A stretch of DNA of 64,000 nt from NCBI GenBank assembly GCA_951813565.1, contig OX638351.1, positions 3,136,001 through 3,200,000 of the forward strand. Direction: 5' to 3'. The position numbers and the translations under genes are program-made. Below the pieces are notes generated by a model. The model was not told where the DNA came from, did no database searches, and saw nothing but the letters and a program-made list of their open reading frames with translations. Origin of the DNA: an uncultured Poribacteria bacterium. Lineage in GTDB: Bacteria > Poribacteria > WGA-4E > WGA-3G. Below, one piece after another: positions 1-64,000 of this stretch (within the stretch, counting starts at the first letter, position 1; each line of letters begins with the position of its first letter).

Positions 1-2
1 CT

Positions 3-905
3 CCACTGATTTTCGCACAAGCACGACCTAACGTTCGTGGGAAACCCACTAAAGCAATGGTCGTTGGCTATACATTAGGTAAACTCGGCGGTCCTAAAAA
101 CGTTGTTGAAGGAAGAATGTTCAAACCGCGCCAATTTGAAGATTATCGTCCTGAAGACCCTGTCCCCTATGAAGTAATTGTTGATGAAAAGATGGGGCTT
201 GAAATTGGTGAATTGATCTCTGTTAGTAAGGAAAAGGTCAGAGTCGTAGGAAAGGCTAAAAGCCTGATGTTCGTCTTAGATACCCCTTTGCTCTTTATGG
301 ATGTCCGTGCGGCACAGAAAGTTTTTCTTGAAAACACACCTTATGTCAATATGATAATCGCAAAATCAAACATAAATCAACAACCATCAGAGGTCGCTGC
401 CAATTTAGATGCGTTTGAAACTATAGAAACACGCACATTAGAACATACACTTAAAGATATTATGGAATATTGGGTTGACAATCCGATGAAAGCAGTGCAG
501 TTTTTGCGAGTTATGCTCTGGTTAGCTGCGGGTTTGATCGTAGGAATGATTACTTATGTAACGATGCTTGAAAAGACACAGGAAATTGGCGTGCTGAAAG
601 CCATCGGCGCTTCAAACGGTTATGTAATGGGACTTCTACTCAAACAGGTCGCTTTAATCTCAGTCATCGGTGTGCTGCTTGGATTTATCTTATCCTATAT
701 ATTTGCGGCAGCAGCACCTATCTTTGTAGCAATTAATTTAGTTGAATCGCTCATCGTTGCGGGCATCAGTTTTATTGTCTGTAGTGGCAGCGGTTACCTT
801 GCAGCACGGAAAGCGATTATGGTTGATCCGATGATAGCGTTTCGCGGCGAGATTGACAGTGGCAGGATACGGCAAAATCAAAGTTTTGCTGACGCTGGTT
901 CCTAA
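3..905 (+). CDS. ABC transporter permease, FtsX/MacB-like (5'-partial)
   Basis: The frame is open from the window edge. C-terminal FtsX motif EKTQEIGVLKAIGAS plus TM helices; next to an ABC ATPase. Confidence 0.85.
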   Translation, partial: PLIFAQARPNVRGKPTKAMVVGYTLGKLGGPKNVVEGRMFKPRQFEDYRPEDPVPYEVIVDEKMGLEIGELISVSKEKVRVVGKAKSLMFVLDTPLLFMDVRAAQKVFLENTPYVNMIIAKSNINQQPSEVAANLDAFETIETRTLEHTLKDIMEYWVDNPMKAVQFLRVMLWLAAGLIVGMITYVTMLEKTQEIGVLKAIGASNGYVMGLLLKQVALISVIGVLLGFILSYIFAAAAPIFVAINLVESLIVAGISFIVCSGSGYLAARKAIMVDPMIAFRGEIDSGRIRQNQSFADAGS

Positions 906-949
906 TATAATTGAGGGGTGTGCATAAAAACTGATTTAAATATGCGCTT

Positions 950-1025
950 AAAGGTAGTAGGCACGCTCCGCGTGCCGTAACTAAATGCAAAAGAGGCGCA
1001 ATAAATTGCGCGACTACAAACGCCC
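950..1025. repeat. GTAG-type REP-like palindromes
   Basis: gtagtaggcacgctccgcgtgcc and ggcgcaataaattgcgcgactac. The latter recurs inverted at ~12089-12117. Confidence 0.65.
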
Positions 1026-1086
1026 TAATCTCAAAAAATATATAGATTTTCAGCACATTGGGTATACACTACTAAGAGGATGTATC

Positions 1087-1761
1087 ATGGCAACAATCGT
1101 AGAAGGAATCGGTTTAACCAAACGTTTTGGCATCGGTGATGCTGCTGTCGTCGCAATTGACTCGGTTGACATCCGAATCGAAGAACGTGAGTTGGTCATG
1201 ATTATGGGAGACAGCGGATGTGGAAAAACGACACTGATTAGTCTCCTTGGCTGCATTTTAACGCCGGATGCAGGGGAACTCAAAATTGATGGTGAAGCAA
1301 TCAATCCTGTAAATCAAGACCTGAGTGTGGTTCGCCGAGAAAAGATTGGGTTTGTTTTTCAGCTGTTCCATCTCCTACCATACCTATCAGCACTCGAAAA
1401 CGTTATGGTTGCGATGGACATTGCTAAAACAAACAGCGCTGAAGCAGAGAAACGGGGGATTGAGCTGCTGACACGCGTTGGCTTAAGTGAACGCCTGCAC
1501 CACCGTCCTGCCCAACTGTCTGGTGGCGAAAAACAACGCGTCTCTTTTGCACGCGCACTCGCTAACCGGCCCAAAATTATCTTTGCCGATGAACCAACTG
1601 CCAACTTAGATAGCCGCCAAAGCGACAATTTGATGAATCTGATTCAAGAACTACGGCAGGAACACCAAACCACTATCGCAATTGTGACCCACCATGAAGG
1701 GTTAAAAGAGAATGCTGATCGCGTTATCCAGATGAAAGACGGTAGGATAATTCCATCTTGA
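1087..1761 (+). CDS. ABC transporter ATP-binding protein (LolD/MacB-like)
   Basis: Walker [17 protein letters not shown] signature, DEPT Walker B. ATG 1087 follows gagga. Confidence 0.92.
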
Positions 1762-3146
1762 AAGATAATACTTTATTAAAAGTTTTTAGCAGCGGCATCG
1801 TTGCCTCAGTAATTTTAATTCTGGTAATAGTCTCCCCGATTTCCGCTCAGGAACGATTAACACCAATGGCAGAGCAAGACTTTTTCACAAGCGGATTTTA
1901 CGGTGGCGGTTTAACATTCATCAACGGTGATTCCTACGTTCGGATTCAACTCCAACCGGAAATTCCACTTGGAAAAATCGGTATCGGCTTTGATCTCGTT
2001 TTACTTTACAATCCTTATGCAGAAAATGCCGAAGATCAATTCCTTGCTGAGGATGCTGAAGCATGGGACAGTGCAAGCACATGGTTGCGGCTTATTCGCT
2101 ACATCAGTTTTGGCGATCCATACGATCCCTTCTACTTCCGTCTCGGTGAGTTCGATTACCTGACAATCGGACACGGATCCATTATGTCCGGCTATTCTAA
2201 TCATGATCGGCGCGGGCTACACATGAACCTCAAGAAATCTGATAACCGATACGGTGTCGAAACGATGGTGAATGACCTCGGATATCCCACAATTTACGGT
2301 GGGCGTGGATTTTTCCGTCCGTTTCAACGACCTGAAAACAATAATCTGCTGACACGATTTGAACTCGGAACTACCTATCTGATTGATATTGACCCAAATT
2401 CGTCAGAAGAGGGCGAAGAACCTTTGGACGCTGTCGGTTTTGATGTAGGATTTCCTATTATTGAACGGAGTTCATTTCGGTTTGATCTCTATGACGATTT
2501 CGTTATGATTAATCCACCCCCTAAACCAGAAATTTTTGTGTTAGAGTCTATAGCAGCGAAAGAAAAATCTAAATCACATTCAGAAAACTCTGTAAACGAA
2601 TTGGGATGGGGTAACGCTGTTGGCATTGGCTTTGCTCATACCAAAGCCATTTTCAAATTTGAGTATCGTATCTTTAGTGATGGCTATATTCCTGCTGTGT
2701 TTGATTATACTTATGAAGTTGGCATGCCAGAATTTTGGGGCTACGAGACGAACAATGCATTGAGACGCGGATTTTTCACACAACTTATTTGGCAACCAAT
2801 GCCGCAGCTCCATTTTTTAGGTGCTTATGAAAACTACGACAACAACACATCCAAAATCTATCTCGGTGTTAAAGAATCTGGATTAGTTCCACGTCTAACA
2901 TACCGGGCATTTTATACAAAACGAAATATTGGACAAGATAGTGAAACTAACTTTTTTTTGGATCTATTTGACCTTGATGAAAAATCAGCACTCACCCTCG
3001 AAATTCGTTATGCAATCTTTCCACCCATGCAAACGATCTTCACTCATGAGTACCGATTCCGACGTGTTCAAACCGATGAAGGGACCTCACAATTTGAACC
3101 TATACATAAAACTTCAATCATGGTAGGCGTTACAACAGATTTTTAG
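1758..3146 (+). CDS. Secreted, probable outer-membrane beta-rich protein
   Basis: Signal-peptide-like N-terminus, amphipathic beta-strand pattern, C-terminal Phe. Confidence 0.55.
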   Translation: MKDNTLLKVFSSGIVASVILILVIVSPISAQERLTPMAEQDFFTSGFYGGGLTFINGDSYVRIQLQPEIPLGKIGIGFDLVLLYNPYAENAEDQFLAEDAEAWDSASTWLRLIRYISFGDPYDPFYFRLGEFDYLTIGHGSIMSGYSNHDRRGLHMNLKKSDNRYGVETMVNDLGYPTIYGGRGFFRPFQRPENNNLLTRFELGTTYLIDIDPNSSEEGEEPLDAVGFDVGFPIIERSSFRFDLYDDFVMINPPPKPEIFVLESIAAKEKSKSHSENSVNELGWGNAVGIGFAHTKAIFKFEYRIFSDGYIPAVFDYTYEVGMPEFWGYETNNALRRGFFTQLIWQPMPQLHFLGAYENYDNNTSKIYLGVKESGLVPRLTYRAFYTKRNIGQDSETNFFLDLFDLDEKSALTLEIRYAIFPPMQTIFTHEYRFRRVQTDEGTSQFEPIHKTSIMVGVTTDF

Positions 3147-3150
3147 CACT

Positions 3151-4511
3151 CCCCGTCAAACCCCCTGCCTTTAGGTAGGGGATGTAGACGGCGAAAGTTT
3201 TGATTTAAAATATACTTTTCAATCTAATCACAATGTGGTATAATATATCATACTATAGTGTAACTCTTGAAGTGATAAAAGACTATATTGAAGGTCAAAG
3301 TGGACAATGAGAAAAGCTCACAAGTTCAAACTTCAACACCAATCTAACACAATCAAACTCGGCAATATGCTTGATGATATGTGGCAAATCCATGTGCATA
3401 TCATGCGTTTGGCACGTAGGTATTATCGCATGTTCGGCAAAAATTTGTCTGCGTATCGTCTGAAGGCACACGTCACAAAACTTAAAAAGACAACTAAACC
3501 GCATTGGGCAGCCTTGCCGAGCCAAGTTGTGCAAGACGTTGTGCTGCGTTATGGTAAATCACAAGACGCATTTTTCCAAAATATAGCAAGCCGCAAATCA
3601 GGTAAAACAACGCGTAAAGTGGGTAGACCGAAAATCAAACCGAGACACAAATACAACTCCATGACCTTCACACAAGCGGGCTACAAACTTGAAGATAATC
3701 GTATCAAAATCAACTGTATAGATACATGGTTTTCCTACCACAAACACCGTGAAATCAAAGGTGTCATCAAGACGATCACGATCAAACGTGACAGGTGCGG
3801 TGACTATTGGATATGCTTTTCGTGCGAGAATGTTGACGATCCCGAACCCAAACCCAAGACAGGTAAGAGCGCAGGGTTTGATTATGGAAACAAAACATTC
3901 CTCACAAGCGACGAAGGCAACAAGGGACAATCTCCGCAGTTTTTCAAACAATCACTGAAAAAGTTGCGAGCCTTGAGCAAAGCGCTGAGCCGTAAAGTCA
4001 AAGGTTCTAACAACTATTATTGTGCGTGTCGTGCTTTAGCAAGGCAACACAGAAAAGTTGCCAGACAAAGAGAAGATTGGCAGTGGAAACTTGCTCACGA
4101 ACTTTGCTCAAACTTTGATACCCTCTATTTTGAAACCCTGAACCTTGACGGTATGAAACGGCTTTGGGGTCGTAAAGTTTCTGACCATTCTTTCTACCAG
4201 TTTCTTCAGATATTGGAACAGAAGTGTGCGAAGCACGGCAAAAAACTTGTGCAAATCTCTCAATGGATAGCAACAACAAAACCTTGTAGTGATTGTGGAT
4301 ACCATAACAAAGAACTCTCTCTTTCTGATAGGCAGTGGACATGTCCCGAATGTGGTTCACACCACGACAGAGACATCAATGCTGCTATCAATATCAAACA
4401 GGCAGGCTTGGCTGCCTAAAGTGGAGCGACACTAAGACGGTCAACTCTCTGAGAAAACCGCAGTCGCAAGGAAGCACAAGCCCCTACCTTTAGGTAGTGG
4501 GTACCTATGAC
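3151..4511 (+). mobile_element. IS200/IS605-family element, TnpB only (IS1341-like, non-autonomous)
   Basis: Related subterminal hairpins at each end: cccctgcctttaggtagggg (left) and cccctacctttaggtagtggg (right). No tnpA. Ends approximate. Confidence 0.85.
3307..4419 (+). CDS. tnpB: RNA-guided endonuclease TnpB
   Basis: RuvC D (GFDYG), E (FETL) and D (DRDINAA); Zn finger CSDC...CPEC. Confidence 0.93.
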   Translation: MRKAHKFKLQHQSNTIKLGNMLDDMWQIHVHIMRLARRYYRMFGKNLSAYRLKAHVTKLKKTTKPHWAALPSQVVQDVVLRYGKSQDAFFQNIASRKSGKTTRKVGRPKIKPRHKYNSMTFTQAGYKLEDNRIKINCIDTWFSYHKHREIKGVIKTITIKRDRCGDYWICFSCENVDDPEPKPKTGKSAGFDYGNKTFLTSDEGNKGQSPQFFKQSLKKLRALSKALSRKVKGSNNYYCACRALARQHRKVARQREDWQWKLAHELCSNFDTLYFETLNLDGMKRLWGRKVSDHSFYQFLQILEQKCAKHGKKLVQISQWIATTKPCSDCGYHNKELSLSDRQWTCPECGSHHDRDINAAINIKQAGLAA

Positions 4512-4517
4512 TATCTT

Positions 4518-6410
4518 ATGGAACAGACAGAAACAAAAGAAGTTGCAGAATTTACTAAGCAACGTCCTGAATTAAAAGGCATTTCAAAGTGGATTTTTGA
4601 GATTAGCGCTGTCTTTTTCGTTGGTTACTACATCTATAGTGCAGGTTTCGGCACCGCTGCTGAACAATACCATCTCGGTTTGTATCTACTCCTCACATTC
4701 GTTCTGATTGGTATCCTCTATAAATTCCATCAAAGTTCTCCTACCTCGCGTCCATCTGTTATTGATATATTGCTTGTATGTCTGAGCGCCTGTGCAATCG
4801 GCTATTGGATTATAGACTATCCTAATATTGTAGACCGAGCAGGTGCATATACACATTTAGATATTGTGATGGGTGCTATCGGACTTATTATCAGTTTTGA
4901 GATGAGTAGGCGTACAGTTGGATGGGGACTGCCTATTATTGCAGCTGTCGGCATCTTGTACGCGCTGTTTGGTCGTGTAATGCCGGAAGCAATCTCACAC
5001 CAAGGTTTTCCGTTTCGGAGGATTATTGAACACTGCTTTTTTGGTCAGGATGGGATTTTCGGCATCATGGCAAACGTGATGGCGACTTATGTAATCCTTT
5101 TTATCTTTTTTGGTGCTTTTTTAGAGAAATCTGGTGTAGGTCAATTTTTTATTGACCTGCCGATGTCGCTCACGGGCAGGTCAGTTGGTGGTGCAGCGAA
5201 AGTGTCTGTTGTCACTTCCGGTTTCTTTGGCTCTGTCGCTGGGAGTGCAATCGCAAACACAGTCACGACAGGCGCGTTTACGATTCCGTTGATGAAGCGA
5301 ACCGGTTTTCGCCCACACATTGCAGGCGCTGTTGAAGCATCAGCCTCTGTTGGTGGTCAATTCCTACCACCGGTCATGGGAGCTGGCGCTTTCTTAATAG
5401 CAGAACGGACAGGAATTTCTTATAGCAAAATTGCGCTCATATCTATTGTGCCTGCAGTCCTCTATTTTTTATCTGTATGGGTTATGGTGCATTTTGAGGC
5501 GAAAAAACAGGGGTTGGCACCGATACCTGAGTCAGAAATACCTAAACTCTCCACGCTCATTAAAACGGGTTGGTACTATCTATTACCTTTGATTACCCTC
5601 ATTCTATCTCTTATGAGGGGTTATTCTGCTTACAAGTCAGCGTTTTTCTCAATTCTTGTCACAATTGCAGTCAGTTACTTCCGTGCGGAAACACGGTTGA
5701 CACCGAAACGGATATGGGAAGCAATGGTCAATGGGGCTAAAAACTCGCTTGCCATCGGTGGTGCAGTCGGCACGATAGGTATTATCGTTGCCATTATTGA
5801 TCTGACAGGTTTAGGTAGGATATTTCCAGATTTAGTGCTATCAGTAGCAGGCAATAACAAAGCGATTGCAGTGTTGCTCCTCGCAGCTGCTTCCTTAATC
5901 TTGGGGATGGGGATTCCCGTCACCGCCGCTTACCTGATAACCTCATCACTCGCTGTGCCAATTCTAACAACACCGGAGATGGGTATACCTGTGATTGCTG
6001 CGCACCTGATCATCTTCTGGCTCAGTCAAGATTCCAATATTACACCGCCAGTTGCGTTAGGGGCTTATGCCGGTGCGGCAATCGCCCGTGCAGACCCGTG
6101 GAAAACGGGATGGGCATGTTTTAAGTTTGCCAAACTGCTATACATCATGCCCCTTCTGTTTGCGTACACGAATATTCTGTTTACAGGCACACTTGTGCAA
6201 AATGTGATGTCTGTCGTAACAGCATTAGTCGGTACTGTCATCTTTTCGATTGTCACAATGGGTTTCTTTAAGCGGAGAACGCACTGGTATGAATCAATAT
6301 TGCTCGCGCTTGCAGCGTTTCTTGCATACACTAACACTATTTTGACGTTTATTATTGCGATAGTCCTTCTTGCCACCGTGTTCGTGGTTCAAAAGCAGTC
6401 AGAATCATAA
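4518..6410 (+). CDS. TRAP transporter fused permease (4TM/12TM, TAXI-associated type)
   Basis: Motifs GSAIANTVTTG, AVEASASVGGQFLPPVMGAGAF, LGMGIP, NITPPVA; many TM helices. Confidence 0.9.
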   Translation: MEQTETKEVAEFTKQRPELKGISKWIFEISAVFFVGYYIYSAGFGTAAEQYHLGLYLLLTFVLIGILYKFHQSSPTSRPSVIDILLVCLSACAIGYWIIDYPNIVDRAGAYTHLDIVMGAIGLIISFEMSRRTVGWGLPIIAAVGILYALFGRVMPEAISHQGFPFRRIIEHCFFGQDGIFGIMANVMATYVILFIFFGAFLEKSGVGQFFIDLPMSLTGRSVGGAAKVSVVTSGFFGSVAGSAIANTVTTGAFTIPLMKRTGFRPHIAGAVEASASVGGQFLPPVMGAGAFLIAERTGISYSKIALISIVPAVLYFLSVWVMVHFEAKKQGLAPIPESEIPKLSTLIKTGWYYLLPLITLILSLMRGYSAYKSAFFSILVTIAVSYFRAETRLTPKRIWEAMVNGAKNSLAIGGAVGTIGIIVAIIDLTGLGRIFPDLVLSVAGNNKAIAVLLLAAASLILGMGIPVTAAYLITSSLAVPILTTPEMGIPVIAAHLIIFWLSQDSNITPPVALGAYAGAAIARADPWKTGWACFKFAKLLYIMPLLFAYTNILFTGTLVQNVMSVVTALVGTVIFSIVTMGFFKRRTHWYESILLALAAFLAYTNTILTFIIAIVLLATVFVVQKQSES

Positions 6411-6412
6411 AC

Positions 6413-7270
6413 TCACTTTGCTTGTGTCTCAACAATCTCTTGAAGTCGTTTCAAAATGTTGTCTGCTGCACGACGAGATGTGTCCTCATTAAATTCATCT
6501 ACAGCCTTTCCCGCTTGATGCAAATTCCCCATGTAGTACCGCGAGAAAAAAAAGTAGGTCCATAATACTGCATAAACGTAATGTTTATCCAGAACACTAT
6601 CAACCGTAACAAAACCGAGAGTACCGTTTAACGCGAGCGCGTTTACTCCACCCCGCCAATTGCCTGCGTAGACCTGCCCTGCCCCCGGAAAGATTGCGGA
6701 TAACACCTTAGCACCTCTGGGAGATTTACGTGGGAGATTAATTGCATGGTTAAAAAGATTATCCAACATTTCATCTGTGGTGTAGTTTTGTAACGACTCA
6801 TGCGCTTCTTGCCATCGAAATTGATAGATATTTGCAACCACTTGCAAGAAATGCGCGCGGCGGGACAGCGGTCCGGAAGGATTGCGAATTGTTACTTTTA
6901 TCAATTCAAGTCGGGCAAGATCATAGTTCTGTGAGGCAATAAGTGTTACTGCGAGTTCAAGTTGGTATTCGGACTTTGCATTTTCATCAGAAGCATGTAG
7001 CACAGCATTTCGCATTGCTAAAATTGTTTCCTGCAATAACCCTTGTGTTCTATAGGTGAGTCCGATTTTCTGATAGACCCCTGCTGCACGCATATCATCC
7101 GGATGAAAAAACAGAAAACGTTTGTATTCTGTAATGGCAGCATCATAATTTTCTAATTTAGAAAAATGGTCGCCGAGGGCAAGGAGATCTACTTCTGCAA
7201 TTGAAGTGAAATTGCAGAAAAGTGGAAAGATTAGCACAAGAAAAAATAATACGACAAGTTTCAAATTCAT
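6413..7270 (-). CDS. TPR-containing membrane/secreted protein
   Basis: N-terminal hydrophobic leader, TPR helices (AITEYKRFLFFHP), C-terminal LSAIFPGAGQVY segment. Confidence 0.7.
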   Translation of the reverse strand: MNLKLVVLFFLVLIFPLFCNFTSIAEVDLLALGDHFSKLENYDAAITEYKRFLFFHPDDMRAAGVYQKIGLTYRTQGLLQETILAMRNAVLHASDENAKSEYQLELAVTLIASQNYDLARLELIKVTIRNPSGPLSRRAHFLQVVANIYQFRWQEAHESLQNYTTDEMLDNLFNHAINLPRKSPRGAKVLSAIFPGAGQVYAGNWRGGVNALALNGTLGFVTVDSVLDKHYVYAVLWTYFFFSRYYMGNLHQAGKAVDEFNEDTSRRAADNILKRLQEIVETQAK

Positions 7271-7437
7271 TGAAAATCTAACTGGTTTTTGCTTCAAAGG
7301 TTATATGCATTTTGTATGAGGTATACTCAGTTTAGCATATTTAGATCTACTTTGCAATCCAGTTTTAGCACTGAGATAGGGTTGCTCCCGCCAAATACCA
7401 CGCGCATTTGGCGCAATTTATTCCACCTTTTACATTC

Positions 7438-8250
7438 TTGTAGGAGCGAGCTCCAGCTCGCGACATCGCTTAATCCGCGAAATCTTCGTCGTTACCGTAA
7501 ATTTGTGATTCAGAAATTGTCAAAAATTCATACACTCTTGTTACTGGGATTGGGTCGCGACCAGGAGGTTGCATAGGTGTCAATTTAAGCTTATAATTAC
7601 CAGATTGTCTCTTGTGAGAGGGAGACCTTGTCCGCCCGATTTTGTAAATCTCAACCTGTAAAATCCAAATCAACGCAGCATGCGCCAAATCAAGAAATCA
7701 ACGGTATGAACGCCTGTTGGCGTTCCCCGGGTATGAATGCCTGTTGGCATTCCCCGGGTATGAATGCCTGTTGGCATTCCCCGTATGGCATGCTGCCAAA
7801 TCAACGCTGAATGCGCGTGTAGGCATTCATCCAAATCAACGCAGCATGCGCGTATGGCATGCTGCGGGGTTGAAAACCCTCCCACAAGAAGGTGTATCCT
7901 TAAATTGATACCCATGGCGTCAATTTAGTGGATAAATCCCGTCAAACCTTGTAGGGCCAAATCAACGCCAAATGCGCTTTTTGGCATTTGGCGGGGTCTC
8001 TTTGCCCGCCATTGCTGATGTATTCAAACAACGGGCGGGCACCAAATCAAGAAATCAACGGTATGAATAACATTTAGTTATTCACCGGGTATGAATGCCT
8101 TTTGGCATTCCCCGGAGACCCGCCCCTACAATCGGGTTACGGTGTTGTTTGGGTTAAAATGTGTGAAACCTGAAATAAATCCTTAAATTGACACCTATGG
8201 TGTATCCTTAAATTGATACCTATGGGTCGCGACCAGAAGGTCGCTCCTAC
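7438..8250. repeat. Nested REP/MITE/micro-element cluster
   Basis: GTAG REP at 7440 and inverted REP at 8226-8250. Two CAT...ATG TIR elements (7572-8224 and 7913-8199). CCAAATCAA-hairpin units. 27-bp tandem x3 at 7703-7783. Confidence 0.85.
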
Positions 8251-8316
8251 ATTAAGAGACTTTAGATAGGTATTATTGGAAAAATGAATTGATTGAGTGC
8301 CGTGTCCTATTTGAAT

Positions 8317-8344
8317 TGACCTAATTTTTGGGACATGCTACAAT
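8317..8344 (+). promoter_or_regulatory. Putative sigma70 promoter for uxuA
   Basis: TTGACC ... TGcTACAAT. Confidence 0.45.
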
Positions 8345-8396
8345 GCCCTTAGTGCCAAAGTGCAAAGCGGAATTCTACCACTAAGGAGACAAAACA

Positions 8397-9395
8397 ATGG
8401 ATACATCCGAAAAACAACCACGCAAAAAAGCTGATATGCATGTCGGTGTCCAGGGAATTGGGACATCTGAAAAAGAGTTGGAATTCCTTGTCCGGCATGG
8501 TGTAGCACACATGGATGCATCAGTCAGAAACAACCAACCCGAAACCTTGATGGAACACAAATCGGAAGCAGAGGCAGCAGGTGTCAGCCTTGAGATGATT
8601 CACATTGGACTTGCAAAAAGCATTACACTTGCCCAAGACCCACAACGTGATAAAGATATTGATGGCGTTTGTAAGACAATCGAAAATGCTGCAAAGGCAG
8701 GTTTGCGGGGTCTGAATTATAACTTTTGCATCCTGAATCACCAGCGGACTCAAAGTACACAAGGACGTGGCGGTTCGTCTTATAGCACATTTGATTTCTC
8801 CAAGTACGATAATGAAACGCTCTCAGATGCAGGTGAGGTAAGCCGTGAAGAAGCGTTTGATCGTGTCGGATACTTTCTTGAACGTGTCATTCCCGTTGCC
8901 GAAGAGAACAAGGTTCAGATGGCATGTCACCCCAACGATCCACCTGCACCTGTTTTACGTGGTGTTGAACGTTGGAATTACCCCATCTTTGACGGATTAA
9001 AACGATTCGTTGAGATAATGGATAGTCCATACCACGGTTTTAATTTCTGCTGTGGGACTGTCTCGGAAGGTTTAGGCGACCCTGGTACCGAACTATACGA
9101 AATTATTGAGTATTTCGGCAAACGAAAGAAGATTTTCAATATTCATTTTCGCAATATTCGTGGTGGCTTGCATAACTTCCAAGAGGTATGGCCCGATGAG
9201 GGTGATGTGAACATGCATAAGGTCGCCCAAACACTGCGGGATGTAGAATATCCTTATATGCTAATGCCCGATCACGCGCCATCTCACCCAGATGATACTG
9301 CTCCCGCGGGTGTATCTGGTCGTGTGCGGCAAGCGTGGGCATTTCAATTTGGATATATCATTGCGCTAATTCAAGCGGTAAATTCAGAAAAGTGA
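8397..9395 (+). CDS. uxuA: Mannonate dehydratase (UxuA family)
   Basis: YFLERVIPVAEE..MACHPNDPP, NFCCGT, IHFRNIRG, DEGDVNM, MPDHAP motifs. Confidence 0.85.
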   Translation: MDTSEKQPRKKADMHVGVQGIGTSEKELEFLVRHGVAHMDASVRNNQPETLMEHKSEAEAAGVSLEMIHIGLAKSITLAQDPQRDKDIDGVCKTIENAAKAGLRGLNYNFCILNHQRTQSTQGRGGSSYSTFDFSKYDNETLSDAGEVSREEAFDRVGYFLERVIPVAEENKVQMACHPNDPPAPVLRGVERWNYPIFDGLKRFVEIMDSPYHGFNFCCGTVSEGLGDPGTELYEIIEYFGKRKKIFNIHFRNIRGGLHNFQEVWPDEGDVNMHKVAQTLRDVEYPYMLMPDHAPSHPDDTAPAGVSGRVRQAWAFQFGYIIALIQAVNSEK

Positions 9396-9535
9396 ACTGT
9401 TCAATTATATTGTTGATGCAAAAAGGAAGGTATGTTAAAATTCGTAATACCATTTACCTGCATAGTGTTGTTTAAATGGCAGCTGATAATTGGGTAACAG
9501 CAGAATCAAAATATCTTAATCTATTTGGAGGAAAA

Positions 9536-10330
9536 ATGAAAAAGAAGATTACGAATCGCTTGGCGATAGTTAGTATCACTTTATTCGTCATCATGCTCAC
9601 ATTCTCAGTAAAAATTGATGCGATTGAACCCGGGAGTGCTATGGCAATTTGGCTACTTGATGAAGGTGATGGGGATGTAATCAACGATAGTTCTGGAAAT
9701 GAGAACCATGGTGAACTGCAAGGTGGAAAATGGATTGATGGTCCTTCTGGCCCTGCCTTGAGTTTAGATGGAGTAAATGATCGGGTTATCGTGCCGGATT
9801 CCGATAGTTTATATGCCGACAAAGCATGGACAATCACAGCTTGGGTTTCTGTAAATCCTGCCGAGAACGGTTTTGGACATATAATCGGTAAAAGAGACGA
9901 TCCCGCTGCAACAGCAAATTACGCTTTCAGGACGAGTGGTAATGGTCAAGGATGGGAAGCTTACTTTAGGCTAAACGGCTGGAAAGGTGCCTGGAACCAA
10001 GGAGCCGTGAAGAAAGGCGTTTGGTTGTATATGACTGCTACTTATGATGGAACGAATACCATTAGGATTTATGAAAATGGATCCCAAATCGGTGCTGTTA
10101 ACGTTGGTGGTCCTCCACCAAGAGGGAGAGCAAATGTTCACATCGGTGGCTGGACTAACAACACTTCAGAAACTCTTAATGGCATGCTCTACGATGTAGC
10201 GATTTTCAATGTCGCGTTGTCTGAAGCGGATATTAATGAACTGATGGATGACGGCATTGCCGGTTTACTTCCAGTTGAACCTGCTGATAAGCTTACAACC
10301 ACATGGGGTAACATCAAATCCCGACAATAA
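9536..10330 (+). CDS. Secreted LamG/concanavalin-like jelly-roll protein
   Basis: Signal peptide; W..DEGDG...DSSGNENHG, ALSLDG, WLYMTATYDG; C-terminal VEPADKLTTTWGNIK. Confidence 0.85.
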   Translation: MKKKITNRLAIVSITLFVIMLTFSVKIDAIEPGSAMAIWLLDEGDGDVINDSSGNENHGELQGGKWIDGPSGPALSLDGVNDRVIVPDSDSLYADKAWTITAWVSVNPAENGFGHIIGKRDDPAATANYAFRTSGNGQGWEAYFRLNGWKGAWNQGAVKKGVWLYMTATYDGTNTIRIYENGSQIGAVNVGGPPPRGRANVHIGGWTNNTSETLNGMLYDVAIFNVALSEADINELMDDGIAGLLPVEPADKLTTTWGNIKSRQ

Positions 10331-10347
10331 TCGTTTCCTTTTCAAAT

Positions 10348-10380
10348 AAGGCGTAATGTTTCGCATTACGCCTTCCCTCT
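10348..10380 (+). terminator. Hairpin, likely terminator
   Basis: aaggcgtaatg-tttcg-cattacgcctt after the LamG gene. Confidence 0.55.
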
Positions 10381-10397
10381 AATCCAATGAAGGACAG

Positions 10398-10667
10398 ATG
10401 AAAATGGAAGAAAACCATCACGCTGAGAGTTTGGAACATGCACGAAAATTGAACCGCTTGGCATGTAAGCAAATTTCTGATGGTAATCTTGAAGAAGCGA
10501 AAGAGAACTTAATTGAAGCGATACACATAGCGCCCAATTTGGCTGCACCGCACACCAATTTGGGCGTTTTGCATTGTTGGGATGGTGAGTTAGATGAAGC
10601 GATTGCTTTGCATCTCAAGGCACGACCTTTAAAAAGATCAAAACGCACACTGACAATGCAATGCTAA
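10398..10667 (+). pseudogene. Truncated TPR protein
   Basis: About 1.5-2 TPR units (AIHIAPNLAAPHTNLG...EAIALHLKA), then an abrupt non-TPR tail. Confidence 0.5.
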
Positions 10668-10683
10668 TATGGAGATGATGACT

Positions 10684-11964
10684 ATGGCAAAATCACCGAA
10701 CATTCTACTTATCCTCGCTGACGATCACGGATATGGCGATATTTCTGCACACAATGGACCATCAATTCAAACACCAAATATTGACAGGATTGCCACAGAC
10801 GGCGTACGCTTTACACAATTTTATGCGAATTCTTCTGTCTGCTCCCCGAGCCGCGCATCCCTTATGACAGGACGCTACCCCGATAGAGTCGGTGTTCCCG
10901 GTGTGATTCGCACCCATGCCCAGAACAATTGGGGTTATTTTCGACAGGACGCTATCACGTTTCCGTCAATGTTGAAACAGAAAGATTATCGGACAGCACT
11001 CATCGGGAAATGGCATTTAGGTCTTGAAGACGAGAATCACCCGTGCAGACGGGGTTTTGACCACTTTCATGGTTTCCTCGGTGATATGATGGATGACTAT
11101 TACACGCATCTTAGGCATCAGAATAACTACATGCGGCATGACTTTGATACGATTGATCCAAGAGGACACGCTACAGACCTTTTCTCGAATTGGAGCGTGG
11201 ACTTTATTCGTAAGCACGCGCATACATCTCACCCTTTTTTCCTCTATCTTGCCTATAATGCACCGCACACACCGATTCAACCGCCTGATGATTGGGTTGA
11301 ACGGGTAAGAGAACGTGAACCGGATATTTCACCACAACGCGCAAAATACGTTGCACTTGTTGAACACATGGATGCAGGTATCGGACGCTTGCTTGATACA
11401 CTTGAGGAAACCGGTCAGCTTTCCAACACGCTGGTTATCTACACATCTGACAACGGTGGTGCAATGCAGGTCGGTGCTAACAATGGTCAACTGCGTGGGC
11501 AGAAAGGTGAGATGTACGAAGGTGGCATACGCGTGCCTACATGTGCAATGTGGAAAGGACAGATTCCAGAAGGACACGTTACGGATCAGGTAGGAATGCT
11601 TATGGATCTCTACCCGACGGTGTGTGAGGTTGCTGGTGTGCCTATCAACCACGAAATTGAGGGACGTTCAATTTGGCAAACACTTCAAGGAGAAAAACAG
11701 GACTTCTCTGAAAGACTCCTTTATTGGTTGCGAAGAGAGGGCGGGCAACAGTTTCACGGACAGTGTCAACATGCTATTCGGCGTGGCGACATAAAGTTGC
11801 TGCATAACAGACCTTTTGAACCGCTGGAACTTTATGACCTTTCAAGCGATCCGCTGGAAACGACTGATACTTCACAGACGAACGCTAATCTTTATAAAGA
11901 AATGGGGCGTCTGTTTCAGGAAGAGACACAAAAGGCGGGTAATGTGCCGTGGCAGAAAACGTAG
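10684..11964 (+). CDS. Formylglycine-dependent sulfatase (arylsulfatase family)
   Basis: PNILLILADD, CSPSRASLMTG, GKWHLG, TSDNG, YEGGIRVP. Confidence 0.93.
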   Translation: MAKSPNILLILADDHGYGDISAHNGPSIQTPNIDRIATDGVRFTQFYANSSVCSPSRASLMTGRYPDRVGVPGVIRTHAQNNWGYFRQDAITFPSMLKQKDYRTALIGKWHLGLEDENHPCRRGFDHFHGFLGDMMDDYYTHLRHQNNYMRHDFDTIDPRGHATDLFSNWSVDFIRKHAHTSHPFFLYLAYNAPHTPIQPPDDWVERVREREPDISPQRAKYVALVEHMDAGIGRLLDTLEETGQLSNTLVIYTSDNGGAMQVGANNGQLRGQKGEMYEGGIRVPTCAMWKGQIPEGHVTDQVGMLMDLYPTVCEVAGVPINHEIEGRSIWQTLQGEKQDFSERLLYWLRREGGQQFHGQCQHAIRRGDIKLLHNRPFEPLELYDLSSDPLETTDTSQTNANLYKEMGRLFQEETQKAGNVPWQKT

Positions 11965-12088
11965 CCATTTCTCTCATTTACATCTATCTCATAATCGTAA
12001 ACTGATTTAGAAAATACAACAATTGTGCGGTGAATTCACTGTATAATGCCATTTCTGAATGATCGCTTTTGATAAGCAAAAAACGCGT

Positions 12089-12326
12089 TTGTAGTCGCGC
12101 AATTCATTGCGCCTCTTCTTGTAGGAGTGACCTCCTGGTCGCGACTTTTAAACTATATGATCCTTGTAAACACCGAATGACAATGTCCAGTTATAGCGGA
12201 TTCTACAATTAACTGGACATCTGAGCTGTCCGAGGAAACTCCGATTCCCGACTATTAGTGGTTTCGTCGCGATTCGGAGATCGCTCCTACAGAATATATG
12301 TGAACTTATTTACATAATTTACTATA
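12089..12326. repeat. REP cluster and IS630-like MITE (12192-12326)
   Basis: GTAG REPs; imperfect TATAG...CTATA terminal repeats like those of the MITE at 54447. Confidence 0.6.
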
Positions 12327-12529
12327 ATTGTAAAATCTACCATATCAATACCTTGTAGGCGCGCTGTTATAGTATTCAAGTGATTATAGGTTCGCTATAA
12401 AAGGTTTTAGATTTTTTGCACCTACACACTTGCCATCAACCGATGGTATATTTTGCTATCTTCCTGGGTATAAAATGTCTCAATAATTATAGGCTTCATC
12501 TAAATGCTACTGTAGCGTTTACGATTGCG

Positions 12530-12558
12530 TTGACATTCCTCCGCATCCATTATATAAT
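12530..12558 (+). promoter_or_regulatory. Consensus sigma70 promoter of the grpE-like/Hsp70 operon
   Basis: TTGACA-17 bp-TATAAT, exact consensus. Confidence 0.75.
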
Positions 12559-12632
12559 CATAGAGATTTTACTGAATAGTACCGCCTCCAAGTAAACCTT
12601 TGCTAAAAGATGGTTGAATTTTGGGTAAGCAC

Positions 12633-13286
12633 ATGAATGAAAATAACGAGACGAGTCTAAAGACTGAAACAGATGACACAGCAAATTTGTCAACATCACC
12701 GGGAAACGCAGAAACACCGCAACCAAATGGTCTTGCAGAAATAAATCAGACTTTGGCTGCGTTGCAAGACCTATTTGAAAAGCAAATTGCTCGGAACCAA
12801 AATCAGACAGAGATGTTTGACAAAATGTACGCTGAGATGAAGGACTATAAAGAAAGTTTTTTGCTTGAAGTGCTTCACAAACCGATTATCCACAACCTCA
12901 TCCAACTTTACGATAGTTTTCTATCTATAGAATCTCAACTTGATGACATTCTCATCGGTAAAGAAAACAACATTCTCACGGATGAACTATCACAATATCG
13001 CCAGAATTTAGAAAACTTTCGGTATAAACTGGAAGAGGTCCTATACCGCATGGACGTGACACCCTATAAAGACTCCCCTGAAACACTTGACAGACAGTTG
13101 CACAAAACGCGCAAAGTAATTTCATCCGATGATCCAAAACAGGATCAAAAAGTAGCGGAAATTCACAAAATTGGGTTCAACTGGCGAGATAAAGTTTTCC
13201 GTCCGGAAGAGGTCACAATCTTTCGTTATACACCTTCCGCAGGTGAACCTCCTTTGAATAAGAAAGGAGATAACACCAATGGGTAA
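12633..13286 (+). CDS. GrpE-like nucleotide exchange factor
   Basis: Long N-terminal coiled coil; C-terminal LDRQLHK...IHKIGFNWRDKVFRPEEVTI GrpE-type motif; overlaps the Hsp70 start. Confidence 0.8.
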   Translation: MNENNETSLKTETDDTANLSTSPGNAETPQPNGLAEINQTLAALQDLFEKQIARNQNQTEMFDKMYAEMKDYKESFLLEVLHKPIIHNLIQLYDSFLSIESQLDDILIGKENNILTDELSQYRQNLENFRYKLEEVLYRMDVTPYKDSPETLDRQLHKTRKVISSDDPKQDQKVAEIHKIGFNWRDKVFRPEEVTIFRYTPSAGEPPLNKKGDNTNG

Positions 13287-14874
13287 AGTTGTCGGGATTG
13301 ACCTTGGTACAACATTCTCTGTGATAGCACACATCAATGCGCATGGTCAACCAGAGATTATTCCAAATTTAGAAAGCGAGCGTATTACATCTTCGGTAGT
13401 CATGTTTGAGGACAACCTCGTAACTGTCGGAAAAATTGCCAAGCAGAATGCAAGAGCGGTTCCTGAACAGATCGTAGAATTTGTTAAACGCGAGATGGGG
13501 AAATCCAAAGTGGAATTCTTTCGCACATTTGAAGGAAAAGACTACTCCCCTGAAGAACTCTCTGCACTTATTATGACAAAACTCAAGCAGGATGCAGAGG
13601 CATATCTGAATGAAGAGATTACGGATGCGGTTATTACTGTTCCTGCCTATTTTCACGATGCAGAACGGGAGGCTACCCGCAACGCGGGGAAAATCGCTGG
13701 CTTGAATGTCTTACAAGTGCTGAACGAGCCGACTGCCGCCGCACTTGCCTACGGTATTGATCAATTAGGAAATAACCAAAATGTCTTCGTATTTGACCTT
13801 GGTGGCGGAACGTTCGACGTAACAATCATGAAAGTTTCTGAATCAGAGATACAGATGCTTGCAACGAACGGTGATCATCGACTTGGCGGTAAGGATTGGG
13901 ACGATAAAATTATCACGCACGTTGCAGAGATGTTTGAGATAGAACATGGCGAAAATCCGTTGGAGGATCTTCACACATACCAAGACCTTCAACTTGATGC
14001 CATTGCTGCCAAAGAATCTTTGTCTCAGCGGCAGCGGGCATTAATCGTTTGTGGGTATAACGGGAGGACAACTCGCGTGGAGTTGGAGCGCGGAAGGTTT
14101 GAGGAACTGACCGCTGAACTCCTTGAAAGATGCCGCGCCTTGTGTGATGTTGTCCTTTCTGAAGCAGACATGACGTGGACAGATATTGACAAAATCCTGC
14201 TGGTGGGTGGTTCAACTCGGATGCCGATGGTGCAGCAGATGATCGCCACAATCAGCGGCAAAGAGATCAACCCGCATGAAGTCAATCCTGACGAAGTTGT
14301 CGCAATTGGCGCAGCAATTCAGGGAACACTCCGCCAAATATCCGAAGGAAACACTGAAACAGTAGATATGCCTGACGCTGTTATTGAACGGTTTATTGGA
14401 CCAGACGGTGCGCCGAAAGTAACAGTAACCGACGGTGCCACACATAATCTTGGACTCGTTGTCCTCAACTCTCAACGTGAGCATATTATTCACGTCATGA
14501 TTCCTAAGATGACTGCTGTTCCGTGCGAAATTGCCGATAAGTTTTTGACGGTTGATCACAATCAACCCTCGGTTTTAATTGAGGTGGTGCAGGGACTTGA
14601 ACAGGACCAACTCAAGGACGAAATTGACCTATTTGATGAATATAAATTAGGTCAATGCACCCTTGAATTGCCATCAGGTCTACCACAAGGGTCGCCAATT
14701 GAAGTCATCTACAAGTATAACTTGGACCAGAATCTTGAGGTCACAGCTACATCTCTCTCTAACGATGGTGCTACGGCTATCTACGACATTTTTTCCATTA
14801 TTGATCGGCCAACACTCAATGAAGAGGAAGTTGCACAGGCAAAGACTGACCTACAAGACCTCGTAGTTGAATAG
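13279..14874 (+). CDS. Specialised Hsp70 (DnaK-like paralog lacking most of the helical lid)
   Basis: GIDLGTT, TVPAYF, NEPTAAA, DLGGGTFD, VGGSTRMP; 531 aa. Confidence 0.93.
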   Translation: MGKVVGIDLGTTFSVIAHINAHGQPEIIPNLESERITSSVVMFEDNLVTVGKIAKQNARAVPEQIVEFVKREMGKSKVEFFRTFEGKDYSPEELSALIMTKLKQDAEAYLNEEITDAVITVPAYFHDAEREATRNAGKIAGLNVLQVLNEPTAAALAYGIDQLGNNQNVFVFDLGGGTFDVTIMKVSESEIQMLATNGDHRLGGKDWDDKIITHVAEMFEIEHGENPLEDLHTYQDLQLDAIAAKESLSQRQRALIVCGYNGRTTRVELERGRFEELTAELLERCRALCDVVLSEADMTWTDIDKILLVGGSTRMPMVQQMIATISGKEINPHEVNPDEVVAIGAAIQGTLRQISEGNTETVDMPDAVIERFIGPDGAPKVTVTDGATHNLGLVVLNSQREHIIHVMIPKMTAVPCEIADKFLTVDHNQPSVLIEVVQGLEQDQLKDEIDLFDEYKLGQCTLELPSGLPQGSPIEVIYKYNLDQNLEVTATSLSNDGATAIYDIFSIIDRPTLNEEEVAQAKTDLQDLVVE

Positions 14875-14908
14875 GTAAAGACTCTTAAAATAAAACACCT
14901 TTATAGCA

Positions 14909-15890
14909 GTTGTAGGTTGGGTAGAACGGATACCTACAATAAAGTTAGGTGTTGAAGAGGGTTTTAAGATGCATGTGAAACTGAAATTTCTAAAAATGAG
15001 TGAAACCCAACACGTTATCATATAAGGGTTAGTTGGATTTCGCTATTCTATCTATACAAACGTGAGTTTGATAATTAACCAGAGCCATTCAATTCTCCAA
15101 TGATTTCTTTCTTTCCCAAGACTCCAAAAAATCGCGTCAACCACCATGCTGACAACAAAATGCACGCTCATCCAAGATGCAAAAACGTATCAACCCAACT
15201 TTTCCTGCAAACTTATTGTCAATATATTGGATATCTATTGTTCCTAACGCCACAAAAACCTCTGATCACTACATAGAACTTGGTATAATATCAGTATGAA
15301 AAGAGAAAACCGATCCCCAAACACACCGAAAATCGAAAGTAACTCTCTAATGCAAAGACGACAACGCAAAACTTATCAAAATAAAATATCTCCAGCAAAA
15401 GGAAACCCGTGTTCCTCAACGCAGATGAAAAATATAAAATCTAAATAAAATGTCTATAAACCCTTACATATACTGAGTTTATAGTGAATTTCAAAAAGTT
15501 GCCACGGTATGAAAAAAGTTACCGTATGGTAACTTTTTAAGGAGATGATTCCAATAAAATGAGAAGAAAAATACAATCAATTCGTGCATCTGGGAACGAT
15601 TTTTAGGTCCCAATTTTTCGACTAAAACCGATAATTAGACGAAAATTGAATGCCTCTGGATAATTAACAGGACAGAGGCAAATTGAACAGAGAACGGGCA
15701 TATTTGCTTAAAAAATCGTTATTTTGGTGTTTTTAAACCCCCTAAGTCCCCTTATCAGAGGAACTTTAAGAGGAAATGTGGAAGTCCTAACTATTTATCA
15801 AACTCACATTATACAAATAGTCATTGAAAACAGAAGTCCTTGTGAAATTTAATAAAGTTTGATCGTTTACCGCTCTACCCAACCTACGAC
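14909..15890. mobile_element. Three-level nested non-autonomous elements
   Basis: Outer inverted REP pair gttgtaggttgggtagaacgg / ccgctctacccaacctacgac. Middle CGTGAG MITE 15061-15808 (9-bp TSD, 8/9 match). Inner CCAGAG element 15079-15659 (TSD ATAATTAA). Confidence 0.85.
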
Positions 15891-15942
15891 GACTATCTTT
15901 AGGCAGTGGGTAATATCATGTTTGAACAGAAGGAATGAACGT

Positions 15943-17178
15943 ATGTCCAAACGTGAGGAATTTATATCATTTATCAATACCCTCAAAACTGCTTCCCCAA
16001 CAATTACCGATGAACAACGTAAGGGTTTCCTGCGATTAGGAGTCCAACAGCACGGTCTTACTGTTGATGAAGCGTCTAATATCCTTAATGCGGCTGGATT
16101 GGCTATCGGTGAAAGGGTAGATTATTTTGAAATATTAGGATTCTCAATTGCAGAAATACAAAGCTTAAACGAATCGGCTACCGCAAGTCAGGTTGAAGCA
16201 GCACACAAAAAACTTTATACTGCTTCGTTGAGGGCAGGAGGTCGTCCTCGTCCTGATGGTAGAACAGAAGAACAGTGGCGCGTACTCTTGAATCAAGCAC
16301 GTAATACGCTAATAGACCCGCAAAAACGCAGCGTATACGTGGCAACTCAACAACACGAAGAAAGTTTTATAGTCAAGGCATCAAAGCCCAAAAATCTTGA
16401 CAACATGGAGCTTATTCCCGCAGGCGAATTTGAAATGGGCAGCAATGATGACGAATCTTTAGAAGACGAACATCTTATACACACCGTTTTTCTTGACGCA
16501 TTCTATATAGACAAATATCCTGTGACCAATGCACAATATAAGGCATTTGTAGACGCTAACCCACAGTGGCGTAAGCACGACATACCTAAAAAATACCACG
16601 ATGTTGACTACCTAAGACATTGGCGTGGCAGCAGTTTTCCGAAAACTGAGGCTGATCATCCGGTGGTTAATGTGAGCTGGTATGCCGCGATGGCTTACGC
16701 ACAATGGCAAGGTAAACGTTTGCCCACAGAGGCGGAGTGGGAAAAGGCTGCGCGAGGCGGCGTCGAAGATCAAAAATATCCGTGGGGTGATTTTGCGGAT
16801 CCTTCTATGGCAAATTATGATTGGAACGTTGGCGACACCACACCTGTGGGAAAGTACCCACCAAACGGGTACGATTTATATGACATGTGTGGCAACGTAT
16901 GGGAGTGGTGTCTTGATGCATATCATGAAGGTGTTTCTATGAGTTCATCGCCTCAAAATCCAATTTCCGGTGCTAATACTATTGAATGGATTGCTAACCA
17001 TTTTTTAGATGTTGAATCAAACCGCGTATTACGCGGCGGTTCTTGGCGTATTCCTGCGTTGTTTGTGCGGACAGCGAATCGCAACGCAGAAACTCCATCT
17101 TTTTCACTCAATGTTATCGGGTTCCGTTGTGTCTGGGGAGTAACATCTGAAAGCATACCACCTCCTATTGAAATATAG
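15943..17178 (+). CDS. J-like domain (RPD) + FGE-sulfatase/CLec-fold protein, copy 1
   Basis: DYFEILG..AHKKLY..RPDG..LNQARNTLIDPQKR; GEFEMGS, RLPTEAEWEKAARGG, GNVWEW, RGGSW, IGFRC. Confidence 0.85.
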   Translation: MSKREEFISFINTLKTASPTITDEQRKGFLRLGVQQHGLTVDEASNILNAAGLAIGERVDYFEILGFSIAEIQSLNESATASQVEAAHKKLYTASLRAGGRPRPDGRTEEQWRVLLNQARNTLIDPQKRSVYVATQQHEESFIVKASKPKNLDNMELIPAGEFEMGSNDDESLEDEHLIHTVFLDAFYIDKYPVTNAQYKAFVDANPQWRKHDIPKKYHDVDYLRHWRGSSFPKTEADHPVVNVSWYAAMAYAQWQGKRLPTEAEWEKAARGGVEDQKYPWGDFADPSMANYDWNVGDTTPVGKYPPNGYDLYDMCGNVWEWCLDAYHEGVSMSSSPQNPISGANTIEWIANHFLDVESNRVLRGGSWRIPALFVRTANRNAETPSFSLNVIGFRCVWGVTSESIPPPIEI

Positions 17179-17213
17179 GTAAGTCAGACCGATTCTGGAA
17201 AGAGAACTAACCG

Positions 17214-18578
17214 ATGTCCAAACGCGATGAATTCATTACAATTATTCAGGCAGTTAGAAATGCTTCGCCGACTATTTCGAATGAACAACGCAAAGGGTTC
17301 CTCCGACAAGCGGTACAGCAGCACAATCTTACTGTTGAAGAGGCGACTAATATCCTTGATGCGTCAGGATTGGTTATTGGTGCACAGATTGATTATTTTG
17401 AGGTATTAGGTTTATCTATCTCAGAACTTGAAAACCAAAGTGAATCGGTCATCGTAAATCGCGTTGAGACAGCACACAAAAAACTGTACAGTGCTTCTTT
17501 GAGGGCAGGTGGTCGTCCCCGCGCCGATGGTCGGACAGAAGAACAGTGGCGGAATGTCTTAAATCAAGCACGTGATGTGTTGAAAGATCCGCAAAAGCGA
17601 ACTGAACACATTGCAACGTTACAGGCTGAAATATCGCAACCTGTTGATCTTACCTCGCGACAGGAATTCCCTACACCAGAAAGGACATCTTTAGGAATCT
17701 CGACCCCAGAAGATATGTTGCTTATTCCCGCAGGCGAGTTCCAAATGGGAAGCAATAACGAAAGAGCAAAAGTCCGTAAAAAACCTGCTTGTAAAGTCTA
17801 CGTTGATGCGTTCTATATGGACAAATATCCGGTAACGAACGCACAATATAAGGTCTTCATCGATGCCAACCCGCGGTGGGGAAAGCCATCAAAACGGGAC
17901 GAGTGGAATAGGGTGAAAAAGATACTATCTATTTTTGGGAAATACCACGATGGAAACTACCTAAAACATTGGCATGGCAACAATTTTCCGGTTGGGAAGG
18001 ATGATCATCCTGTAACTCACGTCAGTTGGTATGCGGCGATGGCGTATGCGCAATGGGCGGGAAAACGTCTACCAACTGAAGCGGAGTGGGAAAAAGCAGC
18101 TCGCGGCGGATTAAAAGGACAAAAATACCCATGGGGGAATCTCATGGATTCAAATATGGTGTTTTGTGGAAAGGATGTTGGCAAGACCACTTCTGTCGGA
18201 AAATATCCCCCGAACAACTACGGTTTGCATGATATAGTAGGGAATGTCTGGGAGTGGTGTGTTGATGAGTATGTTCCGAATTTCTACTCTTCTGCACCGG
18301 TTCGGAATCCAGTTGCTGGTTTAAGCACAAAAAAGGAATTAGAGTTATTAATTTTCAATTTTAGGAACGTTTCAACTGATCGTGTATTACGGGGTGGGTC
18401 ACTGTTTACTTCATCAGAACCCATTCAGACGGCTATACGTCGTGGGCGTTCGCCACTTCTCACAGTGGTATATTCAACAAAACTCGTGACCTCACATTCA
18501 ACAAGGTTCGCTGCTAACATAGGTTTCCGATGTGCTTGGGACACACGGCTTAAGTCGAATTTTTATAACCTGTATTGA
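17214..18578 (+). CDS. J-like domain (RAD) + FGE-sulfatase/CLec-fold protein, copy 2
   Basis: Same architecture as copy 1. Confidence 0.85.
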   Translation: MSKRDEFITIIQAVRNASPTISNEQRKGFLRQAVQQHNLTVEEATNILDASGLVIGAQIDYFEVLGLSISELENQSESVIVNRVETAHKKLYSASLRAGGRPRADGRTEEQWRNVLNQARDVLKDPQKRTEHIATLQAEISQPVDLTSRQEFPTPERTSLGISTPEDMLLIPAGEFQMGSNNERAKVRKKPACKVYVDAFYMDKYPVTNAQYKVFIDANPRWGKPSKRDEWNRVKKILSIFGKYHDGNYLKHWHGNNFPVGKDDHPVTHVSWYAAMAYAQWAGKRLPTEAEWEKAARGGLKGQKYPWGNLMDSNMVFCGKDVGKTTSVGKYPPNNYGLHDIVGNVWEWCVDEYVPNFYSSAPVRNPVAGLSTKKELELLIFNFRNVSTDRVLRGGSLFTSSEPIQTAIRRGRSPLLTVVYSTKLVTSHSTRFAANIGFRCAWDTRLKSNFYNLY

Positions 18579-18633
18579 TCCCTACTGTGGATCCGTTTAC
18601 ATAATTTTTACGATAGAAACACCAATTTACGAC

Positions 18634-20010
18634 ATGTCTAAACGCGAAGAATTTATTTCAGTCATCAATACACTCAAAGCACTTTCCTCTACAATTACTG
18701 ATGAGATGCGCAAAGGACTTCTACAGCAAGCGGTACAACAGTATGGTCTATCTATAAGTGAAGCGGATGAAATACTTCAGGCATCGGGACTAATTGTTGG
18801 TGAAAGGACAAACTATTTTGAAGTTCTGGGATTTTCCATAGAGGCGCTTCAAGACCAAAGTGAACCCGCAATTGCAAATCGCGTTGATGAAGCACACAAA
18901 AAATTGTATAGTGAATCGTTACGTGCAGGTGGTCTCCCGCGTCCGGATGGTAGGACACAAGAACAGTGGCGGACTGTTTTAAATCAAGCACGTGATATCC
19001 TGAAAGATACACAAAAACGGGTTGAACACATTGCAACGTTACAGGCTGAAATCTCCCAAAGTGTTGATCCTATATTGTCAGAGGAACTTCCTATTCCTGA
19101 ATCAGAGGAACTTCCCATATCTGAACAGACATCTTTGAGTGTTTCCGTGCCAGAAGATATGGTGCTTGTCCCAGCTGGTGATTTCCAAATGGGAAGCAAA
19201 ATCGAACTGGGGAGTACACGTGAAAATCAAGAGCATACAGTCTACGTCGATGCATTCTGTATGGATAAATATCCAGTGACAAACGCACAATACAAGAGGT
19301 TTATTGATGCAATTCCAGCATGGCGCAAGTCATCAAACCGGAGGCGTCGGAACAAGCTAAGTATCAGGATGATCTCTAATGTTGATATGTATAAGTATAA
19401 CGATAGAGAATACCTAAAGAATTGGGATGGGAACAACTTTCCGAATGGAAAGGAAGACCATCCCGTCACTCATGTCAGTTGGTATGCGGCCATGGCGTAT
19501 GCAAAATGGATTGGCAAACGTTTACCGTCAGAAGCTGAATGGGAAAAGGCGGCACGTGGCGGCTTAGCCGGGCAAAAATATCCATGGGGTAACTCTTTGG
19601 ATGTAGATAAGGCATATAGTGATAAGAATGCTGGCGAAACTATTTCTGTAGGAAAATTTCCTGCCAATAACTATGGACTGTTTGACATGGTGGGGAACGT
19701 CTGGGAGTGGTGCCTTGATGCGTATGATCCAGATTTTTATACTACTTCACCACTACGGAATCCAATTGCAGGTGCAAACTCGAAGGAGGATCTTGATAAA
19801 TTAATTTCGAACTTCTGGGAAGTTACAACTGATCGCGTATTACGTGGGGGTTCACTGTTCACTTCATCAGAACCTGTTCAAACGAGTGTTCGATGTAGCG
19901 GTAAACCTATACGTACCAGCTTCCTCACCTCACTGTATTTATCAAGTTTTGTGGCGAATATTGGGTTCCGATGTGCTTGGGACACACAGCTTAAGTCCAA
20001 ATCTTTATAA
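18634..20010 (+). CDS. J-like domain (RPD) + FGE-sulfatase/CLec-fold protein, copy 3
   Basis: Same architecture. Start set by homology (MSKREEF). Confidence 0.85.
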   Translation: MSKREEFISVINTLKALSSTITDEMRKGLLQQAVQQYGLSISEADEILQASGLIVGERTNYFEVLGFSIEALQDQSEPAIANRVDEAHKKLYSESLRAGGLPRPDGRTQEQWRTVLNQARDILKDTQKRVEHIATLQAEISQSVDPILSEELPIPESEELPISEQTSLSVSVPEDMVLVPAGDFQMGSKIELGSTRENQEHTVYVDAFCMDKYPVTNAQYKRFIDAIPAWRKSSNRRRRNKLSIRMISNVDMYKYNDREYLKNWDGNNFPNGKEDHPVTHVSWYAAMAYAKWIGKRLPSEAEWEKAARGGLAGQKYPWGNSLDVDKAYSDKNAGETISVGKFPANNYGLFDMVGNVWEWCLDAYDPDFYTTSPLRNPIAGANSKEDLDKLISNFWEVTTDRVLRGGSLFTSSEPVQTSVRCSGKPIRTSFLTSLYLSSFVANIGFRCAWDTQLKSKSL

Positions 20011-20075
20011 CCTATTCTGATTTTTAGAGTGGATACTTTTACATAATTTTTACGATAGAAACACCAATTTACGAC

Positions 20076-21449
20076 ATGTCTAAACGCGAAGAATTTATTT
20101 CAGTCATCAATACACTCAAAGCACTTTCCTCTACAATTACTGATGAGATGCGCAAAGGACTTCTACAGCAAGCGGTACAACAGTATGGTCTATCTATAAG
20201 TGAAGCGGATGAAATACTTCAGGCATCGGGACTAATTGTTGGTGAAAGGACAAACTATTTTGAAGTTCTGGGATTTTCCATAGAGGCGCTTCAAGACCAA
20301 AGTGAACCCGCAATTGCAAATCGCGTTGATGAAGCACACAAAAAATTGTATAGTGAATCGTTACGTGCAGGTGGTCTCCCGCGTCCGGATGGTAGGACAC
20401 AAGAACAGTGGCGGACTGTTTTAAATCAAGCACGTGATATCCTGAAAGATACACAAAAACGGGTTGAACACATTGCAACGTTACAGGCTGAAATCTCCCA
20501 AAGTGTTGATCCTATCTTGTCAGAGGAACTTCCTATTCCTGAATCAGAGGAACTTCCCATATCTGAACAGACATCTTTGAGTGTTTCCGTGCCAGAAGAT
20601 ATGGTGCTTGTCCCAGCTGGTGATTTCCAAATGGGAAGCGATAATGAAAAGGCAAATGACCGTGAAAAGCCTGCACATACGGTCTATGTTGACGCGTTCT
20701 ATATGGATAAATATCCGGTAACGAACGAACAATATAAGGCGTTCGTAGAAGCCAACCAGCAATGGGGCAAACAACCCTCGAATTGGGGTAAACAGAACAG
20801 AATCAAAAAGAGGATGCTCTCTATATTCGAGAAATACCGCGGAGTTGGCTACCTAAAACATTGGAATGGAAACGAATTTCCGATTGCAAAGGCTGACCAT
20901 CCTGTAACTCACGTTAGTTGGTATGCATCAATGGCGTATGCAAAATGGGTTGGCAAACGTTTACCGACAGAGGCGGAGTGGGAAAAAGCAGCACGCGGCG
21001 GCTTAACAGGGCAAAAATATCCATGGGGAGATATTCTGGATTCAAACATGGTATATTGTGGAAAAGATGTAGGTGAGACCACTTCTGTTGGAAAGTATCC
21101 AGCGAATAACTACGGTTTGCATGATATAGTAGGCAACGTCTGGGAATGGTGTCTTGATGAACATGATGAAGATTTCTATTCTGCTTCGTCTGTTCGGAAT
21201 CCGGTTGCTGGTGCGAACACAAAAGAGGATTTAAATTTATTAATTCATGATTTTAGAAACGTTTCAACTGATCGCGTATTACGTGGGGGTTCACTGCTCA
21301 CTTCATCAGAACCTGTTCAAACGAGTGTTCGATGTAGCGGTAAACCTATACGTACCAGCTTCCTCACCTCACTGTATTTATCAAGTTTTGTGGCGAATAT
21401 TGGGTTCCGATGTGCTTGGGACACACAGCTTAAGTCCAAATCTTTATAA
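20076..21449 (+). CDS. J-like domain (RPD) + FGE-sulfatase/CLec-fold protein, copy 4
   Basis: Same architecture; both ends nearly identical to copy 3. Confidence 0.85.
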   Translation: MSKREEFISVINTLKALSSTITDEMRKGLLQQAVQQYGLSISEADEILQASGLIVGERTNYFEVLGFSIEALQDQSEPAIANRVDEAHKKLYSESLRAGGLPRPDGRTQEQWRTVLNQARDILKDTQKRVEHIATLQAEISQSVDPILSEELPIPESEELPISEQTSLSVSVPEDMVLVPAGDFQMGSDNEKANDREKPAHTVYVDAFYMDKYPVTNEQYKAFVEANQQWGKQPSNWGKQNRIKKRMLSIFEKYRGVGYLKHWNGNEFPIAKADHPVTHVSWYASMAYAKWVGKRLPTEAEWEKAARGGLTGQKYPWGDILDSNMVYCGKDVGETTSVGKYPANNYGLHDIVGNVWEWCLDEHDEDFYSASSVRNPVAGANTKEDLNLLIHDFRNVSTDRVLRGGSLLTSSEPVQTSVRCSGKPIRTSFLTSLYLSSFVANIGFRCAWDTQLKSKSL

Positions 21450-21504
21450 CCTATTCTGATTTTTAGAGTGGATACTTTTACATAATTTTTGCAATAAGGA
21501 GAGA

Positions 21505-23811
21505 TTGACTATGAAAAATACAAATGATTATGTTTTATGGTATAACAAACCTGCCGAACAATGGACAGACGCACTTCCAGTGGGAAACGGAAGGCTCGGG
21601 GCAATGGTGTTCGGCGGTGTCCAACGCGAACGCATCCAACTTAACGAAGATACGCTTTGGGAAGGCGCTCCTCAAGATACCAACAACCCAAAGGCTTTGG
21701 ATGCACTTCCAAAAGTGCAACAACTGCTTTTTGAAGATAAAAACGATGAAGCGACAAAACTTGCAGGCGAAACGATGTTGGGTGTTCCACATCGAATCAA
21801 ATCGTATCAATCTTTAGGGGATCTCATCTTAGAATTTTCGCATGATGAGATTACAGATTATCGGCGAGAACTTGACTTGGACACAGGCATAACGAAAACA
21901 ACATATCACTGTGGAGATGTCAGTTTCAGTAGGGAGGTGTTCGCAACAGCAGTTGATAATATCATCGCTATCCGAATTGAATCTGAACCATCGGAAAACA
22001 TCACTTTTGACGCAACGATGACGCGGGAACAGGATGCCACTGTTGAAGCCATTTCCGACAAAACCCTTAGACTCAGCGGACAGTGTAGCGATGGTGTTGT
22101 TCGGTTTTCAGCGTATTTACAATTGAACGTTGAGGGTGGGCAGGTTCAGTCGGATGGTGACCGAATCTCTGTGCAAGAAGCGAATGCTGTTACCCTTCTA
22201 CTCGCTGGTGCGACAAGCTACATTAATCAGAAGGATGCAAGTGGGAACCCGCATGAACTTTGTGAAAATTATCTCGCAGCCGTTGAAACAAAATCGTATG
22301 AAGCAATTCGTACAGATCATATTGCTGAACATCAATCCCTATTCCGAAGGGTTGACTTGAATCTCGGTTCTACCGAGGCGGACAGTCTGCCGACCGATGA
22401 ACGTTTGGCAGCAGTGAAAGAAGGGGCGTCAGATCCAGGGCTTGTTGCACTTTACTTCCAGTATGGGCGTTATCTGCTGATGGGAAGTTCACGGCCGGGT
22501 TGTCTCCCCGCAAACCTACAAGGGATTTGGAACGAACACATGAAAGCACCTTGGAACAGCGATTTTCACACCAACATTAACCTACAAATGAATTATTGGG
22601 TCCCTGAAGTCTGTAATCTTGCAGAGTGCCATAAACCGCTATTTGACTATATGGACACACTTGTTGAACCGGGCAATCAGACAGCAAAACGTCACTACGG
22701 TGCTGAAGGATGGGTTGTCCATCATCTCTCCGATGTATGGGGATTTACAACGCCTGCTGATGGAATCTGGGGTATCTCACCGATGGGTGCTGCATGGTTG
22801 TGTGAGCATGTATGGGAGCACTACCTTTTTGGTGGAGATGTAGAATTCCTTAAGAAACAAGCCTACCCGTTAATGAAAGGCGCTGCCCGTTTTGTACTTG
22901 ATTTCCTCGTTGAAGCACCCGAAGGCACACCCGTTGCGGGCAAACTTGTCACGAATCCATCTCACTCACCCGAAAACAGTTTTCTAAAACCTGATGGTGA
23001 ACGTTCCCTCTTCACCTATGCTGCAACGATGGATCTGGAGATTATCCATGAACTCTTCACAAATTGTATCGCTTGTATAGATGTTCTCGGTGGTGATGCA
23101 GATTTCCGTGCAGAGCTGGTCTTTGCCCTTGAACGACTCGCGCCACTTCAGATCAGTGAGAAGACAGGACGATTACAGGAGTGGGTATTCGATTATGACG
23201 AACCGGAACCTGGACACCGACACATGTCCCACATGTATGGGCTGCATCCAAGTTGTCAGATAACGCTGCGTGGCACACCAGAGTTAGCGGCAGCAGCAAA
23301 GAAATCGTTGGAATATCGGTTGCAACATGGCGGTGGACAAACAGGATGGAGTCGTGCGTGGCTCATCAACTTCTTTGCAAGATTTGAGGAGGCAGAGGGA
23401 GCATACAACCATCTCCAAGCACTCCTCGCGAGGTGTACGTTGACAAACCTGTTTGATACGCACCCACCATTTCAGATTGATGGTAATTTCGGTGGGACTG
23501 CTGGTATTGCCGAAATGCTGCTACAGAGCCATGCAGGTGAGGTTAACTTGCTGCCCGCACTGCCAAAGGTATGGGGGACAGGATACGTCAAAGGGTTGCG
23601 TGCACGTGGTGGGTTTGAAGTGGATATGGAATGGGAAAATGGAAAACTCACCCAAGCACAATTGTTATCAACTCTTGGGAATGATTGTTGCGTCCGAACA
23701 CCTGGCACTGTCTCTGTGACATGTGATGGTCAACGAGTGAAGTACTCCCAGTCAAGGGATGTTGTTAGTTTTCACACGGAAGCAGGCAAAACGTATACAA
23801 TTTCGGCATAG
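21505..23811 (+). CDS. Glycoside hydrolase family 95 (alpha-L-fucosidase-like)
   Basis: [43 protein letters not shown]. Confidence 0.93.
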
Positions 23812-23843
23812 TAGTGCTATGTCAACTCATGCTTTATGGGTAA

Positions 23844-23945
23844 ATGTCGCGATTCGGAGATCGCTCCCGCTGGATGCCATACGCGCATTCAGCGTTGATT
23901 CACAGAAAACCCTTTTGTAGGAGGGAACTTCGATTCCCGATTACT
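23844..23945. repeat. REP pair interrupted by a 33-bp micro-element
   Basis: gtcgcgattcggagatcgctcc (as at 12266) is broken by cgctggatgccatacgcgcattcagcgttgatt. Confidence 0.7.
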
Positions 23946-24015
23946 TTGGCAACTCACAATTTTAGAGTGGACAATCCAGTAGACTTGCAAAATCGCTCTA
24001 ATACAAGCATGAGTC

Positions 24016-24930
24016 TTACATTGGCAAACGGAGTTGATCAGTATACTGTCTGATCCGTTCGTTTGCCAATTTTATGTATTCTTCTTCAATGTCGTATCCG
24101 ATATAGCGCCGACCTGCTTTTACGGCACTCAAACAAGTTGTTCCGCTCCCACAGAATGGGTCTAATACTACATCTCCTACGAAGGTGTAGAGCTGAATTA
24201 ATCGATGCGGCAACTCTTCAGGGAAGGGAGCGGGATGACCGATACGTTTAGCAGATTCAGCAGAAAATGTCCAGACACTTTTTGTCCACTCTAAGAAATC
24301 CTCTTTACAGATAGAATTTTCTCTGTCATTACGCTGCCGCGAAAAGGAATCTTTTGAGAAAACGAGGATATATTCGTGAACGTCCCTTAGCACAGGATTT
24401 GCCGCCGATAACCAACTCCCCCATGCCGTTGAACTCCCCGCGCTCGCGGCTTTGTCCCAGATGATTTCCCCGCGCATATAGTAGCCGATGTCCAACATAT
24501 CTTCTATGATGCAACTATGTAACGGAATATAAGGTTTCCGACCTAAATTGGCGATATTAATGCACGCCCGACCACCAGTTACCAATTTATTATAGGTTTC
24601 GGCAAAAACAGCACGGAGGAGTTCCCTATATTCATCTAAAGAGAGATCGTCGTCATACTCCTTTTTCGCATTATAGGGAGGTGATGTAACCATTAGATGT
24701 ATGCTGCCATCTGGAATTTCAGACATCTGCTCACTGGAGGAACAATAAAGCTGGTCAAGATTTACTGCGGGAATTGGGTTTTCTATCCACGTTTCGGGTT
24801 TCGGAGGATCCTGATTAGCGTAGAGTTTACCCTTATAAAATTCACTGGAGTCGTGATTGATTCTTCCGGATGTTCCGAACGCGCTTGTCTGTGTGCCTTG
24901 TCTTTGAGATTCCGAGTTTGTTTTATCCAT
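24016..24930 (-). CDS. Orphan DNA methyltransferase, N4/N6 beta class (SPPY, likely m4C)
   Basis: VTSPPY precedes HPAPFP and VLDPFCGSGTT. Confidence 0.88.
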   Translation of the reverse strand: MDKTNSESQRQGTQTSAFGTSGRINHDSSEFYKGKLYANQDPPKPETWIENPIPAVNLDQLYCSSSEQMSEIPDGSIHLMVTSPPYNAKKEYDDDLSLDEYRELLRAVFAETYNKLVTGGRACINIANLGRKPYIPLHSCIIEDMLDIGYYMRGEIIWDKAASAGSSTAWGSWLSAANPVLRDVHEYILVFSKDSFSRQRNDRENSICKEDFLEWTKSVWTFSAESAKRIGHPAPFPEELPHRLIQLYTFVGDVVLDPFCGSGTTCLSAVKAGRRYIGYDIEEEYIKLANERIRQYTDQLRLPM

Positions 24931-24944
24931 ATCTTTTAACCACC

Positions 24945-26153
24945 TTAATACCGATCTGGGAACCAAAAAATTACATCGCGTTTGGGAAACAACGTTCCTA
25001 AAAACGTGGCAACCTCTGGAGATACTGAACCATCCGAATTCATTTGCTCCCATCCTATTTCACCAAACAGCAGTTGCCAAAACTCTTCTTCGCTGATTTT
25101 CAAGTTCACTACATCTGCTGCATCATCTACAATTTGAATCGTGTTATTACCGTCGTAACGTAACACTGCTTGACGGTTATTGACAACAGGAAATTTGACA
25201 GCAAGTGACGAGAACGATTCCTCGGAAGCAGCAATTTGTGATTCCCACCCCACCACGAGACGCCGCAAAAGCACAGATAAATCAACAGCATAGAGCATCA
25301 TTGCTGTATCGGTGATTGGGTTTAAATCACTGTTGCAAACTGTTTTTAGACGTTGGACAAACGGATGTTGCGGTGAAAATATACCTTTTATTTCTTCAAC
25401 GCTATTTGCTGCACCTGCTTGTCCAAGGTGGAATGCAAGCGCGTCCAAAACATCTGGATTATCAGGTAGATACCCTACTTCGCGCACCTTCACACATTTT
25501 CCATCTATCTCATAGTTGAGATATCCACCTATGTTGCCATTCTGCTGTGCAACAACGGTCGGGAGAATACCACGAATGCGCGAGGGTGCCATATCCCAAT
25601 AAGCGCGTGTCCGAGAAATGGCACCGCTCTGTTGTGCATTAGCGGTGTCGTATATTGATGCTACGGCATCTAAATCCGTCTCTAAGTTAAATGCTCTAAT
25701 CTGCCAATCAGGTAGTCTTTCAGTCGTCGTCGAGTTAAACTCTATTTTGAAACCGTGAAGAGGTAAGGATGTCCACCCGAATCTGTGATAAAATTCTTCT
25801 GGTATGATGGTAAACAGTACACCGAGGTCACATCCTGCCGTCTGCAGATAGCCGATTGTGTCTCGCATAAGCGCAGACGCATACCCAACCCCACGATATT
25901 TTGGATCCGTGCAGACACCACCGATACCCCCCATTGTCACAAGGGATGCGCCAATTCTTATCCTACGTTCCCAGACGCGCAAAGTTGAAACAACCTGTTC
26001 GTTCACTACAACCACTCGAGTCTGTGAAAGCCTGTAGCTGCTATCACCTCGCACATACTGCCAATAGCGTTCATGTTGGTTCGGATTGAACGCGATGCAG
26101 TTGAGTTTAACAACCTGTTCTAATTCTGATTCACATGCTGCTCTAATTTCCAT
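24945..26153 (-). CDS. GNAT acetyltransferase, Eis-like
   Basis: GGIGGVCTDPKYRGVGYAS, FYHRFGW; tandem GNAT plus SCP2-like tail length. Confidence 0.8.
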   Translation of the reverse strand: MEIRAACESELEQVVKLNCIAFNPNQHERYWQYVRGDSSYRLSQTRVVVVNEQVVSTLRVWERRIRIGASLVTMGGIGGVCTDPKYRGVGYASALMRDTIGYLQTAGCDLGVLFTIIPEEFYHRFGWTSLPLHGFKIEFNSTTTERLPDWQIRAFNLETDLDAVASIYDTANAQQSGAISRTRAYWDMAPSRIRGILPTVVAQQNGNIGGYLNYEIDGKCVKVREVGYLPDNPDVLDALAFHLGQAGAANSVEEIKGIFSPQHPFVQRLKTVCNSDLNPITDTAMMLYAVDLSVLLRRLVVGWESQIAASEESFSSLAVKFPVVNNRQAVLRYDGNNTIQIVDDAADVVNLKISEEEFWQLLFGEIGWEQMNSDGSVSPEVATFLGTLFPKRDVIFWFPDRY

Positions 26154-26173
26154 TCGTTTGTCCTAAAGCCAGT

Positions 26174-27223
26174 TTATTGCATTGAGAAGACTACACCTAA
26201 CGCTTCATTTGGGGTTTGTATCAGTTTTTCGCATGCCTCAGCGGCTTGGTCAATTGGCACAATATCAGTAATTACCGCTTGAACATTGACTTTACCCTCT
26301 GACATTAACTGCAGTGACAACTCCAAGTTGCGCTGTGTGGGCCACGGCACAAACACTGGCGGATAGTCAGCACCGTGTTCATAATCCTCATCATGATAGC
26401 CGGGACCGGTTCGCGCCGCACTGATAACGTCAACGTTCCCAAGTCCTGCTGCAAAACCGTGTGTGATGCTTGCACCGCCGACAATGACAATCCGACCCAT
26501 TTTGTGCGTATCTGGTGCTGTTTTCAACATCGCGCGGATTTGTTGAAAAGCACTCGTTGCATCCCCACCGAACGCGATAATCCCACAATCCATGCCATAG
26601 CCACGGGTAAATTCCTTCGCAATCGGAATCGGATCTGTTTCAGAAACATTTATCGCGCGATCTATTCCGGCGTTTTCAGCAATCTCTAACCGCAATGGCA
26701 ATCTGTCTAAACCGATAACATAAGCGCCAGCAGTTTTAGCAACCTGGCTCGCAAATTGTCCGAGAATACCCAATCCAGCAATGACAACGTTTTCACCGAT
26801 GCGGATACGTCCGCGTTGCACAGCATGCAGTGCCGTTGCAGCGAGGTGAACAGAAGCGGCTTCTTCGGCTTTGACATTATCGGGGACTTTAGCGCATAGG
26901 TTATGCGGCACACAAGCATACGTAGCGTGCAGCGCGTAGCCGCCTCCCATGCCTGCCACTCTGTCACCGACTTCAAATTCGTCACAATCCCCCTCTTTGC
27001 CGATGACAACACCAGCATTCGTATATCCGAATGAACGCTGCTGTGATGCGTCACCCGGATTCTCGCGTCTCCTTTTGACACCACCAAGCTCTGTTCCCGG
27101 ACTGACCATTGAAGCGTGAACTTCAATCAGCAACTGCCCAGGTTTTGGTGCAGGCGTTTCCTGCTCTTCTGTCCAGATTTTTCCTGCTCCATTCATCATC
27201 ACAACTTTTCTTGTTTTGCTCAT
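26174..27223 (-). CDS. MDR/zinc-binding dehydrogenase family oxidoreductase
   Basis: SPGTE, GLGILG Rossmann motif. Confidence 0.82.
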   Translation of the reverse strand: MSKTRKVVMMNGAGKIWTEEQETPAPKPGQLLIEVHASMVSPGTELGGVKRRRENPGDASQQRSFGYTNAGVVIGKEGDCDEFEVGDRVAGMGGGYALHATYACVPHNLCAKVPDNVKAEEAASVHLAATALHAVQRGRIRIGENVVIAGLGILGQFASQVAKTAGAYVIGLDRLPLRLEIAENAGIDRAINVSETDPIPIAKEFTRGYGMDCGIIAFGGDATSAFQQIRAMLKTAPDTHKMGRIVIVGGASITHGFAAGLGNVDVISAARTGPGYHDEDYEHGADYPPVFVPWPTQRNLELSLQLMSEGKVNVQAVITDIVPIDQAAEACEKLIQTPNEALGVVFSMQ

Positions 27224-27588
27224 AAATGCTCCCTCATATTCATCTTTTTCATACTTTGCCCCCTTTCCGACTTAATACTGTGTCTTTAATTATAAAGGGG
27301 ATCCTACACCACTGTTTGGTGGATCCATATCGAACGTTTTGTGTAAGTCTTTTCTTATATATGAAGTTTTAACGCTGACCGTATTTTAGTCTATTTTGCT
27401 TTTGTTGTCAAATCAACTAAAGACATTTTAGTATTGTTCGACATGTTATATATGTATATAAGGGCAAATTCTGGTATTCATTTTCGATCATGCACTTAAA
27501 GTTATTAATTAGAATATGTTTTTAACGACTTAAAATTAATTTTATGTCGGAATTATCCCCAAATTTACGTGATTATTTATGAAGGCAG

Positions 27589-28353
27589 TTGAAAATTTTC
27601 CTTGGGAGAGAGAAAGCGAAGACGATGTACTTCATCGCTGGTTTTTTGGAAACAGGTAGTGAAGAAGCACTAAGTCTGCTTATGCGGAAGTATTATGAAC
27701 CGATCCGTGCTTCCGTTACCAAGCTCATAGGAAATCATCACGATGCAGATGAAATCACGAGTGGAACCTTCTGCAAAGCCTTCAACAAGAGGGAAACGAT
27801 CAAGTATCCAGACAAACTCGTCGGATGGTTATATAAGACCGCGGAAAACGCGGCGATTGACCACATAAGAACCAAACAACGAGAAATTAAACAGATGCCT
27901 GAATTAGCCTCTCTTTATAATGTAGATGATGAAAGAGAAACCGCATCGATGCTTGCAGCACAACAGGCGCAGCAGACTAAGATGGATCAAGATTTATTGA
28001 AAAGTCTCCTGCGACTTCTACCAGAAAAGGATCTTGAGGTTGTTGAATATCTATTGGATGACCTAAGGCCGAGGGAGATTGCTGAAGAGATTGGTTCCAC
28101 CGCCAAAGCGGTTCAGAAAAGATGGGAACGGATACTCAAATGGTTAGGTCCCATCGCTCCGCGATTAGATGATCTGATCGCTAATCTTCCACCGCAAGAA
28201 CAGAAGATTATGGAACGGTATTTAGACAATCAACCTCTCGAACATATTAGTGAGAAATTAGGTATCTCCCCGACTGATGTTGAAACGTGCGTGAAACGTG
28301 TGATAAAGCGGTGGAAGAAATCCACAAAGCAACCGCCACAAAACGGAGGATAA
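27589..28353 (+). CDS. ECF-type sigma-70 factor with two region-4-like HTH repeats (start uncertain, possible frameshift)
   Basis: DADEITSGTF..GWLYKTAENAAIDHIR (region 2); two LP..E/D...EI...GS/IS...V modules. Confidence 0.75.
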   Translation: MKIFLGREKAKTMYFIAGFLETGSEEALSLLMRKYYEPIRASVTKLIGNHHDADEITSGTFCKAFNKRETIKYPDKLVGWLYKTAENAAIDHIRTKQREIKQMPELASLYNVDDERETASMLAAQQAQQTKMDQDLLKSLLRLLPEKDLEVVEYLLDDLRPREIAEEIGSTAKAVQKRWERILKWLGPIAPRLDDLIANLPPQEQKIMERYLDNQPLEHISEKLGISPTDVETCVKRVIKRWKKSTKQPPQNGG

Positions 28354-28354
28354 T

Positions 28355-29095
28355 ATGATTCGCGACATCCTTACAAATAGATGGTTTATCGGTGGCTTCG
28401 GTTTTTTGATAGTTTTCGCTTTGCTGTGCTACTTCTGGTACCAATACGATATAGCAGCATTCCAACAACAGTTACCGGTTGCCGATGACATTAACCTCAG
28501 GGGGAATACACCTACAATGGCACATAAACCTAACCAAACAACCGTGCCGATGACAGAAACCTTTGAATCTGTGGGGGAAACGTCGGTTCCCACAGAGGAA
28601 ACAACAGAAAAAACCGACACACTTGAGAAAAACATAGACTTAGCTGCGGACACTCCTACCTCTCCTTTTGGATTTGGTGCGTATCCTGAAGTTCCTGCCG
28701 ATTATCCTTTTAGGGAAAGGGTACAACTTTGGGATAATGCCACGCCAGAACATGAGTTGTTAGTCCGAGTCCGTGTTAAATTATGGAAACAAGGCACACA
28801 AACTATAGGTGCCATGTTTGATAAGAACGGTCTCATTTATCCATCTATTCCTGGTGTTATTTACGTGAAATGGCATTACATTCAAAAAGGAGACCCTGAT
28901 TTAGTAGGTCGACGGTATGCGGAACGTGTAATGGGTGACGGAAATGCTGCTAAAATGTGGGAATCTTTATATCTTACTACAGGCATGTTTGAACGCACAG
29001 ATATTAAAAATGACATTGAGGCATCAGGTATAAAGGTTTATGAGTACCCAGATGGGGGTATAGCCCCTTACAAATTCCTCGATTTACCGAGGTAA
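28355..29095 (+). CDS. Membrane-anchored hypothetical protein (SPFGFG.YPEVP domain)
   Basis: N-terminal TM helix, low-complexity linker, C-terminal domain homologous to 32988-33470. Confidence 0.65.
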   Translation: MIRDILTNRWFIGGFGFLIVFALLCYFWYQYDIAAFQQQLPVADDINLRGNTPTMAHKPNQTTVPMTETFESVGETSVPTEETTEKTDTLEKNIDLAADTPTSPFGFGAYPEVPADYPFRERVQLWDNATPEHELLVRVRVKLWKQGTQTIGAMFDKNGLIYPSIPGVIYVKWHYIQKGDPDLVGRRYAERVMGDGNAAKMWESLYLTTGMFERTDIKNDIEASGIKVYEYPDGGIAPYKFLDLPR

Positions 29096-29105
29096 GGAGA
29101 ATAAA

Positions 29106-29855
29106 ATGAAACTGTATCGTGTTTTTTTACTTTTTTTCTTTTCAGGCATCCTCTTTGTTGGTGTAGTTAGTGATACTTCAGCAGATTTTGAGCGTGACGG
29201 TCCCTATGAAGCTGTAGCAGACGCCTACCGCTTTGGTGGAAATGAAAACAGATTACATGTTAGTTTGTATGCAAGGGCTTCTAGTACTGTTTGGGGGAAA
29301 AACGGTTACTTGGAAATAGAATTAGAAGTACACAACAAATGGTTTTATAGGAGAATTAGAACTTCTGTAGATGGTTATGCCTTTTATTGGGCAAGCAATA
29401 ATCTTCAGTTTGAAGAAAACTCAGCCGATGCTAGTGCATATGCTTCGGGACTAAGAACAAACGGAACTTCTTGTTCCGCGTACGCTTATGACGATGTGCT
29501 AGTGATGCCTGACCCTGATCCTCCTCCTCCCACCTATCCCGAACCAGCAGGTATATCTCCAGTAGATCCAGATGACACCCCTTCTCCCGGCGAAACACAC
29601 GAGTACAGACTTGTCACACATGAAGCCTATTCGTCGGTAGATTGGTATGTAAAGGCACCATGGGACACAAGTGAACGCGGTTCACATATAGAGACTGACT
29701 CCGGTGACAGTACGTCATTTGAGGCAACGTTTTCTTACACGTTCCCCAGTGGTGCGATGCATACCGGAGGTTTTCTGATAACAGCGGTCATTACCCGATT
29801 AGCAGATTTGTCTCAGTATGAGGAAACCTATACTGCAACTGTGTCGTTAGAATAA
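29106..29855 (+). CDS. Secreted hypothetical protein with Pro-rich linker and Ig/PKD-like C-terminus
   Basis: Signal peptide, PDPDPPPP linker, beta-rich tail (SYTFPSG). Confidence 0.55.
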   Translation: MKLYRVFLLFFFSGILFVGVVSDTSADFERDGPYEAVADAYRFGGNENRLHVSLYARASSTVWGKNGYLEIELEVHNKWFYRRIRTSVDGYAFYWASNNLQFEENSADASAYASGLRTNGTSCSAYAYDDVLVMPDPDPPPPTYPEPAGISPVDPDDTPSPGETHEYRLVTHEAYSSVDWYVKAPWDTSERGSHIETDSGDSTSFEATFSYTFPSGAMHTGGFLITAVITRLADLSQYEETYTATVSLE

Positions 29856-29861
29856 AATTAC

Positions 29862-30011
29862 CAGGACTTACGCACTTTTTTTAAAGTCCCTCTGATAAGG
29901 GGATTTAGGGGGCGGGCCCCATAGCGATAGCGTATGGGGAGATAAAATGCCGAAATTACGGCTTTTTAAGTCCAACTATTTCCTTTTTTTGCTCATTTTG
30001 CGTAAGTCCTG
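29862..30011. mobile_element. MITE, CAGGACTTACGCA family
   Basis: 13-bp perfect TIR, ATTAC target duplication; an inverted copy lies at 56355-56505. Confidence 0.85.
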
Positions 30012-30043
30012 ATTACGTCACATTTATCAGCTTGAATAACAAC

Positions 30044-30081
30044 AGACAAGTAACCTTACGGTTACTTGTCTTCTCTTTTTT
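30044..30081 (+). terminator. Rho-independent terminator
   Basis: agacaagtaacc-ttac-ggttacttgtct plus a T-rich tail. Confidence 0.7.
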
Positions 30082-30235
30082 ATTAAAAAAGTTGACCTGG
30101 AAAATAAATAGCTATAGAATAATTGACCATACTTCAACACACAATAGCATAAACGCAACGTTAAAATGATTTATATTTTGCCCACGTCTTTCTACCCAGA
30201 TAGATGTTTAGAATGTAACAAAGGAAAACACACCG

Positions 30236-31282
30236 ATGAAAAACAGATTGTTTTCAATTTTGATAGTCCTATTTATAGCACTATCATTTACACTTAACAA
30301 TCTCGCCCAAGACATGCAGGACGATCCACAGCAAGGGGATTTGCCCGACGGTGCCGAAACGCACATCAAGAAAAACAGGATACGAATGATAGCGTATTCG
30401 CCAGATGGCACACGAATCGCGGTTGCAAGTAGCAACGGTATTTGGCTTTACGATGCACAGACAGGTCATGAACTTGTCCAATTCCCAGGGCATAAAGGTA
30501 AGGTCTGGAACATAGCGTTTAGTCCGGATGGAAAAACTATCGTAAGTGCCGGTCAAGATATGACCATTCGTATATGGGATGTGAACACGGGAAGAAACCT
30601 ACGAACATTCAGATACAAGGTTTGGGATATAGCATTCAGTCCGGATGGAAAGACTATCATAAGTGGAGACTGGAACAAAAATCTTTATCTGTTGGATACG
30701 GACACAGGTAAACGCCTACGCACACTATCTGGACATACGGAGGGGATTTGGGATGTAGCGTTTAGTCCGGATGGAAAGACTATCACAAGTGTTGGTCGGG
30801 ACAATACCCTCCGTCTATGGAATGTGAACACAGGACAACTCCTCCGAACAATCACAGGGGATATAAATTCTCCCAGAAACGTAGCGTTTAGTCCGGATGG
30901 AAAAACTATCGCAAGTGTTGGTCGGGACAATACCCTCCGTCTATGGAATGTGAACACAGGACAACTCCTCCGAACAATCACAGGAAATGCGTCTATTCTC
31001 AAAAGTTTGGCATTTAGTCCGGATGGAAAAACTATCGCAGCTCCCCGTGCGGGCGATATCAACTTGTGGGATGTGAACACGGGACAACTCCTCCGAACAA
31101 TCACAGGGTATTGGGAGAACGTTCAACTGCGTCGGACCCGAGGGCGTATTTTAGGACAACCTGGAATCTTTATAGTGGTGTTCAGTCCGGATGGAAAGAC
31201 TATCGCGGGTGCCAATGCACATGAAGTTCATCTGTGGGATGTGAACGCGGGGTACCTCCGAAAACTCATTAGTGGTTTTTGA
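30236..31282 (+). CDS. Secreted WD40 beta-propeller protein
   Basis: Repeated AFSPDGKTI...LWDVNTG units; signal peptide. Confidence 0.92.
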   Translation: MKNRLFSILIVLFIALSFTLNNLAQDMQDDPQQGDLPDGAETHIKKNRIRMIAYSPDGTRIAVASSNGIWLYDAQTGHELVQFPGHKGKVWNIAFSPDGKTIVSAGQDMTIRIWDVNTGRNLRTFRYKVWDIAFSPDGKTIISGDWNKNLYLLDTDTGKRLRTLSGHTEGIWDVAFSPDGKTITSVGRDNTLRLWNVNTGQLLRTITGDINSPRNVAFSPDGKTIASVGRDNTLRLWNVNTGQLLRTITGNASILKSLAFSPDGKTIAAPRAGDINLWDVNTGQLLRTITGYWENVQLRRTRGRILGQPGIFIVVFSPDGKTIAGANAHEVHLWDVNAGYLRKLISGF

Positions 31283-31414
31283 TACTACCATTCTACGGTA
31301 TGTTGAAAGTGTTAATTTTCTGTTAGCAGAAGTATACCTTAAATATATAAGGGAAGCTCTTATAACTCATAGTATAATAGTATCTGTTTGCAAGCATTCC
31401 ATAAGGAGAAAATC

Positions 31415-32080
31415 ATGAAATTTGTCAACCCCTGCCTGTCTACAGTTTTTGTTCTTATAACATTCATGCAATTCGGATGTTTATCTGGTGGTGTAGTGGG
31501 TAGTGCAAAGAAATTAGTTGAAGCAAAGGATTACCATGGTGCAATAGAAGTTTATCAAAGCATAGTTGATAATAAACCTGGGACTACTGACGCGCGCGCT
31601 GCACAACTCGCTATCGGTGAACTTTACATTGAGCATATACATCAGCCCGAACAAGGGATAAAAACTTATGAAGCAATTATTGCTGAAGCACCCGCAAGCG
31701 ATGAAGCTGCAGAGGCACACTACCGTCTCGGGATGCACGCCTATCGCCATAAAGATTATGACACAGCGCAAACTCAATTTGGTACTATCGTCAATCAATT
31801 TCCGCATCTGGAATTGAGCTACAATGCACAACTGATGTTGGCAAAAAGTTATGAGGGAAGGCAAAATTTTGAACAAGCTGTCCAAGTTTATGGTAATTTT
31901 GCGAACCGCAACCCACAAAGTGGACGCGCGCCACAAGCCCTCGCTAATAAAGCGCGAATACAACGCAAAATCCTAAAAAATGATGATGAAGCGATACGTA
32001 CCCTGCAATTATTGGTCAGAAAATACGGCAAAATTGAGAGTGCAGAATCTTATGTTAAAGAAGCTAAAAAAGTATTATAG
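31415..32080 (+). pseudogene. TPR (lipo)protein, 5' part of an IS630-interrupted gene
   Basis: BamD/CpoB-like TPRs; the stop codon TAG is supplied by the IS end. Confidence 0.75.
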
Positions 32081-32985
32081 TAAATCCCGTAATTACTTAT
32101 ACACTTTTATAATATCATCAATAGAGGTCTCAGCGTTGTATTGACGTATCCGCTTGATGTTGGCGAAATCCTTCTCAATCGGGTTCAACTCCGGTGAATA
32201 CGGCGGTAAAAACAACAAACTCGCACCGCAATCCCGGATCAATGCCGCCGTCTGTGAACCTTTGTGGAAAGACGCATTATCCATAATCACAACATGGCTA
32301 TCGTCAAGCAATGGACACAACATTTCCGAAAGCCAACTGTTGAAGGCGACCGCGTCGCAACTGCCCTCGAAAAGCACAGGTGCTGTGAAACATCCATCAA
32401 GCCTTGCAGCAATCAGCGTCGTGGTGGTATACCGATGGCTTGGCACTTTATCTTCAACACGGACACCTTTCGGGGCATAAGCATACCGACGGAAAGTGGT
32501 TTCAGTGAAACCACTTTCGTCAAGATAAACCGGTGTTTTGCCATGCGCCTGTGTCTCTTGTTGAAGTGCCGAAAGATACTCTTGGCGTTTTATCGGACAC
32601 TGTTCTTTGTAGGTCGTGGTCTTTTTTTTCGCGTGATATTGAGTTTTGAGAAGGCATAAAAGATGCCATTTGTTGAAACACCGAAGTGTTTAGCACGTTC
32701 GGCGAGTGTGGAATCTGGGAAATCGGCAACATGTTGCTGAAGTGCGTCATAATCAATATCTCGGGGCCCTTTGGGTCCCGGTTTTTCACAGGCGAAGGGG
32801 TCTTCTGCTTCCAACCAGTTATAGATCGTTCTTCTTGAGACACGAAAAGTGCGTTCTGCGGCGGCTTTACTGCCACCATTATTGATGAAATCAAGCACGC
32901 GTTTGCGTAAATCTGTTGAATATGCCATAATTATAAAGGCTAGCATAAATCCCAGAAAATGTAAACTTATTTTCAATATCTACTA
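32078..32985 (-). mobile_element. IS630-family insertion sequence
   Basis: Imperfect TIRs (tagtaaat / tagtagat), flanking TA duplication, two-ORF transposase. Confidence 0.9.
32093..32928 (-). CDS. IS630 transposase, orfA/orfB joined by a probable frameshift
   Basis: orfA MAYSTDLRKRV HTH; orfB MDNASFH...LPPYSPELNPIE; A8 run (minus strand) at ~32622-32629. Confidence 0.85.
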
Positions 32986-32987
32986 TA

Positions 32988-33470
32988 ATTGAATTCAATG
33001 TCTCTCCTTTTGGATTCGGTCCGTATCCTGAAGTTCCCACCAATTATCCGTTTCAGGAACGACTTTGGGATAATCCCACACCAGAGCATGAGTTGTTAAT
33101 CCGAGTTCAGATTAAGTTATGGAAACAAGGCACAAAGACTAAAGGGGCAGGGTTTGATCGTAGTAATGGTCTCATTTATCCGACTATTCCTGGTGTCCTT
33201 TACGTGAAATGGCGTTACATTGAAGAAGGTGATCCAAATTTAGTAGGGCGAAGATATGCCGGTAGAGTAAAAGGTGACGGAGAGACTGCTGAAAAGTGGC
33301 GATCTTTATACCTTGGTGAACGTATGTTTGAACGCACAGACGTAGCACCTGATGAAATTGAGAAAGCATCAGGCATAAAAGTTTATGTGTATCCAGATGG
33401 CATAAAAGTTTATGAGTATCCAGATGGAGGTATAGACCCTTACAAATTCCTTGGTTTACCGAGGGACTGA
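32988..33470 (+). pseudogene. 3' part of the IS630-interrupted gene (SPFGFG.YPEVP domain)
   Basis: The frame is open up to the IS boundary; paralog of the 28355 C-terminal domain. Confidence 0.75.
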
Positions 33471-33492
33471 AAGTGAACGGCTCTGAATTAAA

Positions 33493-35976
33493 CTAAATTC
33501 CATTAGGCATAACGGTATACACAAACCAGCACCGTCTCCCATCAGTTTTCAAAGTAATTGCACCGAGTTGATCCGTTCGCAACTGCACACAATTCCTCTC
33601 TTGATACCGCGTAACCACATCCGCATGCGGAAATTGAAACCGATTCCTTTGACCGAGCGAAAAGACAGCATAACGCGGCTGAACAGCATCTAAAAACTGC
33701 GCACTGCTTGACGTTCTGCTGCCGTGATGCGGCACCTTTATAATTTCTGCCCTCAAATCCTGCCGAGACGCGATTAAACGAGTTTCAGCCTTGGACTCAA
33801 TATCGCCAGTGAATAAGATGTCTACTTCTCCATAACTGAGTTTCATCACAAGCGAATCATCGTTTTTGTCTTCATCTATAAGATTGGTGGATGCTTCATC
33901 AATCGGGTGCAACAGATTAAGTGCAGCAGTAGGCGTCAATTCAATTGCACCTGCATACAGAAAAGAATAAGGAATACCTTGTGCTTTGGCAATACCGCGT
34001 AATCGTTGATGGGTTTGTGAATCAAGTTGCATGTCTGGTATACCGAGGATCCGCTTCACCTTAAAGTTTTGAAGAATGTATGCAAGTCCGCCGCCGTGGT
34101 CAATGTCCGGGTGCGTAAGCATCACCAAATCAAGTTTCCGAATACCATGTGCATCAAGATAAGGTTCAATAATTCGCTCACCTACGTCATACTCAACCTC
34201 TCTCTGACGCTTTTCATCATAATATGAACGTTGGATGCCGCCATCAATTAACATTGTTCGTCTATCAGGAAATCTGACAATAGATGCATCTCCTTGTCCG
34301 ACATCAAGCGTAATCACTTCTAATAAACGCCCTTTTTCATGGCATGCGCTGTCCCAAACCCAAAATGCCACAACCGATAACCCAATTAGGCTCGCAACTC
34401 TCCATTGCTTATAAACATATCGCCAATGGGTAATGCCTATACATACTGCTATGTAGACAACGATAAGACCTAACGTTGGCGGTGCTAACTTCATTACACC
34501 CCATTCCTGTCCAAAAATTCCGATGAATTTTAGAAATGTAAAGATGATAACATGATTAACCAGTGCCAGCAGCTTAGCAAGTGGTAGCCAGACAAATCCC
34601 AAACAGACTGAAACAATACCCGCTCCAACAATTAGCGTTACCAGAAGAATAGCAAACGGTCCAACGATTATACCGAGTGGGTATGCCCTATAAAAGTGAA
34701 AAGCGATAAGCGGTCCAGTGCCAAGTTGTGCAGCGAATGTCACAAGATAGGATAACACCAACCATTTCACTGCTGTGTTCTTAATTTTTTGAAGGCGACT
34801 AACATCACCAGATTCAGAAGACGCCCACAACTTCCGAATAGGTTTCTCCATTTTTGGAACAAAATAGACAATGGAGGCAACGGCAACAAACGAGAGTTGA
34901 AAGCCAACATCCCACAACTGCATTGGGTTTAAAAGGAGTAATACCAACGCAGCAAATGCAAGTAAATTATAAATGTCTGCCTCACGATCAATTATCGTGG
35001 CAAAAAGATATAGGGTTGCCATAAGTGAAGCACGGAAAACAGATGGGCGAAAACCGACCAAGCACGCGTAAATAAGCACTGCTAAAATCGTCAAAAAAGA
35101 AAGCACCTTCTTGGGAATTCGAAATGCGGATAACCCGACGTAGCAAAACATCGCAACAAGTCCAACATGTAGACCTGACACTGCCAACACATGAAAAGTG
35201 CCACTGTTACGAAAGATGTCTAAAGTTTCTGGTGGCACTTCGCTCCGTTTTCCGAGAAGTATCGCTTTGAGCAATTGCGCATGCAACGCGTCTGTTGGAG
35301 GGGTTTCTAACCCTGATGTATTTGTAGGAAAGGTATATAACCTACCATAGATATCATCAATAATCCGTTCCGTCCGCAGGCGAAGTGCTTCTATCCAACG
35401 CAGTGGTGGAAACCCAGATTGCTCACCAATGCGAAGCAATCCTTGATGATAGATTATACCAGAAACACCTTGCCGCGCAAGATAGGCACGATAGTCAAAA
35501 CCACCAGGATTTCTTTGTGTATTGGGTTGACGCAGCACGCCCGTCAGTGTTCCCTTTTTACCGTAACGTAGTGGGATACGTTCTTGAAACCTAATCAAAA
35601 ACTTTGCAGACGCTGCCTGATCGGGATCTGATAAGAGTTGAATCTGTCCGACAGCATAACCGGCTTCCCACTTTTCGCCGCGCTCCGGTTGGTAGACTGT
35701 TTTGCCTGTGAAACTAATCGGTTGGTTATAAAAATGGGTGGGTATTGATGGGACGGTGGCAATTTCCAATCTCAACATCCCACATGCAAAGACTGCAATA
35801 TGCAGTAACACGTAACAGACATATTTTGACCGAGTTTTTATTAGGAGGCTGCAGATAAGGCATATCAACACAGATAACCATAGCCAAAGAATTGGGATTG
35901 ATGTGTATTCACTTATGAAGATGCCGCTCAGAAACGGGATGAGGGAATAGAGCGCGGGTCGTGGTTTGAGTGCCAT
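33493..35976 (-). CDS. comEC: DNA uptake protein ComEC/Rec2
   Basis: NPGGFDY, HVLAVSGLHVG, GFQLSF, DVGQGD, THPDIDHGGG, KVPHHGS. Confidence 0.95.
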   Translation of the reverse strand: MALKPRPALYSLIPFLSGIFISEYTSIPILWLWLSVLICLICSLLIKTRSKYVCYVLLHIAVFACGMLRLEIATVPSIPTHFYNQPISFTGKTVYQPERGEKWEAGYAVGQIQLLSDPDQAASAKFLIRFQERIPLRYGKKGTLTGVLRQPNTQRNPGGFDYRAYLARQGVSGIIYHQGLLRIGEQSGFPPLRWIEALRLRTERIIDDIYGRLYTFPTNTSGLETPPTDALHAQLLKAILLGKRSEVPPETLDIFRNSGTFHVLAVSGLHVGLVAMFCYVGLSAFRIPKKVLSFLTILAVLIYACLVGFRPSVFRASLMATLYLFATIIDREADIYNLLAFAALVLLLLNPMQLWDVGFQLSFVAVASIVYFVPKMEKPIRKLWASSESGDVSRLQKIKNTAVKWLVLSYLVTFAAQLGTGPLIAFHFYRAYPLGIIVGPFAILLVTLIVGAGIVSVCLGFVWLPLAKLLALVNHVIIFTFLKFIGIFGQEWGVMKLAPPTLGLIVVYIAVCIGITHWRYVYKQWRVASLIGLSVVAFWVWDSACHEKGRLLEVITLDVGQGDASIVRFPDRRTMLIDGGIQRSYYDEKRQREVEYDVGERIIEPYLDAHGIRKLDLVMLTHPDIDHGGGLAYILQNFKVKRILGIPDMQLDSQTHQRLRGIAKAQGIPYSFLYAGAIELTPTAALNLLHPIDEASTNLIDEDKNDDSLVMKLSYGEVDILFTGDIESKAETRLIASRQDLRAEIIKVPHHGSRTSSSAQFLDAVQPRYAVFSLGQRNRFQFPHADVVTRYQERNCVQLRTDQLGAITLKTDGRRCWFVYTVMPNGI

Positions 35977-36064
35977 TTTGTTGTATAAAATTTGCGGTGG
36001 GTATTTGCCCCATTATATTGAATGCTATGAAAATTATCAAGGTTATGTTTAGGGTCATGGACTC

Positions 36065-36187
36065 CCAGAGGCATTCAATTTTGCAATAATTTCTTCTTTT
36101 CTCTAAAACCTCTTCCTGTAGGAGCGAACTCCAGCTCGCGACCATGTCCAAAATGTTAAGAAAATCACGAGAACTGAATGGCTCTGG
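36065..36187. mobile_element. MITE, CCAGAG family carrying a REP
   Basis: ccagaggcattcaatt ... aactgaatggctctgg, the same TIR as 15079-15659. Internal gtaggagcgaactccagctcgcga. Confidence 0.75.
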
Positions 36188-36203
36188 AACTCCCGAAACC
36201 TGC

Positions 36204-36232
36204 TTGACATTTGCTGCTATTTCTGATATTAT
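36204..36232 (+). promoter_or_regulatory. Putative sigma70 promoter
   Basis: TTGACA-17-TATTAT with TG extension. Confidence 0.55.
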
Positions 36233-36271
36233 ATCAATATACTTATCAAGAATATAGATGGAAAGGAAACC

Positions 36272-38203
36272 ATGCAGAACGCTTACTCTCTCTTTTCATT
36301 AACAAGTCTTGTCCTGATATTCTTACTATTTACAAGCATTGCGTCCGGCCAGCAGTATGTCATCGTCGAGATGGAAAACGGCGACAGACTCACCGGCACA
36401 TGGCGCGGTGCTACCGATACACACTTTGAAATTGAATATAACGGACAGGTTATAAGACTTCCATTACAAGGACATACGTTAACATTTGTCTCAAAACTGG
36501 AAAATGTCCCAGACAGAACCGCAGCAAAACATTTTCGTAATGGACGCGACCTGTTAGATTTAAATTTTCCTGAATTAGCAAAGCGAAAATTTGAAAAGGC
36601 ATTAGAAGAATTTCCCAAGTTTGCAGATGCACATTACCAACTCGGATTACTTTATAAAACAGACGGTGACTTTGCAAAAGCATTGGAACGGTTTCGTTCT
36701 GTCGCCCTGATAGATGCACAGAAATTTGACCTTGTGCCGCAACTACAAGAGATTGGGGATAATGCGATTGCTACGATTGATGATAATGTGGTTGCTATGG
36801 AAAAGTATGCACAAGCAGTTGATGCCTTCCAATTAATACTTAAGCATTACCCCGAACATGAATCGGTCCCAACACTTACCTACCGCGTCGGATTTCTGTT
36901 GATGAAACAATTGAAGGACACTATGGCAGGGCTTGAATTGTTGCAGACAGCAGTCAAAGATTTTTCTAATGTCCCTGAACATGAGGAGGCTGTTTACCAG
37001 ATAGGGGTTTTGCAAGCTGAAACAGGTGAACCTGAAAAAGCTTTAAATACTTTGAAACAATTCAGTAGGATCTACCCAGAAAGCGATTGGGTGGATGATG
37101 CTCACTTAAAACGAGCAATAATCTATTTACAAGTCGGTGACAGAGAAAACGCTGTTAACTTAGCGAACCTCGTACGGCAAAATACCGATGATCCCAACAT
37201 TTTTGAACAAGCAAACGACGTATTACAAGCAAGTGCTTGGGACATCTACACAGACAAATTACCTGATCCTAATATCCAGACCATTGCAGTTGATGGAACA
37301 TCGCTCTGGATAGGTACACCAAAAGGGATAGCCCAGATCGAAACTGACGGCAATGGCGGATGGAAAGCGATTGAAGGTGCCGCATGGCGAATTAACGAAC
37401 ATGCTTCCACAGCACCTGATGTCCGCGCAATTGTAGTAAACGAATCTGAAGTATGGGTTGGCACCCGAAATCAAGGCATCATACACTTTAATAAAGAAAA
37501 GAACGAAGTAACAAATTACACAATTGCCAACGGTTTGCCAAGCATGTGGATCCGAGACATCAAGATGGATAACGAGGAAATTTGGTTGGCAACAGATGTT
37601 GGTGCGATGCGCCAAAATCTTAAAACCGGAATACAGAACCATTATAATAAAGAAAACAGCGATATCCCTAACGATATTCACTCTATAGCCCTAACACCTG
37701 ATACTGTATGGATAGGCACATCAGGCGATAACATCGCTATTTTTGATCGGGAATCAGGAGTCTGGAACTCTCAGCGTTTTACAAAAATAGAACCAGAAAC
37801 ACAGATTGTAAGGTTTGATGTTGTTGAAAACAAAATACTATTTTCTTGGTATAATGAAAGTGAAGAAAACCAGGGGAACGGCTTTTTTAAGGCAAACTGG
37901 GATGGTACGGATGGAGATTCTTATCCCGTGAGAGCCGATTTAGAGGAAAAGGAAGAGTTAGATGACATCTACGTTACTGGAGTTGCTGGCAAAGAATACG
38001 TATGGGTTGCTGTGAATGACTATATTGCAATCTATTATCCCGATATTGGTGAATATGATGACAACACTATTGATTATCCCAAAATAGTGTTGGATGATTT
38101 ATCTATTCAGTGCATTGCAATTAACAATGATCGCGCTTGGATAGGCACTAACAAAGGCATGCTTATGATAGATAAACAGAAATTCAGTCAGACGACAGAA
38201 TAG
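36272..38203 (+). CDS. Secreted TPR + beta-propeller (Reg_prop-like) protein
   Basis: Signal peptide, multiple TPRs, then LWIGT/VWVGT/IWLAT propeller repeats. Confidence 0.75.
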   Translation: MQNAYSLFSLTSLVLIFLLFTSIASGQQYVIVEMENGDRLTGTWRGATDTHFEIEYNGQVIRLPLQGHTLTFVSKLENVPDRTAAKHFRNGRDLLDLNFPELAKRKFEKALEEFPKFADAHYQLGLLYKTDGDFAKALERFRSVALIDAQKFDLVPQLQEIGDNAIATIDDNVVAMEKYAQAVDAFQLILKHYPEHESVPTLTYRVGFLLMKQLKDTMAGLELLQTAVKDFSNVPEHEEAVYQIGVLQAETGEPEKALNTLKQFSRIYPESDWVDDAHLKRAIIYLQVGDRENAVNLANLVRQNTDDPNIFEQANDVLQASAWDIYTDKLPDPNIQTIAVDGTSLWIGTPKGIAQIETDGNGGWKAIEGAAWRINEHASTAPDVRAIVVNESEVWVGTRNQGIIHFNKEKNEVTNYTIANGLPSMWIRDIKMDNEEIWLATDVGAMRQNLKTGIQNHYNKENSDIPNDIHSIALTPDTVWIGTSGDNIAIFDRESGVWNSQRFTKIEPETQIVRFDVVENKILFSWYNESEENQGNGFFKANWDGTDGDSYPVRADLEEKEELDDIYVTGVAGKEYVWVAVNDYIAIYYPDIGEYDDNTIDYPKIVLDDLSIQCIAINNDRAWIGTNKGMLMIDKQKFSQTTE

Positions 38204-38238
38204 GGTTTCGGACAACCTAACATTTCACGTACCTAACC

Positions 38239-39090
38239 ATGCAACAACAGACATGTACAAAGCAGGTCATCCGCTGGAATCAGTCAAAATCGACGTCTGT
38301 TGAAGACGAATTGGTCGTTGAAGAACCGCTTGAAATTCGGGTAGGACAGCAGAGTTTAATCGTTGTCATGCGGACACCAGGACATGATTTTGAACTCGCA
38401 GCGGGTTTCCTTTATACCGAAAGCCTCATAAAATCTGTAAACGATATTGAAATCATAGCATACTGCGATGATGATAACGCCACAGCAAAAGATAACGACC
38501 AGCATGCGCTCCTATCTGAGATGCAAAATATCGTCAACGTCCGATTAGTTAAAGACTTGAATCTTGAGGAGCAACAAGGATGGCAGCGAAATTTCCACGC
38601 AAATGCAAGCTGCGGTCTCTGCGGTAAGATGACAATTGAATCCGTAAAACACCAAGTTACACCATTAGATTTGACATTCCGCTTGAATCAAACAGTGTTT
38701 TACAAACTCAATGATCAACTGCGAGCCGCACAATCAGTCTTCGAAAAAACAGGCGGACTGCATGCAGCAGGGCTTTTTGATGAAAATGGTAAACTCCTCA
38801 TTGTCAGAGAGGATATAGGCAGACACAACGCAGTTGATAAAGTCATCGGACAAGCGTTACTATCAGATATGCTACCACTTGACAAACACGTTTTGATGGT
38901 AAGTGGACGCGCAAGTTTTGAAATCGTACAGAAAGCACTGTTTGCACGAATTCCTATCGTTGTTGCTGTTTCGGCTGCATCCACACTCGCTGTTGACTTG
39001 GCAGATGAAGGAAATCTCACGTTAATCGGTTTCATGCGGGGAAAGCGTATGGCAGTTTACAGCCACCCTAATCGGATACGCAGTGGATAG
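38239..39090 (+). CDS. fdhD: Formate dehydrogenase accessory sulfurtransferase
   Basis: EEPLEI, MRTPG, SCGLCG, TGGLHAA, EDIGRHNAVDK. Confidence 0.93.
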   Translation: MQQQTCTKQVIRWNQSKSTSVEDELVVEEPLEIRVGQQSLIVVMRTPGHDFELAAGFLYTESLIKSVNDIEIIAYCDDDNATAKDNDQHALLSEMQNIVNVRLVKDLNLEEQQGWQRNFHANASCGLCGKMTIESVKHQVTPLDLTFRLNQTVFYKLNDQLRAAQSVFEKTGGLHAAGLFDENGKLLIVREDIGRHNAVDKVIGQALLSDMLPLDKHVLMVSGRASFEIVQKALFARIPIVVAVSAASTLAVDLADEGNLTLIGFMRGKRMAVYSHPNRIRSG

Positions 39091-39184
39091 GGAAAATCGA
39101 AAAAAGATAGCAATAGGTTTTTCCTATCTTTTTCAAACGGAATGTCTCTATTGTGACAAGTAAAACTATAAGGAGTAAATTTTC

Positions 39185-39472
39185 ATGTATTCCATTTTGA
39201 GCGGCATCCAAGGACTGGTTAACCTACTGTTTTTTGTTGCTATTGTTGGCACTATAGGTGTTTCGTGGGTTTTCGCGGATCGGTTGCACAAACGCCATAA
39301 TGCTGATTTTCCGTGGGGTAAAGCTTTAGCAATAATCGGTATTGAAGTTCTTACCATGATAGCCTTTAACATCTTCTTTGAAATTTTCAAAGCAAATTGG
39401 TTGTGGATTTCCATTGTCGGGATTATTGTGATTTTCATCATTCTCTCGCGAAAAAAGCGAAAATATGTCTGA
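39185..39472 (+). CDS. Small membrane protein
   Basis: RBS aaggag; three hydrophobic segments and a basic tail. Confidence 0.65.
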   Translation: MYSILSGIQGLVNLLFFVAIVGTIGVSWVFADRLHKRHNADFPWGKALAIIGIEVLTMIAFNIFFEIFKANWLWISIVGIIVIFIILSRKKRKYV

Positions 39473-39538
39473 AGAAATAGTATGTGGGGTAAAGGTTGAT
39501 TCTACATCATTACCTCACATTTTTGAAAGGAGATAACT

Positions 39539-40591
39539 ATGCCTCGAACCGGTAGAGCCGTAGTTGCTTATGGTAAAGATTTTGAGGTCCGCGAATACCC
39601 CGTGCCTGACCCTGCTCCCAACACGCTGCTGCTCCGTCAAGAGTTAGCTGGTATCTGCGGCACTGACCTTCATAACTGGCAAAACGGCTTCAAAACAGAA
39701 ATTCTATTGGGACATGAAAATGTCGGTATCGTTGAAGCAATTGGCGAAGGCGTGAAAACCGATTATGTCGGCAAGTCAATCAAAGAGGGAGACAGGGTTA
39801 TATTCGCACCTGGCACCGACTACGGCGGGTACGGTTTTCAATGGAATCCTGATGAAGCACCACATTTCCGCGGTGGGTTTGCTGATTACATGTATCTCAC
39901 CTATCCCAATACTTGTTTTATGAAAACAGATGTTTCACCAGAGGTCGCTGTCCTTACAGAACCTTTTACTGTTGGTGTTCATGCAGTCATGCGAGGTGAT
40001 ATAAAATTCGGTGATACCGTCGTTGTCCAAGGCTCTGGAGCAATTGGTTTGGTAACACTTGCCTGCGCAAAATTGAGCGGTGCAGGAAAAATAATTATGG
40101 TCGGTGGTCCTGCCGGACGGTTGGAACTGGCAAAACGCCTCGGGGCTGATGTTACAATTGATATAGAAGAAGTCACCTCCGCTGAGGAGCGGACAGAACT
40201 CGTCCAAGCTGAAACACCTCGTAATGCTGGTGCTGATGTGGTCTTTGAATGTGCAGGTTTCCTTCCTGCGACACCAGAAGGATTAGGTTACACTCGCCGT
40301 AGCGGCACTTTCGTAGAAGTCGGTCACTTTGTTGATATGGGTTCAATTGATTTCAATATCAATCAGTTGCTCATGCGCAAAAATCTTCGCGTTGAAGCAA
40401 TCTGGGGGAGTCAATACGAGCATTTCGTCCGAGGACTTCCGCTCCTTGAAAAAAGTGATTTGCCTTTTGCTGATATGGTGAGTCATCAGTTACCACTTTC
40501 ACAGGTTGAAGATGGATTTAAGGCACTTGATGGCGGATATCGAATTAATGGCGAGACGGCAATTAAAATTGCTGTCCGCGCTGAGGAATAA
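39539..40591 (+). CDS. Zinc-binding alcohol dehydrogenase family protein
   Basis: GICGTD, GHE, GSGAIG. Confidence 0.88.
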   Translation: MPRTGRAVVAYGKDFEVREYPVPDPAPNTLLLRQELAGICGTDLHNWQNGFKTEILLGHENVGIVEAIGEGVKTDYVGKSIKEGDRVIFAPGTDYGGYGFQWNPDEAPHFRGGFADYMYLTYPNTCFMKTDVSPEVAVLTEPFTVGVHAVMRGDIKFGDTVVVQGSGAIGLVTLACAKLSGAGKIIMVGGPAGRLELAKRLGADVTIDIEEVTSAEERTELVQAETPRNAGADVVFECAGFLPATPEGLGYTRRSGTFVEVGHFVDMGSIDFNINQLLMRKNLRVEAIWGSQYEHFVRGLPLLEKSDLPFADMVSHQLPLSQVEDGFKALDGGYRINGETAIKIAVRAEE

Positions 40592-40627
40592 GTAAAAACA
40601 AATAATTGAACATAGGAGATATAATTT

Positions 40628-41647
40628 ATGTCAAAAACCTATCGCGTTGGCTTTGCTTCGTTAGTGCACGACCATGTCTGGGGTGAACTGAATCGGTGGA
40701 AAGAACATCCAAACGTTGAGATCGTCGCTGCAGGCGATGTCAACGCGGAATTACGCGACCAATTCAAATCAGAAACGGGTGTTGAAACCGTCTACGATTC
40801 TTGGCAAGAATTGCTGGATAAAGAGGAATTAGACATTATTCAAGCATGTGCAGAAAATAACGCTGGACCGGAAATCGTTGAATCTGCAGCATCTAAAGGC
40901 ATCCATGTAGTTTCTGAAAAACCGATGTCAGCACGGTTATCACAAGCGGATCAAATGCTTAACGCTGCGCAAAACGCTGGTATCTCCCTGATGATTAATT
41001 GGCCTACTGCATGGAGTCCCGCGCTGAATTTTGCCATGGAGCTTATCAAAGACGGTGCAATCGGTGATGTTTTCTATTTTAAATGGCGTTCAGCACATAA
41101 TGGGCCAAAAGAAATCGGATGTTCCCGCTATTTCTACGAGTGGCTATATGATGAAGAGAAAAATGGTGCAGGCGCGTTGATGGATTACTGCTGTTATTGT
41201 GCTGATATGTGCGCTTATCTACTCGGTTTACCTGAGCAGGTAACCGCCTTCCGAGGAACGTTTGTTAAAGATTATCCTCTCCCTGACGACAATGCCGTTA
41301 TCCTCATGAAATACGGCAATGCATTCGGTATCACAGAAGCATCGTGGACACAAAAAACAGGCTATGTCACCCCAAATCCTGTGGTTTACGGCACCGAAGG
41401 CGCTTTGACAGTAACTGGCAACCAAGTAAATCTGAGTCCCGCAGGCGGTGATGCTCAAGTTATAGAACCTGACCCACTTCCAGAAGGTATGCGGAACGCT
41501 CCAGAATACTTGATCCACTGCCTCGAAACTGGTGAACCGATAGATGGTTTGTGCTGCCCGTATATAAGCCGAGATGCACAAGAAATCTTGGAGGCAGGAC
41601 TTGTTTCTGCAGATAGCGGGCAAGTTGTTAATTTACCGATGACATAA
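40628..41647 (+). CDS. Gfo/Idh/MocA oxidoreductase
   Basis: HVVSEKPM, GAGALMDYCCY. Confidence 0.88.
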   Translation: MSKTYRVGFASLVHDHVWGELNRWKEHPNVEIVAAGDVNAELRDQFKSETGVETVYDSWQELLDKEELDIIQACAENNAGPEIVESAASKGIHVVSEKPMSARLSQADQMLNAAQNAGISLMINWPTAWSPALNFAMELIKDGAIGDVFYFKWRSAHNGPKEIGCSRYFYEWLYDEEKNGAGALMDYCCYCADMCAYLLGLPEQVTAFRGTFVKDYPLPDDNAVILMKYGNAFGITEASWTQKTGYVTPNPVVYGTEGALTVTGNQVNLSPAGGDAQVIEPDPLPEGMRNAPEYLIHCLETGEPIDGLCCPYISRDAQEILEAGLVSADSGQVVNLPMT

Positions 41648-41714
41648 ATAGACGATAATTTATATAATTTCTTGGACTCTTTTCACCAACTAATTTCAAA
41701 CAAGGAGAACCTAA

Positions 41715-42473
41715 TTGAGCGAAAGAATACCAATAGCCTTACAGTTATATTCCGTTAGAGAAGATTGTGCAAAAGACCTTTCCCTTGCACTTCAGGCAGT
41801 TGCACAGATGGGATATGAAGGTGTTGAATTTGCTGGCTACTACGACCGAACCGCCGAAGAATTGCGCGGCATGTGTGATGACCTTGAATTAAAAGTCGTT
41901 GGCACACATACAGGATTGAACACACTCCTCGGCGACACACTCACCAAGACAGTGGAATTCAATAAAATTCTTGGCAATCCCTATCTGATTGTTCCGGGCT
42001 TGGGGGGAGAGCACACAAATTCGCAAGAAGCGTGGCGAAACACAGCAAAACTTTTCAACGAAATCGCAGAAAAAATCGCTGACCAAGGCATGTTCACTGG
42101 CTATCACAACCACACAGGTGAATTTAAACCTTTAGACGGTGAAGTGCCGTGGGATACATTCGCAAGCAACACTCATGACAGTGTTGTCCTGCAAATTGAC
42201 ACTGGACACGTCCTCCGCGCAGGTGCCGACAATGTCCCGTTTATTGAACGTTATCCAGGCAGATCAAAACTGGTCCATATCAAAGAATACTCTGCCACGA
42301 ATGACAAGGCACTCATCGGAGAAGGGGATATACCGTGGGACGATCTGTTCCATGCCTTTGAAACCGTCGGCGGCACCGAATGGTACATCGTAGAGCAAGA
42401 AAGTTATGCGTATCCGCCGCTTGAATGTGCCGAAAAATGTATTGAAAATCTACGAAAGATGGGGAAAATTTAG
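41715..42473 (+). CDS. Sugar phosphate isomerase/epimerase (TIM barrel)
   Basis: LQLYSVRE, GYEGVEFAG, YHNH, IDTGH, VHIKE, IVEQE. Confidence 0.88.
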   Translation: MSERIPIALQLYSVREDCAKDLSLALQAVAQMGYEGVEFAGYYDRTAEELRGMCDDLELKVVGTHTGLNTLLGDTLTKTVEFNKILGNPYLIVPGLGGEHTNSQEAWRNTAKLFNEIAEKIADQGMFTGYHNHTGEFKPLDGEVPWDTFASNTHDSVVLQIDTGHVLRAGADNVPFIERYPGRSKLVHIKEYSATNDKALIGEGDIPWDDLFHAFETVGGTEWYIVEQESYAYPPLECAEKCIENLRKMGKI

Positions 42474-42475
42474 GT

Positions 42476-43219
42476 TTGCGTGAACCCGATGCATCGCAAC
42501 CGAAAGAAAGTGCTTGCGCTGTTGAGACGGATCTTCTGCTCTGGTGGGAAGACTTCTACCTACCTGTTTTTGAGTACGTCCTACCCCAAATGGGAACATT
42601 GGAAGGGAAAAAGGTGCTTGAGTTAGGCACAGGCACAGGTGGCACCGCTACGCTGCTTGCTAAGCAAGGTGCTTCAGTTGTTGGGATTGATCTGTTGCCC
42701 TTTCGGCTTGATGAAGCGAAGGAAAGGGCAAACCGACATAAAGTAGCTAATGCGGTCGATTTTTCCTTGATGGATGCTACGCAACTCGCTTTTCCTGACA
42801 ACACTTTCGATTTTATCATCTCTAAATCTGTGTTAGTATTTACAGAACACAAGCAAACAGCGAAAGAGTGCCACCGTGTTCTTAAACCGGGTGGCAAAGC
42901 GATTTTCATGGAAAATATGCGAAATCACCCTGTAGTGTTGCTCTATCGTAAGCTGTTTCTCAAATACTCCCGTGAGTTGCATTATTTTTCACTTCTCGAT
43001 ATTGAGGGAATCGGAAAAGAATTTGAGGAGATAGAACACCGCGAATTCCATCTTCTCTCTTTAGGCGCGCTGTTTTGGAAACGGATAATCCCAATTCCTA
43101 TTTTCTATCGGTGGACACTCCAGTTTCTTAAATTGATTGATAGAAATCTTTTGCGAATGTTCCCCGTACTCAAGCGTTTCTGTTGGATCACCGCGATGAT
43201 TTGTCACAAAAAGGCTTGA
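42476..43219 (+). CDS. Class I SAM-dependent methyltransferase
   Basis: VLELGTGTG, FPDNTFD, RVLKPGG. Confidence 0.85.
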   Translation: MREPDASQPKESACAVETDLLLWWEDFYLPVFEYVLPQMGTLEGKKVLELGTGTGGTATLLAKQGASVVGIDLLPFRLDEAKERANRHKVANAVDFSLMDATQLAFPDNTFDFIISKSVLVFTEHKQTAKECHRVLKPGGKAIFMENMRNHPVVLLYRKLFLKYSRELHYFSLLDIEGIGKEFEEIEHREFHLLSLGALFWKRIIPIPIFYRWTLQFLKLIDRNLLRMFPVLKRFCWITAMICHKKA

Positions 43220-43251
43220 ACTTCATAACCATTCAATTGTAGCGAAGCATT

Positions 43252-43435
43252 CTTGTAGGAGGACTTTGTCCGCCCGATTTTTCCTCTTGTCCGAGCGACC
43301 TCCTGGTCGCGATCGGGGAGGTCGCTCGGACAGAAGAAATATCCTTTACACTCAATCCGAGATTCAAACAAAGCATCTGTCGTTAGTTTAGTTAAATTGC
43401 GTAAAACTTGTGTTCCGTTCTAACCAACCTACAAA
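43252..43435. repeat. REP cluster between convergent genes
   Basis: gtaggaggactttgtccgcccga; the gtccgagcgacctcc...ggaggtcgctcggac hairpin; ccgttctaaccaacctac. Confidence 0.65.
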
Positions 43436-43449
43436 CTAATAAGCACCAG

Positions 43450-44601
43450 TCAATCTCTTTGATAAACCATTTGCCCCTTGAGAATCGTCGCTATCAAATC
43501 TATCTCACAAGTTGCATCATTCCACTCAAATAAAATCAGATTTAGGTGGTCATTTTCACCGATATTAAAAATTTCCTCTTCCACACCGAGTAATCGCGCA
43601 GGTTGTAACGTTGCAAGAGAAATCGCCTCTTTCAAAGTAATTCCTACAAATCGTACACTATTCTCAATACCCCGTGCCAACTCAATTGCTGAACCAGCAA
43701 GATATTCCGTGCCAGCTAAACGCACACATCGATCCGAAGTCAATTCCACTGGTTGTCCTGCGAACTGATAAGCACCAGGTGGCATCCCTGCTAACGCCGT
43801 AGCATCGCTGATGAGGATACACCGATCAAGCGTTTTGGCGCGTATCATTGACTTCACAACTGCAGACGGAAGGTGATGTCCATCTACAATAAGACTCGCG
43901 TGGAGTTCATCGGCAGCGAGTTGTTCCCAAATATAGTTCGGATGGCGCCGGATAACCGCATGCGCGCCGTTGCCAAGATGTGTAGAAAGTTTGGCGCCTG
44001 CACTAACTGCCGCTCGGATATCTTCCGCAGACGCATTCGTATGTCCTATCGCCATGACTACACCATCCATAACTAACTTTTCAATAAACGGAATAGCACC
44101 ATTTTTCTCAGGGGCAAGTGTTACGATGCGGATCATACCTTCAGCGATGTCCTGCCATCGCCGAAATTCGTCCCAATCTGGATCTCTGACGTGTTCTAAC
44201 GGATGTGCACCGCGTGGACCATCTTCTGCTGAAATATAAGGTCCCTCAATATGAATTCCAAGTATTGCGTGAGCAGCCAACGGGTCTCTTTGACACGCTT
44301 CTACAATAGCACGCAGAGAAGCACTGATATTCTCAAAGGACGCAGTCACCACTGTTGGACATAAGAAACCGGTACCGACGCGCCAGAGCGCACGAACCAT
44401 CTTAGACACATCCGCTGCTGTGACTGTAGCAACATTGAGATCAAATCCAGCGAAGCCGTTTACCTGTATATCTACAAAAGCGGGAGCAATCCATGCGTTA
44501 CCATCAGTAGATGTGACCTCGCGCACTGATTGAACGCGGTCGCTTACAAGGGTAATTTCAACGGATCTATTATCAAAAATGGTGTGTCCACTGAGTTTCA
44601 T
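43450..44601 (-). CDS. nagA: N-acetylglucosamine-6-phosphate deacetylase
   Basis: DIQVNG, HIEGPYI, TLAPE, GHT, THLGN, DGHH, LAGS. Confidence 0.88.
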   Translation of the reverse strand: MKLSGHTIFDNRSVEITLVSDRVQSVREVTSTDGNAWIAPAFVDIQVNGFAGFDLNVATVTAADVSKMVRALWRVGTGFLCPTVVTASFENISASLRAIVEACQRDPLAAHAILGIHIEGPYISAEDGPRGAHPLEHVRDPDWDEFRRWQDIAEGMIRIVTLAPEKNGAIPFIEKLVMDGVVMAIGHTNASAEDIRAAVSAGAKLSTHLGNGAHAVIRRHPNYIWEQLAADELHASLIVDGHHLPSAVVKSMIRAKTLDRCILISDATALAGMPPGAYQFAGQPVELTSDRCVRLAGTEYLAGSAIELARGIENSVRFVGITLKEAISLATLQPARLLGVEEEIFNIGENDHLNLILFEWNDATCEIDLIATILKGQMVYQRD

Positions 44602-44726
44602 AATGGGTTTACTATAAACTAAAAATTGATTTGTCGCAAGAAAAAGGTTGCATTTTTTGGCAAATTCGGTTAATGTATGTTAACCTTGAACAAATCCCGA
44701 CTGATCGTATGGGCAACATGTAAAAT

Positions 44727-45521
44727 ATGGAGGCAGAAATGGAATATCTTACTTATGGAAAAACAGGTTTGGAAATCTCACGACTCTGTTTCGGGGCAGG
44801 AAGATTCGGAGACACCTGCAAGACTCACGAAGCAGGTGCTAAACTGATGTTAAAGGCACTGGACGAGGGCATAACCTTCTGGGACACTGCCGAAGGCTAC
44901 GGAACACAACCGCATCTCGGTGAAGCAATTCGTCAGATTAACCGCGAAGAAATCGTCATCCAAACGAAAACTGCCAACAAAGACCATGAAAGTGCATCAG
45001 CCAGTATACAAAAAGCACTGCGTGAACTGCAGACAGAGTATATAGATGTTATGTTACTGCACGCAATCTCTTCGCCAGACGATTTAGCAACACGGGAACG
45101 TGAAGGTGCGTTTGATGCGTTCCGAGAAGCGAAAGCTGCTGGCAAAGTCCGCGTTATCGGGTGCTCCACTCACATATACACAGGGGCAGTCATGGATGCC
45201 GTGATTGATCATCCTGAGATTGATGTTATCCTCACAACAGCGAACAAGGAAGGCAGGATGTTAGAAGGCGGGCCTTTTGAAAAACATCTGGAATATATCC
45301 AACGCGCTTATGACCTCGGCAAAGGTATAAGTATCATGAAGGTTGTTGTAGCAGGAGATATTCCGGAGGCGGATAGACCTGAATGGATTGAGTGGGGATT
45401 CAACCTTGAAACAGCACATGCGATTAACCTCGGCATGACTGAAGATCGGCATATCACACTTGATGTTGGCTTGGCACGGGCAAGCGCACGCAAACGCCTT
45501 GTCCAACGCAAGGCAGCATAA
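44727..45521 (+). CDS. Aldo/keto reductase
   Basis: GKTGLEISRLCFG, WDTAEGYG, YIDVMLLH. Confidence 0.87.
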   Translation: MEAEMEYLTYGKTGLEISRLCFGAGRFGDTCKTHEAGAKLMLKALDEGITFWDTAEGYGTQPHLGEAIRQINREEIVIQTKTANKDHESASASIQKALRELQTEYIDVMLLHAISSPDDLATREREGAFDAFREAKAAGKVRVIGCSTHIYTGAVMDAVIDHPEIDVILTTANKEGRMLEGGPFEKHLEYIQRAYDLGKGISIMKVVVAGDIPEADRPEWIEWGFNLETAHAINLGMTEDRHITLDVGLARASARKRLVQRKAA

Positions 45522-45544
45522 CATATTTATCTGAGGATATCTTA

Positions 45545-46618
45545 ATGTCGGCAACGATGCGCGCTATAATGTGCCGTGGACCGCAAGATTACCGACTTGA
45601 AGAGGTCCCAATACCGCATGCCGGTCCCGGTGAAGTTGTCATCAAGGTCAATGCCTGCGGCGTTTGCGCGAGCGACATTAAATGTTATACAGGTGCCCCG
45701 CTTTTCTGGGGTGATGAAAACCGTGAACCTTATGTAGAAGCACCTGTCATCGCTGGCCATGAATTTATTGGAGAAGTCGTTCAACTCGGGGAAGGGGCAG
45801 GTGAAAAGCACGGATTGCAACTTGGAGACATAGCGATCTCGGAACAGATCGTCCCGTGTTGGGAATGTCGCTACTGCCGAACCGGAAAGTATTGGCTCTG
45901 TCAAGTTCACAACATCTACGGGTTTCAGTCCGTTGTCAACGGTGGTATGGCAGACTATATGAAATTCCTTGCGCGCTCACTTGTCTACAAAGTGCCATCC
46001 GATATACCTACCGCAAACGCAGCGATGATTGAACCACTTGCCTGTTCCATTCACGCCGTTCAACGCGGAGATATAGAATTCGGTGACGTTGTCGTTGTTG
46101 CAGGCGCAGGCACCCTCGGTCTCGGCATGATTGGCGCGGCGAAGTTGAAAAATCCTGGTGTGCTTATCGCCATTGACCTTATCTCAAATCGGTTAGAAGT
46201 CGCCCAAAAATTGGGAGCAGATATAATTATTAACCCCGCGGAAACAGATGCTGTTCAGCAAGTCTTGGACTTAACTGATGGCTATGGATGTGATGTCTAC
46301 ATTGAAGCAACAGGACACCCAAAGGCAGTTGAACAAGGGCTCCACATGATCCGAAAGGCAGGCACTTTTGTTGAATTCAGCGTCATGCGGGAGCCGGTTA
46401 CCGTTGATTGGACTATCATAGGCGATACGAAAGAGCTCAATATCCACGGGTCTCATTTAGGTCCTTATGCGTATCCACTCGCTATTGACTATATCCACAG
46501 CGGTGCTATAGGCGTAAGCCTTATGGTCACGCATCAACTCCCGCTGGAAGACTATCTTACTGCCTTTGATATGGTTCAGAAAGGTTCTGATTCGATTAAG
46601 GTTCAGTTAGTGCCTTAG
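45545..46618 (+). CDS. Zinc-dependent polyol dehydrogenase (erythritol/threitol dehydrogenase-like)
   Basis: GVCASD, GHE, CWECRYC...C, GAGTLG. Confidence 0.85.
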   Translation: MSATMRAIMCRGPQDYRLEEVPIPHAGPGEVVIKVNACGVCASDIKCYTGAPLFWGDENREPYVEAPVIAGHEFIGEVVQLGEGAGEKHGLQLGDIAISEQIVPCWECRYCRTGKYWLCQVHNIYGFQSVVNGGMADYMKFLARSLVYKVPSDIPTANAAMIEPLACSIHAVQRGDIEFGDVVVVAGAGTLGLGMIGAAKLKNPGVLIAIDLISNRLEVAQKLGADIIINPAETDAVQQVLDLTDGYGCDVYIEATGHPKAVEQGLHMIRKAGTFVEFSVMREPVTVDWTIIGDTKELNIHGSHLGPYAYPLAIDYIHSGAIGVSLMVTHQLPLEDYLTAFDMVQKGSDSIKVQLVP

Positions 46619-46764
46619 CGATTGACATTTCACACGAAACAACCTTGTCCGAGACCTCTTTCCTATGGTATAATAAAATCGAACAAACGCGAAAATAGTA
46701 TAACAGATTTGAGATTGTCCGGTCCTTTAGAAATAATCTGAAGTCATGTTGCACCTAAAAGAAT

Positions 46765-47649
46765 ATGTTATTAGATGTCACCAAGCCGAAAGCATCTCGA
46801 ATTGCGCTTATTGGAAGCGATACTCCAGATTCATTTCAACAACTGCTTCAAGATTATTGGACATGGCACTATAACGATTCACTCTACGATTCTGTCAAAC
46901 TACTTTTAAGCACCGACTTAGGATGGGAACAAGTTCCACAACTCACAACGCCTCCCGTTGGAGAGGTGATTTCACCTCTCGGACATTCACTCGCTCATAC
47001 TGAAAAGGAGGTTCGCGAGGCTGCCCTTCAAACACTGGACGCAACCGTGTGTGTACCTACAGGAACTGCACTCATCGGTGAAGAATGTGCACCACTGGAA
47101 ATTGAGGAATTTGAAATCGGTGTCTATCCCGTAACCAATGCCCAATACCTTCGATTTTTACAAGACACTGGATATAAACCCCCAAAGGACTGGGTTGACA
47201 GTCCTCAACTAACTTTTGAAACTTATGCTTTAAAGGGAGATCATCCCGTAGTTTGGGTTAGTTGTGAAGATGCTGAGGCTTATGCTAATTATGTTGGGGG
47301 AAGATTGCCGACATTTCAAGAATGGCAATACGCGGCACGCGGCACCGATGGTAGACTGTTTCCGTGGGGATATGAAATAGACAAACCGCGCTGCAACACT
47401 GCCGAACTCGGTGCTGAAGACACAACACCGGTCGGAGCGTTCAAAGGTGGTATTAGTCCGTTCGGTTGTTATGATATGATAGGCAATGTTTGGGAATGGA
47501 CCAGCACCTTTTACGACGATGAGGAAACTTTCCGTGTTGCTTGTGGCGGTGCTTGGTATTACAACCACGATTATAGCACCTGTACCAGTTTCGATTTTTT
47601 CAGTACAAACTATGCAGAATTTGTAATAGGGTTTCGCATTGCTCGTTGA
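46765..47649 (+). CDS. FGE-sulfatase-domain protein (non-catalytic)
   Basis: YPVTNAQY, RLPTFQEWQYAARG, DMIGNVWEW, IGFR. Confidence 0.85.
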   Translation: MLLDVTKPKASRIALIGSDTPDSFQQLLQDYWTWHYNDSLYDSVKLLLSTDLGWEQVPQLTTPPVGEVISPLGHSLAHTEKEVREAALQTLDATVCVPTGTALIGEECAPLEIEEFEIGVYPVTNAQYLRFLQDTGYKPPKDWVDSPQLTFETYALKGDHPVVWVSCEDAEAYANYVGGRLPTFQEWQYAARGTDGRLFPWGYEIDKPRCNTAELGAEDTTPVGAFKGGISPFGCYDMIGNVWEWTSTFYDDEETFRVACGGAWYYNHDYSTCTSFDFFSTNYAEFVIGFRIAR

Positions 47650-47742
47650 TGCTGCATCAATATCGCTATTAATTTGCCACTTTTTTAGCACATTGGTGTT
47701 AAAGTACTTGAGTTTTAGGAAACGGAGAAATGGAGTTAACGG

Positions 47743-48351
47743 ATGAAAGAAAATAAAACCGATGACGAACAAGTATCAATTAAAGATAAGTCCGCTAACT
47801 CTTCACTAAAGCGTGGCGATTCAGCCATTTCATCTGAAAGATTACAAAATCAGGTTATTCAGCGCGGACGTTTAGATATCCATCTTCATCAGGCAGCGGC
47901 TAAACATTTAAAACTGGGGGCAGATGCATTAAACGCGCGTAACTATGAAAAAGCAATTGAAGAATTTCTTCAGGTAATACAACATAATCGTGAATCCGCT
48001 GAAGCACACTTCCATCTCGGTTTAGCTTATTTTATGTTAGAAAACTATGAAAAAGCAATTGACGCTTATAAAATGGCGATCGCGTGTGAACCGAGCGAAG
48101 TGGCTGTGTATATCAATCTTGCATCAACTTATCGTATGCTAAAACGTTATGACGAGGCAATTGGCGTTTATGAAAGTGCTATCCAGTCTATCCCGAACCA
48201 CCCTGAATTGCATTCGGAACTCGGAGCAGTTTACTCTCTTCGGGGTAAACGGCGTGAAGCTGTCGTCGCTTTTAAAACGGCAATGCGTCTGAAATTGAAG
48301 TCTTCCAAAGAATTTCGGCCTACAAAAACAGAAGGCAACGAAGAGGAATAG
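47743..48351 (+). CDS. TPR protein
   Basis: About four canonical TPRs. Confidence 0.85.
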   Translation: MKENKTDDEQVSIKDKSANSSLKRGDSAISSERLQNQVIQRGRLDIHLHQAAAKHLKLGADALNARNYEKAIEEFLQVIQHNRESAEAHFHLGLAYFMLENYEKAIDAYKMAIACEPSEVAVYINLASTYRMLKRYDEAIGVYESAIQSIPNHPELHSELGAVYSLRGKRREAVVAFKTAMRLKLKSSKEFRPTKTEGNEEE

Positions 48352-48409
48352 AATAAGAGCATCACTCGCGTGTGTGCCGCACCCTTACCTGAACAAGCAG
48401 GAGAAAATC

Positions 48410-49009
48410 ATGATAGTTTCAGACGAAGAATTGATGATGGAATGTCGTAAAGGAGATATGAGTGCGTTTGAGCTGCTTGTCAGAAGGTATCAAGATGCAC
48501 TTGTTAACTATATTCATTACACTATCAACGATTATCATCGTGCTGAAGACTTAGCACAGGAGACGTTCCTCCGTGTTTTCAAGAGCGCGAGTCGTTATGA
48601 ACCGAAAGCGCCCTTTAAAAGTTGGCTGTATACAATTGCTACCAATTTGTCAAAAAACGAAATTCGAAATCGGGCACGGCGAAATACATACTTTCTGGAA
48701 GATATGGTTGACGAAAACGAGGATGTTTACCACTCTGAATTTATGATAGATACCCGTTACCAACCAGATATCCTTTATGAAAAGAAAGAACGCCAACAAC
48801 TCATCAAAAAAGCACTTAAACAACTACCTGAAAACCAACGTTTAGCTTTAACACTGGTAACATATCAAGAACTTAGTTACGAAGAAATTTCTGAGATACT
48901 AAACTGTTCAATAGGGTCGGTGAAATCTTTAATTCATCGTGCACGTCAAAACATCAAAAAACTACTTATCAAGGCTGGAATAGGAGGTGGAGTCAATGCC
49001 AAAATATAA
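48410..49009 (+). CDS. ECF sigma factor
   Basis: SDEELM, AEDLAQETF, FKSWLYTIA, LSYEEI...VKSLIHRAR. Confidence 0.93.
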   Translation: MIVSDEELMMECRKGDMSAFELLVRRYQDALVNYIHYTINDYHRAEDLAQETFLRVFKSASRYEPKAPFKSWLYTIATNLSKNEIRNRARRNTYFLEDMVDENEDVYHSEFMIDTRYQPDILYEKKERQQLIKKALKQLPENQRLALTLVTYQELSYEEISEILNCSIGSVKSLIHRARQNIKKLLIKAGIGGGVNAKI

Positions 49010-49523
49010 AACAAACGGATGTAAAAATGTTCAAACACAACTTTCAGCCTATTTTGACAATGAAATGCCTACGTGGAAACGACATCTTATTGGGTGGCAT
49101 CTAAAGCAATGCCCGGATTGCAAACACCGAGCCAAAGCAATAGAACGAACTGATAAACTGCTCCACTTTGTAGAACCGGTTAAGGTTTCCGATACCTTTC
49201 TATCAACTGTAATGTCACGTGTAACTACGATGAAGGCGACTCAAAAAGCGCATCAGTCGCTCTTTAACCGTCTTGGGTCTGTAGTTGAAGGCCTGCAACT
49301 ATGGATGCGGAGCAACATCCGTGCCTATAACCTCGTTTATATGTTTGGGTTAATTTTTTGTGTAATTACAATGATAGGTGTAACGCTCTACTCACCTCGT
49401 ATTGAGAAACTCAACCTGTTTCCACAATTAAGTTCTAAATCATCAGAAACCCAACAAGAGAGGCTTGTTTCTTTTGAAGTAATATTACTGCCGGAACCCA
49501 AACGTTCCTTTAAAATTCGTTGA
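48996..49523 (+). CDS. Zinc-binding (zf-HC2/ZAS) transmembrane anti-sigma factor
   Basis: C...LSAYFDNE...HLKQCPDC followed by a TM helix. Confidence 0.88.
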   Translation: MPKYKTNGCKNVQTQLSAYFDNEMPTWKRHLIGWHLKQCPDCKHRAKAIERTDKLLHFVEPVKVSDTFLSTVMSRVTTMKATQKAHQSLFNRLGSVVEGLQLWMRSNIRAYNLVYMFGLIFCVITMIGVTLYSPRIEKLNLFPQLSSKSSETQQERLVSFEVILLPEPKRSFKIR

Positions 49524-49536
49524 TGAGGTATAAACA

Positions 49537-51318
49537 ATGAAAAGTATAAGCCGTCGTACCGTAAAATCTATAACGCGTAATGCGTTGATTATTTCAATGA
49601 TACTTCACGTATTTTTTCTGATTACGCTGTTTTATTTTTCTGTCAGTGATCAATCTCTCTTATCTTTTCAAGACAGGATTGCTGTAACACTATCAACGGC
49701 ACCGAAACCGTTACCAGCAAAGATTCCAAAGAAAGCACCAATACGCCAACAACACACAACAAACGTGTATAAAGCACCAAAGCCGCTCGCTGAAGTTGAA
49801 TCGATCAATCCACATAACGCGTTTCGTTCTCATCTTGCGCCTACAGAACCCATTATCACAGAACAACCACGACTTGAGGATACAAAAACCTCACCTGATG
49901 TAAATGTGAATGTGAGTACCGCACTCAATAAACTTCGCCAGGTTGAAAACGGATTATCTACCGTAGAAGCGGCCGAACCGACCTTAGGCAAGTCGCTTGG
50001 GACAAAACGTTCCGGGATGCAAGGTGCTCGTCGTGCCCCTACTCGGTCTACGCTTAATGTTGCTGGAGCAACAAGTATTGATAGTGATGGAGCAGGACAA
50101 ATAGGTGATATCTTTGAGAACAAACCATTATTACCGAATATCAAAATTGGCGATGTAATGAGGAGCCTTGCCAACCAAATTGTTGGAACAAGTGAGGGCG
50201 GACCTATTGATGTCGTATTTGTGATTGATTTAAGTGGTAGTATGAGGGATAACAAAAATGATGTTGCTAAACATCTGGTAAATATGGTTGATGTATACGA
50301 AGCTTCTAACATTGACTACGAACTCGGCTTATCACATTTTACCACTCATGAAGGCAAAAATGACATTCAAATTCTTCAATTGACAAAAGATTTGGATAAA
50401 TATGAACGCGAAATCAAAGAGATTTTCATCCGCCCAGCTGACGAAAGTGCGTTGGATGCTATTGTGAAAACTGTCAAAGAAATGCGGTTCCGTGCCACAT
50501 CCAAAAAACATCTTATTCTCGTCACAGATGAACCATTCACAAGCATAGAAGGCAGGACAGTGAATGATGCAATTGACATCTGCCAAGAGTTTGGAATTTA
50601 TGTTAACGTACTGGGTCTTCCGGTGAAGGAACATCAAGTACTTGCCTCTGAAACGAATGGTAAGTGGCATGCAATTCCTGGAAAACAAGGCAACCAACAG
50701 ATAGCGCAACAACGCAGCACTGCCTCAACATCAAAAACAAAGACTGAAACTCTTAGGAAAGCAAAATGGGAAGATATTCAGCGAGTCGGCATAGGATTGA
50801 TTCAAAATACTCGAAATGAACCTGTGGATATTGTCTTATTTATTGATGGAAGTAAAAGCATGGAAGACAAACTTCCGCAGTTTTTAAAACAACTGGATGT
50901 TTGGGTGCGGGACTGGGACAATGCACTGATTCGTTATCAATTAGGCGTAGTTAGATTCAGTTCGGATGATTCCGGTGATACGGTAGATGTTTTCAATCCA
51001 CCACAATCATTGGTTCAGATCCGCAAAATCATTGAACTGCCCTGTCAAGATGATGAGTTTGTTTTACATGCTATTGTTAAAGCATATACGCAGTTAGAAC
51101 TTCGACCCAGGGCAAAAACCCACTTCATCCTTGTCACAGATGAACCTATAACACAAACCTCTAAAACGGAAGCTGTCATCCAGTTTTTAGAGCAAAAACC
51201 TGTTGTTGTAAGCGTTGTCGGAACTTTTGATGATTTTCAAGAAAAAGTAACTGTTAAGACCGGGGGCCTGTGGGTCCCAATCCCTGAAGGGCATTTAGTT
51301 AATGACGTAAATTGGTAA
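49537..51318 (+). CDS. Membrane-anchored double vWA protein, copy 1
   Basis: N-terminal TM, Pro/Thr-rich linker, MIDAS motifs DLSGS and DGSKS, LVTDE x2. Confidence 0.85.
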   Translation: MKSISRRTVKSITRNALIISMILHVFFLITLFYFSVSDQSLLSFQDRIAVTLSTAPKPLPAKIPKKAPIRQQHTTNVYKAPKPLAEVESINPHNAFRSHLAPTEPIITEQPRLEDTKTSPDVNVNVSTALNKLRQVENGLSTVEAAEPTLGKSLGTKRSGMQGARRAPTRSTLNVAGATSIDSDGAGQIGDIFENKPLLPNIKIGDVMRSLANQIVGTSEGGPIDVVFVIDLSGSMRDNKNDVAKHLVNMVDVYEASNIDYELGLSHFTTHEGKNDIQILQLTKDLDKYEREIKEIFIRPADESALDAIVKTVKEMRFRATSKKHLILVTDEPFTSIEGRTVNDAIDICQEFGIYVNVLGLPVKEHQVLASETNGKWHAIPGKQGNQQIAQQRSTASTSKTKTETLRKAKWEDIQRVGIGLIQNTRNEPVDIVLFIDGSKSMEDKLPQFLKQLDVWVRDWDNALIRYQLGVVRFSSDDSGDTVDVFNPPQSLVQIRKIIELPCQDDEFVLHAIVKAYTQLELRPRAKTHFILVTDEPITQTSKTEAVIQFLEQKPVVVSVVGTFDDFQEKVTVKTGGLWVPIPEGHLVNDVNW

Positions 51319-51351
51319 GGTTTTTCAAGATGCATTGATGAGGTATAAACG

Positions 51352-53139
51352 ATGAAAAATATAAGCCGCCGTACCGTGAAATCTATAACGCGTAATGCGT
51401 TGATTATTTCAATGGTACTCCATTTATTCTTTCTGATTACGCTGTTTTATTTTTCTGTCAGTGATCAATCTCTCTTATCTTTTCAAGACAAGATTGCTGT
51501 AACACTATCAACGGCACCGAAACCGCCATCAAAGATGCCGATGAAACCACCAATACGACAACAGCGCCCAACAGCCACCTATGATGCAGTAACACCAATT
51601 GCCAAAATTGAATCGATCAACCCACACATTGCGTTTCAACCTCGTCTTGCGCCTACGGAACCCGTTATTACAGAACAACCACGACTCAAACAGACAAATA
51701 CAGCACCGGACGTGAAAGTAAATATCAGCACCGCGCTCAACGAACTGCGTCAAGTTGAAAATGGCTTATCAAAGACAGAGGCAGCAGAGCCAACAATAGG
51801 AAGTTCTTTCGGTTCAAAACGTTCCGGTATGCTGGGTGTTCAACGCACACCAACTCCTACTAAACTTGATATTGGGGGCACAATAGATGCGGATGATGAT
51901 ATTCCAACTATTGCAGATCTCCAAGAGAAAAAACCGCCTTTACCATATATTCCTTTTGGCACCGTTATGGAGAACATCGCAAGAGAAATTGTAGAAACAA
52001 GCAATGGCGGACCGATTGATGTTGTTTTTGTCATTGATGCCAGCGGTAGTATGGGCGATAATATTGAGGCAGTTGCTGAACACCTAACAGATATGATTGA
52101 TGTCTATAAATCTTCAGATATTGATTACGCACTCGGTTTAACACAATTCTCCACACGTCATCGTCAGAATTCACGAAAAAAGCAAAATGATATTGAAGTA
52201 TTTCAATTGACCCAAAGTTTAGCAGAATCCAAACGGAATATACATGCAATTGTACCTCGTAGAGACGAAAACGCATTGGATGCTATTGCGCAGACAGTCA
52301 ACCAAATGCGGTTCCGTGCCACATCCAAAAAACATCTCATTCTTGTCACGGATGAACCATTCACCAGTCTTGAAGGTTTAACAATAGATGACTCAATCGC
52401 TCTATGCCGCGAGTTCGGTATTTATGTTAACGTCCTTGGTTTACCAAACGAAAATCATAGACTACTTGCATCTGCTACGAATGGCAAATGGCATGCAATT
52501 CCCAAAGATCCAAAAAAGCGACAGGTACAACGACGCAATAAATCCTTAACAGAAAAAGTAAAAACTCAATTGCTTAGAAAAACACATTGGCGAAACGTCC
52601 AGAAGATCAGCAAGACATTGCTGCGAAACTCTGGAAATACACCAGTAGATGTTGTTTTATTCATTGATGGGAGTAAAAGCATGGAAGATAAACTCCCACA
52701 GTTTTTACAACAACTCAATGTTTGGGTTCTGGACTGGGAAAAAGCACTCATTGACTATCAGATAGGTGTCGTTAGGTTTCGGACACGTGCTTCCGTTGAC
52801 ATAGTGAATGTATTCAATCCACCACAATCTCTTGATCAGATCCACAAAATTGTTGAACTGCCATGTCGAGAAAATGAGAACCTGCTACATGCTATTACTG
52901 AAGGTTTACGCCGTATTAAGCTCCGTCCGGATGCGCAAATACATCTCATTCTCGTTACAGATGAACCTGTAAGTAAAAACTCACCCTCATCAGGCGTAAT
53001 TCAGTTCTTAGAAGAAAAACAGGCTGTTGTAAGTGTTGTTGGAACTTTTGATGATTTTCAAGAAGAAGTGACAATTAAAACTGGTGGTGTGTGGGTGCCG
53101 ATTCCAGAGGGACACACAACTAATCACATGCACTGGTAA
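51352..53139 (+). CDS. Membrane-anchored double vWA protein, copy 2
   Basis: Paralog of copy 1; DASGS and DGSKS. Confidence 0.85.
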   Translation: MKNISRRTVKSITRNALIISMVLHLFFLITLFYFSVSDQSLLSFQDKIAVTLSTAPKPPSKMPMKPPIRQQRPTATYDAVTPIAKIESINPHIAFQPRLAPTEPVITEQPRLKQTNTAPDVKVNISTALNELRQVENGLSKTEAAEPTIGSSFGSKRSGMLGVQRTPTPTKLDIGGTIDADDDIPTIADLQEKKPPLPYIPFGTVMENIAREIVETSNGGPIDVVFVIDASGSMGDNIEAVAEHLTDMIDVYKSSDIDYALGLTQFSTRHRQNSRKKQNDIEVFQLTQSLAESKRNIHAIVPRRDENALDAIAQTVNQMRFRATSKKHLILVTDEPFTSLEGLTIDDSIALCREFGIYVNVLGLPNENHRLLASATNGKWHAIPKDPKKRQVQRRNKSLTEKVKTQLLRKTHWRNVQKISKTLLRNSGNTPVDVVLFIDGSKSMEDKLPQFLQQLNVWVLDWEKALIDYQIGVVRFRTRASVDIVNVFNPPQSLDQIHKIVELPCRENENLLHAITEGLRRIKLRPDAQIHLILVTDEPVSKNSPSSGVIQFLEEKQAVVSVVGTFDDFQEEVTIKTGGVWVPIPEGHTTNHMHW

Positions 53140-53171
53140 TGCTTTAAGAGATTCGTTGATGAGGTAAAATA

Positions 53172-54311
53172 ATGAAAAATATAAGCCGCCGCACCGTGAA
53201 ATCTATAACACGTAATGCATTGATTATTTCAATGATTCTCCATGGATTCCTTATGATTACGCTATTTTATTTTTCTGTCCGTAACCAATCTCTCTTATCT
53301 TTTCAAGACAAGATTGATGCAACAATTGATACAGTACAGAAACCACCGTTATCAAAGAAGCCGATAAAGGCTCCAATATATCAGCAGCAAAAAACAACTG
53401 TGTTTGAAGCGGCAAAAATATCAATTGCGAATGTTGAATCAATTGCTCCGCAAATAACATTTCAATCCCATATTTCACCTACGTCACCCGTTATTGCGGA
53501 AAAATTACAACTGAAGCAGACAAATACTGCGTCAGACGTAAAAGTGAACGTCAGCACCGCGCTCCGTCAACTCCGTGACGCTGAGAATGGGTTATCAAAA
53601 GTAGAACCGACAGTAGATAGTTCTCTCGGTTCAAAACGTTCCAGTGGAGTGTTCGATATTCAACGTACGCCTACCCGTTCTATGCTTGATTTTGCTGAAA
53701 CAATAGGCGGTAGTGGCATAGCACAAATAGGTGATATCTTTGAGAACAAACCTTCTTTACCTAATAATCAATTTACCGATGTTATGAGGGACCTCGCGAG
53801 CGAAATTATTGCAACAAGTGATGGTGGGCCTATTGATGTCGTTTTTGTTATTGATGCCAGCGGTAGTATGAGTGACAACATTGAGGCAGTCGCTAATCAT
53901 GTAATTCAGATGATTGATGTATACCAATCCTCTGGTATTGACTATGCTCTCGGATTAACAGAATTTTATATGTTTGGACAGAGAAATGCTATTCATGTTC
54001 TTCAATTGACGCAAAATTTACAAGAATACAAAAAGGATATACGTGCGATTTTTTCTCGCCGCGGCGAAAATGCATTGGATGCTATTGCCAAAACTATCAG
54101 AAAAATGCGGTTCCGTGCTACATCTAAAAAACATCTTATCGTTGTCACCGATGAACCTTTCACAAGCATAGAAGGCAGGACAGTGTCCGACACAATCGCG
54201 CTCTGTAACGAGTTCGGTATCTATGTCAACGTGCTCGGGCTTCCAAGCGAGGAACATCAATTACTGGCTGCAAGGACTCAAGGTAGTTGGTACGCTATCC
54301 CTGGAAACTAA
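53172..54311 (+). CDS. Membrane-anchored single vWA protein, copy 3
   Basis: Paralog that ends after the first vWA domain. Confidence 0.82.
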   Translation: MKNISRRTVKSITRNALIISMILHGFLMITLFYFSVRNQSLLSFQDKIDATIDTVQKPPLSKKPIKAPIYQQQKTTVFEAAKISIANVESIAPQITFQSHISPTSPVIAEKLQLKQTNTASDVKVNVSTALRQLRDAENGLSKVEPTVDSSLGSKRSSGVFDIQRTPTRSMLDFAETIGGSGIAQIGDIFENKPSLPNNQFTDVMRDLASEIIATSDGGPIDVVFVIDASGSMSDNIEAVANHVIQMIDVYQSSGIDYALGLTEFYMFGQRNAIHVLQLTQNLQEYKKDIRAIFSRRGENALDAIAKTIRKMRFRATSKKHLIVVTDEPFTSIEGRTVSDTIALCNEFGIYVNVLGLPSEEHQLLAARTQGSWYAIPGN

Positions 54312-54446
54312 TAGCTTACCGATAGTACAACAACCATAAGCAGAATCGCTTAGAAATGTGCACATTTTACCTATGGTGAATACCATAAACATACCTTGCC
54401 CTGATTTCGTTGAGGTCGTAAAAAGGCAGACCATGTAAACACACAC

Positions 54447-54606
54447 TATAGTAAAACCTATAATTAATGGGACACTTCTGTAGCGCAAACTTTTAGTTTG
54501 CGTCTCATAAGGCACAAACTAAAAGTTTGTGCTACAACTTCTATTGTCCATTATCTTTCCAAGACAAGTTTATCAAAGTGTCCCAATAATTTCAAAGTTC
54601 ACTATA
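54447..54606. mobile_element. IS630-like MITE carrying a REP pair
   Basis: ~31-bp imperfect TIR (tatagtaaaacctataattaatgggacactt vs tatagtgaactttgaaattattgggacactt). Internal gtagcgcaaacttttagtttgcg doublet. Confidence 0.8.
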
Positions 54607-54657
54607 AATACGGTTTTTAGGCAAGTTGGATTTCAAATAAATAAAAAGAGATAAATA

Positions 54658-55263
54658 GTGAAAATTGCGGTTCTCGTTTCAGGAAGCGGAACCAATCTGC
54701 AAACCCTGATTGAGCAGTTACATGAAGACGAAGCCAGCGGTATTGAAATCGCAGTTGTAATTAGTGATCGTCAGAAAGCCTACGCACTGACGCGGGCAAA
54801 ACGTGCTGGTATCCCAACACAAATTGTCAGGACCCAAGACTTTGAAAACCGCATTGCATTTGATGCGGCAATTTCAAAACACATTGAAAACTATTCGGTT
54901 GAACTAATTGTGCTTGCAGGTTTTATGAAGTTGTTTCAACCACCATTCGTCCGCAAATATCGCAATCGGATAATTAACGTACATCCAAGTCTGTTGCCTG
55001 CTTTCCCAGGCGCAACGCCTGTCGCTGATACTTTGGCTTACGGTGTTAAGGTGGCAGGTGTTACTGTGCATTTCGTTGACGAAAACATAGATACAGGACC
55101 AATTATCGCACAGACAGTTGTTCCAGTTTATGATACAGACGACGCAGAGAGTCTACACAAACGGATTCAGATTGAAGAGCACAAACTTTATCCGAAAGTG
55201 ATAAAACGTTACGCGCAAGGCAAGTTGAAAGTTGATGGGCGGAAAGTTATCAAAATAACTTAA
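54658..55263 (+). CDS. purN: Phosphoribosylglycinamide formyltransferase
   Basis: SGSGTNLQ, LAGFM, INVHPSLLP, TVHFVD..DTGPII. Confidence 0.96.
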   Translation: MKIAVLVSGSGTNLQTLIEQLHEDEASGIEIAVVISDRQKAYALTRAKRAGIPTQIVRTQDFENRIAFDAAISKHIENYSVELIVLAGFMKLFQPPFVRKYRNRIINVHPSLLPAFPGATPVADTLAYGVKVAGVTVHFVDENIDTGPIIAQTVVPVYDTDDAESLHKRIQIEEHKLYPKVIKRYAQGKLKVDGRKVIKIT

Positions 55264-55335
55264 GAAATATAAGACTCCCAAACGCAAATTCTGGACCTTA
55301 CTTCGGCTTTTCTACCTTGTAAATTTTAAAATATA

Positions 55336-56262
55336 ATGTTAGCAATTTCAACAATGTGGAACGCTTTGAAGCAACCGGATGGCGCTGCGCTGTTTGATGA
55401 GTTGAAGGATCTCGGTTTTGATGCTATTGCGCTTAGTCGCCATCTTACGCTTGAACAAGTAGAGCAACTCAAACTAGTGCTTCGGGACATCGGACAAATA
55501 CCGCCTTGTGCTATCCAAAATTTTTGCCCAATTCTCCACGGAACTTTACAATCCGAAGCTGAAAACGACAAAATCCTGCTTTCCAGCCTTGATAATGATG
55601 AGCGGCAGGTGGCAATTCGTAGAACCGTTCAAACGATGGAGCTTGCCGTTGAAATGGAAATCACAACAGTGGTGATCCGTCTCGGTGAAGTGGATACCTA
55701 TGATAGGTCTTATCTCATGACTGATCTTTACGAGTATGGCGAGCGTGAGTTTGAGGCATTCAACAAAAAAGTGGCTGAAGCAACAGAATGGAGAAAACGT
55801 AAAGAGACAAAACATCACGATGCCGTGCTGCGAAGCCTTGATGAACTAAATGAAAGGGCACTCAAAATGGAACTCTGCATCGCGATTGAAAATCGTCCTC
55901 GCTATTACCAAATTCCAAATTTTGATGAAGTTGGGCTATTTTTTGATGAATTTTATGGTAGCCCGATGCGCTATTGGCACAACGTCGGACATGCAGCTTT
56001 GCAGGAAAAACTCGGACTTTGTTGGGCACATGAATGGCTTGAAATATATAACGAACACCTCATTGGTGTGACACTGCACGACCTACAAGGACTTGAGGCT
56101 TACCACCCACCTGGCAGCGGCGACTTGGACTGGGATGAGTTGTTTACACAGATACCATCAGATATTATGAAGGTAATCGAAATTCGGCATGGAGAAACGG
56201 AAGCGGTGATACAGGCAAGAGAATTATGCGAATCGCTTATGAATACACAGGATGAAGTATAA
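55336..56262 (+). CDS. Sugar phosphate isomerase/epimerase family TIM-barrel protein
   Basis: IAIENRP, WHNVGHA, LHD, HPPGSGDLDW. Confidence 0.75.
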   Translation: MLAISTMWNALKQPDGAALFDELKDLGFDAIALSRHLTLEQVEQLKLVLRDIGQIPPCAIQNFCPILHGTLQSEAENDKILLSSLDNDERQVAIRRTVQTMELAVEMEITTVVIRLGEVDTYDRSYLMTDLYEYGEREFEAFNKKVAEATEWRKRKETKHHDAVLRSLDELNERALKMELCIAIENRPRYYQIPNFDEVGLFFDEFYGSPMRYWHNVGHAALQEKLGLCWAHEWLEIYNEHLIGVTLHDLQGLEAYHPPGSGDLDWDELFTQIPSDIMKVIEIRHGETEAVIQARELCESLMNTQDEV

Positions 56263-56354
56263 CCTGTCGTTGCACCGAAATCACCACATTTAAAAATAAA
56301 ATTTATAATACGGATTACGTTAGTTTTGTTATAAAAGATTAAACTTTTATTGAC

Positions 56355-56505
56355 CAGGACTTACGCAAAATGAGCAGAAAAAGGAAATATTGGACTTAAA
56401 AAACCGTAATTTCGGTATTTTATCTCCCCATACGCTATCGCTATGGGGCCCGCCCGCTAAATCCCCCTTATCAGAGGGACTTTAAGAAAAAGTGCGTAAG
56501 TTCTG
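56355..56505. mobile_element. MITE, CAGGACTTACGCA family (inverted copy)
   Basis: Near reverse complement of 29862-30011; ATTGAC duplication. Confidence 0.85.
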
Positions 56506-56620
56506 ATTGACAAAATTGTATCCATTTGCAATAATAGATGATATAAATAGTCAAAATTAGACTATCTCTCAAAACAACCACTTCATTCCTAAATGACGAT
56601 GTTCAGTAGGAGGTATCTAA

Positions 56621-57478
56621 ATGTTTCGAATATTAACGAAAGTCAACAATCTCAAACTTCCAATACTTCTTTTTTATATCGCTTTGTTGCTATTAATGTT
56701 TGTATTAAATATCCCCGTAGAAGCACAACGCGATGAAGGAACAGTTGCAGGAATCTGGACTTTCGACGATGGTACAGCAGATGACACTTCAGACCAAAAT
56801 TTGAATAGTACTACCGTTGGAAACCCAGAGTCCGTTAACGGAATCGTAGGAAAAGCTTTGAAATTCAACGGAGAAAGTGATGGTATAAAGATTCCGGACT
56901 CTCCCAGAATCAATATCACAAACATATTTACTAATCGGACGGTCGCAGCATTTTTTAACTGCAATGATGTCAACAAGGATCAAAAACAAGTAATTTTTGA
57001 GGCAGGCGGTCAGACGCGTGGATTAGCTATATATGTGTTTAATAGTAAACTTTATGTTGGAGGTTGGAATCGCGCTGAGTATAACTGGCCCGGTGCTTGG
57101 CCATCCGTGGACATCAAGTCAAACACTTGGTACCACGTTGGCTTGATCATCCGTGACGCTGCTGGCGCGCTGGAAGATGACAAGTTTGAAATGTGGCTTG
57201 ATGGAAAACTTATCGTAAAAGAAAAGGGAGGCCAACTCCATCCACATGCTGATGATACCGGTATTGGGTTTCTCAATCAAAATTCTTTTTATCATGATGG
57301 TGGACGTGGTGCTAATAACATGGACTGGTTTGGTGGTTTAATTGACGAAGTTATTGTCTACGGTTCGGCTTTTACTCAAGCAGATTTCACACAGATCTCA
57401 AAATCGTTGAGTGTAGAACCACAAGGAAAGCACACAACCACTTGGGGAAATTTGAAAGTCCAACGGACACAAGATTAA
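56621..57478 (+). CDS. Secreted LamG-like protein
   Basis: WTFDDG..DTS, GKALKFNG, WYHVG; tail VEPQGKHTTTWGNLK. Confidence 0.85.
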   Translation: MFRILTKVNNLKLPILLFYIALLLLMFVLNIPVEAQRDEGTVAGIWTFDDGTADDTSDQNLNSTTVGNPESVNGIVGKALKFNGESDGIKIPDSPRINITNIFTNRTVAAFFNCNDVNKDQKQVIFEAGGQTRGLAIYVFNSKLYVGGWNRAEYNWPGAWPSVDIKSNTWYHVGLIIRDAAGALEDDKFEMWLDGKLIVKEKGGQLHPHADDTGIGFLNQNSFYHDGGRGANNMDWFGGLIDEVIVYGSAFTQADFTQISKSLSVEPQGKHTTTWGNLKVQRTQD

Positions 57479-57485
57479 TTTTTTT

Positions 57486-57571
57486 CAGGACTTACACGAA
57501 TTGGCAGATCGTGACGATATTCATTGCACATCTCCAAAAAAGATGATGATCACCAAAATTACGTAAGTCTT
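57486..57571. repeat. Degenerate short CAGGACTTAC-family MITE
   Basis: caggacttacac ... acgtaagtctt between the LamG paralogs. Confidence 0.5.
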
Positions 57572-57619
57572 ATCATTCCAATGCGGACGAGGTTCCGCTT
57601 TTACAAGGAGCAATATAAA

Positions 57620-58450
57620 ATGACTAAGTTCATCTCTATTTTAAGTGTTTTACTCATGCTAATAGCCGTATCAATCTATGCTGCGAGAGACGAAGCAACT
57701 GCCAGAGCAATTTGGACTTTTGATGAAGGTGATGCCGCAGACACTTCCGGTAACGATGTCAACGGAACGTTCGCTGGCGAACCTGAAGTTGTCGACGGTA
57801 TTGTTGGAAAAGCACTACAGTTTGATGGCGTAGACGATGGTGTCAAACTGCCGGATTCAAACGGTCTCAACACAGGTGGGCCTTTTACTGACCGAACTAT
57901 TGCTGCTTACTTCAAATGTTCTGATGTCAGTATTACGGACCATAAACAAACGATTTTTGATGAAGGCGGACGTACCCGCGGTTTTGTCGTCAATGTCTTT
58001 GATGGACAAGTCTACGTCGGGGCGTGGAATCGTGCTGAATACCAATGGGCTGGGGCATGGCCCTCTGCTCCTGTCGAATCTGACAAATGGTATCACGTTG
58101 CACTTGTCCTTCGAAACACTACTAATGCCGTTGAAGATGACAAATTTGAGATGTGGCTAAATGGTGAAATGATTGCAAGTGAACCCGGTGGTCAGCTATT
58201 CGCACACGGGGACGATACCGGTATAGCGCATACTAATGCTAACGCCGTTTTTCATGATGATGATGGTACTGGTACCAACATTCACTACTTCGGTGGTGTT
58301 ATCGATGAAGTTATTGTTTATAACTCCGCTTTTGATGCTGATGATTTCGCTGAATATGCAGAAGTGATTCAGGCTACTACAAGTGTTGAACCACAGGGTA
58401 AATTTACCACTACGTGGGGAACGTTAAAAGCGCAACGGACGAGACAGTAA
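57620..58450 (+). CDS. Secreted LamG-like protein (paralog of 56621)
   Basis: RBS aaggag; tail VEPQGKFTTTWGTLK. Confidence 0.85.
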   Translation: MTKFISILSVLLMLIAVSIYAARDEATARAIWTFDEGDAADTSGNDVNGTFAGEPEVVDGIVGKALQFDGVDDGVKLPDSNGLNTGGPFTDRTIAAYFKCSDVSITDHKQTIFDEGGRTRGFVVNVFDGQVYVGAWNRAEYQWAGAWPSAPVESDKWYHVALVLRNTTNAVEDDKFEMWLNGEMIASEPGGQLFAHGDDTGIAHTNANAVFHDDDGTGTNIHYFGGVIDEVIVYNSAFDADDFAEYAEVIQATTSVEPQGKFTTTWGTLKAQRTRQ

Positions 58451-58502
58451 TAGCCAGTATCTTCATAGAAAATTGACGAACACATGTTTTTCTTTGTTCT
58501 AC

Positions 58503-58540
58503 AGCACGGTAGTTTTCTGACTACCGTGCTTCTTTATTTA
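58503..58540 (+). terminator. Rho-independent terminator
   Basis: agcacggtag-N8-ctaccgtgct plus a T-rich tail. Confidence 0.7.
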
Positions 58541-58677
58541 TGTGCATAATTTACACGTTCGTTGCCAAAATGACACAACCCGTGCCACGTTGTACCACCC
58601 CTCTGTGTTCTGTTGTCCGAATCAGATGTAGGGCAAAGTCTCTGTGCCTCAGCCCTGCCAAACCTAACAGACAAAAT

Positions 58678-58693
58678 TGGCACAAATTTTGCT
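58678..58693 (+). promoter_or_regulatory. sigma54 (-24/-12) promoter of clpB
   Basis: TGGCAC-aaatt-TTGCT, an exact consensus about 40 bp before the ATG. Confidence 0.7.
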
Positions 58694-58734
58694 CTCAACA
58701 TATAGGACATTAGAAAGATACAAGGAGAAGAAAA

Positions 58735-61323
58735 ATGAGATTAGACAGATTCACAATTAAAGCACAAGAGGCACTACAATCAGCACAAACTTTAGCCAGC
58801 GAGGCGCAAAATCCAGAACTTGGGGTTGAGCATCTGATGCTTTCCCTCATTAAACAGACAGACGGAATAGTAGCACCAATTTTTCAAAAATTAGGGGTAG
58901 ATATTCAAGGGATTATATCGGCACTTGAGGATGTCGTACAGAAGGCGCCCAAAGTACAAGGAGTAAGTTCGGAACTACACATATCAAGACCTTTACAATC
59001 TGTTCTTGAGACTGCTCTCAAAGAAGCAATAACACTCAAAGATGAATATGTCAGCACAGAACACCTCTTAATCGCCTGTGCAGAATCAAAAAAGAGTGAA
59101 GTCGGGCAAATTCTACGCGATGTTGGTGTAACGAAGGATAAAATCCTCAAAGCTCTCGTAGATATCCGCGGCACACAACGAATAACCGATCAGAATCCCG
59201 AGGACAAATATCAAGCACTCACCCGATTTGGCAGGGAACTCACGCAAGAATCGATGTCTGGTAAGCTTGATCCGGTTATTGGGAGAGATGATGAAATTCG
59301 ACGTGTGATGCAAGTGCTATCCCGTAGACGCAAAAATAATCCTGTGCTTATCGGTGAGCCTGGCGTCGGAAAAACTGCGATTGTAGAGGGATTAGCACAA
59401 CGCATCGCGGATGGTGACGTGCCAGAAAGTCTGCGGGAAAAACGGCTCATCGCTCTTGATTTAGGAGCGCTGATCGCGGGCAGTAAATATCGTGGGGAAT
59501 TTGAGGACAGACTAAAAGCGGTCCTCGCTGATGTAGAACAGGCAGAAGGACAGGTTATCCTCTTTATTGACGAACTTCATACCATTGTTGGTGCAGGTGC
59601 TGCAGAAGGGGCGGTTGATGCGTCTAATATGCTCAAACCGGCATTAGCACGAGGCGAATTGCGATGCATCGGTGCAACAACGCTTGATGAATACCGTAAA
59701 CACATTGAAAAAGATGCTGCCTTAGAACGACGATTCCAACCTGTTCAGGTACAAGAACCGTCCGTTGAGGATACGATAGCGATTCTACGCGGGTTAAAGG
59801 AACGGTACGAAACACATCACGGCGTTCAAATCCAGGACAATGCAATCGTATCTGCTGCCACCCTCTCAAAACGGTATATTTCTGATCGCTTCCTGCCAGA
59901 TAAAGCAGTGGATTTAGTGGATGAAGCAGCAGCTCGGCTGCGGATTGAGATTGACAGTGTACCAGAACAAATTGATGAAGTAGAACGGCGCATTATCCAA
60001 CTCCAAATGGAACAGCAAGCACTGGAAAAAGAGGATGATGGCGTATCTAAACAACGTTTAGAAAAATTGAACGCTGAACTTGCAGAACTAAAAGAGAAAG
60101 TAGATGCCCTCAAAGCAGGTTGGCAAAATGAAAAAGCAAACCTGATACAGATTCGAGAGTTGATGGAACAAATTGAGGCACTCCGCATTGAATCTGAGCA
60201 AGCAAAGCGCAGCGGTAACCTTGCAAAAGCGTCTGAACTTGAATACGGCAAAATACCTACGCTTGAATCGCAACTCAAAACTTTGCGAGAGGCGGTTGAA
60301 ACAGATGCTAATGGCACACAAATGCTAAAAGAACGTATGAGCGCAGAAGATATTGCTGAGATTGTAGCTAAATGGACCGGTATTCCTGTTTATCGCCTCA
60401 TGGAAGGCGAAACACAAAAACTGCTTCACATGGAAGAACGGTTGTGTGAACAGGTTATTGGACAGAATGAGGCGGTTTCCGCTGTCTCCAACGCGATTCG
60501 CCGTTCCCGTGTTGGTCTTGGGGATCCGGATCGACCACTCGGTTCATTTCTCTTTATGGGACCTACCGGTGTCGGCAAAACACATCTTGCTAAATCGCTT
60601 TCAGAATTTCTATTTGACGATGTAAACGCCATCGTCCGCATTGATATGAGCGAATACATGGAGAAACATACCGTTTCTCGACTCATTGGCGCACCACCGG
60701 GGTACGTAGGCTATGACGAAGGTGGGCAGTTAACCGAAGCGGTCAGACGACATCCATATTGTGTGATTCTGCTTGATGAAGTTGAAAAAGCTCATCCAGA
60801 AGTATTCAATGTTCTACTCCAAATGCTTGATGATGGTAGAATGACAGATGGACAAGGACACACGGTAGATTTTAAGAATACGGTTGTTATCATGACATCT
60901 AACATTGGTAGCCAGTGGATTAGCGACACACATCTCGCTACAGAAGAAATTCGGCGGAAGGTAATGGATGCTTTACAAGCACACTTCCCACCAGAATTCC
61001 TGAATCGTGTGGATGATCTAATTATTTTTGATCGTCTTGGAATTGATGAATTGAAGCAAATTGTAACGCTTGAACTTTCCAAACTAAGTGTCCAATTTGC
61101 TGAAAAGGATATGACACTAACGTTAACCGAATCGGCAAAAGAAGAATTGGTTAAACGCGGATTTGATGCAGTATATGGCGCCCGTCCGCTTCGACGGACG
61201 CTTCAACGGGATATTCTCAACCCGTTGGCTATTGATATGCTTGAAGGCAACTTCCATGATGGCGATGTCATTGTTGCAGATTTTGCAAGTGAAAAGTTCA
61301 TTTTCAGCGTTGAAAAAGTTTGA
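58735..61323 (+). CDS. clpB: ATP-dependent chaperone ClpB
   Basis: Clp N domain, two AAA+ modules ([16 protein letters not shown]), coiled-coil M domain. Confidence 0.97.
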
Positions 61324-61384
61324 AATGGATTGAAATCTATCCAAATTTCATGGTATTCTATTATATAATCCAAGTTGCCACCTA

Positions 61385-61558
61385 TGTAGCACAAACTTTT
61401 AGTTTGTGCCTATGAATACGCAAACTGAATGAAGATAAATTTTTAAATTCGGTAATTTTCTGTCCGCACAAGGCAGGTGTCCACTTCTGCTGGCGAGGTT
61501 TCCTAACCTCGCTAAATTACCGATTTATTTTATTAAACTTCATAAAGTTTGCGCTACG
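61385..61558. repeat. REP doublet interrupted by a small TIR element (61429-61543)
   Basis: Same doublet as 54479-54537. Insert atgaag..ttcggtaattt ... aaattaccga..cttcat. Confidence 0.65.
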
Positions 61559-61666
61559 ATATGTCACAAATAATGAACTTTTCTCGAATTAAAAATGGCG
61601 TCTGCAGGTCTAAAATCTTATAGGTAGCAACTTGGATTATATACTTGAATTCACGGAGAAATAACG

Positions 61667-61918
61667 GTGGAACACCCAAACTGGACAAAAGACGATTCCC
61701 GCAGAGCCAAGCATATCTGGGCAGAGTACCAAAAACAACACGATATTACTGAACGGATCGGGCAGACAGCTGGGATTGATCCGAAAAGTGGCAGGATTTG
61801 GTTCGGGGACTCTGCCCTTGAGATTGTCCAGCAACGTCTTGCTGAAGGATTGACTTCCCCTCTTTTCTTTGAGCGAGTCGGTTATGCCTCCTACTTACGT
61901 AAGGGTGGACGTCGATGA
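61667..61918 (+). CDS. Small hypothetical protein coupled to an aspartyl protease
   Basis: RBS ggag; ATGA overlap with the next gene. Confidence 0.65.
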   Translation: MEHPNWTKDDSRRAKHIWAEYQKQHDITERIGQTAGIDPKSGRIWFGDSALEIVQQRLAEGLTSPLFFERVGYASYLRKGGRR

Positions 61919-62277
61919 TTCACGGATCAATATCGGATGATGGAGTCCCAATAATCACACTTTCTATCGTAGGACAAGAATGTACCGCAACTATAGATAC
62001 AGGCTTCAATGGATATCTGGAACTACCTGAAACTCTACGAAATACGTTGAATCCCCAATATATTGGTCTAGTGATTTCAGTATTAGCAGGCGGGCAAACA
62101 ATTGAAGAAGAACTTTATCAAGTCAATTTTCTTTTTGATGGAAGGATAATTCCTGCCGAGGCAACATTCGTTGTTAATGGTGAGATTCTTATAGGGCCTC
62201 ATTTGCTTCGTGAGTATCGTCTGGAGATTGATTTTGTCAGACGAACCGTTGTATTAGAAAAGGTTATTATCGGATAA
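61915..62277 (+). CDS. Clan AA (retropepsin-like) aspartic protease
   Basis: ATIDTGF and ILIG motifs; 120 aa. Confidence 0.8.
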   Translation: MIHGSISDDGVPIITLSIVGQECTATIDTGFNGYLELPETLRNTLNPQYIGLVISVLAGGQTIEEELYQVNFLFDGRIIPAEATFVVNGEILIGPHLLREYRLEIDFVRRTVVLEKVIIG

Positions 62278-62325
62278 TTGTTTAGTAGTTACCAAAACAA
62301 AATGCATCGAACCACATACTGGATA

Positions 62326-62853
62326 TTATTTTCTCAACCGCTCAACAATTTTGTCAACAATCCCCTCAGCGCGGTCACGAATCTGTTCCTGTGTAAGACT
62401 CTGGATCGGATGTGTAACCGTAAGTGGTTCTAATTCATTGTATCCGAGCACACGCGCCTGCACCTTTCCTGCTGCAAAAAATACCTCTGTACAGATCGTC
62501 ACACTCGGTACGCCGCGCTCCTCTAAAACACTTCCATCGTGCATACTGCACGATATACAAGAGCCTCAGTCGGCGAGACCTTCAATGACGAAATCTGTCT
62601 GATCGGCAAGGTCATTGAGCAGCTCAGTCGGAGCTGGACGCGCAAATGTCGGTTTCTTGACACGGACCACCTCAGCAATGTCAAACCGTTCGCGCATTAA
62701 TTCTTCAACGCGATCAAGAAAAATATCACTACCATTTTTGGTGATATCCAGCAAACCCATCACTTTTCCATCAAAGGTATCAAGTCGTGGAGCCAAAAAT
62801 TTTTCATCTGCATCACTTTGGGAGGTAGGATCAAGTAAAGTAACGTTTGCCAT
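62326..62853 (-). CDS. UGSC-family selenoprotein (in-frame UGA at 62566-62568)
   Basis: Read-through gives IEGLAD-U-GSCISCSMHDG and joins two in-frame ORFs. Confidence 0.88.
62536..62554 (-). promoter_or_regulatory. Putative bacterial SECIS hairpin
   Basis: AUCGUGCA-GUA-UGCACGAU, 11 nt 3' of the UGA. Confidence 0.65.
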
Positions 62854-62865
62854 AGTCAAAATCTC

Positions 62866-63198
62866 CTATGTGGTTGAACCGGACGTTTCCAACTGTATCT
62901 GTTGCGACTTCGCCATCGCATCTTCTGCTTCCTGAATCATACCTTTACGCTGGTAACACATAGATAAACTGGTGTAAACAAGCGGATCATTCGGATTGAT
63001 TTCAATCGCTTTTTCGACTGCTTCAATGGCTTCATCGTATTGACTAAGCCGTTCATACGCATGTCCCAATCCGAGATACCCCTCAATATATTCTGGATAC
63101 GATTCAATAAGTTCCTTAAAAGCGTTAACAGCAGCTTCCAGGTCATTTTCTGCGAAATGAGTCAGTGCTACATCGTAAAGTTGTTCTTGTGTTGACAT
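62866..63198 (-). CDS. Small TPR protein
   Basis: About three TPRs; RBS aagga. Confidence 0.82.
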   Translation of the reverse strand: MSTQEQLYDVALTHFAENDLEAAVNAFKELIESYPEYIEGYLGLGHAYERLSQYDEAIEAVEKAIEINPNDPLVYTSLSMCYQRKGMIQEAEDAMAKSQQIQLETSGSTT

Positions 63199-63270
63199 AT
63201 TTTCTTCCTTACAAAATTTGAAAACATTTTAACAAAAACCGAAGTGAAAGTCAATTGGATTTTAGGATAA

Positions 63271-63426
63271 CGTGAGTTTGATAATTAACTGGACAGGCAA
63301 AAATTGAACAGAGAACGGGCATATTTGCTGAAAAAAATCGTTATTTTGGTGTTTTTAACCCTAAATCCCCTTATCAGAGGACTTTAAGAGGAAATGTAGA
63401 AATCCTAACTATTTATCAAACTCACG
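63271..63426. mobile_element. MITE, CGTGAGTTTGATAA family (intact copy)
   Basis: 14-bp TIR, perfect 9-bp TSD TTAGGATAA; homologous to 15061-15808. Confidence 0.88.
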
Positions 63427-63602
63427 TTAGGATAAGATGTGTAAATATTTGGCATATAGGTTCAATTTACGAAGAACCCTTCGCGTTTTCAACTGTAAGC
63501 GCGAGTCTCTGTGCCCGCCCGTTGTTTCCGGACTTCAAACATAGCGTGGGATTGCATTCAGAAAACCTAAAACTGAATGTCTTTACTTAATTTTAAAAAT
63601 TA

Positions 63603-63632
63603 TTGACAAAAAGTATTGAAATCTGGTATCAT
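63603..63632 (+). promoter_or_regulatory. Putative sigma70 promoter of the NUDIX gene
   Basis: TTGACA-18-TATCAT with TG extension. Confidence 0.5.
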
Positions 63633-63641
63633 ATTTTCTAA

Positions 63642-64000
63642 GTGTATTGCTACGATTACCCGCGCCCTTCAGTGACTATTGATATTGTGTTGTTGACGGA
63701 TGCTTTCCCGCATCCCAAAGTCTTGTTAATTCGCCGTAAGAATCCTCCGTTCAAAGACCTGTGGGCACTTCCAGGCGGGTTTTTGGAAATGGATGAAACA
63801 CTTGAGGAGAGCGCGTGCCGCGAGTTACACGAAGAAACGAACATCTCAGATGTCCAACTGACACAAGTAGGCACTTTCGGACGCCCTGACCGTGACCCAC
63901 GCGGGCGCGTTATTACTGTTGCCTACGTTGGAATCATCGGATCGGAACAACAAGAAGCTATAGCAGGTTCCGATGCTGCTGAAGTTTCGTGGTTTCCGAC
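63642..64000 (+). CDS. NUDIX hydrolase (ADP-ribose pyrophosphatase-like), 3'-partial; absent from the ORF track
   Basis: YDYPRPSVTIDIV...WALPGGFLEMDETLEESACRELHEET...RDPRGRVITVAY...GSDA. Confidence 0.9.
   Translation, partial: MYCYDYPRPSVTIDIVLLTDAFPHPKVLLIRRKNPPFKDLWALPGGFLEMDETLEESACRELHEETNISDVQLTQVGTFGRPDRDPRGRVITVAYVGIIGSEQQEAIAGSDAAEVSWFP

Follow-up and report, generated by a model that had tools for sequence, protein, structure and literature searches.

A lidless Hsp70 and adaptors with an HPD-less J fold suggest an orthogonal chaperone machine in Candidatus Poribacteria

INTRODUCTION

How might a co-chaperone with a J fold serve an Hsp70 if it does not carry the HPD motif? The question is raised by a locus of Candidatus Poribacteria that lies in a window of 64,000 nt (the whole stretch of DNA analyzed) and consists of grpE, the gene of a lidless 531-aa Hsp70, and four adaptor genes. 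According to the text of PMC8215388 available to us, HPD is deemed essential in every Hsp70 system tested, and the accessible part of PMC10410713 states that sequences without the full motif were dropped from the main set of a survey of ~280,000 J proteins. Because the motif has been taken as essential and the survey removed incomplete ones, HPD-less systems are easily overlooked. An earlier note on this DNA had proposed a self-contained Hsp70 machine with GrpE and an expandable set of J-domain receptors, possibly devoted to conflict, defense, or symbiosis.

RESULTS

Organization of the locus. The features are as follows.

12530..12558, + strand: sigma-70-type promoter before grpE, 12/12 consensus, spacer of 17 nt
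12633..13286, + strand: grpE, divergent dedicated GrpE of 217 aa, with TTG at 12621 as a possible other start
13279..14874, + strand: lidless Hsp70 of 531 aa, Pfam HSP70 E value of 4e-120
14903..15896, no strand: strain-specific non-coding repeat nest, outside the system proper
15943..17178, + strand: adaptor 1, 411 aa, three-helix module 1-56, HPD-less J fold 57-138, Cys-less FGE domain 153-398
17214..18578, + strand: adaptor 2, 454 aa, architecture as in adaptor 1
18634..20010, + strand: adaptor 3, 458 aa, mosaic with adaptor 4
20076..21449, + strand: adaptor 4, 457 aa, FGE middle resembling adaptor 2 more than adaptor 3

The six co-oriented genes and the repeats before the array are as the earlier note had described them. 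The gap of 1,068 nt between Hsp70 and adaptor 1 holds a 579-nt element (15080-15658; nine copies in the genome) and an adjoining 153-nt element (15659-15811; 23 copies), both enclosed by an outer inverted repeat. Of 17 related loci, 16 have a corresponding gap of 40 to 431 nt. The separation of Hsp70 and adaptors by ~1 kb of repeats in this strain weighs against the explanation that we prefer below. The grpE promoter recurs exactly in 10 of 17 related loci and with one mismatch in another, and was not found in six. A sulfatase and a GH95 gene flank the locus, whose chromosomal site is fixed.

The adaptor array. Each of the four paralogues contains an FGE-sulfatase domain (E values of 1e-58 to 1e-67), and no catalytic Cys pair follows the RGGS motif in any of the 77 adaptors, out of 98, whose motif could be parsed. 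Neither signal nor transmembrane segments were detected (maximal 19-residue hydropathy of 1.23), in line with the cytoplasmic location suggested earlier. The non-catalytic, expandable binding heads of the earlier note are likewise supported, and a single genome has up to 13 adaptors. Adaptor 1 is the orthologue of the relatives' first array gene, and adaptors 3 and 4 are nearly identical at their 5' and 3' ends and 63 to 87% alike in the middle. An assembly artifact as the source of this duplication is ruled out, because in 4/4 public runs the contigs contain two different middles, one from copy 3 and one from copy 4, the latter being split over two pieces in run X5.

The binding segment of the heads is strongly divergent, and WD40 or ankyrin heads take their place in relatives. 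Head variation arises by duplication and recombination under purifying selection, with dN/dS values of 0.17 to 0.29 in the cores and the binding segment (26 pairs for the latter). Targeting by a diversity-generating retroelement (DGR) was considered and rejected, since no template repeat was found: the last 190 nt of each adaptor gene match paralogues only, and reverse transcriptase matches occur at two places, both distant from the locus. The full-length fold prediction of adaptor 1, made from a four-row alignment, reached a pLDDT of 39 and therefore carries no information on the head; the three-helix module has middling fold matches at best (ENT, RecX; Z 5.6).

A J fold without the trigger. 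Residues 57 to 138 are predicted as a four-helix J fold (AlphaFold pLDDT of 87.5) with one additional turn in helix II and an extended loop. All 42 Foldseek matches listed read as DnaJ/J-domain chains or as J proteins in larger complexes, none of them at an E value of <0.001; the best VIA structure matches (Z 9.1 and 8.9) and ranks 1 to 23 altogether likewise read as J proteins, and hhalign connects the module with canonical J domains at 95% (E value of 3.8e-8). The J fold is, on these comparisons, real in the adaptors, and the alignment with DnaJ drawn in the earlier note stands for the fold. It does not stand for the trigger: HPD or HPE between helices II and III occurs in 0/76 and 0/96 segments, and the reading of "RPD" as HPD is ruled out, its P being retained in just 39/113. 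The J motif quoted at that time is moreover a blend, copy 2 having RADG and copies 3 and 4 having NYFE and DTQKR.

Three registers are possible for the HPD columns, which then read Y-x-E/A, L-x-A, or R-x-D. Depending on the register, small or acidic residues replace the basic helix II (R22, K26, and R27), and the K26 column is E or D in 60/76 modules. The module never meets the Pfam DnaJ cut-off (best E value of 0.013; 19/76 at E values up to 1). It has a J fold and is not DnaJ-like at the trigger.

The private Hsp70 and its GrpE. The catalytic residues of the nucleotide-binding domain (NBD) are kept, D8 in 115/117 Hsp70s (two gapped) and K70, E171, D194, T199, and D201 in 117/117, and so are the allosteric/catalytic residues P143, R151, K414, and D481, as well as P419 (117/117) and Q378 (116/117); the N13 position is F in 115/117. 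R167, L391, and D477 are among the J-contact residues, as far as the material from PMC8215388 and PMC13012618 goes. R167 is replaced by Q in 115/117 sequences and by H in two, L391 by V in 117/117, and D477 by K in 103/117, and the linker VLLL reads VTVT and is preceded by an insert of ~20 residues. The protein stops after lid helix A, so that the helical lid is absent, and the cleft salt bridges are gone (R56 to Q, E264 to L, and E267 to I). Judged from its sequence, this Hsp70 retains the ATPase residues and lacks both the HPD-reading site and the lid. It reaches neither the NCBIfam DnaK cut-off (419.6 versus 648 bits) nor that of HscA (328.5 versus 708.55), is 35.5% identical to each of HscA and HscC, and forms a separate clade (support of 0.95 to 1.0). 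In a single sequence (P0210), the Hsp70 NBD is joined straight to the module.

The dedicated GrpE scores 47.6 bits against the Pfam cut-off of 25.8 and reaches none of the NCBIfam equivalog cut-offs for GrpE. A dedicated grpE is absent from several loci and genomes, and GrpE lies upstream in 65/78 remote loci. GrpE is therefore taken as an accessory, dispensable component that some lineages have lost; from the self-contained machine of the earlier note, the dedicated Hsp70 remains, whereas the generality of GrpE does not.

Predicted docking. The complex prediction for module and Hsp70 scored 0.76, compared with 0.09 for the best of three controls; the mark applied is reached by 116/157 solved and 2/215 mismatched pairs, counts that are rough for the present case. 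At least 90% of the contacts are shared between the three runs, with a partner pLDDT of at least 83. All of them place the module at NBD lobes IB/IIB, where the extended end of helix II and the loop L96-G106 are predicted to bridge both lobes at the nucleotide cleft, and none has a contact at 146 or 380-385. Modeling of the kind suggested in the earlier note yields a module-Hsp70 complex, though not at the canonical DnaJ-like linker site. Hip brackets the NBD lobes, and the predicted docking may be likened to it.

The invariant residues of the module cluster in the loop used by the predicted complex, and the facing Hsp70 patch (F68, K205, D209, A216, L228, L231, and Y234) hardly varies among 117 close, 78 remote, and 6 vWA-fused Hsp70s and differs in DnaK, HscA, and HscC. 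Patch and predicted site are not independent, because the prediction was built on the same alignments that defined the patch, and the patch could instead be there for the GrpE of the family or for the fold. The vWA-fused Hsp70s keep the patch yet also R167, which counts against the predicted docking. The remote family retains the patch with a different J-like loop, and some distant module members lack most of the loop. L96 and P102 had been matched by eye with the remote loop, but hhalign did not reproduce this match, which was discarded; the two J-like families are weakly connected (48.7%) in another register.

Distribution and fusions. Among 176 Poribacteria genomes, module and Hsp70 occur together in 60, the module alone in 1, an Hsp70 fragment alone in 1, and neither in 114, in a cross-count that was made by hand and includes kin that are not independent. 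With two mismatches, module and Hsp70 are tightly co-inherited, and the linkage anticipated in the earlier note holds among relatives. The presence is patchy within one genus (both in 21/65 genomes). Since a related triad, known from 78 metagenome loci, occurs in non-Poribacteria contigs, the system is not a sponge-specific invention; that of Poribacteria belongs to a broader class and has expanded within its lineage. Related loci additionally carry Hsp70-vWA and caspase-PEGA-FGE genes, and a plasmid locus of Rhodococcus with Hsp70, TPR, GrpE, and FtsK is 40% alike.

Fusions of the module to ZorD and to transporters are sporadic. In two genomes (G007 and G011), it is fused to ZorD within complete Zorya I operons; overall, ZorD carries the module in 2/30 genomes and DctQ in 3/110. 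The fusion is therefore not defense-specific and was rejected as proof of a defense role. PADLOC had no match for the core (P0001-P0004), and the module was found neither in plasmids nor in viral contigs. For the module, the ESM Atlas gave leads below 0.9 only, and a cluster look-up with ten distant members gave no named match; ESM Atlas Hsp70 clusters of 524 to 575 aa are commonest in Verrucomicrobiota, Planctomycetota, and Cyanobacteriota.

DISCUSSION

Taken together, we consider it somewhat better than an even bet that the locus encodes an orthogonal Hsp70 machine, whose adaptors steer it to targets through the HPD-less J module. The private Hsp70 would be insulated from DnaK/DnaJ, and each adaptor head, of the FGE fold here and WD40, ankyrin, TPR, or HEAT in relatives, would bind a particular cytoplasmic target to which the J-like module recruits the Hsp70. 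In the predicted complex, loop L96-G106 and the end of helix II would grip lobes IB/IIB at the nucleotide cleft, and such docking may keep the Hsp70 beside the target and tune how nucleotide is bound or released. Without a lid, the peptide groove would quickly grip and then free exposed segments and may thus be suited less to general refolding than to remodeling or dismantling folded complexes. GrpE would reset the cycle, and with both cleft salt bridges missing its loss may be tolerated. As the target set, protein complexes of a stable repertoire, whether own or foreign, are more likely than a fast-evolving one. A broader proposal can be put forward tentatively, at somewhat less than even confidence: the Hsp70 would represent a class, widespread and so far undescribed, whose repurposed J fold clamps the IB/IIB cleft instead of triggering hydrolysis through HPD at the linker. 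In Poribacteria, the module would serve as a portable Hsp70-recruiting tag, multiplied in the receptor array and also attached to resident transporters and a Zorya effector, which would thereby come under private chaperone control.

The alternatives concern the mode of docking, the nature of the targets, and the activity of the Hsp70. The module might dock canonically at the linker and stimulate hydrolysis, with a replaced trigger (e.g., Y92-x-E/A) that Q146 and the altered linker would recognize. The conservation of P419 and Q378, the invariant Y92 in the H33 column, and the acidic K26 column together with E206/E217 positions that are often K or Q, resembling a charge swap, agree with this idea, as does the R167/D35 compensation described in the available part of PMC13012618; we nevertheless regard it as improbable, given that all three complex runs chose IB/IIB and that the invariant residues sit in the loop of the predicted complex. 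Further down the scale stands the possibility that the module is a scaffold or a homotypic EAD-like tag and the Hsp70 a nucleotide-bound structural partner without client remodeling. The lack of lid and trigger, the transfer of the module, a small helical tag, to proteins unrelated to one another, and the non-activating J-NBD contact of Zuo1/Ssz1 (PMC10191838, in the portion available) would fit, but K70, E171, T199, P143, R151, K414, and D481 are all kept and GrpE accompanies most remote loci, which makes it quite improbable.

The heads could also sense phage or other foreign proteins, with the Hsp70 cycle acting as a switch or disarming them. The patchy presence, the tandem birth and death with mosaic copies, the ZorD fusions, the vWA and caspase genes of related loci, and the occurrence of FGS, WD40, and repeat heads and of Hsp70, GrpE, and DnaJ in predicted conflict systems (PMC7159879, as far as its text was available) speak for such an immune role, whereas the likewise fusion-bearing DctQ, dN/dS values below 0.3 in the binding segment, the lack of a DGR template and of a PADLOC match for the core, and the fixed site between sulfatase and GH95 genes speak against it. 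We rate it as unlikely, if clearly ahead of the docking alternative, and as compatible with the orthogonal machine as a choice of target; conflict, defense, or symbiosis as formulated in the earlier note is not supported by these data, nor by the triad's spread beyond Poribacteria. Very improbable, finally, is a chaperone for sulfatase maturation, whose FGE-like heads would bind the sulfatase motif non-catalytically and pass new sulfatases to the Hsp70. A Cys-type sulfatase does lie upstream, and 46 ORFs of the genome are sulfatase-like, whereas none of its FGE-like ORFs (17 of 20 parseable) encodes an FGE with the Cys pair. However, it encodes a radical-SAM maturase (523 bits; cut-off of 349), a sulfatase is present in 0/79 remote loci (as far as sequence was retrieved) and 3/18 distant Poribacteria loci, the operon has its own promoter, and the heads diverge strongly or are swapped for WD40 or ankyrin.

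The orthogonal machine offers a case from nature in which the working of a J fold that lacks HPD can be tested, since residues are named for either side of the predicted interface. If true, it would represent a second way of coupling a co-chaperone to Hsp70 and a new mode of steering Hsp70 to chosen targets in a sponge-symbiont bacterium. A chaperone pair without DnaK cross-talk would be expected, as would access to the targets of non-catalytic FGE domains, a group that is abundant but still lacks an explanation.

Comparison with known systems. No published description of this system was found in a search that left subscription papers and bioRxiv supplements outside its scope, and the bacterial J-protein survey of Barriot et al. 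2020 may cover the class. Close in composition is the second theme of the GAP1-N2 GTPase conflict systems (Kaur et al. 2020, PMC7159879), which, in the text at hand, combines Hsp70 and GrpE, sometimes a second Hsp70, and a fusion of DnaJ domain and binding module; elsewhere in that paper, FGS domains figure as non-enzymatic binders. The locus in the window differs by having no GTPase, GAP1, or FNIII gene; Poribacteria have 0 mentions in the text and two supplements, and HPD loss is not discussed in the available text. DGR targets of the C-type-lectin/FGE fold (TvpA) share the FGE fold without the Cys pair and the variable C-terminal segment (PDB 2y3c, E value of 6e-11), but no template repeat accompanies the adaptors.

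DnaK-DnaJ-GrpE and class C J proteins resemble the system in the Hsp70 ATPase, GrpE, and a J fold linked to a targeting domain; here, in contrast, HPD and lid are missing, R167, L391, and D477 are changed, adaptors number up to 13 per genome, and docking is predicted at IB/IIB. A canonical J domain with HPD also exists in the same genome (G000:C1:1534071-1535120), where it is part of a fusion with a related FGE domain. HscC with DjlB/DjlC and HscA with HscB of E. coli are likewise specialized Hsp70s that have J partners encoded alongside and lack the cleft salt bridges, and neither is served by GrpE (PMC8215388, accessible text); both keep R167, unlike the Hsp70 described here, and fall into another clade. 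In RAC, according to the part of PMC10191838 available, a hairpin of the Zuo1 J domain contacts the NBD of the atypical Hsp70 Ssz1 off the canonical site, but Zuo1 has retained HPD, spans IIA and IIB, and acts as the activator of a different Hsp70, and Ssz1 does not hydrolyze ATP. In the Poribacteria system, by comparison, HPD is gone, the predicted site is IB/IIB, and the catalytic residues of the Hsp70 are kept.

Organization of the locus

The gene coordinates bore out the six-gene locus that an earlier note on this DNA had proposed, namely:

12530-12558, sigma-70 promoter
12633-13286, + strand, grpE
13279-14874, + strand, gene for a 531-aa Hsp70 without lid
15943-21449, + strand, four adaptor genes, each encoding a three-helix module, a J-like fold and an FGE-sulfatase head

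The promoter agrees with the consensus at 12/12 positions and is exact in 10/17 related loci, and the gap 3' of hsp70 consists of nested multicopy repeats specific to the strain. Dense short palindromic repeats with up to ~180 genome matches lie 5' of the promoter (12045-12320). The genome (G000) is a single 5.43-Mb contig that encodes its housekeeping dnaK and grpE-dnaJ separately from the locus, and the N-terminal module is limited genome-wide to the four adaptor genes. Adaptor copies 3 and 4 are identical over 478 and 193 nt at their ends, and the middles in between are 63 to 87% alike; both distinct middles were found in contigs from 4/4 sequencing runs.

A J fold without HPD and an altered Hsp70

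The J fold claimed in the earlier note was upheld by a confident prediction from a 76-row alignment (pLDDT 87.5; three-helix module 1-56, J fold 57-138, adaptor 1 numbering), by VIA-align, in which ranks 1 to 23 were J-type chains as read (Z up to 9.1, rmsd 2.9 over 77 residues), and by hhalign against canonical J domains (95%). Foldseek returned J domains throughout the listed matches, yet none with E <0.001, and 12/14 weak PDB sequence matches were J proteins. The reading of an "RPD" as the HPD motif did not survive, with the proline retained in just 39/113 sequences and HPD present in 0/76 and 0/96 J-like segments. Invariant residues are Y92, S95, L96, G99, R103, D105, G106, W112, R113, L116, and N117.

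Among 117 Hsp70 relatives of at least 490 aa (of 120 listed), the catalytic and allosteric residues of E. coli DnaK are conserved, and R167 is replaced by Q in 115/117, L391 by V in 117/117, and D477 by K in 103/117; the E206 and E217 columns frequently hold a basic or neutral residue, the linker sequence is VTVT, and the protein stops after lid helix A. The altered positions, linker included, are DnaJ contacts according to PMC8215388 and PMC13012618. Both nucleotide-cleft salt bridges are gone, a loss that has been linked to fast ADP release in HscA.

Distribution within and outside Poribacteria

Candidatus Poribacteria accounted for 41/42 named loci, the remaining one being an "uncultured bacterium." Across 176 Poribacteria genomes, the module occurred in 61, the special Hsp70 in 61, and both in 60, the mismatches being G129 (module only) and G009 (Hsp70 fragment only). 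The 115 adaptors of 17 fetched loci, some of whose arrays extend past the stretch, comprised 98 with FGE, 12 with WD40 and 1 with ankyrin heads plus 4 cut or split genes; TPR, HEAT, PEGA, cyclophilin, T2SSG, and ABC ATPase heads were found on the module elsewhere. A dedicated grpE accompanied 16/17 fetched loci and was absent in G007 and others; an ankyrin gene occupies its position in loci L099 and L107, and genomes G149 and G033 have the housekeeping grpE only. The dedicated GrpE is dispensable, and the self-contained GrpE machine of the earlier note does not hold as a general rule.

Second-type loci (L048, L049, L140, L143, L144, L147, and L050) combine an Hsp70-vWA protein, which retained R167 in 6/6 cases, with GrpE, a Q167 Hsp70, and J-like ankyrin, HEAT, or FGE genes, some with a caspase-PEGA-FGE gene upstream. 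Since the J-like domain stands first in these loci and the module order is reversed once, the three-helix and J-like modules are independent units.

One adaptor carries five tandem FGE domains (L145 11445-16001; 1,519 aa, cut by the stretch end) beside a gene with a cyclophilin head, and a 1,877-aa ankyrin-repeat protein with a J-like domain lies immediately 3' of Hsp70 (L154 2582-8212). In G005, a single adaptor (L039) is 600 kb distant from the remaining array; the genes 3' of it (8390-16005) are presumably cas-like, judging from motifs. Insertions within another array (L037 2296-5391) comprise a type ISP restriction-modification gene along with IS elements, and a GrpE domain lies within a 1,426-aa open frame (G007:C1:4028159-4028632).

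Of the remote metagenome loci, 78/79 yielded an Hsp70, 50 to 57% alike and mostly 514 to 528 aa long, with Q at R167 in 78/78 and GrpE upstream in 65; a J-like gene followed in 58/59 loci having a called downstream gene, FGE in 43, and HPD in none of these J-like genes. Remote and Poribacteria Hsp70s form one clade (support 1.0). The remote J-like domain matched canonical J domains at 81%, and the helical repeats of these loci matched the three-helix module at 92%. A Rhodococcus plasmid operon (L251; NZ_CP070617.1) encodes a 510-aa Hsp70, a TPR protein, GrpE, and an FtsK/SpoIIIE protein.

Predicted docking

Complex prediction with Hsp70, residues 55-138, and ATP scored 0.76 (best control, 0.09), the roughly applicable pass mark being reached by 116/157 solved and 2/215 mismatched pairs; runs shared at least 90% of contacts, with a partner pLDDT of at least 83. 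Because J-Hsp70 complexes have already been solved, this pass could reflect likeness to them; the modeled interface (Hsp70 63-68 and 80-83 in IB and 205-234 in IIB against module 93-106) is different from theirs. Seven Hsp70 positions of this interface are near-invariant across the class and different in DnaK, HscA, and HscC. Against docking at this site, the remote family has a different loop, hhalign aligned its J-like domain with that of Poribacteria at 48.7% and in another register, and the conserved patch may instead serve GrpE. Docking at IB/IIB is a prediction, for which model and conservation evidence are interdependent.

Selection, fusions, and role

The adaptors sort into old orthologous groups plus recent duplications, and in 26 disjoint close pairs dN/dS was 0.17 to 0.22 for the cores, 0.29 for the C-terminal binding segment, and 0.47 for an insert. 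These ratios suggest a kept repertoire, with no sign of an arms race. Complete Zorya I operons (L129 11220-18891 and L130 182-8228) carry a ZorD fused at its end to the three-helix and J-like module, a fusion seen in 2/30 ZorD genes; the module also occurs on DctQ (3/110) and on an ABC permease. The module thus behaves as a portable tag, and its sporadic fusions do not single out defense. One sub-lineage (77 to 85% alike) stands N-terminally on two unlike membrane subunits of transporters, DctQ and the ABC permease, within native operons (L132, L133, L139, and L131).

Sulfatase maturation is an unlikely role of the locus. The whole genome of G000 holds 46 sulfatase-like ORFs, 20 FGE-like ORFs, and one radical-SAM maturase; the FGE Cys pair was present in 0/17 parseable sequences among the FGE-like ORFs.

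Comparison with known systems

Judged by its sequences, the locus would work like a specialized Hsp70/J/GrpE machine, whereas its proteins fall outside DnaK, HscA, HscC, canonical J proteins, and FGE. G000 also encodes a canonical HPD J domain joined to an FGE-like domain closely similar to the adaptor heads (G000:C1:1534071-1535120, minus strand, L053; E 1.8e-90), which is a DnaK-served counterpart of the adaptor architecture; G003 and G023 have J matches in frames of similar length. Our literature search found no description of such a system. New here are the count across the phylum, the finding that GrpE can be dispensed with, the sporadic occurrence of the fusions, the test for selection, and the prediction of docking at IB/IIB.
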